A DNA stretch of 39,014 nt from a virus, in IMG/VR virus record IMGVR_UViG_3300009956_000004. The stretch is one strand, 5' to 3'. A program made the translations under genes and the position numbers. Numbering within the stretch: position 1 is the stretch's first letter; each line of letters begins with the position of its first letter. Below are positions 1 to 39,014 of the stretch, piece by piece. The notes under the pieces were generated by a model. That model searched no databases and was not told the origin of the DNA. It was given only the letters and a program-made list of their open reading frames with translations.

Positions 1-127
1 AACAAGCCTCGGAAGTAGTATCCGTACAGTTCAAACGACTATATCCCAACTTGGTACATCAATGGTACAATCTGCGTCTGGGTTCTCTCAACTCGGTAAT
101 GCTATGCGTACAGCAATGTCGCAAGTT
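1..127. repeat. Terminal overlap, copy 1 (identical to 38888-39014)
   Basis: Base-by-base comparison: aacaagcctcggaagtag...caatgtcgcaagtt occurs at both ends. Confidence 0.95.
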
Positions 128-1093
128 GTTACTGCGGTTAACACTGGAATCCAGCAAGCTAGATCTGCCCTTACTGCAGGTTTTGCAAGCATGGGTACAG
201 TTGTGTCTACATCGATGAATAATGTTGCAACTAGTGTCAGAATGTCTATGACAACCATGAACATCTCTGTCACACAAGCAATGACGCAAATGGGGGCATC
301 AATCAGAACGTCCATGACTTCTGTCAGCTCTATGATGCAAGCGATGTTGAACAACATTGTAGCAACCATCTCAGCATCATTTCAACGTATGACCATGACA
401 ATCACAATGGCAATGATGCAAGCAAGTATGGCTATCCAGTCAGGAATGATGCGCATGACCATGACGATGACTACCAGCGGTATGCAAATGGCCCAAATTG
501 CACAGCGGACTGGCCAACAGATTTCACAAAATATCACGAACGGTATTAGAAATGGTGTCGGCAGTGCAAGAAGTGCGATGCACTCTATGATGCACGCTAT
601 CCAAGCAGTTGGAATGGCTGCGGTCGGGACAATGCGTTCAGTCGGTAGCATGATTGGTCATGGTTTGGCGCAAGGTATGTATTCTGCTCTCGGTGCAGTA
701 ACCGCTGCAGCAAATGCACTCGTTGCACAAGCAGAACGTGCTGCGCAAGCAAAAGCTAAGATCCACAGTCCATCACGGCTGTTCCGTGATAATGTCGGTA
801 AATTCTTGGCTCTCGGTGTGGCCGATGGTATTGACCGCAATGCATCAGAAGTATCGAAGTCAATGGAGAATTTGATTGACGATGCATCGCAGTACACTGC
901 AAGCAATCCTCTCGGCTCTGGATTTGATTACAACGGTGTAATCAATCACGAGATCAAAGAGGCTGACAGCCAAAATAAACCAATGCAATTAACTCTTGAA
1001 TTGGGCGGTCGTGCCTTCTCTGCATTTGTAGAGGATATCACTACTGCACAAGGCAAGAGAGAGCGAATCAGATTAAAGACAAGTCCTCTGTAA
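1..1093 (+). CDS. Tail tape measure protein, C-terminal part (continuation of 35565-39014 across the circular junction)
   Basis: The frame of the 62..1093 ORF is open back to the window edge. It matches the frame of the ORF starting at 35565 once 38,887 is subtracted. Met/Ala/Ser/Thr-rich helical repeats. Conserved ...AKIHSPSRLFRDNVGKF... tail typical of tape measures. Sits directly upstream of Dit/Tal. Confidence 0.9.
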   Translation, partial: TSLGSSIRTVQTTISQLGTSMVQSASGFSQLGNAMRTAMSQVVTAVNTGIQQARSALTAGFASMGTVVSTSMNNVATSVRMSMTTMNISVTQAMTQMGASIRTSMTSVSSMMQAMLNNIVATISASFQRMTMTITMAMMQASMAIQSGMMRMTMTMTTSGMQMAQIAQRTGQQISQNITNGIRNGVGSARSAMHSMMHAIQAVGMAAVGTMRSVGSMIGHGLAQGMYSALGAVTAAANALVAQAERAAQAKAKIHSPSRLFRDNVGKFLALGVADGIDRNASEVSKSMENLIDDASQYTASNPLGSGFDYNGVINHEIKEADSQNKPMQLTLELGGRAFSAFVEDITTAQGKRERIRLKTSPL

Positions 1094-1137
1094 AATGAGG
1101 GCTTTGCCTTTTTATAAAAATGTAGAAAGGGGGAAAA

Positions 1138-1923
1138 ATGTATAAATTCACAGATACAAACGAGATTTTAAAAAGCTATGAAATGGGAATCCAGACTACT
1201 TTCAACGGCAAGACGCTAGAGCGTGAACTCACGAACACAAATGGAGCATTTCAGACCGTCATGATTTCTGGCCGTGGTGTAGTAGACCAAGAACATCAGA
1301 CCGTTGATGTAACTGGTCGTGATGGCAAGGTATTCAGGCGCAAGTCTTACAAAGAGCGTGAAATTGAAATCACTGCTCTGATCTCTGGAGTTAATAACTC
1401 TGCTTTTCGTTTGCAATTTGAAAAACTGAACGAGCTACTAGATACGAATGAGCCAAGTGACTTGGTCTTTGGTGATGAACCAGACCGAATCTATAAGGCG
1501 CAGTTTGAATCTGCAGACATTCCAGATGAAGAAAGTAACCAACAAATCATTAAATTAAAAATGATCTGTTACGATCCTAAAAAACTCACGAACAAGAAAA
1601 CTGTTACTGGAAATCAGGTCAATTATGCAGGAAGCAAAGAAACGTACCCTAAAATTTCCTTTATGGTTGGTGTTAATGTGAATGAAATCAATCTTCTGCA
1701 CGTTGAACAACAGAAGTATATTCGTTTAAAAGGCACATATACACAAGGAAATCGCATTGAAATTGATATGAAGGAACGCACGATCAAGCTAAATGGCAGA
1801 AACGAGCTTAAAAATTTCGACATGGTGAACAGCAGATTTTTCTCTTTGCAAAAAGGGGCTAATACTTTAAGATTGACCCCGTCAAGTCAGTTAACGGTTG
1901 AATATAGTGAGGTGTATCAATGA
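1138..1923 (+). CDS. Distal tail protein (Dit, siphovirus tail component family)
   Basis: 261 aa, immediately after the tape measure. GGGGGA RBS. ATGA overlap with the next gene. Motif ...SGRGV..Q..TVDVTGRDGKVF..KSY.EREIEI... resembles the phage tail component N-terminal domain. Confidence 0.75.
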   Translation: MYKFTDTNEILKSYEMGIQTTFNGKTLERELTNTNGAFQTVMISGRGVVDQEHQTVDVTGRDGKVFRRKSYKEREIEITALISGVNNSAFRLQFEKLNELLDTNEPSDLVFGDEPDRIYKAQFESADIPDEESNQQIIKLKMICYDPKKLTNKKTVTGNQVNYAGSKETYPKISFMVGVNVNEINLLHVEQQKYIRLKGTYTQGNRIEIDMKERTIKLNGRNELKNFDMVNSRFFSLQKGANTLRLTPSSQLTVEYSEVYQ

Positions 1924-4900
1924 TTTATTTATTTAATAATAAAGAAGAATTGATCCACATCATTAAAGAACAAGATCTAATCGAGTTTACTCATAAAATC
2001 GAGATCAACACGTTCGATGCTGCAGAGTTTGAGTTGCCTATCGAGGCGATTGATAAAGAAATCATCGAAGAAATGCGTTTCTTTGGTTTCTTTGTGCGTG
2101 GCCGTCAATTCGGGGTATTTAAAGCCTATGAAGTGACCATGAGTGACAACTATGTTGTCAAAGGTCTCGATCGTGCAGAAAGCGACTTGCGAACCGTCCG
2201 AATTATTAAGGACAAGCGACTGCAAAGCGTTACTGCAGACCAAGCACTCAATGTAGCTTTAGAAGGCACGGGCTACCAGTTGGGCGAAAGAGAAGGCCTT
2301 ACAAAAGTAAATAAGACCAACTTCTACTATATCAGCCCTCGTGAAGCTCTCGTGAAGATCATCGAGGCTTTTAATTGTGAATTTCGTGTACGGTATGAGT
2401 TTGTAGAAAATAAAATCATCAATCGCTACATTGATTTATATCACAGGCAAGGCTCGTACTCTGGTGTGCAATTCGAGTATGGAAACAATGCTCTCGAAGT
2501 CACGATGGAAGAAGACTCTGACAATGTTGTCACAGCTCTTATTGGTCGTGGTAAAGGTGAGGAATCGACGGATTCGGAAGGCAATGCCACTGGTGGATAT
2601 GGTCGAAGAATCGAATTTACTGACATTGTCTGGACGAAAGCAAGTGGCAAGCCTATCGATAAGCCTGCTGGACAAAACTACATCGTTTTAAATGATGACA
2701 TTGAGAATAAAGGGCTTTATCAAAATGGCGAGCTAAAACATCGCTGGGGTGTATTCGTTGACGAAGAGATTGAGGACAAAGAAGTCCTACTTCAAGCGAC
2801 ATATCAAGAGCTTCTGAGGCTCAACAACCCTATCCGTAAATACAAGGCAAGCATCTTGGATCTACGTGATGACATTTGGCTTGGTGACCGTGTGGCAATT
2901 GTTAAGGATTCTGCAAAGTTATCTTTTGAAGCTCGCATCTTTTCGATTACGATTGACAAACTCAATTTTGACCAGTCAGAAGTCGAACTCGGTGATTATG
3001 AGACTTTGAAAAGTCAGTCGCAAAGTAGCTCTCTCAATGCTATCAAGGAAGCTGTCAGAGAGTTATCAGAAGAACAAGAGGCCTACAATCGAAAAGTCCA
3101 AGAGTTGATTGATAACAAGAACGCAGAAATTGCTGAAAAAATGCGTGTGATGCGTCTCGACATGGACAATGGTATTGAAGATGCCAAAAATAAGGCTGAA
3201 AAAGTAAAGCAAGAAGTCGCTGCCAAAGTTGATGAAACTGTTAAGGTTGCAAGTCAAAAAGCAAAGAACGAAATTACACAAGAGTTCAATGCGACATATG
3301 GCGACATCACTGTCAAAATGAAAGGACTGAAAGCTACTACTGATCAATTAAAAACCAGTGATGCAGACATCCAGAAGCTGATCAATGATTTCAAAACTCA
3401 AACGCAAAGCCAATTTGTCGGTGTCCAAGGCGCTCAATCACGCTTTGAGCAGACGACTGAGAAAGCCATATCTGACCTGATCAATGTAGCCAATGGCAAA
3501 GCTGATAGGTCATATGTTGAGCAGACGGTGACAGGAGTCAAAGAAGAGTTCACGAATCTGAAAGTTGGTTCAAGGAACTACGCAGAAGACTATGATTTCA
3601 CTCGTGGTCTTTGGTTTTTTGCTCATGGCGATTCAAGTGATTCAACCGGTACAGCAGAGAATGGTATATATACCATTACAGGCAATACTAACACTTGGAA
3701 ACAGGCACAGCTATTTTCTAGCACCGCACCAAGCTGGGCTACCTCAAAAACAACCGCTCTGGACTATCTAGAGAAAGGCGAGCCTTACACTATTTCTTTT
3801 TATGCTAAAAGGAATAGCGGTTCAGGAACAATGTGGGTTTCATTGCGTGAAAATAGAAAATCTAGGGGCAATCCAGAAAGAATCTATGCTCAATTTCGGT
3901 TAACTGATGAATGGAATCTGTACAAAGTTTCTGTACCAGCGCTAGAAAAAAGCGATGAGTTTGATTTCTGGCGCATCATTATCGGCTATAGTGAAGCAGG
4001 TTCAATTTCATTCAAAAAGGTAGAGCTAACACAAAGCAATACCAGAACAGATGCAGGACCTGCTCCAGAAGATCAAGAAGCTATTGTCACAAACGCTTCA
4101 GCATCATTTGAACGTACCGCAAAAGGACTTAAAACACAAATCACAGCACTTGAACAGTACACTGGAGAGAGTGGAATCCTTGAATCTAGGCTAAAACGCT
4201 ATACAGAAGAGCAAACAAGCAATACCCTGAAGACAATTCGTGAGAATCTATCTGAGAATTACATTTCTAAGAATAAGTACACAGAAGATTCTGAGGGGAT
4301 CACAAGAAGGATCGAAGCTCTAGGAAGTCAGATTGACCAAGAAAACCTTGTGAAATTAGCTGACAGCTTAACTGAATATACAGCGCCCAACAATGGCACA
4401 ACCAGAATTACATCAGTAGAAAACGGGATTTTCAAAATGAAAGTTTCCGGATCTCCTGCAAATTCTTATACATTTGCAGGTCCAACATTCCCACTGTATA
4501 TCAATAAGATGACTCAAGGTGAATACTACTCATTAGGTTTTGAATATCAAGTGAGAAGTGATGTTGAATGTGATAAAGGAATAGCAGTTACACTCAAACG
4601 ACATTCAAATAATAAGCAAGTATTTGGGAAGAGTTTTGCAGATAAAACAACAGCAAAAAACACATGGCTGAAAGCTGAGTTCACATTCCTAGCAACTGAT
4701 TTTGAATTTGATACCTCTGGAAGTTTTCCACTATGCTTCTATGCAGTCAACAATGCACACTTTTGGATTCGCAAACCAATATTGGTCAAAGGGCCAAAAG
4801 TCCCTCCATACAAGCCAAACAGCTTGGACACAATCAACTCACGAATTGAGAGCAAACTTGCTGAATACAAGCAGACTGTTGACGGCCAATTCTCAACATT

Positions 4901-6203
4901 TTCAACCGAGTTCGGGAATAATCTGAGATATGCCACAGAAGGTCTAAACAATAAACTTGCAACTCAGGAACAAGCACTCACAACAAAAATTGCTAACCAA
5001 GCACAAGAGACTGACTCTAAACTTCAAGCTCAAGCAGATGAGACTAACCAGAAACTATCCAGTCAAAACTCTGTACTCAATGACAAGTTGGATGATTTCA
5101 AGGAAAGCATCAACGGGCGCTTTGCTAACTATCAGCAGACTGTAGATGGTCAAGTGGCAACAATTGTCAGCCAATTTGATGGAGTCCTCAAGAAAACGGA
5201 CATCAACATCACAGATGGTCAGATCTCATTTGGTACAGGAAAGAGCATTAATGGTCGGACCATCAGCTCATTGCTGGTACAGGAACCTGAAGCAATCGCT
5301 TTGATCGCTCAATTGATTAAGGTGAAAGGTGATATGGTAGTCGATGGATCTATCACAAGCAGGCATCTGGCATCTCAGAGCGTTCGAACAGGACACATGG
5401 AATCTGGATCAGTAACCACTCAGATTCTGGCTTCAAATGCAGTCACTGCCGACAAATTGCTTGTGGACTCCGCCATGATTAATAAACTGGTGACAAATAA
5501 AGCTTTTATCAAGGAATTAATTTCTCAAAAGGCCTTCATCACAGAATTAGACGCAATCAAAATCGCTGCGGAAAGAATCCAAGGCGGTAGGTTAAGCGCA
5601 AATAATGGATCTACAGTCTTTAACTTGGACGACGGTACACTAAATTTGTACTCAAACACAGGAACAATCAGACGGATTGATGACACAAGTTCGTCGCAGT
5701 TTATCAAGCTGACAAAAAGCGGTTTTATCGCAGAACGATTCAGAGATAGCAATGCTGCACTCATGGTTTTAGGCACGAATCACAACAAAGACCCTAAAGA
5801 GGTAGAACGGCATGATAATGAAACGTTCGCAGGTATTCGGCTTTGGTCTGGTAAAGGAAACGGCACGGAAGAAAGCCTTACTGAATTCGTGGGTGACCGT
5901 GTACTTATCTATAACAACGGTCGATACCGTAGTCCTTGGAACTTCCACGGAAATACGAATGACGGAAATACCTATCTGATACCGATGAACCAAAACAATG
6001 TGAAACACTACATTGGACGTGGTGACTTCTTCCTTGAGGGAGTTTATTCAAAAGATTTCTTTATGGCTGGTGGTGTGAGTATCGGTAAATATTTATGGGA
6101 TTTAATAACTTGTTTTGGACAAATGGTTAAATACAGCGAATTCAAAAGTAAAGATGTCGAACGACATATTAGAGGAGTTGTTAACGGACACGGTTTTAGA
6201 TAG
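1920..6203 (+). CDS. Tail-associated lysin-like / tail tip protein (Tal) with coiled coils, two carbohydrate-binding-like modules and a C-terminal fibre/receptor-binding region
   Basis: 1427 aa following Dit. The N-terminal ~380 aa resemble the prophage-tail endopeptidase/minor structural N-terminal domain. Long Q/K/E-rich coiled coils. Two jelly-roll-like segments (..GLWFFAHGDSS..FKKVELTQS.. and ..NGIFKMKVSG..FWIRKPILVKG..). C-terminal repeat ...SRHLASQSVRTGHMESGSVTTQILASNAVTADKLLVDSAMINKLV... Confidence 0.75.
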   Translation: MIYLFNNKEELIHIIKEQDLIEFTHKIEINTFDAAEFELPIEAIDKEIIEEMRFFGFFVRGRQFGVFKAYEVTMSDNYVVKGLDRAESDLRTVRIIKDKRLQSVTADQALNVALEGTGYQLGEREGLTKVNKTNFYYISPREALVKIIEAFNCEFRVRYEFVENKIINRYIDLYHRQGSYSGVQFEYGNNALEVTMEEDSDNVVTALIGRGKGEESTDSEGNATGGYGRRIEFTDIVWTKASGKPIDKPAGQNYIVLNDDIENKGLYQNGELKHRWGVFVDEEIEDKEVLLQATYQELLRLNNPIRKYKASILDLRDDIWLGDRVAIVKDSAKLSFEARIFSITIDKLNFDQSEVELGDYETLKSQSQSSSLNAIKEAVRELSEEQEAYNRKVQELIDNKNAEIAEKMRVMRLDMDNGIEDAKNKAEKVKQEVAAKVDETVKVASQKAKNEITQEFNATYGDITVKMKGLKATTDQLKTSDADIQKLINDFKTQTQSQFVGVQGAQSRFEQTTEKAISDLINVANGKADRSYVEQTVTGVKEEFTNLKVGSRNYAEDYDFTRGLWFFAHGDSSDSTGTAENGIYTITGNTNTWKQAQLFSSTAPSWATSKTTALDYLEKGEPYTISFYAKRNSGSGTMWVSLRENRKSRGNPERIYAQFRLTDEWNLYKVSVPALEKSDEFDFWRIIIGYSEAGSISFKKVELTQSNTRTDAGPAPEDQEAIVTNASASFERTAKGLKTQITALEQYTGESGILESRLKRYTEEQTSNTLKTIRENLSENYISKNKYTEDSEGITRRIEALGSQIDQENLVKLADSLTEYTAPNNGTTRITSVENGIFKMKVSGSPANSYTFAGPTFPLYINKMTQGEYYSLGFEYQVRSDVECDKGIAVTLKRHSNNKQVFGKSFADKTTAKNTWLKAEFTFLATDFEFDTSGSFPLCFYAVNNAHFWIRKPILVKGPKVPPYKPNSLDTINSRIESKLAEYKQTVDGQFSTFSTEFGNNLRYATEGLNNKLATQEQALTTKIANQAQETDSKLQAQADETNQKLSSQNSVLNDKLDDFKESINGRFANYQQTVDGQVATIVSQFDGVLKKTDINITDGQISFGTGKSINGRTISSLLVQEPEAIALIAQLIKVKGDMVVDGSITSRHLASQSVRTGHMESGSVTTQILASNAVTADKLLVDSAMINKLVTNKAFIKELISQKAFITELDAIKIAAERIQGGRLSANNGSTVFNLDDGTLNLYSNTGTIRRIDDTSSSQFIKLTKSGFIAERFRDSNAALMVLGTNHNKDPKEVERHDNETFAGIRLWSGKGNGTEESLTEFVGDRVLIYNNGRYRSPWNFHGNTNDGNTYLIPMNQNNVKHYIGRGDFFLEGVYSKDFFMAGGVSIGKYLWDLITCFGQMVKYSEFKSKDVERHIRGVVNGHGFR

Positions 6204-6211
6204 GAGAAAAA

Positions 6212-6433
6212 ATGAACGAACAAACTTATGTAGCTATCATCACAGATTTAGCAAATCAATTGGCTAACAAATCAATCAATGAAGCTGAGTTTAAAGCTCG
6301 ATTGACTGAATCACAGCAACTTGTAGCGCAACTTGCTAAGGAAGTTGAAAGCTATCGCTCTGTCCTAGAGTCTGACAAAGATTTGAAGGATCTATTCGAA
6401 GAAATTAAAAACAAAAACGAGGTAACAAACTAA
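6212..6433 (+). CDS. Hypothetical small coiled-coil protein (tail/lysis junction)
   Basis: 73-aa ORF with GGAGAAAAA RBS, tightly packed between Tal and the next gene. TAATG overlap with the next ORF. Confidence 0.6.
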   Translation: MNEQTYVAIITDLANQLANKSINEAEFKARLTESQQLVAQLAKEVESYRSVLESDKDLKDLFEEIKNKNEVTN

Positions 6434-7116
6434 TGGATTACAAAGTACAATTTAAATCATACGATGCAGTAGCCAACACTACGAAAGTAGCAATCAAGCA
6501 AGATTTTCCGTACCGTGTCTTTGAAGAAATCTTGCCAACCAATCGCATGACCGAAGATGATGCGACACTGGTTGAAGCAGTATTGAATATCGTCCGCATG
6601 GAGCTTGATACATCTGGCGCAGTCGTATCAATCAAAAAAGAGTTAGACAAATCTGTCGAAGCTAACAATAACGCTATCGCTAAAATCCAAGAATTGACCA
6701 AGGAGAACGAAGCGATGACGCAACAAATCCAAAGCATCAAATCAGTAGCTGATTGGTCAGTTCTTGCTCGTGTAACAGATACAGACAATCCAATTGATCC
6801 AACCCTGTATGCTCGTGGATTGGAATTGGTAGAAACTGGCCAAGTTGGCAAAGAATACAAGGCGCACGATATCTTTGTTGTTAATAATCCAAATCACATC
6901 GCTAAATATGGCGAAGGCACTCGTGTGCTTGTGCAAGTAAATAATGATTTTACCTACAATGGCGAAAGCGTAGAAGAACTCGAAGGTAAATTGTCGCAAG
7001 ATGGAAAACTTGCAGTCTGGAAATGGGAACTTCCAAAGGAAAACAAACCAGCACAACCAAGCGGAGATCTTGAAACAGAACCAGTAGCCACAGCTACACC
7101 ACAGCCAGTACTTTAA
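6433..7116 (+). CDS. Hypothetical protein (tail/lysis junction), central coiled coil, Pro/Thr-rich C-terminus
   Basis: 227-aa ORF, start coupled to the upstream stop. No family recognised. Confidence 0.65.
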   Translation: MDYKVQFKSYDAVANTTKVAIKQDFPYRVFEEILPTNRMTEDDATLVEAVLNIVRMELDTSGAVVSIKKELDKSVEANNNAIAKIQELTKENEAMTQQIQSIKSVADWSVLARVTDTDNPIDPTLYARGLELVETGQVGKEYKAHDIFVVNNPNHIAKYGEGTRVLVQVNNDFTYNGESVEELEGKLSQDGKLAVWKWELPKENKPAQPSGDLETEPVATATPQPVL

Positions 7117-7135
7117 TCAGAAAGGGGCGTGATCT

Positions 7136-7420
7136 ATGATCCACTTTACACCAGAAGATATCTCGATGATGGTCGGATTTGTCGGGATCTTACTTGGAAT
7201 TTATGGAAATTTTAAAGGAAGTGTCGTGGCACAAGAAAAACGCATGGTAGTTATCGAGAAAGACATCGAAAACATGCGTGATTTTCGTCTAACGGCAGTA
7301 AGACGACTTGATAACCACGATGAACAAAATAAGTCTCTATTGATCCTCGCAGAGCAGGTCAAGGCCTTGAGCGAGGACATGAAAGAACTTAAAGCATTAA
7401 TTCAAAACAAAAATAATTAA
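7136..7420 (+). CDS. Lysis-cassette membrane protein: N-terminal TM helix plus coiled coil, possible holin accessory (XhlA-like in position only)
   Basis: 94 aa. AAAGGGG RBS. TM segment MMVGFVGILLGIYGNF followed by a heptad-like region. Immediately precedes the holin. Confidence 0.55.
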   Translation: MIHFTPEDISMMVGFVGILLGIYGNFKGSVVAQEKRMVVIEKDIENMRDFRLTAVRRLDNHDEQNKSLLILAEQVKALSEDMKELKALIQNKNN

Positions 7421-7434
7421 TAAGAGGTAACACT

Positions 7435-7695
7435 ATGAAAATCAACTGGAATGTACGTTTGAAAAATAAAAACTTTTGGCTTGCCCTTGTACCAGCCTTA
7501 GCCTTGCTATTCCAAGCATTCGCCGATATTTTTGGCATCAAATTGGAATTCGGGCAAACGATTGATAAAGTTCTTGTATTTATCAATGTGCTATTTGCCT
7601 TCCTTGTGCTTGTCGGGATTGTTAACGACCCAACTACCACAGGATTGAGTGATAGTACACGAGCATTAGGTTATGAAGAACCTAACCAAGATTAA
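7435..7695 (+). CDS. Holin, phage phi-LC3 holin family
   Basis: 86 aa. MKINWNVRLKNKNFW-LALVPALALLFQ...GIVNDPTTTGLSDS matches the remembered phiLC3/holin_1 signature. Two to three TM segments. Precedes the lysin. Confidence 0.85.
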   Translation: MKINWNVRLKNKNFWLALVPALALLFQAFADIFGIKLEFGQTIDKVLVFINVLFAFLVLVGIVNDPTTTGLSDSTRALGYEEPNQD

Positions 7696-7707
7696 TATTT
7701 TCGTACT

Positions 7708-7746
7708 AGCGACTATCTTCTTTTGGATAGTCGCTTTTGATTTTAG
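7708..7746 (+). terminator. Intrinsic terminator-like hairpin between holin and endolysin
   Basis: Perfect 10-bp stem AGCGACTATC (7708-7717) / GATAGTCGCT (7726-7735), 8-nt loop, then TTTTGATTTT. Confidence 0.6.
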
Positions 7747-7762
7747 AAAGGATTGAAAAAAC

Positions 7763-8608
7763 ATGAGTGTACAACAATCTATAGTTAACGGTTTTACAAG
7801 CCGTCGTGGGCTGATTACATATTCGATGTTAGGTTCTCGCAACGGTTCAGATGGGACAGGGGATTGCTCTGGTATCATGTCGCAAGTATTGAAAGAATCG
7901 GGTATCCCAATTCAAGGTTTGCCGTCAACAGTGACACTTGGACAGCAACTCGCAAATAACGGCTTCTATCGTGTGAGCCGTAACCAACCATGGGACGCTC
8001 AAATGGCCGATATTATTCTAATGTCATGGGGTGCTGATATGTCTTCATCTGGTGGCGCTGGTGGGCATGTCGGAGCGATGATCGATGATACATACTTCAT
8101 TTCTTGCGACTATTCGACACAAGGAGCAGTCGGACAAGCTATCAATACCTATCCTTGGAACGACTACTACAGCTGGAATAAACCAGCTTATATCGAGGTT
8201 TGGCGATATGCTGATACGGCACCACAGACCAACAATCAAGCGAACACAGCCGTCCAACCGAAAGATAAGGCCTTTTACCAAGCAAACGAAGTTAAATACG
8301 TCAACGGTATCTGGCAGATCAAGTGTGATTACCTAGCACCAGTAGGCTTTGACTGGACCGAAAACGGTATTCCCGTGTCTTTGGTAAACTGGGTTGACAA
8401 GGATGGAAACAACTTGCCGGACGGTGCGGACAAAGACTTCAAAGCTGGAATGTTTTTCAGTTTTGAACTAGACGAAGCCCATATCACAGATACCGGCAAG
8501 GGCGGATATTATGGTGGTTACTATTGGCGCTTGTTTGAATTTGGCCAATTTGGACCAGTCTGGCTTTCGTGTTGGGACAAGGACGATTTGGTGAATTATT
8601 ATAGCTGA
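7763..8608 (+). CDS. Endolysin: N-terminal Amidase_5 (Pal-type Cys/His peptidoglycan hydrolase) plus C-terminal cell-wall-binding domain (SH3b-like, tentative)
   Basis: RRGLITYSM..DGTGDCSG.., QPWDAQMADIILMSWG and GGAGGHVGAMID align from memory with Dp-1 Pal (RKGRVSYSM..DCSSS.., APWDAQRGDIFIWG, GAGGHTGMFID). Sits downstream of the holin. Confidence 0.85.
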   Translation: MSVQQSIVNGFTSRRGLITYSMLGSRNGSDGTGDCSGIMSQVLKESGIPIQGLPSTVTLGQQLANNGFYRVSRNQPWDAQMADIILMSWGADMSSSGGAGGHVGAMIDDTYFISCDYSTQGAVGQAINTYPWNDYYSWNKPAYIEVWRYADTAPQTNNQANTAVQPKDKAFYQANEVKYVNGIWQIKCDYLAPVGFDWTENGIPVSLVNWVDKDGNNLPDGADKDFKAGMFFSFELDEAHITDTGKGGYYGGYYWRLFEFGQFGPVWLSCWDKDDLVNYYS

Positions 8609-8619
8609 GGTGGTGAATT

Positions 8620-9084
8620 ATGCGCATTAATTCAACGAACCTAAAACAATTTGAAGGAGGGGCAGTCGTCAAGCAAGGCGACTCTGCCTCACTTTTTGGA
8701 TATGAGCTACTGGACGAGCAAATGCGCCCTATTAGTGATCTAAACGGCAAAAATGCTACAATACGAATCTTTAATCAAAAAGGAAAGGCTACATTTGAGA
8801 GTACAGTAGATAATTCAAAAGTTACTTTTAAAATAAGCAAGCCCCTACCGATTGGATCTTATTTGGTAGAAGTCGTTTGTGACGGGTATATTTTCCCAAG
8901 TGACCGCTCGACACGTTTGGAAATCACACGTTCAGCAGACGAATTTACAAGCGTGGAAGTTCTTTCGCTTGTAAGAAACGATGTCAAGACTGAAATCGAC
9001 AAGTACATTGCAGAACATCCAAATGGACCACAGACGGAAGAACTCCCAGATCTAACCGTACTATATAACCTAGCTAAAATTTAA
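8620..9084 (+). CDS. BppU-N-like (baseplate upper protein N-terminal Ig-like domain) protein
   Basis: 154 aa, GAGGTGGTG RBS. The pattern ..KQGDSASLFGYELLDEQMRPISDLNGKNATIRIFNQKG..SKVTFKISKPLPIGSYLVEVV..YIFPS.. resembles the BppU_N domain. Assignment is from memory only. Confidence 0.5.
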   Translation: MRINSTNLKQFEGGAVVKQGDSASLFGYELLDEQMRPISDLNGKNATIRIFNQKGKATFESTVDNSKVTFKISKPLPIGSYLVEVVCDGYIFPSDRSTRLEITRSADEFTSVEVLSLVRNDVKTEIDKYIAEHPNGPQTEELPDLTVLYNLAKI

Positions 9085-9096
9085 AAGGAGAAATAA

Positions 9097-9447
9097 ATGA
9101 CTTTAAACACACAAAACCTCACACAATTTGCACAGGCCGTTGGTGCTGACGTAAAAGAAATCAAGACCACGCTTGCTAATAAAGCTGACAAGTCTGAGCT
9201 TGGTCAAGGCGGGATCACACAACAACAGTTAGACACGGCTATTCAAGGAGTAAAAACTGCTATTCTTGGCGAGGGTGTGCCAGAAGAACTTGACACTCTC
9301 AAAGAAATCGCAGACCGTATTGCTAACGGTGCAGGATCAGCAGATCAGGCTATCGTGTCTAAAATGACAGAACTTGGTCAAAAAATCACTGACTTGGAAA
9401 ATATCGATTTTGCACAGATTTATAATACCGCTAAAAATACCCTCTAA
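9097..9447 (+). CDS. Tail-fibre shaft-like coiled-coil protein
   Basis: 116 aa, AAGGAG RBS. ..VPEELDTLKEIADRIANG.. and ..DFAQIYNTAK.. are motifs recurrent in phage tail fibre proteins. Confidence 0.55.
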   Translation: MTLNTQNLTQFAQAVGADVKEIKTTLANKADKSELGQGGITQQQLDTAIQGVKTAILGEGVPEELDTLKEIADRIANGAGSADQAIVSKMTELGQKITDLENIDFAQIYNTAKNTL

Positions 9448-9458
9448 GGAGGTGAAGC

Positions 9459-10340
9459 ATGGATAAACTAAAACAAGTTATTCAGGCGATTGGGGTTGAT
9501 ATAGGTGCGCTTCAAGGGCAACAGACTTCCTTTTTATCAGCTTCTAAAGCATACGAACTATTTCCAACCTATGCAACTTTGCAATCCCAGATGGCCAATA
9601 ACATCAAAGAGAAGCACGTAGAACTTGGACTTGACGCTCTCATCGATGATAAATTAAAAAACGGTGGTGATCCGTTCGTCACGACTTCCAAATTGCCAAC
9701 GATTGACACAAGCCAGCTTGCGTCAAAAAACGATCTGGAAGAGTTGAAACGCTCAGTCGGATCTGGTAGCGGAGCTAGTGGCGAATTAAAAGGCCAAGGC
9801 TTCCCGTACAATCTTAACGCTGATATCGGTACAATATATACTGATACCACGGCAAAGAATGGAGCGGTGAAGTGGATCAAAAAGACCGCTGGAACTGGCT
9901 CTAACGCTTGGTCTGTCTTGTTTGGTGATGTCAAACACAAGCCAAGAATTTCATCGAGTCAAAACAACGCTTACGTAGAATTTAGACGTATAAACTCCAC
10001 GGTAGAGGTCGGCTTCGGTGGTCTATCGTGGGGTTGGTTTGGGATCGTAAGACGAGGTGCGCCCAGCTACGTTCCTCAAGGTTCAGACCGTGAGCGTAAC
10101 GTGGTGATTTTAAATGTTGGCGGTATACCCGTCGGTTTTCGTGCGACCAGCTCAAAACTGGGTATTATGACAAATGACAAGGGCAAGCGCCTTGGCACTT
10201 TCTATCTAGGTGGGCCGGGTGACGGCAACCAGCTACGCTTACAATTCGATGATCCCGTCCCAACAGATCGTGATATCGGAGACTTGCGGTTTACTGATAT
10301 GTCGTATATCACAGATGACCCGTGGCCGGAGACTTTATAA
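9459..10340 (+). CDS. Receptor-binding / tail fibre tip-like protein
   Basis: 293 aa, AAGGAGGTG RBS. GQGFPYNLNADIGTIYTDTTAKNGAVKWIKKTAGTGSNAWSVLFGD matches the G.G.P......G..Y.D.....GA..W.K..G.G..W motif common in minor tail/fibre proteins. Confidence 0.55.
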   Translation: MDKLKQVIQAIGVDIGALQGQQTSFLSASKAYELFPTYATLQSQMANNIKEKHVELGLDALIDDKLKNGGDPFVTTSKLPTIDTSQLASKNDLEELKRSVGSGSGASGELKGQGFPYNLNADIGTIYTDTTAKNGAVKWIKKTAGTGSNAWSVLFGDVKHKPRISSSQNNAYVEFRRINSTVEVGFGGLSWGWFGIVRRGAPSYVPQGSDRERNVVILNVGGIPVGFRATSSKLGIMTNDKGKRLGTFYLGGPGDGNQLRLQFDDPVPTDRDIGDLRFTDMSYITDDPWPETL

Positions 10341-10351
10341 TAAGATACACA

Positions 10352-10376
10352 CCCTCCCAATTCGGGAGGGTTTTTT
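10352..10376 (+). terminator. Rho-independent terminator ending the late/lysis operon
   Basis: CCCTCCC (10352-58) / GGGAGGG (10364-70), loop AATTC, then TTTTTT. Confidence 0.85.
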
Positions 10377-10380
10377 GTGT

Positions 10381-10417
10381 TTATAACGGCAATTTCAAAG
10401 ATTGTCTATTATAACGG
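10381..10417. repeat. Direct repeat TTATAACGG x2 (10381-89, 10409-17) in the attP region
   Basis: Read directly. Possible recombinase or accessory-factor binding sites. Confidence 0.4.
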
Positions 10418-10437
10418 AAAGTTTTAAAGATACGAAA

Positions 10438-10457
10438 GGGGCAAAAAAGGGGCAAAA
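10438..10457. repeat. GGGGCAAAAAAGGGGCAAAA, copy 1 (candidate integrase arm-type sites)
   Basis: Exact 20-nt repeat of 10655-10674. Each copy is itself two GGGGCAAAA units. Confidence 0.5.
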
Positions 10458-10596
10458 GTCCTGTTCTTATGTGTGATAATAGGTTATATTTTAAAGCACA
10501 AGTTCCTCGAAAACCCTTATTTTATGCGGTATATGTCTGCATGTGTTATTATCTGTTAACGAACGAACTTAAAGAAGCAGTTAAATAATTGCTCTT

Positions 10597-10647
10597 TAAA
10601 AAGCCTGCCATATCAAGCATTTCAGCTTGTATGACAGGCTTTTTTTG
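10597..10647. terminator. Bidirectional terminator-like hairpin downstream of int (may overlap the attP core)
   Basis: AGCCTGcCATatCAAGC (10602-18) pairs with GCTTGtATGaCAGGCT (10625-40). Flanked by AAAAA on the left and TTTTTTT on the right. Confidence 0.6.
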
Positions 10648-10654
10648 TGTCCAA

Positions 10655-10674
10655 GGGGCAAAAAAGGGGCAAAA
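10655..10674. repeat. GGGGCAAAAAAGGGGCAAAA, copy 2 (candidate integrase arm-type sites)
   Basis: Exact repeat of 10438-10457. Abuts the int stop codon. Confidence 0.5.
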
Positions 10675-10677
10675 CAT

Positions 10678-11820
10678 TTATAAACTATCCAGTAAGTCAA
10701 GAATGTTGTCGTCCATCTTCTTGGTCACATGCGTGTATATCTTGTTAGTAGTCCGAGAGTCAGAGTGGCCCACTCGTGACATTATGGCTTTCAGCGGGAC
10801 ATTATTCTCTGCCAGTCTGCTGACAAGCGTGTGTCTGAATATGTGAGATGTTAGATGCTTATCTATCGGTTTTTTTAACCTTTCATTCGCTCGCTTAATA
10901 GCCAAATTAAAAGAGTTATTCTGGATAGGAATGCCATTTTTGGTAACGAAGACAAAACCGAGATCAGTGAATCCCTCTCGTGTATTCTTTGACAATTCGT
11001 TGATCTGAATAAACTCTTTTAAAATTTCGATTTCTCTTTTCGAGAGTGAGACTGTCCGAAAACTTGCAACAGTTTTAGTTGTGGTTTTTAAACCCTTGGC
11101 ATATCCTACAGTTTTATCAAGTGTCCCGTGGATATGCACAATCTTCTTGTCAAAATCAATATTCTCTGGTTTGATTGCGATTGCTTCGCCTATCCTACAG
11201 CCATTATAGGCCATAAATTCTGCGAGCAGTCCGATTCTGTATGTTTTATCTGTTCTGTATAGTTCATCTAGTAATCTGCTCAATTCATCTGATTCGAGAA
11301 ATTTCTTTTCTGTCTTTTCTAAATCTTCCAGCGTCTTGACTAACTTTGGAAGTTTTGCCCTTCTAGCTGGGTTGTCCGAAATGTATTCCATGTTCACAGC
11401 ATAATCAAAACTTAGATTCAAGATCATCTTATATCGTTCTAACTTTGATCGACTAGCTTCACACTCGTTCAGAAATCTCTGAATATATTTCGCATCAACA
11501 TTTCTTATTTTTAAAGATAAATCGAAAACTTCTTTAAAGTCTTTTACGCTGCTTGAAAGGGAACTGACAGAACTACCCTTTATTTCTTTTTGATAAAATG
11601 TCCACCATTCATCAAGAATCTGACCATATTCCGCATCTGTTGACTTAATGCGCATCAGAGCTTCCTCTATACGACTGTCAAGAAGGTTTTGTGCTTCTTT
11701 CTTTGCTCGTGCAGATCCAGTATCTAGCGTGACAGATACCCTTTTCCATTTTTCTGTGTAAGGATCTTTGTATCTTTCAAAAAATTTATATTTGCCATTC
11801 GGTAGACTTTCGATCCACAT
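10678..11820 (-). CDS. int: Tyrosine integrase (phage integrase family)
   Basis: 380 aa. N-terminal SAM-like/arm-binding region MWIESLPNGKYKF.ERYKDPYT.KWKRVS. Catalytic region ..NGCRIGEA.., ..HIFRHTLVSRLAE.. and ..VGHSDSRTTNKIYTHVT (R..HxxR..Y). Confidence 0.95.
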   Translation of the reverse strand: MWIESLPNGKYKFFERYKDPYTEKWKRVSVTLDTGSARAKKEAQNLLDSRIEEALMRIKSTDAEYGQILDEWWTFYQKEIKGSSVSSLSSSVKDFKEVFDLSLKIRNVDAKYIQRFLNECEASRSKLERYKMILNLSFDYAVNMEYISDNPARRAKLPKLVKTLEDLEKTEKKFLESDELSRLLDELYRTDKTYRIGLLAEFMAYNGCRIGEAIAIKPENIDFDKKIVHIHGTLDKTVGYAKGLKTTTKTVASFRTVSLSKREIEILKEFIQINELSKNTREGFTDLGFVFVTKNGIPIQNNSFNLAIKRANERLKKPIDKHLTSHIFRHTLVSRLAENNVPLKAIMSRVGHSDSRTTNKIYTHVTKKMDDNILDLLDSL

Positions 11821-11826
11821 TGTTTA

Positions 11827-12294
11827 TCACCTATTTTCTTCTGTATCAGTCATCTGTTCAATCGCTTCCTGTATATCCTTCTTAGTTTTAAAAGGATTGT
11901 TTTTAATTTTTACAACAAAAAGTATTGCTGCGACAATCAACAGAATAAAAGCAATAACAGGATTTACAAAAAAGTATAAGATGCTACAAAAACCAAGCAA
12001 TCCGACAGGAAAATACCAAGAAGAAGCTGGATATATTTTTGTGCCATTCGATGAATAAACAACCTGATTTGTGCTTTTAGAATTTGTACTTGGTTTTTTA
12101 ATACTAGCAACAGCATCCACGGTTGTTTTATTATAAACTTTGTTGTAGATAGCACGCTTAGGATCTTTTATAATGCCAGTTCCTTTTTGGCCATAAGTTG
12201 GTATAATAGCTCGTTTAACCTGTCTTTTCAACTTGGAAGTAGTTCTTGCTTTTAGACTTTTTGAAATGCTTGGCTTCCTAACACCTATTTTCAT
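11827..12294 (-). CDS. Membrane protein of the lysogeny module (basic N-terminal KPS..K..ARTT..K...P.YG.KG.G...PK.A.YNKVY..TT motif, two C-terminal TM helices); candidate superinfection-exclusion factor
   Basis: 155 aa, GGGAGAA RBS. TM stretch WYFPVGLLGFCSILYFFVNPVIAFILLIVAAILFVV. Located between repressor and int. Confidence 0.7.
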   Translation of the reverse strand: MKIGVRKPSISKSLKARTTSKLKRQVKRAIIPTYGQKGTGIIKDPKRAIYNKVYNKTTVDAVASIKKPSTNSKSTNQVVYSSNGTKIYPASSWYFPVGLLGFCSILYFFVNPVIAFILLIVAAILFVVKIKNNPFKTKKDIQEAIEQMTDTEENR

Positions 12295-12321
12295 GTGATT
12301 CTCCCTTCAAGGGTGGCTTTT

Positions 12322-13032
12322 TTATTTGTTTTCTAAAATTTGGATCTTTTCAGTGAGATCGTTTATCTTTGCAACGTCGCTATTTAGATTGTTGATGTAA
12401 TAATTAACCTCATCATTAATATCACTGTAATTGTTGTAACTACTGATATTTTGGAAGTAATTGATGATGTTTCTACAGAAGCGAGCATGCTCGTTGTAAT
12501 ACGCAAGTTCTGACCTTAAAATCTTTAATTCAAATTTCTCTTTATCCCATTTAGGAAAATCAACGTCAAGATTTACTGGAAAATTCTTGACAGAGTGGAT
12601 TTCCCATAGAGCATGGTATTTATCAGCAATCTCTTTGCCTTCTTTGCTCGGTTTTGTCCGTTCTCCATCATCTAATAACAAGCCTTTGTCTTTGAACTCT
12701 TTTGTCAATCTTTCTGCGTTTAGGTTGTAGTCAGAGAAGAAGTATTTCGGAATAGTTATGGACGACTTTCTGCCTGTTTTAGTATTCCCCCACCAAACTA
12801 AAAGAAGTAGTTCTCTCAATTTATAACCTTCTGATGTTTGATAACTATCGGTATAACGAGGGGAATCAAAAGAGCGTTCCCAGAAGTCTTGCATTGTTGG
12901 CCTACTCAAAAGCAAGTCTACATATTCTTTTGTATAGTAGTCTGGGCCAGCAGAAATAGTTGTTGTAACATGTACTCTTTCTGGCAAGGCTCTTTTTTCT
13001 TTCTTTTTGAAGAGAAAATCAAAAAACCCCAT
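12322..13032 (-). CDS. Hypothetical cytoplasmic protein of the lysogeny module, no recognised domain; candidate prophage-encoded defence/exclusion gene
   Basis: The ORF is open 12322..13062. The ATG at 13032 (MGFFDFLF...) lies 1 nt after the repressor stop, so it is preferred over the upstream ATG at 13062, which overlaps the repressor. AT-rich by eye. Confidence 0.7.
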   Translation of the reverse strand: MGFFDFLFKKKEKRALPERVHVTTTISAGPDYYTKEYVDLLLSRPTMQDFWERSFDSPRYTDSYQTSEGYKLRELLLLVWWGNTKTGRKSSITIPKYFFSDYNLNAERLTKEFKDKGLLLDDGERTKPSKEGKEIADKYHALWEIHSVKNFPVNLDVDFPKWDKEKFELKILRSELAYYNEHARFCRNIINYFQNISSYNNYSDINDEVNYYINNLNSDVAKINDLTEKIQILENK

Positions 13033-13033
13033 A

Positions 13034-13813
13034 TTATTTCTCGCTTTCTTCTCTATACACATCTACGACTTTACCAATGATCCTAAAATCACTGTCTGAA
13101 TTGATCGGTATATCTTTGTATTTCTTATTAAAACTTCTCAGATACGCTTTATCTTTCTCTATAACAAGCTGTTTGATATAGGCTTCTCCCTCGTAGTCAA
13201 ATACTCCAACCGTTCCACTCGGAAGCTCTACCGTCAATTTAACAAAGACATAATCCCCAGATTTATAATCTGGTTCCATCGAATCTCCGTAAATTGGACA
13301 AACGAAATCAGCGTCTACCTTCACAGGTAACTGGATTGTCTCTATTTGTACTTCGTTTAAATATTGCCCCGTACCAGCAGAAACAGGTTGGTCATAGTAG
13401 TTATATGCTACATACTCTACAACTATATCATGTACTTCCAAGGCCCTTTGCTCTACTAATTGGCCTTTTGCGAAATTAAGTACATTTTTCTGATACGGTT
13501 TAGGTTTCAATTTTGAAACTATTTCATCAATCTTTTGTGCTGTATCGCTCTTTAGAGAAGAAGCTGCAGTATTTAGCCTCGGATCAATTTGTTCGACAGG
13601 AACTTTGAAAAAATCAGCCAATTTCTTACTATTAGTTTTAGAAGGCAGTCTCTTACCAGAAAAATATTGACTCAAAGTGCTTTGAGATATTCCAGATCCT
13701 TTGACAATGTCTTGTTGAGTCAATCCATTTTTATCTTTCAGTCTATTCAATTCATCTGCTATTTTTAGGCGCATTTCTAACTCTAAAGGAGTTAATTTAT
13801 CTCTTCCTACCAT
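13034..13813 (-). CDS. CI/LexA-type phage repressor (XRE HTH plus S24 peptidase autocleavage domain)
   Basis: N-terminus ..LTQQDIVKGSGISQSTLSQYFSGKRLPS... C-terminus ..CPIYGDSMEPDYKSGDYVFVK.. (Ser) and ..GEAYIKQL.. (Lys). Divergent from the cro-like gene. Confidence 0.9.
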   Translation of the reverse strand: MVGRDKLTPLELEMRLKIADELNRLKDKNGLTQQDIVKGSGISQSTLSQYFSGKRLPSKTNSKKLADFFKVPVEQIDPRLNTAASSLKSDTAQKIDEIVSKLKPKPYQKNVLNFAKGQLVEQRALEVHDIVVEYVAYNYYDQPVSAGTGQYLNEVQIETIQLPVKVDADFVCPIYGDSMEPDYKSGDYVFVKLTVELPSGTVGVFDYEGEAYIKQLVIEKDKAYLRSFNKKYKDIPINSDSDFRIIGKVVDVYREESEK

Positions 13814-13830
13814 AGTGTCTCTTCCTATAT

Positions 13831-13843
13831 TCTTTTAATGAGA
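13831..13843. promoter_or_regulatory. Degenerate operator copy TCTtTTAATGAGA at the start of the repressor transcript
   Basis: One base shorter than the 14-bp palindrome. Shares the half-site TTAATGAGA. Abuts the -10 of the leftward promoter. Confidence 0.5.
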
Positions 13844-13851
13844 TTGTATCA
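13843..13851 (-). promoter_or_regulatory. Leftward (repressor) promoter, extended -10 TGaTACAAT
   Basis: The reverse complement of 13843-13851 reads TGATACAAT. The -35 is poor (TTTTAT). RBS AGGAAGAG and the repressor ATG lie ~25 nt downstream. Confidence 0.5.
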
Positions 13852-13899
13852 CAATTTTATATAAAATAAAAATAATTTTAAAAATTTTAAAAAAAGTTA

Positions 13900-13928
13900 T
13901 TGACAACATCTCATTAATGAGATATAAT
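13900..13928 (+). promoter_or_regulatory. Rightward early promoter: consensus TTGACA-17 nt-TATAAT
   Basis: TTGACA 13900-05 and TATAAT 13923-28, with an exactly 17-nt spacer that contains the operator palindrome. Confidence 0.85.
13909..13922. promoter_or_regulatory. Operator, perfect 14-bp palindrome TCTCATTAATGAGA (within the spacer of the rightward promoter)
   Basis: Self-complementary. An identical copy lies at 14198-14211. Confidence 0.75.
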
Positions 13929-13981
13929 GGAATCAAGGTCAGGGAATGATCCAAAAAAATAAAAAAGAAAGGAACTGCAAA

Positions 13982-14173
13982 ATGGAAAAATTGACATTGA
14001 AGCAATGGATGGCAGTACGAAATATGACAGTGTTACAATTCGCTGATGCTATCGGAGTTAGTTACCCAACGGTATCAAATTGGCGAGTTGGTAACACAAA
14101 GCCGAACGCAAAGTATATCCCGATCATTGAGCAGACGCTGGATATCGATTATAAAAATATCATCTGGACATAG
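13982..14173 (+). CDS. Cro-like XRE-family HTH regulator
   Basis: The ORF is open from 13946, but the ATG at 13982 has RBS AAAGGAA and lies a sensible distance from the promoter. ..MTVLQFADAIGVSYPTVSNWRVGNTKP.. is an HTH. Confidence 0.85.
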   Translation: MEKLTLKQWMAVRNMTVLQFADAIGVSYPTVSNWRVGNTKPNAKYIPIIEQTLDIDYKNIIWT

Positions 14174-14197
14174 GGTCTAATTTTTTTAGAAAGGATA

Positions 14198-14211
14198 TCT
14201 CATTAATGAGA
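14198..14211. promoter_or_regulatory. Distal operator, second perfect copy of TCTCATTAATGAGA, downstream of the cro-like gene
   Basis: Exact copy, 289 bp centre-to-centre from the copy in the promoter. Confidence 0.7.
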
Positions 14212-14269
14212 AACAAGAAGAATGAATGAATTGATTTTATCAAATAACGGAAAAATTTGAGGAGTAGAG

Positions 14270-14587
14270 ATGGAAGAAATTACATATAAGTCTGTATCCA
14301 TTGATGAAAAAGCAGAGTGGGGCGACTACAACCACTTAATTCAAAAGTGGGAAGGTTTGAAGCCACGGACTGCAAAAGCATTTGTCGAAGAAATGCGAAA
14401 TCATCCAGAGTTCAAGGCATTTGTTGAAACACCAACTCACAAACTGGTATTTATCAACTATAGAGGCTTCCATCTATTCCTAAAATGGAAAGAACGAAAC
14501 CGATATAAAACGAAAAAGGAGAGCATGACAGACATGCTTCGAGCTATTGAACAGCAGGAAAAAATGATTGAAAAAATCAGTGCATAA
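14270..14587 (+). CDS. Hypothetical early protein
   Basis: 105 aa, GAGGAG RBS. No confident family. Confidence 0.65.
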   Translation: MEEITYKSVSIDEKAEWGDYNHLIQKWEGLKPRTAKAFVEEMRNHPEFKAFVETPTHKLVFINYRGFHLFLKWKERNRYKTKKESMTDMLRAIEQQEKMIEKISA

Positions 14588-14658
14588 AAAAATAAGCCAC
14601 TTGTAGAACAAGGGCTTACCAAAAATTACAACTTAATTATAACACGAGGAAAGAAAAA

Positions 14659-14928
14659 ATGCTAGAACCAACACTAACAAGTCAATTATTAGGAACAGGA
14701 TTAATTGCAATCAGTTTTTTTGCGGCAGGATTCGCTGGGGCGGTCTGGGACTTTAAATGTGCGCAACGGAAGAAAGCCAGACAAGCGAAACAAGATGCGA
14801 TCATGCAACAGTATGAAGAGGATCTGCAAGAAAAATTTAACGAAGGCTATCGAGCATCATTTATCGATCTTGCAGAAGCTCGCAAACATTCTTATTCTGA
14901 CAATGATTGGGGTATGCAGGAGGTATAA
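14659..14928 (+). CDS. Hypothetical membrane protein (one N-terminal TM helix)
   Basis: 89 aa, GAGGAAAG RBS. TM segment LLGTGLIAISFFAAGFAGAVW. The stop overlaps the next start (TAAATG). Confidence 0.65.
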   Translation: MLEPTLTSQLLGTGLIAISFFAAGFAGAVWDFKCAQRKKARQAKQDAIMQQYEEDLQEKFNEGYRASFIDLAEARKHSYSDNDWGMQEV

Positions 14929-15756
14929 ATGGCACAACGAAGAATGTTTAGTAGAAAGATAACAGATACAGACAAATTCATTGAAATGCCAGCTACAACA
15001 CAAAATCTTTACTTTCATTTAAATATGAACGCAGATGATGAGGGGTTTGTAGATCGTGTTTCAATCATTCAACGGATGATTGGAGCGAGTGGAGATGATC
15101 TAAAACTTTTGATTGCAAAAGGGTTTATTATTCCTTTTGAAAGCGGGGTTATCGTCATTCGGCATTGGCGCATCCACAATTATATTCAAGCAGATCGTTT
15201 TCAAGCAACAATCTATCAAAACGAAAAATCTCAAATCGAGTACGATGACACAAAAACCGCTAATATCAAGCCTTTGGAACAATGTGTACAAGATGTATAC
15301 AAATTGGATACGCAGGTAAGGTTAGGTAAGGATAGTTTAGATAAGGATAGGTTAGAGTTAGATAAGGTTAACAACCATAACAATACTGTTCCTGTTGAGA
15401 ACAAAAAATCTCTATCTAAAATATTTAAAGATAGTGAGATCAAATTGAATGAACGGCACTTACAAATGATTTATGAATACATTGCGTTAGATCATTTTAC
15501 AGTACCTATGATTCAGTACGCAGTGGAACGCACAGAAGATGCTGGCTCTACCAGTTTTAACTATCTGAATAAGATTTTGAAAAATTGGAAAGAAAAAGGA
15601 TATACAACGCTGGAAGAAGTCAAAGAGTCAGATCGGATCTTTGAGAAAAAGAAAAAAGATCAGAACAAACAGCCAAAGGATTTCAAGAGTGGCAAGTATG
15701 CACTACTTGGAACTGATATAAGCGTCCATGAAGTTGATCCGGAATTAGGTTTTTAG
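14929..15756 (+). CDS. Phage replisome organizer (N-terminal rep-org domain plus DnaD/DnaB_2-like C-terminal domain)
   Basis: MAQRRMFSRKITDTDKFIEMPATTQNLYFHLNMNADDEGFV.. is the typical replisome-organizer N-terminus. C-terminus ..FNYLNKILKNWKEKGYTTLEEV.. is DnaD-like. Confidence 0.85.
   Translation: MAQRRMFSRKITDTDKFIEMPATTQNLYFHLNMNADDEGFVDRVSIIQRMIGASGDDLKLLIAKGFIIPFESGVIVIRHWRIHNYIQADRFQATIYQNEKSQIEYDDTKTANIKPLEQCVQDVYKLDTQVRLGKDSLDKDRLELDKVNNHNNTVPVENKKSLSKIFKDSEIKLNERHLQMIYEYIALDHFTVPMIQYAVERTEDAGSTSFNYLNKILKNWKEKGYTTLEEVKESDRIFEKKKKDQNKQPKDFKSGKYALLGTDISVHEVDPELGF
15315..15439. repeat. Putative origin of replication embedded in the replisome-organizer gene (iterons plus an AT-rich inverted repeat)
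   Basis: TAAGGWTAG/TAAGGTTAA at 15317, 15327, 15342 and 15363. TTAGATAAGG at 15337 and 15358. Inverted repeat TCTCTATCT (15409-17) / AGATAgtGAGA (15429-39) around AAAATATTTAA. Confidence 0.6.
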
Positions 15757-15767
15757 GGGGTGACAGC

Positions 15768-16562
15768 ATGGATTTACCGCTGGTCTACCACATCAACGAA
15801 CAAGAGACTTGCTCAATACATTCGTGCTTTAAGTGGTCGTTAAATGACGATGTACCACTACAAGACGAACGCAACAGAACCTTTTGCCCAGAATGTCAGA
15901 GGGAAAAAATGGCACGGGAAGAAGAGCAGAAGATAGGACAGGCTCACACAGCTACGATTTTAAGAAAGACTTATGAAGTCTTTGATAAGAACAGCATCAT
16001 ACCGCCAGAGATGAAAGACGCAACTTTTAAGACTTTCACGGTATCGAATGAAACAGATCAAAAAGCTAAAAACTACGCTTTGAGATTGGTACATCATTAT
16101 TTACAGGACGGACGAGGGAACGCTCTTATCATGGGTGAAGCTGGCCGAGGTAAAACGCACCTCGCACTAGCAATTGCGGAGAAGCTAAACGCAGACTTCA
16201 AAGCGAATAAAATTCCTAAAAGCATCTTGTTTGTCAATGTACCAACCCTTTTCCAAAAGATACAAGGCGGGTTTGATAAGAAAGGGTCTATGTCAACTAA
16301 TGACTGGCTGGATCTACTGACCAAGGTTGACTTCCTAATTCTTGACGATTTAGGCAAGGGAGACCGTGGACAGTGGAAGCAAGACTTTCTTTATACGCTT
16401 TTGGATCATCGAGATAAAACTATTATCACTACCAACATGGGAGGTAAGGCGATGAAGGAAGCATACGATGATGGGCTAAGAAGCCGAATCACAAAAGGCG
16501 GGAAAAACCTTTACTTTAAATATCCAGCAAATGCAGAAGATAGGAGAGGGCTACCATTTTGA
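15768..16562 (+). CDS. DnaC/IstB-like AAA+ helicase loader
   Basis: Walker A GEAGRGKTHLALAIA and Walker B FLILDDLGK. Follows the replisome organizer. Confidence 0.85.
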   Translation: MDLPLVYHINEQETCSIHSCFKWSLNDDVPLQDERNRTFCPECQREKMAREEEQKIGQAHTATILRKTYEVFDKNSIIPPEMKDATFKTFTVSNETDQKAKNYALRLVHHYLQDGRGNALIMGEAGRGKTHLALAIAEKLNADFKANKIPKSILFVNVPTLFQKIQGGFDKKGSMSTNDWLDLLTKVDFLILDDLGKGDRGQWKQDFLYTLLDHRDKTIITTNMGGKAMKEAYDDGLRSRITKGGKNLYFKYPANAEDRRGLPF

Positions 16563-16696
16563 TTGAGGAAGATATTAAACTCTTTGAGCGGATGTTTTAC
16601 CCGCTGTCAGAGATGCTGAAAGAAAAACTACTGGCTAGTGATCCAGTAGTTGCAGAAAAGAAAATCAAAGACTTGATGCTATGTGCATTGAGTTAG
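16559..16696 (+). CDS. Possible 45-aa protein (TTG start overlapping the upstream stop)
   Basis: AGGAGAGGG RBS 9 nt upstream of TTG 16559. Hand translation MIEEDIKLFERMFYPLSEMLKEKLLASDPVVAEKKIKDLMLCALS. Below the ORF-track size cut-off. Confidence 0.35.
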   Translation: MIEEDIKLFERMFYPLSEMLKEKLLASDPVVAEKKIKDLMLCALS

Positions 16697-16708
16697 AAAG
16701 GAATGTAT

Positions 16709-17050
16709 ATGACAGTCAGACGAGATATGACAACGTTGGAAGCGAATGTATTTAGTCAAATTTTGAATGGGACTTGTGAAGAACCTATACCAGCCAACCA
16801 CATTAGGGGACGTCTGGGTATTGGTAAGCGTCAATTAGAAAATACAGTAGAGAGCTTACGAGTGAACTTCAGAGTGCCTATCGTGGCAAAGAAATTTAAT
16901 CCAAACGGATATTATATCCCACGGAACGAAGAAGAACGGATCGAGGGTTTAGGGCCTTATAAACGACAAATTCTCACAGAGCAAAAAAATTTGTCAATTA
17001 TCCAGTCTATTGATCTTGATGATTTTTGGGGTATGACAAATGTTTTTTAA
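16709..17050 (+). CDS. Hypothetical early protein (possible winged-helix)
   Basis: The ORF is open from 16703. The ATG at 16709 is better spaced from AAAGGA. Confidence 0.65.
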   Translation: MTVRRDMTTLEANVFSQILNGTCEEPIPANHIRGRLGIGKRQLENTVESLRVNFRVPIVAKKFNPNGYYIPRNEEERIEGLGPYKRQILTEQKNLSIIQSIDLDDFWGMTNVF

Positions 17051-17165
17051 AAAAACAAAACGAATAAAAGAGCTTGAAGCTCTATTAGAAATCTACAAGA
17101 AAAGGGACATCGAACACACGAATGTTTTACGGGTGCTACTAAATGGACGAAAACGAAGAAATTGA
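17040..17165 (+). CDS. Possible 41-aa basic protein
   Basis: Hand-translated MFFKKTKRIKELEALLEIYKKRDIEHTNVLRVLLNGRKRRN. Fills an otherwise empty gap. No strong RBS. Confidence 0.3.
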   Translation: MFFKKTKRIKELEALLEIYKKRDIEHTNVLRVLLNGRKRRN

Positions 17166-17250
17166 AGAAGAAATCGACTACCACGATCCAGACTTATGGT
17201 TAAGATCGGGATCATTCAAACGCTATTTAGGCGATGATGACGAAATTTGA
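17143..17250 (+). CDS. Possible 35-aa acidic protein
   Basis: Hand-translated MDENEEIEEEIDYHDPDLWLRSGSFKRYLGDDDEI. Overlaps the previous micro-ORF. Confidence 0.3.
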   Translation: MDENEEIEEEIDYHDPDLWLRSGSFKRYLGDDDEI

Positions 17251-17272
17251 AATGAAAAACAGGAGATAAAAC

Positions 17273-17746
17273 ATGGCGACACTTTACGAACTAACAGGAC
17301 AATTTCTTGACATCTACAATATGGACCTAGACGACGAAACGAAACAGGACACGCTGGACAGTATCGACTGGAACGAGGACTACGAAAACAAGGTAGAGGG
17401 CTATATCAAAGTCATTAAAAACCTTGATGCAGATATCGAAGCCCGAAAAAATGAAATGGACCGCTTGAAGAAATTAAACGATGCAGACAAGGCCAAAAAA
17501 GAGCGCATGAAATCGACCCTTGAAGAAAGCATGGAACTCACGGGACACGACCGAGTAGATACGACCTTGTTTAAGGTGTCATTCAGACGATCAAAGGCCG
17601 TCGAGGTTGATATGGTCTTACTGCCAGACGAGCATAAAAAAGTCGAATATAAGGCCGATAAGACGGCTTTAAAACGACTTTTAACGGGCGGGCAAGAAAT
17701 CGCTGGAGCTACGCTGGTAGAAAACAAGAATTTAAGTATTAGGTAA
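17273..17746 (+). CDS. Siphovirus Gp157-family protein
   Basis: 157 aa. MATLYELTGQFLDIYNM..D.. plus a central coiled coil is the typical Gp157 (Sfi-type) architecture. Precedes the recombinase. Confidence 0.7.
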   Translation: MATLYELTGQFLDIYNMDLDDETKQDTLDSIDWNEDYENKVEGYIKVIKNLDADIEARKNEMDRLKKLNDADKAKKERMKSTLEESMELTGHDRVDTTLFKVSFRRSKAVEVDMVLLPDEHKKVEYKADKTALKRLLTGGQEIAGATLVENKNLSIR

Positions 17747-17756
17747 GGGGAAACAA

Positions 17757-18401
17757 ATGACAAAATTATCTTTTTCAGAATTACAAAAAAAGATGCAATT
17801 AGAAAAGAAAAAATCAAAAGATGTTAAATATGCATTTCGTAACGCTGAAGACATTTATACAAAGTTCAAAGAAGTTAATACAGATTGGGAATTAACTGTA
17901 TTTGATGATTTAGTTGTTATCAGCGATCGCATTTTTGTAAAATCAACGGCTACAGTAACAGATGGAGAAAGACAATTTCAATCGATTGGATTTGCAGAAT
18001 TGGATACAGTACCAGTTTTAAACACTCAAAAAGGACAATTCAAACAAATGCAAGTTCCGCAATGGACTGGCGCAGTGAGCTCCTACGCTCGCAAGTATGC
18101 GCTTCAAGGGCTGTTTGGCATCGGGGAAAAAGATGTAGATGAGTACCCAAGCGATATTAACGAACCAGATCAGCCAAAAAATAAAACAAAACCTAAAGAA
18201 CAAGCTGAAGCCTTTATCTCAGTTGAAAAAGCAAACTACTATTTGAAAGAGGTTGCTAAGATTTCAGAGGAAAAAGGCAAGCAGGACGGTTCAGTCGCTC
18301 AATGGTTCTTGCGATATTTAGATGTCGCAGATTACAAGCAAATTAAAGAGTCACAAGTGGAAAAAGCAGATTTGCTTTTAAATAAATTGAAAGGAAACTA
18401 A
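17757..18401 (+). CDS. ERF-family single-strand annealing recombinase
   Basis: ..AFRNAEDIYTKFKEV.., ..IFVKSTATVTDGE.. and ..GAVSSYARKYALQGLFGIG.. fit the ERF core. Adjacent to SSB. Confidence 0.7.
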   Translation: MTKLSFSELQKKMQLEKKKSKDVKYAFRNAEDIYTKFKEVNTDWELTVFDDLVVISDRIFVKSTATVTDGERQFQSIGFAELDTVPVLNTQKGQFKQMQVPQWTGAVSSYARKYALQGLFGIGEKDVDEYPSDINEPDQPKNKTKPKEQAEAFISVEKANYYLKEVAKISEEKGKQDGSVAQWFLRYLDVADYKQIKESQVEKADLLLNKLKGN

Positions 18402-18404
18402 TAA

Positions 18405-19061
18405 ATGTATGATACTACCGCAGAAGAGTGGAGGGATATCGTAGGGTACGAGGGTCTGTATAAAATCTCAAGCCACGGAAGAGTAAAAAGTTATCATGCA
18501 AGATATAAAAAGCCTAGAATTTTAAAAACTAGCATGACAACGACAGGCTATAGAAAAGTAGAACTCGCAAAAAACAAAGTAAAAAAGTCGCATAAAATCC
18601 ATAGGTTGGTGGCTGAGGCGTTCATTCCAAACGAAGGGAATAAACCCTATATAAATCACTTGGATAGTAACCCGCTAAATAATAATGTTAACAACCTAGA
18701 ATGGTGTACACAAAAAGAAAATATGGTTCATTCTGCTATTTTCGGAAATCATAAAAGTCTTGCGTGGAAAAATAAAGAACAAGTTGTAACTGATTATATA
18801 TCTGGCAAGTCTATCCGATATCTCGCTAAGAAGTACGCTGGAAATAGTTGCGTTACTATAAAGAACGTTTTAAAACGTGAAGGCGTAAGGATAAGAAGCG
18901 TTTCTGAACAAAAAATGAAATATAAATACTCTAGGGAGGAAATGTTGTCCATGTTTGAAGAAGGTCTAAGAAATGTAGACATAGCAAAAGAATTGGGAAT
19001 ACCTAGAGTGTTAGTCAACACTTATAAACATAAATGGAAGAATGGAGAGAAACTATGTTAA
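18405..19061 (+). CDS. Free-standing HNH homing endonuclease (NUMOD4 plus HNH_3 plus C-terminal HTH)
   Basis: [23 protein letters not shown] (NUMOD4). [35 protein letters not shown] (HNH). C-terminal ..[18 protein letters not shown].. Inserted between erf and ssb. Confidence 0.85.
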
Positions 19062-19471
19062 ATTCAACGTGCCTTGTTGGGCGCTTAACCAAAGATCCAG
19101 AACTACGCTACACACCAAACAATCAAGCGGTAGCAACTTTTAGCTTGGCAGTGAACCGAAACTTTAAAGGCCAGAATGGAGAGCGTGAAGCAGATTTTAT
19201 TAACTGCGTGATCTGGCGACAGCAAGCAGAAAATCTTGCAAACTGGGCCAAGAAAGGGGCTTTGATTGGGATTACGGGACGGATCCAGACACGGAGCTAC
19301 GAAAACCAGCAAGGCCAGCGGGTATATGTGACTGAGGTTGTAGCGGACAACTTCCAGCTATTGGAAGGTCGGAAAGATCGTGAAGCTGGACCGTCGCAGG
19401 GATATAGCCAGCCAGACTTCGCACGGCAGGCAGAGCCATTCAGCATTGATGATGATTCTCTACCGTTTTAG
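19055..19471 (+). CDS. ssb: Single-stranded DNA-binding protein
   Basis: [35 protein letters not shown].. OB fold with acidic tail ..DDDSLPF. ATG 19055 preferred (GGAGAG RBS) over the listed 19034. Confidence 0.95.
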
Positions 19472-19474
19472 CCT

Positions 19475-19693
19475 ATGACTTGGGTTGAAGAACACTTTGC
19501 CAGAGAGTACCCAGAGATTAAATCTATACAAGACATCTGGAATAAGGACGATTTAGGCGGATACGAAACACAGCGGTATTCAAAGGAATTGAACAAAGTT
19601 ATTGTTACCAACGACTTGGTCGCTATTAGTAACGACCTAAGATCAATCGGACTTACTCTGGCAGATTTTAAACAGCAACTAACTTTATTTTAA
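19475..19693 (+). CDS. Hypothetical protein
   Basis: 72-aa ORF starting 3 nt after the ssb stop. Confidence 0.6.
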   Translation: MTWVEEHFAREYPEIKSIQDIWNKDDLGGYETQRYSKELNKVIVTNDLVAISNDLRSIGLTLADFKQQLTLF

Positions 19694-19708
19694 AAAAGGA
19701 GAAATAAC

Positions 19709-20038
19709 ATGAAACAATAAAAAGAATTTTACGCAATCGCACAAAATGGAACAAACAAATTTTTAGCAGGATATAAAAATCGAGAAAACGCATTGACGTT
19801 TAGTGCTGACTTTACTAATGAGGTTCGCTGTGCGTTGATTTTCGAGAAAGGAAATGAAAAATCAGAGAGATCTGTACACAACATTGCCGAAGCAGTAGGT
19901 GGCCGTCTTGTTAAAATCAAAGCAGAATACGAGATCACGGAAGAAGATGGATCAGAATTACAAGAGCCGGATGAAAGCAACGAAGGAAGTGACCACGATG
20001 ACTTTGATCGCTTCATCAAAAAAATGTTAGGTCTTTAA
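19709..20038 (+). pseudogene. Gene interrupted by an in-frame TAA at codon 4 (a possible 81-aa product could restart at TTG 19793)
   Basis: Strong RBS AAAGGAGAAATAAC precedes ATG 19709. The frame reads ATG AAA CAA TAA, then stays open in the same frame to 20038 (KEFYAIAQNGTNKFLAGYKNRENALTFSADF...). Confidence 0.55.
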
Positions 20039-20039
20039 G

Positions 20040-20477
20040 ATGATTAAGTTAACAATACCTATCGAGCCAAAAGCCCAAACCCGCCCAAAATTTGGGCGAG
20101 GCGGGGCATACGAAGACCCGAAGATGAAAGCGTGGCGCAGATCAGCAACATACCTCATTAAAAGTCTATATAAAGGCGAGAAGATGCAAGGTTATCTTAA
20201 AGCAGAAGTCGCGTTTTATCTGAAAGCACCTCAAGTCGTATCGAAGAAACCCACGCCAAAAGCCAAGGCTAAAACGTGGGAACGATACGAACGATTTATG
20301 AATGAGCGAATATACTGCGCCAAGAAGCCAGACTTGGACAATTTGGAAAAAGCAATATATGACAGCATTTCAGACGCTAATTGCATTTGGTGGGACGATA
20401 ACCAAGTTGTAGAGCATACAACCAAAAAAGTCTACTCGCCAAATCCACGAATTGAAATCAAAATTAAAAAAATTTAG
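20040..20477 (+). CDS. rusA: RusA-family Holliday junction resolvase
   Basis: ..KKPDLDNLEKAIYDSISDANCIWWDDNQVVEHTTKKVYS.NPRIEIKI matches the RusA catalytic Asp motif. Confidence 0.85.
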   Translation: MIKLTIPIEPKAQTRPKFGRGGAYEDPKMKAWRRSATYLIKSLYKGEKMQGYLKAEVAFYLKAPQVVSKKPTPKAKAKTWERYERFMNERIYCAKKPDLDNLEKAIYDSISDANCIWWDDNQVVEHTTKKVYSPNPRIEIKIKKI

Positions 20478-20519
20478 TAAATGGAAAGGCGAAAAAACTT
20501 GAATATGCGAGGGTGAATA

Positions 20520-20906
20520 ATGTCACTAGTGGAAGAATTTTTTAAACAATATGACGAGTTGGCTGGTAAATACGAGAAGTACGCTGAGGTATTTAAGAAT
20601 CAGGGCGCAGAACGACCTGCAGAAGTAGCAAAATATATTTCTTTGTCGAGAAGAAAAAACGAGATGCCGTCTCCGATTTATTTGATTTATTTTGACGGAT
20701 TGCTAAATGATGAATTTCTTTTAGAGTGTATGGACTACTATTTAGAAAATACCAAAAGGAAATCTAGGGCAGCGAAAGAAACAAGGGAACAATTCGCAGA
20801 AATGGATGACAATTCTAACAAAAGCATCATACTTAAAAAGCCAAGTAAGAGACGGGTAGCAATAAAGGAATATTACATAGAACGCGCTTTAAAGCTAGGT
20901 CTTTAA
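20520..20906 (+). CDS. Hypothetical protein
   Basis: 128 aa, GAGGGTG RBS. No family recognised. Confidence 0.65.
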   Translation: MSLVEEFFKQYDELAGKYEKYAEVFKNQGAERPAEVAKYISLSRRKNEMPSPIYLIYFDGLLNDEFLLECMDYYLENTKRKSRAAKETREQFAEMDDNSNKSIILKKPSKRRVAIKEYYIERALKLGL

Positions 20907-20911
20907 TTCAG

Positions 20912-20949
20912 GCTGGCAGACTCTAACAGGTCTGCTAGTCATACCTCAC
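20912..20949. repeat. Imperfect direct repeat, left copy (GCTGGC..AGACTC..GCTAGTCATacCTCAC)
   Basis: Shares the blocks GCTGGC, AGACTC and GCTAGTCATnnCTCAC, in the same order, with 21317-21373. Confidence 0.6.
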
Positions 20950-21249
20950 AAACAATAAAATAAGACACTGATGCGAAGCGAGTGAGGCGCTTCAAATTGA
21001 ATCGTGATAAAACTACTGGTTTTATGCCTTAACACACGGTTCAAAAAAACTGTATATCAACCGATAAATAATAAAGGAGAGTCCTCTTTTTCACAAATTT
21101 ACATACAAGTAAGTCTGATATACGCTTACGACCAGATCAGCAAGACTGCATAGGTCAGTAATGATGATAGTTCATAGTGATGCTGCTGATCCATCACGTC
21201 CTATGCTGGGCGAGACTTGGAAACCTCAGAGGGTTCGATTCCCTCTATA

Positions 21250-21270
21250 GGATTAGGACGGGATTAGGAC
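21250..21270. repeat. Tandem repeat GGATTAGGAC-g-GGATTAGGAC
   Basis: Read directly. Begins inside the acceptor-like 3' strand of the tRNA-like element. Confidence 0.8.
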
Positions 21271-21316
21271 TCATTATGATACATTCTTTATTTCACACTA
21301 TCGACCCGTCCCGATA

Positions 21317-21373
21317 GCTGGCTAGCTGTAGACTCCTTGAGTAGTGCAACTCCACTCGCTAGTCATTGCTCAC
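21317..21373. repeat. Imperfect direct repeat, right copy (GCTGGCtagctgtAGACTC..GCTAGTCATtgCTCAC)
   Basis: See the left copy. The spacing between blocks is expanded. Confidence 0.6.
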
Positions 21374-21414
21374 TATAAATTTAGAAAGGCCCTCTAATCT
21401 GTTTTTCTGAAAAA

Positions 21415-21440
21415 GGGGAGCAGAGCAACTCCCCTATTTT
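21415..21440 (+). terminator. Rho-independent terminator
   Basis: GGGGAG (21415-20) / CTCCCC (21429-34), 8-nt loop, then TATTTT. Confidence 0.7.
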
Positions 21441-21462
21441 AGTAAAGTAGATAGAGATTATT

Positions 21463-22128
21463 ATGGAAATTGATTTAATTAAACGGTCAATCAGACTGGA
21501 TCGACAGCGACTTCAAGATACGAGTAGTGATCTACTCATACAAAAAAACATCGGCAAAACAGCAGTGGTTGGAAGATCACGAGCAATTAAGGAAAGGATT
21601 AATAAAAATATCATGGCATTGGAAAAGGAATTAGTAACGTTAACAAAGAAATGGTTTATTGACCGTGATTTGGAACACGGTGGACGATTAGACAAGCAGG
21701 CTCTTAAATTGAGTGAGGAATTTGGCGAGCTATGCGCTGGATATCTTAAGCGAAATGAGAAACTAACTAAGGATAGTATTGGTGATTGTGCGGTGGTTAT
21801 TGTAGGACTTGCATTACTAATTAAGGAGGATGTGCATGGTATCTTTGAGGAATCAGACAACATCAGACGCAAGGATGCGATGGAATGTTTTAAATTGTTA
21901 AATGCAAACATTTCTGAGTTTCAACTATCGCAAGAGTTGGCAAGCAAAGAAATGTGCCGTCATAATCTAATACGTGCGGTGGCTTATCTTAAATCTATTA
22001 GTAAGGCATTCGACTACGACTTTGCGGATTGCTTTGAGGTGGCATATAACGAAATCAAAGACCGCAAAGGTAAATGGATTGATGGAAGTTTTGTGAAAGA
22101 GGAGGATCTGGAAAGTGAACCGAATTAA
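21463..22128 (+). CDS. MazG-like nucleotide pyrophosphohydrolase-fold protein with a ~60-aa N-terminal coiled-coil extension
   Basis: ..QALKLSEEFGELCAGYLKRN.., ..IGDCAVVIVGLALL.. and ..CFEVAYNEIKDRKGKWIDGSFVK fit the all-alpha NTP-PPase (MazG-like) pattern. The start is uncertain: the alternative Met at 21613 and the listed start both have weak RBSs. Confidence 0.6.
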   Translation: MEIDLIKRSIRLDRQRLQDTSSDLLIQKNIGKTAVVGRSRAIKERINKNIMALEKELVTLTKKWFIDRDLEHGGRLDKQALKLSEEFGELCAGYLKRNEKLTKDSIGDCAVVIVGLALLIKEDVHGIFEESDNIRRKDAMECFKLLNANISEFQLSQELASKEMCRHNLIRAVAYLKSISKAFDYDFADCFEVAYNEIKDRKGKWIDGSFVKEEDLESEPN

Positions 22129-22507
22129 AGAATTAAGAAAAGAAAATAAGGTAAAACTGAAAGATCTTACTGAATTTCTCGGAGTATCATTTCAAACGAT
22201 ATATAGATGGGAAGACGGGGGCAGTGTTAAGACTGTATATGCTGAAAAAATGGCAGAACTTTTTGGAGTTGATGCGTCTTATCTTATGGGCGTTTCAGAC
22301 AATTGTTTGACCGAAAAAGAAGATGAAAAGCAATTGACAAAACGCCAACAGTACATACAAAAATTAACTAACATCGAGATATCTTTGTTACGCGAGCCAG
22401 AAAAAATGAGCGCGCAAGACTTGAGTGATATTAAAAAAGTAGCCAGAGGCTTATATGAGGATCTGGTATGGATGCAATTTGAAGCAGAAGAAAGAGAAGG
22501 GAAATAG
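22115..22507 (+). CDS. XRE-family HTH transcriptional regulator (second one in the genome)
   Basis: GTG start overlapping the upstream gene. MNRIKELRKENKVKLKDLTEFLGVSFQTIYRWEDG.. is an HTH_3 domain. Confidence 0.8.
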   Translation: MNRIKELRKENKVKLKDLTEFLGVSFQTIYRWEDGGSVKTVYAEKMAELFGVDASYLMGVSDNCLTEKEDEKQLTKRQQYIQKLTNIEISLLREPEKMSAQDLSDIKKVARGLYEDLVWMQFEAEEREGK

Positions 22508-22509
22508 AA

Positions 22510-23010
22510 ATGAATAAACAAGAGTTGATTGAGAAAATTGATAATTTACAATATTCGCTTTCGTGGAATATACCACGAATAAACAAGGAAATTGTTTTAG
22601 ATCTAATCGAACAACTAGACGAACCGCAGAAGCCAGTCGTACCACAGTTTGTGGTGGATTGGTACGAAGAGTATAAAGATAATCTTGAGTATAATATTTG
22701 GGATTGGATGAAGTATAATCTTGAACCTAAAAAACGAGAAAATGTAATCTTCTCCCGGTGGTTAGGTAAGACTGCAAACAACCCTGTGGAAACACTTGTC
22801 AAGATGAAGTTGTATGGCTACACAGTCGAGAAAGAACCAAAGTATACAGTTAAGTTCAAAGCTACGAAACAATACTTATGCAATGATGATCTAGGTCCAC
22901 ATTTCGATCCAAGTTTTAGATCTAATTTTACAAAATCTGATCTTGAAAAATTAGACTTAGGCTGGGTGTTTGATTGCGAAGGTATGGAAGTTGATAAGGT
23001 GGGAAAATGA
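22510..23010 (+). CDS. DUF1642-like phage protein, paralogue 1
   Basis: MNKQELIEKIDNL.. N-terminus and ..LDLGWVFDCEGMEVDKV C-terminus mirror the next gene. Confidence 0.65.
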   Translation: MNKQELIEKIDNLQYSLSWNIPRINKEIVLDLIEQLDEPQKPVVPQFVVDWYEEYKDNLEYNIWDWMKYNLEPKKRENVIFSRWLGKTANNPVETLVKMKLYGYTVEKEPKYTVKFKATKQYLCNDDLGPHFDPSFRSNFTKSDLEKLDLGWVFDCEGMEVDKVGK

Positions 23011-23564
23011 ATAAACGAGAATTAATTGAACACATTAATAACACATTATTTGATAATTTGAAAGATACATTGTTCACAGAACCTACATTTTCGATCACAG
23101 AAAACGCAAAAGATAATAAAGTGGCAATAACGTTTGAAACCGAGCAGGGCGGTGTCCTTGTGGGCGGTATGTTGAAGAAATTTGAAAAAGTCACGATCCC
23201 GCAGTTTGCGGCGGATTTTATCGCAGAACAGAAAAAGCTAGGTCATACGCTGTCCTACTCAATAGATGCATCCATGTCTGATAGAGTTGCAGAATGGTAT
23301 TGGGATAATTCCGAGCTCTTTGCCCGTGCTTGGTTGGATGGGTATGAAATCGAAAAGGAAAAGCGGTATTTGGTGAAGATTAAAGGTAATGTTTCCGAAA
23401 ATATTTTGGTTTTTGGTCTTGTAACACAAGTGTATTTTTTCTCGAAAGATAACCGCAATAGTAAATGCAGACAAACAACTCACACCCGCAAGGAGTTAGA
23501 AATATCCGGATTTGGTTGGGTGTTTAATTGTCCGGGGGTTGAAGTAAAGGAAATGAAAGAATGA
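23007..23564 (+). CDS. DUF1642-like phage protein, paralogue 2
   Basis: MNKRELIEHINNT.. and ..SGFGWVFNCPGVEVKEM. ATGA overlap with paralogue 1. Confidence 0.65.
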   Translation: MNKRELIEHINNTLFDNLKDTLFTEPTFSITENAKDNKVAITFETEQGGVLVGGMLKKFEKVTIPQFAADFIAEQKKLGHTLSYSIDASMSDRVAEWYWDNSELFARAWLDGYEIEKEKRYLVKIKGNVSENILVFGLVTQVYFFSKDNRNSKCRQTTHTRKELEISGFGWVFNCPGVEVKEMKE

Positions 23565-23773
23565 TTCCGAAATTTATTGAAATAAATACAATGTATCAAG
23601 GATACGAAGAAAATATGATTATTAACGTAGATGACATCGCACGCATACTTATTGGCCCAAATATGATTATTTTGAGAACATCTTACACGAATGGAAACAA
23701 CAGTGTATCTGTCACTTCTGAAACGATAAGTAAGCTAAAAAAATTATTAATGACCAGCGAGGTAACAGAATGA
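23561..23773 (+). CDS. Hypothetical protein
   Basis: 70 aa. Starts with the same MIPKF as the next gene. ATGA overlaps at both ends. Confidence 0.55.
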   Translation: MIPKFIEINTMYQGYEENMIINVDDIARILIGPNMIILRTSYTNGNNSVSVTSETISKLKKLLMTSEVTE

Positions 23774-24165
23774 TTCCAAAATTTAGAGCGTGGCACCATG
23801 AATTAGGCAGAATGATGGCATTAAAATCCATGTGGTTTCAAGATGATTTAATCGAAGAACTAGAATTAAATGACACAGTCATGAATGATTACATCACAGC
23901 ATATCTCGATGAAATTGAGCTCATGCAATCCACAGGACTCAAAGATAAGAATGGCAAGGAAATCTTTGAAAAAGATATCCTTGATTATAACGGTAGAAAG
24001 GTCATTGTTAAATGGCACGGATCTTATGCTAGTTTTATTTACGAGTTTGTAGATGAGTTGCAAAATAGAACAACAGAATGGCAACCACTATATCTCTCTT
24101 ATTATCACTTTGAAGTTATCGGCAACATTTACGAAAATTCCAAATTGCTGGAGGTAGAAGAATGA
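23770..24165 (+). CDS. YopX-family protein
   Basis: MIPKFRAW..., ..LMQSTGLKDKNGKEIFEKDIL.. and ..EVIGNIYENSKLLE are hallmark YopX motifs. Confidence 0.85.
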   Translation: MIPKFRAWHHELGRMMALKSMWFQDDLIEELELNDTVMNDYITAYLDEIELMQSTGLKDKNGKEIFEKDILDYNGRKVIVKWHGSYASFIYEFVDELQNRTTEWQPLYLSYYHFEVIGNIYENSKLLEVEE

Positions 24166-24593
24166 CAAAAACTATAGAATTGCCAGAATACTATGCACCA
24201 TTTGGAGAGAATGCACGTTATGGAACTCTGGAAGAACTGAAAGAACTGTTACTCTATAAACGAATTGTGAAATGGAATAAAGAGTTTCTGCTACTCGAAG
24301 ATGGCACAAAGGTCACTATTAAAATGTCTGAAAGTGACTGTTGTGCCTCTGCTGGAGGAGAATTCCAAAATGTGAAACTTGACGCAGTAATTACAGATGT
24401 CAAAATCGGAGAACAAGCAAGAGAAGAAGACGATTGGGGAACAACTACCAGTACAAACACGGTTACTATTTATCATAACCAGAACCCGATAGCTCTAGCC
24501 GAATGCGAGGCTAATGACGGGAATGCTGGCTATTATTATAGCGTAGGTTCTCTAGTTATCGGAAATATCCATTTTCCAGTAGTTGATGCTTGA
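24162..24593 (+). CDS. Hypothetical protein
   Basis: 143 aa, ATGA overlap with yopX. No family assigned. Confidence 0.65.
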   Translation: MTKTIELPEYYAPFGENARYGTLEELKELLLYKRIVKWNKEFLLLEDGTKVTIKMSESDCCASAGGEFQNVKLDAVITDVKIGEQAREEDDWGTTTSTNTVTIYHNQNPIALAECEANDGNAGYYYSVGSLVIGNIHFPVVDA

Positions 24594-24622
24594 TAATCAG
24601 TTTTTAGGGAAGGAGCAACAGA

Positions 24623-24757
24623 ATGACACGACCAAACAGATATCCATATACTAAGAATCAGTGGGAAGAAGAGGACTATGTTGTTTATACAAACATGTTT
24701 GGCGAACGCATAGCACTCAAGATTTTAAAAAATCGAATTACAGGAGAAACGAAATGA
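24623..24757 (+). CDS. Possible 44-aa protein
   Basis: GAAGGAG RBS 7 nt upstream. Hand translation MTRPNRYPYTKNQWEEEDYVVYTNMFGERIALKILKNRITGETK. Confidence 0.5.
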   Translation: MTRPNRYPYTKNQWEEEDYVVYTNMFGERIALKILKNRITGETK

Positions 24758-24873
24758 TCTTTGCTTTGACATTATCAGACATCGTAGAATTGATTATCGG
24801 GGCAATCTGGGTAATTGGTTTTATCGGTGCTATCATTGTGGGAATATTGAGTAGAAAGGAGAAACATGACTAA
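24754..24873 (+). CDS. Possible 39-aa single-pass membrane peptide
   Basis: ATGA overlap with the previous micro-ORF. MIFALTLSDIVELIIGAIWVIGFIGAIIVGILSRKEKHD. The listed 24661 start is a GTG lacking an RBS. Confidence 0.5.
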   Translation: MIFALTLSDIVELIIGAIWVIGFIGAIIVGILSRKEKHD

Positions 24874-25141
24874 ACTATTTTACACAATCCTCACATCAGT
24901 ATCGTTAGTATTTCTGATCGTGTGTATTAACTTAAATTCACGGATCAATGAGCTAAATACTAAATGCCACGATCTCGAATGGACGGTACAAGAGCATGAG
25001 CTGTCTATCCAGAGAATGGCTGAGAAGAATACAATGCAGGATACTATTCTAAATAAATTAAACAGCGAGTACCAGATGCGAGAGAGACAACGTGCGGAGG
25101 AAGTTAAACAGGCGGCGGAAGAAAACGGGGTAGGTGGATGA
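24866..25141 (+). CDS. Hypothetical membrane-anchored coiled-coil protein
   Basis: 91 aa, GGAGAAAC RBS. N-terminal TM LFYTILTSVSLVFLIVCINL. Confidence 0.6.
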   Translation: MTKLFYTILTSVSLVFLIVCINLNSRINELNTKCHDLEWTVQEHELSIQRMAEKNTMQDTILNKLNSEYQMRERQRAEEVKQAAEENGVGG

Positions 25142-25539
25142 ACGTTAAAAAACGACTGAATAACCTTAAATTTCTCGATGACACAATCAAATCAAAGAGA
25201 CAGGAAATCTTTGCTCTCGAATCACTCGTACAAAAAGCGCAAGTCTACTCTGACGAACCAAAAGGAAGTAGACAAGGTAACAAGACTGAAGAGTTGAATG
25301 TAAAAATCATTGATGAGAAAGAAAAGATCGAAAATGAAATCATGACTCTTTGGTCTGAAAGCAGAAAGACTATCAATGCAATCGACCAGCTAGAAGATCC
25401 ACTTGAAAGAGCTGTATTGCGTTATACTTATGTCAACGGCTACAACTGGATCAAGACAACAGGACAATTAAATTGTTCACGCACAACTTACCAAAGAGCT
25501 AAGAAGTCTGGTATTGAACATTTAGCTTTAAAATTATGA
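25138..25539 (+). CDS. Putative late-gene transcriptional regulator (ArpU/DUF1492-like, sigma-70 region-4-type HTH)
   Basis: 133 aa, last gene before terS. C-terminus ..ERAVLRYTYVNGYNWIKTTGQLNCSRTTYQRAKKSGIEHLA resembles a region-4 HTH. Confidence 0.55.
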   Translation: MNVKKRLNNLKFLDDTIKSKRQEIFALESLVQKAQVYSDEPKGSRQGNKTEELNVKIIDEKEKIENEIMTLWSESRKTINAIDQLEDPLERAVLRYTYVNGYNWIKTTGQLNCSRTTYQRAKKSGIEHLALKL

Positions 25540-25570
25540 CACACAAACGGACATTATGGTAATGACAATG

Positions 25571-25579
25571 TGCTATTAT
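25571..25579 (+). promoter_or_regulatory. Possible activator-dependent late promoter (extended -10 TGcTATTAT, no good -35)
   Basis: Read directly. Flanked by repeated ACGGACA (25547, 25586) and ATTATGGTA (25553, 25575) elements. Confidence 0.3.
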
Positions 25580-25712
25580 GGTAGTACGGACAAGGAGAAC
25601 AGGACATCTACTCTAAGCAGTTTGAGCGTTTTTTCAAAGTTTTATCTCCAAAAAATAGTTTTGATGATTTTTCACGTTACATGCTCCTTGTCTTTCTTAT
25701 TGATACCAACGG

Positions 25713-25738
25713 GATCGGATTTAAACCGATCTTTTTTT
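25713..25738 (+). terminator. Intrinsic terminator 38 nt upstream of terS
   Basis: GATCGG (25713-18) / CCGATC (25726-31), 7-nt loop, then TTTTTTTATTTTTTT. Confidence 0.7.
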
Positions 25739-25775
25739 ATTTTTTTCACGAAAGGGGTGATGGAAAATCAATAAA

Positions 25776-26204
25776 TTGTCACTAAAACAGCAACGTTTTG
25801 CAGATGAGTACATCATCAGCGGAAATGCCACGAATGCAGCTATCAAGGCAGGATATAGCTCTAAATATGCTAATACAAACGCATCTAAGCTACTACAAAA
25901 TACTGCAATCAAATCATATATCGACGAGAGGTTAGCTCAGCTTGCGTCTGATAAGGTTGCAACGCAGGAAGAGGTGCTTACTTACCTGACTTCGGTAATG
26001 CGAGGGGAAACCCAAGAGCAAACTTTATGTAGTATCGGTGAACTCGGACAGGAAGTTATTGACATTGATGTTGGAGCTAAAGACAGGATCAAGGCTGCAG
26101 AACTTCTCGGCAAGCGATTCAGGATGTGGACAGAGAAAGTCGAAACAGACACCACGCAGACGGTTGTGATTGATGTAGGTGGTTGGGATGACGATCAAAC
26201 TTAA
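25776..26204 (+). CDS. terS: Terminase small subunit (Terminase_2/P27 family)
   Basis: TTG start. (M)SLKQQRFADEYIISGNATNAAIKAGYSSKYANTNASKLLQN..IK.YI.. is the classic TerS N-terminus. Confidence 0.9.
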   Translation: MSLKQQRFADEYIISGNATNAAIKAGYSSKYANTNASKLLQNTAIKSYIDERLAQLASDKVATQEEVLTYLTSVMRGETQEQTLCSIGELGQEVIDIDVGAKDRIKAAELLGKRFRMWTEKVETDTTQTVVIDVGGWDDDQT

Positions 26205-27426
26205 CATCAACCCATCTAAAGTATTCAACAGACACATCTACGATCATCTATTTGACTACGACACATTCACAGAGGTTCACTATGGCGGTGCTTCGTCTGG
26301 TAAGAGTCACGGAGTTTTTCAAAAGATTGTCATCAAGGCGTTGAAAGACTGGAAGAAGCCACGAAAGATTCTTGTACTTCGAAAGGTAGGCGCGACTGTC
26401 CGTGACTCGGTATTCGCAGATGTACAAGCGACGTTGTCATACTTTGGTATTCTCAACATGTGCAAAATCAACATGTCTGCATTTCGTATCGAGCTACCAA
26501 ATGGCGCGGAGTTCATCTTTAAAGGGATGGATAACCCAGAGAAAATAAAATCCATCAAGGGTATCTCTGATGTGGTCATGGAAGAAGCGTCTGAGTTCAC
26601 TCTTGACGACTATACACAGCTCACACTTCGTCTACGGGATAAAGCACATAAACAAAAGCAAATATATTTAATGTTCAACCCGGTTTCTAAAGCAAACTGG
26701 GTTTATAATGCTTTTTTTGTTAAAAAACCAAAAAACACAGTCGTATATCAGACGACTTACAAAGATAATCGCTTTTTAGACGCAGTTACACGGGAAAATA
26801 TCGAGGAATTGGCCAATCGTAACGAAGCGTACTATAAAATTTACGCTTTGGGAGAATTTGCGACTCTTGACAAGCTGGTTTTCCCAAAATACACGAAAGC
26901 ATTGCTAAATAAGGACGATTTAAGACAAATCACATCCTATTTTGGCCTTGACTATGGGTTTATTAACGACCCGAGCGCATTTATGCATGTGAAAATCGAT
27001 GATGACCGCAAAAGGTTGTACGTTGTCGAGGAATATGTAAAAAAAGGACTGACAAATGACAAAATTGCGGAGAGTATTACCGCCCTTGGGTATGCGAAAG
27101 AGCAAATTAGGGCTGATTCGGCTGAGAAGAAATCAAACCAAGAGCTTAGAAATCTTGGAATCAGTCGGGTTATTGATGTCAAAAAGGGTGCTGGCTCAGT
27201 CATGCAAGGAATCCAGTATCTCTTGCAGTACGAGTGGATAGTAGACGAACGATGTGTAAAGACTATCGAAGAATTAGAGAATTACACATGGAAAAAAGAC
27301 AAGGCTACAAATGAGTACATCAATGAGCCTGTAGATAGCTACAACCACTGTCTGGATGCGATACGTTATGCAATCCAAGACAAGATTACTAAATCTAAAA
27401 TCAAAACATTTAAAGGGGGCTTTTAA
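26188..27426 (+). CDS. terL: Terminase large subunit (PBSX/Terminase_3 family)
   Basis: Walker A HYGGASSGKSHGV. ..VVMEEASEF.. C-terminal nuclease region ..DSYNHCLDAIRYA.. ATG 26188 preferred (AGGTGG RBS) over GTG 26179. Confidence 0.9.
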   Translation: MTIKLNINPSKVFNRHIYDHLFDYDTFTEVHYGGASSGKSHGVFQKIVIKALKDWKKPRKILVLRKVGATVRDSVFADVQATLSYFGILNMCKINMSAFRIELPNGAEFIFKGMDNPEKIKSIKGISDVVMEEASEFTLDDYTQLTLRLRDKAHKQKQIYLMFNPVSKANWVYNAFFVKKPKNTVVYQTTYKDNRFLDAVTRENIEELANRNEAYYKIYALGEFATLDKLVFPKYTKALLNKDDLRQITSYFGLDYGFINDPSAFMHVKIDDDRKRLYVVEEYVKKGLTNDKIAESITALGYAKEQIRADSAEKKSNQELRNLGISRVIDVKKGAGSVMQGIQYLLQYEWIVDERCVKTIEELENYTWKKDKATNEYINEPVDSYNHCLDAIRYAIQDKITKSKIKTFKGGF

Positions 27427-28851
27427 TTGACAAAAGTCAGAATTAATAACAAGCGATTGCTCACTGTACCAGTAGACACAGAAGTAACTGCACAGATTGT
27501 AACAGAAGCAATTCGCTTGCATTTGAGCAGACTCGTACCAATCTATCGAGAAAACGAAAACTTATATCTATCAGATCACAAGATCCTACATGCCAGAGCT
27601 AAAGACACATGGAAGCCTGACAATCGTCTAGTTGTCAACTATGCAAAATACATCGTAGACATGTTCAATGGGTATTTTATCGGTATTCCAGCCACTGTAT
27701 CACATGACGATCAAGTGATTAGTGATTATGTCAACGATTTCAGAAAATTCAACGACATGGAAGACAGCGAGAGCGAACTATCCAAGTTAGTTGACATCTT
27801 TGGTCATGCTTTTTGGTATGTGTATCAAGACGAAGATGCAAACACTAGAGCGACATACAACAGCCCGATGAATATGCTGATTGTGCATGACAATTCTGTT
27901 GCAGAGCGTCCTAAATTCGCTGTACGCTACATGATCGATGAAGAGACTGCTGCTGGAACTGGTGAGGTTGTGACCGATAAGGAAATAATCTATTTCACCC
28001 TTGATAACGCTGGTGATGTGCATTTTGGTGAGCGAGTTAACCACATCTACTCACATCTCCCAATCATAGAAGTGATCGAAAATGAAGAGCGCAGAGGAAT
28101 CTTCGAGAGCGTGAAGACATTGCTTAATGCACTCAATAAAGCGGTCAGTGAGAAAGCAAATGATGTTGATTATTTCGCAGATGCTTACTTAAAGATCATC
28201 GGCATGGAGTTAGACGATGAAGTAAGTAAGAGCATCCGTGATAATCGTGTATTTAACTTGTGGGGCGAAAGTGGCAGTCAGTTAGATGTTGACTTCCTGC
28301 AGAAACCAAACGCAGACCAGACACAAGAGAACCTTATCGTGCTACTGCGTGATGCGATCTTTAATATCTCAATGGTTGCCAACCTGTCAGACAAAGACTT
28401 TGGTAATAGCTCAGGGACAGCTCTTGCTTATAAATTGCAAGCGATGGACAATCTCGCTAAATCAAAAGACCGCAAGATGCAGTCTGGATTTAATCGATTG
28501 TACGAGGTCGTCTTGTCAGTGCCAACTACGCAAGTACCAGCAGATGCATGGTCTGAACTTAATTACAAATTTACTCGTAACGTGCCTAAGAACACGCTTG
28601 AAGAAGCACAGATCGTAAGCCAGTTAAATGGCCAAGTATCAGACGAAACTAAACTATCTGTCTTGTCTATCGTGCAAGATCCGAAAGAAGAGCTTGAACG
28701 CATGGAAGAGGAAACCAAGAAAGATAGCGCACTGTATCAGCAAATGGCTCTAAATGAGCGTATGAGCGACCTTGCAATCAATGAGGATGCAGAAGAAGGC
28801 GACAAAGAAAAGGACGGTGTAGAGGATGACAGAGACCGTCAGACAGAATAG
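27427..28851 (+). CDS. Portal protein (SPP1 gp6-like)
   Basis: 474 aa directly after terL. TTG start with AAAGGGGG RBS. Acidic C-terminus. Size and position are typical. Confidence 0.85.
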   Translation: MTKVRINNKRLLTVPVDTEVTAQIVTEAIRLHLSRLVPIYRENENLYLSDHKILHARAKDTWKPDNRLVVNYAKYIVDMFNGYFIGIPATVSHDDQVISDYVNDFRKFNDMEDSESELSKLVDIFGHAFWYVYQDEDANTRATYNSPMNMLIVHDNSVAERPKFAVRYMIDEETAAGTGEVVTDKEIIYFTLDNAGDVHFGERVNHIYSHLPIIEVIENEERRGIFESVKTLLNALNKAVSEKANDVDYFADAYLKIIGMELDDEVSKSIRDNRVFNLWGESGSQLDVDFLQKPNADQTQENLIVLLRDAIFNISMVANLSDKDFGNSSGTALAYKLQAMDNLAKSKDRKMQSGFNRLYEVVLSVPTTQVPADAWSELNYKFTRNVPKNTLEEAQIVSQLNGQVSDETKLSVLSIVQDPKEELERMEEETKKDSALYQQMALNERMSDLAINEDAEEGDKEKDGVEDDRDRQTE

Positions 28852-30598
28852 TTACTGGCGCAACCGTGTTGAACTGGAGCAGAGAGCAGCAATCAAGCGT
28901 GATGAAGATTATGCGACTGAGTTGAAGAAGATGCATGATTACTACTTCAACGAGATTGATAAGGAAATTAGAACGTTTATCAATCGCTATGCTGAGAAGA
29001 ACGGGAATATTCCCTATTCTGAGGTTATCGCAAGACTTGATGCGATGGATGTTGCTGCATTTGCTGAGAAGGCTAAACGATACGTTGAAGAGAAAGACTT
29101 TGGTGCGATAGCTAACAGAGAATTGGCTATCTACAACCTCAAAATGCGAGTATCAAGACTCGAAGCATTGCAGCAAGAGCTAGACTTGCAAATGATCGCT
29201 CTTGCGAACGAGGAAGAAAAGAAAACAGGCAACTTTTTAAAAGGTGAATACTTACAAGGGTTAAAGAGTCAAGCTGGTATTTTGGGAGTGTCAGAAGGAG
29301 CTACAGTCTCTACTGCGATGAAACAGGCTATAGATCGCAACTTCAATGGTGCTACTTGGTCCAGTCGTATCTGGGATCGTCAAAATGCTCTGCGTGATAT
29401 CGTTAAGAAAGCAACCGCAGACTTGCTGATCCTCGGCAAGAATCCAACACAGATTATTTCAAAGCTACGGAAGGAATTCGGTGTATCTGCCCATCAAGCC
29501 AAACGCTTGGCAGTGACAGAAGGTTCACGAGTTGCAATGGCAGCGCAGAAAGATAGTCTGGAATCACAAGGCTATGATGAATATGAGTACATAGCAGAGC
29601 CAAGCGCTTGCAAGATATGCGCTCCACTGGATGGCAAGATCTTTAAGGTCGAAAACATGGAATCTGGTCGCAACTGCGCTCCTATGCATCCATTTTGTCG
29701 GTGCAGTGTTGCTGCTCATTACTCAGGTTTCGGTGAAAAAGTTAAACAGCAAACCAAAGCTGTTGATGAAGCAGAAAAAGAGGAAACTCACAGCTTCGGA
29801 GATTCTTTCGGAAGCGGTTTAGATTTAGCACAAAAAACATTACAAAATTTTGTTGACAATGCCAAAAAGTGGTATAATGATCACATAGAAAGCAGACTGA
29901 CACCAGAAGAAATTGAACTTTCGCGCAATGTGTTGAAAGAGGTGATCAGTAACAGTGCATATTCTATGCGCTTTAAGTCTGCAAACATTGACAAACTGAT
30001 AGAATCTGGACGATTCATGAACCAGTTCGAGACAGGAACAAGTGGCGGGACTGTTAATACAAAATACAGAAGACAAGCTACAAATCAATTGTTTGGCTTA
30101 TCTGGCAAACGCTTGAAGAAGCCTGATTTTGAAAAGTATGGCTATTTCGGTAATAAGGACGCTTACAAGGACTTTGTCCACAACTCGACAAGTCGGGGCG
30201 GTGTTAGTCAATATGGTGATGTTATCATTCACTTTGCAAAAGATAGCGTAGCGGACAAGACAACATTCACAGTAAATAACAGCCTTGGCCCTGCAGTCTA
30301 TCAGGAACTTGTCGCAGATAATCCAAACAGTCCAAATTTGGTCGGTATTGATAAAGAGTTACTGAAAAAAACAGTGAATTTATTAAAAGCTGGGAACATA
30401 AAAACACCAGAAGAAGCGAGCAAGGCTCTTGGTGTTCGTTACTTGGAAACTCAATATCACGGTGAAATAGGGTTGTCTGATATTTCTAGCATGTACTTTA
30501 CAAAAGATAAACCAAACGACAACCAAATTCAGTCTTTAAAGGAACTTGGTGTAAAATTGTTTGTGAAAGAAGGTGATCAATTTGTTGAAATTAAATAA
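28826..30598 (+). CDS. MuF/SPP1 gp7-like head morphogenesis protein fused to a ~290-aa C-terminal domain of unknown function (effector-like)
   Basis: The MuF core ..GATWSSRIWDRQ..AKRLAVTEGSRV..ICAPLDGKIF..PMHPFCRCS.. ends near aa 300. The remainder contains ..ESGRFMNQFETGTSGG..YG(Y)F..TTFTVNNS.., reminiscent from memory of DUF3626. Confidence 0.85.
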   Translation: MTETVRQNSYWRNRVELEQRAAIKRDEDYATELKKMHDYYFNEIDKEIRTFINRYAEKNGNIPYSEVIARLDAMDVAAFAEKAKRYVEEKDFGAIANRELAIYNLKMRVSRLEALQQELDLQMIALANEEEKKTGNFLKGEYLQGLKSQAGILGVSEGATVSTAMKQAIDRNFNGATWSSRIWDRQNALRDIVKKATADLLILGKNPTQIISKLRKEFGVSAHQAKRLAVTEGSRVAMAAQKDSLESQGYDEYEYIAEPSACKICAPLDGKIFKVENMESGRNCAPMHPFCRCSVAAHYSGFGEKVKQQTKAVDEAEKEETHSFGDSFGSGLDLAQKTLQNFVDNAKKWYNDHIESRLTPEEIELSRNVLKEVISNSAYSMRFKSANIDKLIESGRFMNQFETGTSGGTVNTKYRRQATNQLFGLSGKRLKKPDFEKYGYFGNKDAYKDFVHNSTSRGGVSQYGDVIIHFAKDSVADKTTFTVNNSLGPAVYQELVADNPNSPNLVGIDKELLKKTVNLLKAGNIKTPEEASKALGVRYLETQYHGEIGLSDISSMYFTKDKPNDNQIQSLKELGVKLFVKEGDQFVEIK

Positions 30599-30893
30599 AA
30601 TCATCGGTGTCGATGAATCTAAAAATAATATATTGGTCACTCTTGAAGATGGCCGATGCGCATTGATTGATAAAGAGCAAAAAGGTTTTGTTGTTGAAAT
30701 CCTTTTAGATTCTTTTTATAAGTGGATGTCATTTCCGAATGAACCAACTGCAGAAGATCAAGCAGAAGCCGTTGAAATTTTGACAAATCCAGAAGGGTTT
30801 GCGTTTGGCCCATTGGCTGAACGTTACCTTACAGATGAAAAGCTGAAACACGATTTTGATGTTATGAAGAAAGATGCAGGATACGCTTATTAA
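30573..30893 (+). CDS. Small acidic protein downstream of the MuF fusion (candidate cognate partner/immunity-type protein)
   Basis: 106-aa ORF overlapping the MuF stop. The likely start is TTG 30582 (AAGGTGA RBS) rather than GTG 30573. Followed by a strong terminator. Confidence 0.6.
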   Translation: MINLLKLNKIIGVDESKNNILVTLEDGRCALIDKEQKGFVVEILLDSFYKWMSFPNEPTAEDQAEAVEILTNPEGFAFGPLAERYLTDEKLKHDFDVMKKDAGYAY

Positions 30894-30900
30894 ATATATA

Positions 30901-30927
30901 AAAAGCCGTAATATTACGGCTTTTTTT
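30901..30927. terminator. Bidirectional rho-independent terminator
   Basis: AAAA-AGCCGTA-atat-TACGGCT-TTTTTT, a perfect palindrome. Confidence 0.85.
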
Positions 30928-30956
30928 GTTGTCAAAAAAGAAAGAAAGGAGCCACC

Positions 30957-31088
30957 TTGAATATTTGGAATATCGTATCAGTCACTGCAGGGGTTGTCTG
31001 TTTATTTCTTATCCTCTTGTTTGGGTATGCAATGACAATCGGGCTACTGTCAGGGATTGACGAAGTCAAACGGAAACACAGAGATTGA
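30957..31088 (+). CDS. 43-aa single-pass membrane peptide (moron-like)
   Basis: AAAGGAG RBS 5 nt before TTG. Hand translation MNIWNIVSVTAGVVCLFLILLFGYAMTIGLLSGIDEVKRKHRD. Bracketed by two terminators. Confidence 0.5.
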   Translation: MNIWNIVSVTAGVVCLFLILLFGYAMTIGLLSGIDEVKRKHRD

Positions 31089-31144
31089 GAGGTGATCCAA
31101 CATCTTGACAAGCAGGAATAGACTGCTATTTTATCGCATAATCC

Positions 31145-31172
31145 AACCAGTCGAAAGGCTGGTTTTTATTTT
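31145..31172 (+). terminator. Rho-independent terminator with GAAA tetraloop
   Basis: AACCAGTC (31145-52) / GGCTGGTT (31157-64), then TTTATTTT. Confidence 0.7.
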
Positions 31173-31246
31173 GTCCAAGCATTGATGACTTTAAAAGCTA
31201 TGGAACACAACACAGTCAGGGATGACTTTAAAAATAGGAGGTTCGC

Positions 31247-31831
31247 ATGAACAAAGAAACAGAAGTAGTCGAAACGGTTGAAGATGTTGAAAAGGTAACG
31301 GCCGAACCAGAAGAACATCAAGAAGAACCGAAAGACGAAAAGAAGTACACGGACGCAGATGTTGACAAGATCATCAACAAGAAATTTGCAAAGTGGAAAG
31401 AAGAAGCTGAAAAAGCTGAGAAAGAAGCTGAGAAGTTGCGCAAGATGAACGCTGAGCAAAAAGCAGAGTATGAAGCTAAGAAACAAGCTGAACGCATTGC
31501 CGAATTGGAAGCACAACTCAATCGCAACGGTCTCGAAAAAGAGGCTTCCAAGATGCTATTTGAAGCTGGAATCACAGCTGATGAAACAGTACTTGACTTT
31601 GTAGTACGCAATAATGCAGAAGATACACAACAGTCAGTACAGTCACTCATTGGTCTCGTAAATACTCTTGCAGACGCAAAAGTACAAACGATGCTAGTTG
31701 GTAAGACACCAACCAAGCAAGAAGAAACTGGGCAAGGGATCACCAAGGAACAATTCCGCAAGATGGGCTATCAAAGCCGCAATGAACTGTTCCAAACGAA
31801 CCCGGAACTATATAACCAATTGAAAGGATAA
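31247..31831 (+). CDS. Capsid scaffolding protein (DUF4355-like)
   Basis: 194 aa, highly acidic/Lys-rich coiled coil (..KWKEEAEKAEKEAEKLRKMNAEQKAEYEAKKQAERIAELEAQL..). Immediately upstream of the capsid gene. AGGAGG RBS. Confidence 0.8.
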   Translation: MNKETEVVETVEDVEKVTAEPEEHQEEPKDEKKYTDADVDKIINKKFAKWKEEAEKAEKEAEKLRKMNAEQKAEYEAKKQAERIAELEAQLNRNGLEKEASKMLFEAGITADETVLDFVVRNNAEDTQQSVQSLIGLVNTLADAKVQTMLVGKTPTKQEETGQGITKEQFRKMGYQSRNELFQTNPELYNQLKG

Positions 31832-31838
31832 TTAATTT

Positions 31839-32684
31839 ATGCCACAAGGAATTACTCAAAAAGCTACTATGGTAGTGCCAGAAGTCATGGCTGACATGGT
31901 ATCAGCTAAATTGCCTAAACTAATCAAATTCACCCCGCTTGCTTATGTCGACAATACACTTGTAGGACAGCCAGGCGACAAGATCACTGTACCTAAATGG
32001 GAATACGCTGGAGATGCAGCAGAAGTTGCGGAAGGTGTAGCCATCGCTTTGGATCAATTGACTACTAAGAAGTCTGAAATGACAATCAAAAAGGCTGCGA
32101 AAGGGTACGAAATCACAGATGAAGCCCTTCTTTCAGGCCTTGGCGATCCAATCGGACAAGCAGTATACCAAGCATCACTTGCTCTTGCTAACAAAATCGA
32201 TAATGACCTTGTAGAAGCTGCGAAAGGCGCAGTCCAAAAAGTAGCCGAAACAGCTACTACTGTTGATAACCTACAAAAAGCCCTCGACATCTTCGAAGAC
32301 GAAGACGATGCATCTTATGTTGCCTTGGTTAACCCAGCAGACGCTGCTGCTCTTCGTAAAGATGCAGCTCAAAACTGGACTAAAGGTTCAGAGCTTGGTG
32401 CGGAAACAATCGTCAACGGAACATTCGGTGAAGTGCTTGGTGTTCAGATCGTTCGTACAAACAAAGTAGACAAAGGTAAAGGCTTCCTCGTTAAAGTCTC
32501 TGCTGATGCTACTGATACAGATGATGTGAACAAGTACGGTGCATTTGTTATTGCATTGAAACGTGATGTGATGGTTGAAACTGACCGTGACATCTTGAAG
32601 AAAGCAACTGTCATCACTGCAGACAAACACTATGGAACATATCTCTATGATCCATCACGAGTTGTCAAATTTGGTGAATCGTAA
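31839..32684 (+). CDS. Major capsid protein
   Basis: 281 aa following the scaffold gene. Ala/Val/Asp-rich composition typical of small HK97-fold capsid proteins (N4-gp56-like from memory). Confidence 0.8.
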   Translation: MPQGITQKATMVVPEVMADMVSAKLPKLIKFTPLAYVDNTLVGQPGDKITVPKWEYAGDAAEVAEGVAIALDQLTTKKSEMTIKKAAKGYEITDEALLSGLGDPIGQAVYQASLALANKIDNDLVEAAKGAVQKVAETATTVDNLQKALDIFEDEDDASYVALVNPADAAALRKDAAQNWTKGSELGAETIVNGTFGEVLGVQIVRTNKVDKGKGFLVKVSADATDTDDVNKYGAFVIALKRDVMVETDRDILKKATVITADKHYGTYLYDPSRVVKFGES

Positions 32685-32705
32685 TTTCAAAAAGGGGGTG
32701 ACAAC

Positions 32706-32903
32706 GTGAGCATGCTACTACGTTATCACTATCAACAGAGCGATCCAGTTGAACCAGAAACGGTTGAAGAACCAGAAACGGTTGAAGATGTCGCTTTGGA
32801 TGATATGACGCTAAAAGATTTGAAATCTTTAGCTAAAGAAACTGGTGTCGAAGGTTATTCCGCACTTGCAAAAGCTGAATTAGTCGAGGCATTGAAAGGA
32901 TGA
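32706..32903 (+). CDS. Small protein with Rho_N/SAP-like domain
   Basis: GTG start with GGGGGTG RBS. ..MTLKDLKSLAKETGVEGYSALAKAELVEALKG is a Rho-N-like helix-extended-helix. Tandem PETVE repeats. Confidence 0.55.
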   Translation: MSMLLRYHYQQSDPVEPETVEEPETVEDVALDDMTLKDLKSLAKETGVEGYSALAKAELVEALKG

Positions 32904-32910
32904 TTTGATT

Positions 32911-33231
32911 ATGTCGTACATCGATAAAGTAAAGGTGCTGTTGAATATCGAGGACGACTTGCAGGACAAAATGCTTGGTTTAATCGAGGAGATGACAACC
33001 CAGCATTTCACTGCCTATACTGGGGATTTTGGAGTGCCAGACAAGTTTGATTACATGATTATTGAGATCATGATCGAACGATTCAACCGCATTGGATCTG
33101 AAGGTTACTCTAAGAAAATGCTCGAAGGCTTAACTCTTGAATTTAATCAAGATGATTTTGCTCGATTTAACAAAATCTTAAAACGTGAGTACCCATCTAT
33201 CCTTGAAAATCGAGGATTTAAGATGCTATGA
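32911..33231 (+). CDS. Head-tail connector protein (gp6/gp15-like, by position)
   Basis: MSYIDKVKVLLNIEDD.QD..L..LIE... is a typical start of head-tail connector proteins. The alternative TTG start is at 32905. Confidence 0.6.
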   Translation: MSYIDKVKVLLNIEDDLQDKMLGLIEEMTTQHFTAYTGDFGVPDKFDYMIIEIMIERFNRIGSEGYSKKMLEGLTLEFNQDDFARFNKILKREYPSILENRGFKML

Positions 33232-33539
33232 GAGAAAGCGAACGTGTTGAACTCGTATTTCAGGCTGAAAAACCTAAATATGATCCAGAATTAGGGCGAA
33301 TGAGCAACGCAGAGCCCACTAAAAAGGTGTTGCCTTGCTTTATCTCAGAATTAGGATTGGAATTGAAAGTTAAACTGCTTGATAAAGTCGATGTAGATGC
33401 CAAAGTATTGCGTTTTAACCACGTTATAAATGGCCCTGTATCGTCCGTTATTATCGCTGACAAGCGATATAAGGTTATCAGCCGAAAGAATCCAGAACGA
33501 CGCTCTACGGTCTTGTATGTAGCTGAGGTGATGGGTTAA
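33228..33539 (+). CDS. Head closure / head-tail adaptor protein (by position)
   Basis: 103 aa, ATGA overlap upstream and TAATG overlap downstream. Confidence 0.5.
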   Translation: MRESERVELVFQAEKPKYDPELGRMSNAEPTKKVLPCFISELGLELKVKLLDKVDVDAKVLRFNHVINGPVSSVIIADKRYKVISRKNPERRSTVLYVAEVMG

Positions 33540-33880
33540 TGTTTGATATCGATATTAACGATGGAGGGGCAACCCTCTTTTTTGCGCAAGCAGTTAAATT
33601 TGACGCACACGAGATCTTAAAGGATCATGGCTCACGCTTGCACAGACGAGCAGTAAGAAACGCTGTTTTCACTCGTGGATATTCTACGGGTGCTACAAGA
33701 CAGTCTATACATCTTACTGTCGGACGGGACGAAGCAAAAGTGAAAACTGGTACAGATTATTCGGGTTATGTCGAAGTTGGAACACGCAAAATGGAAGCTC
33801 AACCATACATGGGGCCAGCACTGGAAGAAACTATTCCAGAGTTTGTAGCAGATTTAGAGAAAGGAATGACAGGTAAATGA
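33539..33880 (+). CDS. HK97 gp10-family neck/tail protein
   Basis: ..TDYSGYVEVGTRKMEAQPYMGPALEE.. matches the gp10-family signature (GT.KM.A.P...PA). Confidence 0.75.
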   Translation: MFDIDINDGGATLFFAQAVKFDAHEILKDHGSRLHRRAVRNAVFTRGYSTGATRQSIHLTVGRDEAKVKTGTDYSGYVEVGTRKMEAQPYMGPALEETIPEFVADLEKGMTGK

Positions 33881-34260
33881 AACAGCCAGATCAACAATTA
33901 TTTGACGAGATTTACAAGCGTATTTCTTCGCTTGGCTATGATGTTTATCTTGCCTTACCAGACATGTCTGCAAAATACCCATTTTGTGTGATGGGTGATA
34001 CGCATTTAATGCCAAACCCTACCAAATCGGGATTGATTGGTCTAGTAAGTACAAGAGTACATGTCTGGGACGACATCAACAATCGCAGACGACTGTCAGA
34101 CATGATCTACAAGATCCAAAATGAATTGAGCAAGATCAATCGTATCGAGAATAGAAGCTGGTCAATGGGCCTCTCTAGTAATAGTCAAATCATTAAAGAC
34201 AACAGCACAGAAGAAACTCTTTTCCACGCAGTCATTGACATGGAATTTAAATTTGTTTAA
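33877..34260 (+). CDS. Tail completion / tail terminator protein (by position)
   Basis: 127 aa, ATGA overlap. Immediately precedes the major tail protein. Confidence 0.5.
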   Translation: MKQPDQQLFDEIYKRISSLGYDVYLALPDMSAKYPFCVMGDTHLMPNPTKSGLIGLVSTRVHVWDDINNRRRLSDMIYKIQNELSKINRIENRSWSMGLSSNSQIIKDNSTEETLFHAVIDMEFKFV

Positions 34261-34277
34261 ACGAAAGGAAAAACTAA

Positions 34278-34769
34278 ATGGTATTAGAACCACAAAAAGG
34301 TAAAGATCGGATTTTGATGTTCCGTAAAAAAGGCGACAAAACTGCTGCAGCAAAACTTGCTTTGCAAACAGAACATAAATGGGAATATGAACGCAAAACG
34401 GATAGCACAAAAACTAAAGACGGTGCTATTTCCGCTGCTGGTGGATTGGAAGTTACACTCTCAATCGAAGCGGTTGCATCTCGTGATGAATTGAATAACA
34501 TGCTTAAAAACTCTGTAATCGAAGGTTACGAGTTGGAAGTGTGGGACATCGATTTGAAAGGCGAAAAGCAAGGTGCAAAATACCCAGCATTGTATGCGAT
34601 CGGTAAATTGAGCAAGTGGGAAGTGCCTGCAAACGTTGAAGATCTCATCACTTTGCAAACTGAAATGGCAATTGATGGTAAACCAGTACCGGGATATGCA
34701 ACACTTACTGCAGATCAAGAGGCAGAGGTGCTTTATGCATTTGCTGACACAACTGCAATCACTGGATAA
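34278..34769 (+). CDS. Major tail protein (TP901-1-type)
   Basis: 163 aa, followed by a strong terminator and then the G/GT chaperones and tape measure. Sequence style ..GKDRILMFRKKGD..A..LALQTEH....R..DSTKTKDG.. is typical. Confidence 0.8.
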   Translation: MVLEPQKGKDRILMFRKKGDKTAAAKLALQTEHKWEYERKTDSTKTKDGAISAAGGLEVTLSIEAVASRDELNNMLKNSVIEGYELEVWDIDLKGEKQGAKYPALYAIGKLSKWEVPANVEDLITLQTEMAIDGKPVPGYATLTADQEAEVLYAFADTTAITG

Positions 34770-34783
34770 GCAGTAACAATCAC

Positions 34784-34809
34784 GAGGGCGAAAGCCCTCT
34801 TTTATTTTT
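34784..34809 (+). terminator. Rho-independent terminator/attenuator after the major tail gene
   Basis: GAGGGC-gaaa-GCCCTC followed by TTTTATTTTT. Confidence 0.8.
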
Positions 34810-34841
34810 ACTAAAAAACACAAAGAAAAGGAAAAATCATA

Positions 34842-35192
34842 ATGAAAACATTGACAATTAACGAACGTGAACACGAACTATCTTTTGGTATTGCATTTAT
34901 CCGTGAACTTGATAAGAAATTCTGCTCAAATGTGAATGGAATGAATTTCGGAGCTGGTGTCCGTTCTGCGGTTGTGTATCTCTTGGATGGAAACCCAACA
35001 ATCTTGGTTGACATCATTCAGGCCGCAACAATCACGAATCGGAGCAAATTATCTGAAAAGGATATTGAGAAATGGCTTGAAGAGCAAGATGATCTCGATG
35101 TTGTCTTCGATGATTTTTTAACATGTTTCAAGACCTCAAAACTGACCAAGAAGACAACGATGGCGATCGTGGAAGCGGTGGAACAAGCCTAA
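34842..35192 (+). CDS. Tail assembly chaperone (gpG-like)
   Basis: 116 aa between the major tail and tape-measure genes. Overlapped at its 3' end by a -1 frame ORF. Confidence 0.8.
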   Translation: MKTLTINEREHELSFGIAFIRELDKKFCSNVNGMNFGAGVRSAVVYLLDGNPTILVDIIQAATITNRSKLSEKDIEKWLEEQDDLDVVFDDFLTCFKTSKLTKKTTMAIVEAVEQA

Positions 35193-35572
35193 AGAAAACC
35201 ACGGTCGAACTCACTTCTGAACAGACTTATGAAGACTTGATGGCAACTATCTTCGCATTCTTTGGTATTACAGACTATGTGACTGCTCAACGGATGACGC
35301 TGAAAGAGTTTAATATCAGACAGCGTGCAAGAGATATGCAGATGTTAGACGAAGAAAAGAGAGTGTATTTACTCGCTTTTCAGATTCGACAAGCACAAGC
35401 GAGTAAGAAAGATGGGAGATATATCTTTGAGAAGTTCGAAGACTTCTACAACGAAGAAGAACGACGCAGAACAGTCTTGAATAGATCACAAGGCCCTGCA
35501 GTCAATCAAGAGCTGATTGAGATTGCCAAAAGACTTCAAAGGAGGCGAAAGGAAGGAGGTATAGATGGCTGA
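34842..35572 (+). CDS. Tail assembly chaperone G-T fusion produced by programmed -1 frameshift at 35114-35120
   Basis: The -1 frame is open from the slip site to 35572. The T-part has no RBS of its own and ends 8 nt into the tape-measure gene. Confidence 0.7.
35114..35120 (+). promoter_or_regulatory. Slippery heptamer T TTT TTA (X XXY YYZ) for the -1 ribosomal frameshift
   Basis: The zero frame reads gat gaT TTT TTA aca (..DDFLT..). The -1 frame reads TTT TTT AAC ATG TTT CAA... Confidence 0.7.
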
Positions 35573-38500
35573 TAAGTCCTTTAAAGTAGAAGCCGTGCTG
35601 AAAGCCACTGATGCGGGTTACTTTGCCACCATGCAAAAGGCAGGCTCTGCAGTCGAAGGTCTCACGCAAAAGGCTGGTAAAGCTGGATCCAATATCTTTG
35701 GATCGCTTGAGAAAGTCGGCAAGGGCATGACGATTGCAGGGGCAGCAACCACTGCAATGGGTGTAAAAGCAGTAAAAGGCTTTGGAGACTTCGAGGCCTC
35801 ACTCAACAAGGCAGCTATCGTAGCTGGTGGTACATCTAAAGACATCGAAGGTCTGGCAGATGTAGCCAACAGAATGGGTAAAGACTTGCCACTGTCTGCA
35901 CAAGATGCAGCAGATGCAATGATTGTCATGGCCCAAAACGGTGCAAGCCTAGAAACTATTAAAAAGATTTTCCCAGCAATCGCACAAGCAGCAACTGCCT
36001 CTGGTGCCGATTTGGTCACAACTGCTGGGGTTGTACAGCAAGCAATGAATGTTTGGGGCGATAGTATCGGATCTGCAGAACAAGCTGCAGCCGTATTGAC
36101 TCAAACAGCAAACGTATCTAATGCATCTGTCGAGAGTATGGAGCAAGCCCTTTCCAACGTGGCAAGTTCCTCTCGCTTGATGGGAGTAGATATGAAAGAT
36201 GCATCTACTGCGATCGGTCTGATTACTAATACTGGTATGTCTGCAGCGCAAGCGTCTCAAGACTTAAACCACGCTATGCTCAAGATGGCAGCACCATCTA
36301 AGAAAGCAAGCAAGTTGATGAATAGTCTTGGATTGAGCTATACGGACGCTGCTGGTAACATGAAGCCGTTCAAGCAGATTCTGATTGAAGTAAACGACAA
36401 GATCAAAGATATGTCACAGTCTGAGAAGGCTGCAACATTGAAGACCTTGTTTGATACATCAGGGATGCAAGCGATCAGCCCATTGCTTGACAGTATTTCA
36501 AACAAAACTAAAGATGCCACTAAATCATGGGACGCTGCCAGAGGGTCACTCGAAGAGGTCTCCCGTTCGCAAGGTGATGCTGCCGCTTGGCTTGCTAGAC
36601 AAGCAGAGGACATGCAAAATAACGTAGGTTCTAAACTTGAGCAAGTCGGTGGATCATGGGAAGCCTTGCGCAATAAGGTTATGGCATCGAATAAAGGGAT
36701 GCTCACAGGCTTATTGTCCGGAACATCCAAAACCATTGAATGGGCCACAGAGAGCGACAACGCAGTTGCCAAGGTCATTCGTGGCTTTGTTGGTTTATCA
36801 CCAGTCGTAGGGCCTGCAATGACTGCGATTGGCACAACTATGACACAGACACGCTCGATTGTGAGTGGTTTAGGTTCTGCGTTCGGTGCAGCGAAAACTG
36901 TAATGACTTCTGGATGGGGATTGATTGCAATCGGTATCGCACTGGTTGCGAAATATTTTATTGACTTATACAAAAATAGCGAATCATTTAGAAACAAAGT
37001 CAATGCAGTAGTCAAATCAGTACAATCTGGTTTTTCAGCCCTTGCAAGCAAACTGAAACCAGTCATTGATGGCATTAAGAAAATGTTCAGTGGGGTTCCC
37101 AATGCTGGTGGTCTGCTTGGTGCAATTAGCGGTGCTGGTCTAGCTATCGGTGGGCTGTTTATGGTTCTGAAAAAGAATCCATTCGCAGCATTTGCATCCA
37201 AGGGTCAACAATCAATGGGGTTGCTCTCTAAATTAAACCCATTTAGTGGATTAGGGGCTAAAGCTACTACTGAATCAAAAGGAGTAGAAAACGCATTTAG
37301 ACAATCAGACGGAGTCATCAAACAAATCTTCACAGGTTTAGGTGAGGGCATCAAGTCTGCGTTGACTGGTGTTGCGATTGCTGCAAAAGGTATCGGCTCT
37401 GGTCTTGCTACCGCATTTAGAGGAATCGGGCAAGCACTTGCGATGGCTAACCCAGCAAATCTACTTGCGTTATCTGTTGCTATTTTAGCAGTAGGTGCTG
37501 CAATGGCACTTGCTGGTATGCAAGGTGCTGGGATTGCTCAAATCCTACAAGGGATTGGTAGCGTGATTGAATCTATCGGTCAAGCGTTTGCCACCGTAGC
37601 AACTGCAATCATCGGTGCATTTGCTCAAGCTATTGTAACAGTAGCTCCTGCAATTCAAGCGTTTGTTCCAGTTATTAAGGCTGTTGGCTCTGCGATTGCA
37701 GAAATCATTACCGCTGTAGGTGGTGTTGCCCCTCAATTAGCTGTATTAGTTAATGCGTTTGGTACATCATTCAGCGCTATTATCCAAGCGGTAGGATCTG
37801 CGGTTCAACAAATCGCATCTGGTATTTCTCAAATCGTGACAGCACTTGCTCCGATCGTAGAAACTATCGGAAATGTAATCATCAAAGTTGCTGAAATTAT
37901 CATGACGAACTTGCCACCAGTTCTACAAGCGGTAACTCCACTTGTGGAAGTTTTAGGCAAGGTATTCACGACTACAGCACAGATCATTGCGGATGCAGTC
38001 GTGCGAATTGTCCAAGTGCTACAACCAGTTATGCCAGCAGTCGCACAGATTGCGCAAGCGGTTGGTCAAGCAGTATCTTCTATTGCACAAGCATTTGCTT
38101 CGATTGTCGGACAGATCGCACCCATTATCAACAGTATTGCGAACCTATTTACAAGCGTAGGTAACGCAATCAAGACTGCATTGAGTCCTGTTACTCCAAT
38201 TCTTCGAGAATTTGGTAATGTGGTTAACACTGTATTTAAAGGCGCATCTAATGTCATTAAATCATTTGGCCAAGCTGTTAAAAGCATTTTGGACGGTGTC
38301 TCTGGTGTCATCAAGTCAATTGGTGGTGCTATCAAGGACGCTGGTGAAGGGTTCAAACGCTTCGGACAAGGTGTGAAACTCGCAGGAGACCACGGACTTC
38401 AAGCTGCCGCTGGTATAGGTGCAGTTGCCACAGCGGTTCTCGGACTCGGTGGGGCATCCGCTGGTGGGAACTTGAATGGATTCCGTGCTGATTTGGACAA

Positions 38501-39014
38501 ATTAGACACGGTAATGTACAAGATTGGCAGTCGTAATGTAGGATCTATCTTTACACAGATGGCATCTGGTATGCGTGCCGCAGCGTCTGCGGTTAATCCA
38601 CTTGCAAACGGTCTGCCAAAAGTTGCGACAGCAATGACTACGATTGGCCCTGCTGCAACAGCATCATCAAGTGGCATCCGTTCGTTTGGTACAGGATTCC
38701 AGCAAATGGCATCTGCAGTAACTCGATCTGCAGTGATGTTTACAATGCTGAACAGTCAGTTTGCATCATTCGGATCTGCTATCATAAATGCTACATCGTC
38801 ATTGAGTGGATTTAACACAATGATTACCAGTGTACAATCTGGATTCACGTATATCATTCAATCGATCACATCCTTTATCTCGGTATTAACAAGCCTCGGA
38901 AGTAGTATCCGTACAGTTCAAACGACTATATCCCAACTTGGTACATCAATGGTACAATCTGCGTCTGGGTTCTCTCAACTCGGTAATGCTATGCGTACAG
39001 CAATGTCGCAAGTT
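35565..39014 (+). CDS. Tail tape measure protein, N-terminal and central part (runs off the window end; continues at nt 128; ~1471 aa in total)
   Basis: ATG 35565 with GGAAGGAGG RBS. Hand translation shows no stop through 39014. The TP901-type TMP core ..MGKDLPLSAQDAADAMIVMAQNGASLE..VLTQTANVSNASVESM.. is present, followed by long Ala/Gly/Ile/Val helical repeats. Confidence 0.9.
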   Translation, partial: MADKSFKVEAVLKATDAGYFATMQKAGSAVEGLTQKAGKAGSNIFGSLEKVGKGMTIAGAATTAMGVKAVKGFGDFEASLNKAAIVAGGTSKDIEGLADVANRMGKDLPLSAQDAADAMIVMAQNGASLETIKKIFPAIAQAATASGADLVTTAGVVQQAMNVWGDSIGSAEQAAAVLTQTANVSNASVESMEQALSNVASSSRLMGVDMKDASTAIGLITNTGMSAAQASQDLNHAMLKMAAPSKKASKLMNSLGLSYTDAAGNMKPFKQILIEVNDKIKDMSQSEKAATLKTLFDTSGMQAISPLLDSISNKTKDATKSWDAARGSLEEVSRSQGDAAAWLARQAEDMQNNVGSKLEQVGGSWEALRNKVMASNKGMLTGLLSGTSKTIEWATESDNAVAKVIRGFVGLSPVVGPAMTAIGTTMTQTRSIVSGLGSAFGAAKTVMTSGWGLIAIGIALVAKYFIDLYKNSESFRNKVNAVVKSVQSGFSALASKLKPVIDGIKKMFSGVPNAGGLLGAISGAGLAIGGLFMVLKKNPFAAFASKGQQSMGLLSKLNPFSGLGAKATTESKGVENAFRQSDGVIKQIFTGLGEGIKSALTGVAIAAKGIGSGLATAFRGIGQALAMANPANLLALSVAILAVGAAMALAGMQGAGIAQILQGIGSVIESIGQAFATVATAIIGAFAQAIVTVAPAIQAFVPVIKAVGSAIAEIITAVGGVAPQLAVLVNAFGTSFSAIIQAVGSAVQQIASGISQIVTALAPIVETIGNVIIKVAEIIMTNLPPVLQAVTPLVEVLGKVFTTTAQIIADAVVRIVQVLQPVMPAVAQIAQAVGQAVSSIAQAFASIVGQIAPIINSIANLFTSVGNAIKTALSPVTPILREFGNVVNTVFKGASNVIKSFGQAVKSILDGVSGVIKSIGGAIKDAGEGFKRFGQGVKLAGDHGLQAAAGIGAVATAVLGLGGASAGGNLNGFRADLDKLDTVMYKIGSRNVGSIFTQMASGMRAAASAVNPLANGLPKVATAMTTIGPAATASSSGIRSFGTGFQQMASAVTRSAVMFTMLNSQFASFGSAIINATSSLSGFNTMITSVQSGFTYIIQSITSFISVLTSLGSSIRTVQTTISQLGTSMVQSASGFSQLGNAMRTAMSQV
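38888..39014. repeat. Terminal overlap, copy 2 (identical to 1-127)
   Basis: Same 127-nt string as the window start. It lies inside the tape-measure ORF. Confidence 0.95.

Follow-up and report, generated by a model that had tools for sequence, protein, structure and literature searches.

A gene-free gap of 556 bases in a Streptococcus prophage (positions 20907-21462 of the window, meaning the whole 39,014-nt stretch of DNA that was analysed) encodes what we consider, with a probability of roughly 95%, to be a real and conserved plus-strand structured RNA of a class absent from Rfam 15. The RNA is modular and 350-560 nt in size. Its parts are a 5′ hairpin, five modules whose hairpin loops each pair with a strand farther upstream, a three-way junction that resembles part of a tRNA, an invariant junction, and, at the 3′ end, an intrinsic terminator; in outline, pseudoknots follow one another around a much-reduced tRNA-like core. 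The initial annotation had read the interval as a large structured non-coding RNA closed by a terminator, and covariation across 40-63 homologues supports this.

Location and Coding Capacity

The RNA belongs to a temperate siphophage and lies directly after a replication/recombination module (DnaD-like, DnaC-like, Erf, SSB, and RusA), between two genes:

20520 to 20906, + strand: upstream gene, 128 aa, PHROG 1921, unknown function; outside the RNA
21463 to 22128, + strand: MazG-like pyrophosphatase gene, 221 aa (PHROG 1992, E = 2e-64)

The longest ORFs touching 20907-21462 are 49 aa (21004-21153, with a GTG start), 46 aa, and 32 aa, in agreement with the earlier claim that the interval is non-coding, with no ORF of 60 aa or more. 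No conserved reading frame was found in 41 distinct homologous intervals, whose stop-free stretches differ in both frame and place; without a common frame, identification as a protein-coding gene or pseudogene was rejected. An intron was rejected as well, the interval matching none of the group I or group II models in Rfam and lying between complete genes, of which the upstream one differs from locus to locus (at least five unrelated genes, including one for an LPXTG surface protein). Whichever gene this is, its stop codon is always 3-13 nt 5′ of the first helix, P1, and the RNA can therefore be transcribed only with the rightward early operon or from an unrecognized promoter. No promoter was found between this stop codon and P1, nor any conserved promoter-like site within the RNA. 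In related phages, tRNA genes are found about 3 kb downstream of it.

Upstream of the MazG-like gene, the RNA recurs in 63 full-length versions, distinct from one another and 350-560 nt long. They were found in phage contigs of oral-type Streptococcus, in metagenomes, and in three Streptococcus genomes. In all, the RNA was seen in 39 contigs of IMG/VR, 66 stretches of metagenome, and 3 species-representative genomes. The metagenome loci brought the set to 63 distinct sequences, with few new helix haplotypes gained. One carrier is a cultured strain, Streptococcus gingivalis S2 (NZ_JAYKTO010000002.1), in which the RNA occupies 5201-5680 of locus L090. There are also natural deletion variants, down to 0.35 kb, without whole modules: L014 is missing helices P8-P10 while keeping the junction and terminator that follow them, L087 is missing half of the tRNA-like element, and L017 is missing the pairings PKa to PKb.

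Folding and Covariation

The predicted minimum free energy of the + strand is -155 kcal/mol (z = -4.28, with none of 100 shuffled sequences as good), and the - strand fold has z = -2.36. When the whole window was tiled in 539-nt pieces, the RNA interval had z = -5.0; only the attP/terminator region at 10201 was comparable (z = -5.1), with the other 22 pieces between +0.6 and -3.5. The dense self-complementarity reported earlier thus holds, with + strand z-scores of about -4.3 to -5.0.

The structure model, scored on an alignment of 40 sequences, has 18 helices and 123 pairs. In this alignment 95.2% of the model's cells are paired, vs. 37-45% when partners are slid. Covariation in homologous intervals, which the initial annotation had suggested as a check on its reading, was found: compensatory double changes occur in 39 of the 123 pairs, vs. 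3-8 in slid controls and 24.4 ± 2.1 in shuffles, none of 500 of which reached 39, and the covariation score is 0.198, vs. 0.04-0.05 for slid controls. Compensatory changes preserve pairing in at least 14 helices and are found in each of the pseudoknots PKb, PKc, and PK0. Many conserved G-U pairs fit the + strand only, since they would be C-A on the - strand.

These results bear on the possibility that this is not an RNA element at all, but a decayed gene, or a DNA-level origin or packaging site rich in inverted repeats. Phage origins are often non-coding and repeat-rich, and the position just after the replication/recombination module would suit such a site. It is, however, very improbable given the 14 or more helices kept by compensatory changes, the covarying pseudoknots, the restriction of the G-U pairs to one strand, and the lack of a conserved frame; iterons are also missing from the interval, which has only short two-copy direct repeats.

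The 5′ Half

The helices (P) and loop-strand pairings (PK) as far as P7 are:

20911 to 20940, + strand: P1, a 12-bp 5′ hairpin (20911-22 with 20929-40), forming a constant 5′ boundary
20944 to 20993, + strand: module PK0/P2; P2 is 20975-80 with 20988-93, and loop GTGAGG (20982-87) pairs with CCTCAC (20944-49)
20999 to 21042, + strand: P3/P3a; P3 (20999-21006 with 21035-42) encloses P3a (21007-13 with 21019-25)
21052 to 21129, + strand: module PKa/P4/P5; strand GTATATCA (21052-59) pairs with loop TGATATAC (21116-23) of P5
21073-78 with 21082-88, + strand: P4, a small hairpin bearing an SD-like AAAGGAG; 2 double changes
21109-13 with 21125-29, + strand: P5; double changes in 3 of 5 pairs
21135 to 21197, + strand: module PKb/P6/P7; strand GATCAGCA (21135-42) pairs with loop TGCTGATC (21184-91) of P7
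21144-56, + strand: P6, a hypervariable hairpin whose self-complementary sequence differs by locus
21177-82 with 21192-97, + strand: P7; 100% paired, 3 pairs with double changes

P1 has 99.8% of cells paired and 3 pairs with double changes; several of its pairs are G-U, which read on the other strand would be C-A. Across 45 sequences PK0 is 100% paired, vs. 43-71% for slid partners, and L017 has one compensatory change in it; P2 is 98% paired in the 40-sequence alignment. P3 is 98.7% paired, with 3 doubly changed pairs, and P3a is conserved without covariation; the module they form is optional, being missing from some homologues. P5 occurs in the versions GTAAG/CTTAC, GGAAA/TTTCC, and GGGAA/TTCCC, while PKa is near-invariant (98% paired, one double change). 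PKb has 3 pairs with double changes; its module, which contains a conserved AAUGAUGAUAGUUCA, is again optional. Together with PKc and a candidate PKd in the 3′ half, PK0, PKa, and PKb belong to five modules built alike: the loop of a hairpin is paired to a strand lying 30-55 nt 5′ of it, and almost no loop nucleotides are spare.

The ten pairings read by eye in the initial annotation all exist in the sequence, and eight of them are conserved, most with covariation (20913/20930, 20975/20988, 21007/21019, 21109/21125, 21177/21192, 21229/21241, GGACGGG/CCCGTCC, and 21298/21312). For GGACGGG/CCCGTCC the pairing stands but had been placed one base off: GGACGGG is at 21256-62. The suspected pseudoknot is real, and is this same pairing, inside the CTATCG/CGATAG hairpin; with two compensatory changes, it forms one of the five modules. 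The AAAGGAG/CTCTTTT helix also stands, in a different register (better AAAGGA, 21073-78, with TCCT-TT, 21082-88). GCATAGG (21148-54)/CCTATGC (21200-06) is specific to the window; it is 66% paired across homologues and competes with the covarying acceptor-like stem described below, and was rejected as a conserved feature. Not listed earlier were P3, P9, P10, P11, the acceptor-like and second tRNA-like stems, and four of the five pseudoknots.

A tRNA-like Three-Way Junction

An earlier hint of tRNA-like sequence has its counterpart in a junction embedded at 21199-21252:

21199 to 21252, + strand: tRNA-like junction of acceptor-like stem, linker, 5-bp stem, and T-stem, with both acceptor strands within 54 nt
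21199-205 with 21246-52, + strand: acceptor-like stem, 7 bp; 4 pairs with double changes
linker, + strand: 5-6 nt, with a conserved GG
21211-15 with 21224-28, + strand: second tRNA-like stem, 5 bp, loop YUUGGAAA
21229-33 with 21241-45, + strand: T-stem, 5 bp, loop TTCGATT; 100% paired, 1 pair with double changes

A 7-bp stem stacked on a 5-bp T-stem with the loop TTCGAYT is maintained with covariation; the acceptor-like stem, for example, is TCCTATG/TATAGGA in some versions and GGTTATG/CATAACC in others. The T-arm is an exact canonical GGTTCGAYTCC, and a U follows the discriminator position. There is no D-arm, variable region, or encoded CCA. ARAGORN found no genes in the window and none at the RNA site in 8 homologous loci, and the only tRNA-type Rfam match, to tRNA-Sec, scores 15-16 bits against a gathering score of 47, its alignment having deletions in place of the D and anticodon arms. 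Without a cloverleaf by either program, a full tRNA was rejected. So was a tmRNA, for which there is no ARAGORN prediction, no Rfam match, and no tag reading frame.

The junction could be a purely structural T-loop module. Another idea is of a tRNA mimic in phage-host conflict: a decoy or sponge for, or an inhibitor of, a host tRNA-directed nuclease or tRNA-binding factor, with UUGGAAA as an anticodon-like loop, the pseudoknots as a stabilizing scaffold, and the MazG-like enzyme as a counter-defense partner. Phages do carry tRNAs that counter anticodon nucleases; here, the T-arm is exact, the loop UGGAA and linker GG are conserved while the stems covary, and a nucleotide pyrophosphatase gene is inherited together with the RNA. 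Yet with no D-arm and a loop of 8-9 nt it imitates a complete tRNA poorly, and the acceptor stem sequence is free to vary, and therefore carries no aminoacylation identity. As the data also point to no particular defense system, and L087 does without half of the element, we regard this explanation as unlikely.

The 3′ Half and Terminator

Downstream of the tRNA-like junction, the features are:

21256 to 21318, + strand: module PKc/P8; GGACGGG (21256-62) pairs with loop CCCGTCC (21305-11) of P8
21297-303 with 21312-18, + strand: P8; 99% paired
21319-26 with 21358-65, + strand: P9; 100% paired, double changes in 6 of 8 pairs
21339-44 with 21352-57, + strand: P10; double changes in 4 of 6 pairs
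21366 to 21389, + strand: invariant junction, TTGCTCACTATAAATTTAGAAAGG, 24 nt, the longest invariant stretch in 40 sequences
21367-71 with 21423-27, + strand: candidate PKd, TGCTC with GAGCA in the terminator loop; paired in 63 of 63
21380-90 with 21401-11, + strand: P11; 86-88% paired, no clear covariation
21414 to 21440, + strand: intrinsic terminator; AGGGGAG (21414-20) pairs with CTCCCCT (21429-35), loop CAGAGCAA, then TATTTT

PKc is 96-97% paired, its two compensatory changes distinguishing GGACGGG/CCCGTCC from GGGCTGG/CCAGCCC. The linker between PKc and P8 is variable and U-rich, with one or two copies of an anti-SD-like CUCCUUAU (in the window, CTCATTAT at 21270-77). P9 and P10 keep their pairing across at least four distinct helix haplotypes, and the P10 loop is a T-loop-like 7 nt, YGCRAYN. 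Both sides of PKd are invariant. Two other conserved long-range complementarities are likewise invariant, AAGGAG (21074-79)/CTCCTT (21270-75) and GTCCT (21081-85)/AGGAC (21255-59); all three are only candidate pairings.

The terminator claimed at 21415-40 is present. A terminator scan places it at 21414-21435, with 7 pairs (5 G-C), a loop of 8, and ATTTTAG after the stem. Double changes occur at 3 of the stem's pairs (GGGGAG/CTCCCC vs. AGAGGG/CCCTCT) around a fixed GAGCAA, and in both haplotypes TTTT comes next, as expected for an intrinsic terminator; its end is 22-27 nt from the MazG-like start codon. As an alternative to P11, the loop CCCTCT (21390-95) can pair with AGGGG (21414-18). This candidate antiterminator is 89% paired, and is predicted by RNAalifold and in folds without the terminator 3′ arm. 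Terminator stem, competitor strand, and 3′ arm differ between the two 3′-end haplotypes yet stay mutually complementary; because there are only two, they amount to one evolutionary event in its support.

Such an arrangement could belong to a ligand-sensing riboswitch or a protein-dependent antitermination element, with P8-P11 and the invariant junction as sensor and the 5′ modules as accessories. The order of aptamer, terminator, weak ribosome-binding site, and ORF is the classical one, an invariant 24-nt junction lies beside the terminator with its possible antiterminator, and the nucleotides sensed by known riboswitches include substrates of MazG-family enzymes. The case is weakened by several observations: no riboswitch or T-box model in Rfam matches the interval or a divergent homologue (L081) at E ≤ 10, no ligand can be inferred, L014 keeps the junction and terminator without P8-P10, and covariation of the switch is limited to two haplotypes. 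We think a sensor of this kind improbable.

Searches for Known Relatives

The initial annotation had left open whether the interval belongs to ROOL or GOLLD or is a new class, and proposed a search of Rfam including these, tRNA, and tmRNA. In Rfam 15 no family matches the interval. The ROOL model (RF03087) found nothing at its gathering threshold in the whole window, and nothing at E ≤ 10 with permissive filters in 20700-21600 or in L081; the GOLLD model (RF01998), in particular its conserved 3′ half, also had no match in these searches. Membership in either is excluded at the level of the Rfam covariance models, and at that level it is the new-class alternative that holds. Permissive matches for the interval and the divergent homologue were at chance level (plant plastid UTRs, miRNAs on the T-arm or terminator, and tRNA-Sec).

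None of 50,697 GenBank phage records matched the interval by blastn, and megablast with 16 kb around it gave nothing beyond short mosaic matches to "Javan" prophages of Streptococcus. The literature searched yielded no account of this RNA. Its sequence was not matched in the first 200 of the 408 supplementary files of one large csRNA survey; short fragments of it may be among the unnamed candidates of that survey and of a second large one.

The MazG-like Gene and Possible Functions

At its N terminus, the MazG-like protein carries a conserved extension, about 50 aa long and rich in Arg and Lys, and its gene is preceded by a weak Shine-Dalgarno sequence. In every locus found, it is a gene with this extension that lies 3′ of the RNA. 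The RNA model had no match at 33 MazG-like relatives without the extension; these are 167-168 aa long, and the two inspected start 12 nt after the preceding gene. The extension alone has no Pfam match, and a protein search with it recovered nothing but short versions truncated by frameshifts, all from the same phage group. As all instances are in one narrow phage lineage, the synteny could reflect common descent rather than function.

The reading we prefer, tentatively and at somewhat less than even odds, is of a leader that acts in cis on the MazG-like gene, through processing and attenuation. An acceptor/T-arm minihelix satisfies the requirements of RNase P and RNase Z, and the tRNA-like element might be a handle for these host tRNA-processing enzymes. 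Cleavage by RNase P at about 21198/21199 and by RNase Z after 21253 would split the early transcript, and the pseudoknot modules abutting the cut sites, P7/PKb at the 5′ cut and PKc/P8 at the 3′ cut, would keep exonucleases off the ends so formed. In this reading the P11/terminator region toggles between a terminator fold and an antiterminator fold (CCCTCT/AGGGG, closed by TTGCTC/GAGCAA), the balance setting transcription into the MazG-like gene and those behind it, with the Arg/Lys-rich extension as a possible RNA-binding feedback partner. In favor of a leader, the RNA is linked to its downstream gene and not to the upstream one. One argument against it is that a single nucleotide separates P7 from the acceptor-like stem, possibly an obstacle to RNase P; another is that natural variants (L014, L087, and L017) lack whole modules. 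To our knowledge, moreover, about 500 nt with 18 helices far exceeds the needs of any known attenuator.

A discrete and abundant trans-acting ornate RNA, ROOL/GOLLD-like but not homologous to them, is a possibility we would place below a leader but consider nearly as likely. It might be released from the operon transcript or have an unrecognized promoter, and the terminator would define its 3′ end; some of the five complementarities could bridge separate molecules, in a multimer displaying or enclosing the tRNA-like domain or U-rich linker. Size and ornateness, a Lactobacillales prophage source, and the terminator end all fit, as do the weakly structured variable linker inside a conserved fold, the five-fold use of loop-strand pairings with hardly an unpaired loop nucleotide, and the downstream tRNA genes of related phages (~3 kb away). 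For ROOL and GOLLD, covariation had revealed loop-to-junction pairings that proved to be intermolecular bridges; tRNAs are sometimes within the GOLLD linker, and both RNAs occur near phage tRNA islands (PMC12286853). On the other hand, neither the stretch before P1 nor the RNA itself offers a promoter, linkage to one downstream gene variant is strict, sequence and structure matches to ROOL and GOLLD are absent, the distribution is very narrow, and modules are dispensable in natural variants.

A bolder reading, a self-assembling RNA machine (a multimeric scaffold or cage built by intermolecular bridges and displaying the tRNA-like element) or an RNP with the Arg/Lys-rich extension of the MazG-like protein, seems a long shot. 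If it were true, a phage would be using RNA to trap or manipulate host factors that handle tRNA or serve translation. Because the RNA occurs in cultured S. gingivalis S2, these competing mechanisms are directly testable, and at ~0.5 kb (0.35 kb in deletion variants) it is small enough for structural study. Its narrow distribution limits its general importance.

Comparison with Known RNA Classes

Several kinds of RNA resemble parts of this one. Like T-box and riboswitch leaders, it has a terminator just before an ORF, a possible alternative pairing, and T-loop motifs, but it is two to five times larger, with no identifiable specifier or T-box sequence.

In MALAT1/mascRNA and the phage P1/P7 C4 precursor, a tRNA-like fold in a longer transcript is a signal for processing by RNase P (and RNase Z). 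The present RNA shares an embedded tRNA-like fold, and structured elements that would protect new ends, although its processing is only inferred; those RNAs are eukaryotic or enterobacterial, and unrelated in sequence.

The 3′ UTRs of tobamoviruses and tymoviruses, and tmRNA, combine a series of pseudoknots with a tRNA-like domain whose D-arm is reduced or absent, much as serial pseudoknots are here joined to an acceptor/T-arm stack. In the present RNA that domain is internal and lacks a CCA end, the acceptor sequence is freely variable, a tag reading frame is absent, and the molecule is a DNA phage transcript rather than the end of a genome.

Tandem pseudoknots in flavivirus xrRNA/dumbbell arrays, and SD-like sequences without a start codon in Firmicute 5′ stabilizers such as STAB-SD, protect the flanking RNA from exonucleases. 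This RNA has both tandem pseudoknot modules and an SD-like sequence lacking a start codon; its loops pair with an upstream strand, however, not a downstream one, and there is no homology.

Very few classes of large ornate bacterial or phage RNA are known to us (OLE, GOLLD, ROOL, HEARO, and raiA), and each has raised new questions about what RNA can do without protein. At about 0.5 kb, with many covarying helices and pseudoknots and a phage source, the present RNA is in these respects of the ROOL/GOLLD kind, large ornate phage RNAs of 400 nt or more. It resembles these two in being large, ornate, and pseudoknotted, in having loop pairings that covariation brought to light, in its association with tRNA, in its variable internal linker, and in occurring in phages and prophages of Lactobacillales and relatives (PMC12286853). 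It differs in helix plan, in that its tRNA-like element is integral and without a D-arm where theirs is a neighboring tRNA gene, and in its far narrower distribution, within an operon and directly 5′ of one specific gene. As a new class, it adds an unusual, almost repetitive plan of five serial loop-strand pseudoknots around a tRNA-derived junction, and its link to a MazG-like pyrophosphatase with an Arg-rich extension provides a functional handle that ROOL and GOLLD lack.

Phage and gene neighborhood

The window is a temperate siphophage of Streptococcus; its megablast matches are short and all lie in Streptococcus prophages. It carries genes for a CI-like repressor, excisionase, DnaD-like and DnaC-like loaders, Gam, Erf, and an HNH endonuclease, the last (18405-19061) lying in the recombination module with the Erf-like and SSB genes on either side. 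Other landmarks are:

10678-11820, - strand: integrase
19034-19471: SSB
20040-20477: RusA
20520-20906: 128-aa protein of unknown function, the next gene before the interval
20907-21440, + strand: the RNA
21463-22128: MazG-like pyrophosphatase (PHROG 1992, E = 2e-64), downstream of the interval
Further downstream: HTH protein, two DUF1642 proteins, YopX, late activator, small terminase subunit

The stretch that separates the integrase gene from the lysis module, 10340-10680, contains two terminator hairpins and a direct repeat, AAAGGGGCAAAAAAGGGGCAAAA, with copies near 10427 and 10653; this is probably an ordinary attP with integrase arm sites. ARAGORN finds no tRNA anywhere in the window; in related phages it calls a tRNA-Lys(UUU) (L033:6146-6221) and an odd tRNA whose called anticodon has two bases (L011:6064-6135), each some 3 kb past the RNA on its downstream side.

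A structured RNA absent from Rfam

The gap at 20907-21462 holds a conserved, plus-strand, non-coding, and highly structured RNA, firmly assignable to a class absent from Rfam 15. As the initial annotation had it, there is no coding capacity: the longest ORFs between 20906 and 21463 are of 49, 46, and 32 aa. Stop-free stretches among homologues lie in different frames, none of them shared, so that the decayed gene it had raised as an alternative does not account for the interval. The plus strand (20907-21445) folds at -155 kcal/mol (z = -4.28; 0 of 100 dinucleotide shuffles fold as well), and the minus strand of the interval has z = -2.36. When the whole window is divided into 539-nt tiles, the interval scores z = -5.0 and the attP/terminator region at 10201 z = -5.1, with the remaining 22 tiles between +0.6 and -3.5.

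The whole window has no Rfam 15 match at the gathering threshold, and the interval and a divergent homologue, searched with permissive filters, give nothing relevant at E <= 10. Of the families proposed earlier for checking, there is one related match, to tRNA-Sec (21198-21253), at 15-16 bits against a gathering score of 47 and in an alignment from which both the D arm and the anticodon arm are deleted. No Rfam model for ROOL, GOLLD, tmRNA, T-box, riboswitches, ribozymes, or introns matches (to E <= 10). ARAGORN finds no tRNA or tmRNA at the interval, and blastn of the interval against 50,697 GenBank phage records gives no match. The RNA is not described in the literature searched; short pieces may be among the unnamed candidates of large viral or microbiome RNA surveys that lay outside the sequence searches.

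Architecture and covariation

Five modules share one plan, in which a hairpin loop is almost entirely paired to a strand 30-55 nt upstream (PK0 and PKa-PKd, the last a candidate).

20911-20922 with 20929-20940, + strand: hairpin P1
20944-20949 (CCTCAC) with P2 loop 20982-20987: PK0, 100% paired in 45 sequences, one compensatory change
21052-21059 with P5 loop 21116-21123: PKa, one compensatory pair
21135-21142 with P7 loop 21184-21191: PKb, three compensatory pairs
21199-21252: three-way junction, between PKb and PKc; acceptor-like stem, 4 of 7 pairs compensated
21256-21262 with P8 loop 21305-21311: PKc, two compensatory pairs (GGACGGG/CCCGTCC vs GGGCTGG/CCAGCCC)
21367-21371 (TGCTC) with terminator loop 21423-21427 (GAGCA): candidate PKd, paired in 63 of 63
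P9: 6 of 8 pairs compensated
P10: 4 of 6 pairs compensated
P5, P7, P3: three compensated pairs each

PKd stays a candidate because both of its sides are invariant. The junction comprises a 7-bp acceptor-like stem, a linker of 5-6 nt in which a GG is conserved, a 5-bp stem capped by the loop YUUGGAAA, and a 5-bp T-stem capped by the loop TTCGAYT; it amounts to a tRNA that lacks the D-arm, the variable region, and CCA. P8 is followed by P9/P10, the invariant TTGCTCACTATAAATTTAGAAAGG (21366-21389), hairpin P11, and the terminator, which the initial annotation had also placed here and which a scan locates at 21414-21435, followed by ATTTTAG. Modules P2-P3 and PKb/P6/P7 (P6 being a hypervariable hairpin) are missing in some homologues; more rarely, P8-P10 (in L014), half of the tRNA-like element (in L087), or PKa-PKb (in L017) is absent.

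Several short motifs can be noted. The conserved AAUGAUGA (21160-21167) and CUGA (21186-21189) of the PKb module are like the box C and box D halves of a kink-turn, and probably give rise to weak Rfam SNORD matches. Two SD-like sequences without start codons, AAAGGAG (21073-21079) and AGAAAGG (21383-21389), lie within hairpins. A variable linker has one or two copies of an anti-SD-like CUCCUUAU, the window copy (21270-21277) being mutated to CTCATTAT; AAGGAG/CTCCTT are complementary in 97-99% across homologues, yet invariant.

RNAalifold, on an alignment of 40 homologous intervals, predicted 82 pairs, 27 with compensatory changes. On the same alignment, our own 18-helix model, pseudoknots included, has 95.2% standard-pair cells vs 37-45% with partners slid 1-3 columns, a count that exceeds the number of independent events, as the sequences are related, with 2-5 haplotypes per helix. 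Both sides are changed in 39 of 123 pairs (3-8 when slid; 24.4 +/- 2.1 in column shuffles, 0 of 500 reaching 39), and the covariation score is 0.198 vs 0.04-0.05 slid. The large structured RNA originally suspected is thereby borne out, through the homologue comparison proposed for it. All ten pairings then read by eye are present in the sequence, and homologues support eight; AAAGGAG/CTCTTTT is present but shifts register to AAAGGA/TCCT-TT, and GCATAGG/CCTATGC is window-specific (66% paired across homologues) and a rival of a covarying stem.

Helix alleles are reassorted among loci: the acceptor and P9 alleles, for example, are found in all combinations, and the changes therefore do not go back to a single linked event. 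At many conserved positions of P1, P5, the acceptor stem, and P9, what is a G-U pair here would read C-A on the opposite strand, which fixes the plus strand as the functional one. A DNA-level element or a decayed gene is essentially excluded.

Distribution and linkage to the MazG-like gene

Among the best 80 of 447 IMG/VR relatives of the downstream protein, through which homologues were collected, the interval lies directly upstream of the MazG-like gene in 54 loci (41 distinct, 69-88% identity). Scans with exact patterns contributed a further 39 IMG/VR contigs, three species-representative genomes (Streptococcus gingivalis S2 and two Streptococcus MAGs), and 66 metagenome stretches, nearly all with the full RNA. 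All sources, with the IMG/VR share from those best 80 of 447 plus scans, give 63 distinct full-length versions, 350-560 nt long. The family has a narrow range, a single lineage of phages of oral-type Streptococcus.

The upstream gene varies by locus (several ~120-aa families, a 526-558-aa LPXTG surface protein, or other), its stop codon always 3-13 nt before P1. The LPXTG-anchored protein gene, which looks like a moron, is inserted immediately upstream in L010, L023, L027, and L035, ending 3 nt before the RNA. The same MazG-like gene follows in every instance, starting 22-27 nt past the terminator with a weak Shine-Dalgarno, and its product has a conserved Arg/Lys-rich N-terminal extension of ~50 aa. 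A covariance model of 21196-21377 matches all loci with the extended gene (134-220 bits) and 0 of 33 fetched loci (from the best 80 of 447) whose MazG-like gene aligns only from residue ~41 on; in two of these that were inspected (L060, L076), a 167-168-aa gene begins 12 nt after the preceding gene. RNA and extension are therefore inherited as one module, whose linkage is with the downstream gene and not the upstream one.

An A7 run (21542-21548) occupies codons 27-29 of the MazG-like ORF, with a second A-rich run near codons 46-48. In 73 distinct homologous gene starts the run is A7 (in frame) in 52, A8 in 9, A6 in 4, and A9 in 1, off-length runs disrupting the frame after ~30 codons; protein databases hold stand-alone N-terminal extensions of 55-81 aa overlapping a separately called 169-171-aa MazG core. 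Phase variation, slippage, decay, or assembly error could each account for this.

Possible functions

A cis-acting role is tentatively favored, at roughly 40%, because the RNA is strictly linked to one variant of the downstream gene, is placed like an aptamer ahead of a terminator and weak RBS, and shows no conserved promoter in scans of the window and of the upstream borders of homologous loci. The terminator stem has two haplotypes (GGGGAG/CTCCCC and AGAGGG/CCCTCT), with loop GAGCAA and upstream TTGCTC identical in both. In folds of either without the terminator 3' arm, the P11 loop (CCCTCT or GTCTTCT) pairs the terminator 5' arm, and a TTGCTC/GAGCA helix closes this alternative. On this one haplotype swap, P11 being without covariation, the 3' end looks like a possible terminator/antiterminator pair. 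A ligand-sensing riboswitch, which such a position might also suit, is less likely.

For a cis-acting RNA, RNase P and RNase Z could use the tRNA-like junction as a handle, and the pseudoknot modules that directly adjoin it on either side would shield the resulting RNA ends. For such a processing handle, MALAT1/mascRNA and the P1/P7 C4 precursor provide precedents. That the same element makes the RNA a tRNA decoy is less likely.

An ornate RNA like ROOL and GOLLD, acting in trans, is almost as likely as the cis role. The five loop-strand pairings use up nearly all the loop nucleotides and would fit a role as intermolecular bridges. In ROOL and GOLLD, loop-to-junction pairings found by covariation turned out to be bridges between the RNA molecules of a cage, and the GOLLD linker can hold tRNAs (PMC12286853). 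While it does not match the ROOL or GOLLD models, the RNA studied here likewise has loop-strand pairings supported by covariation.
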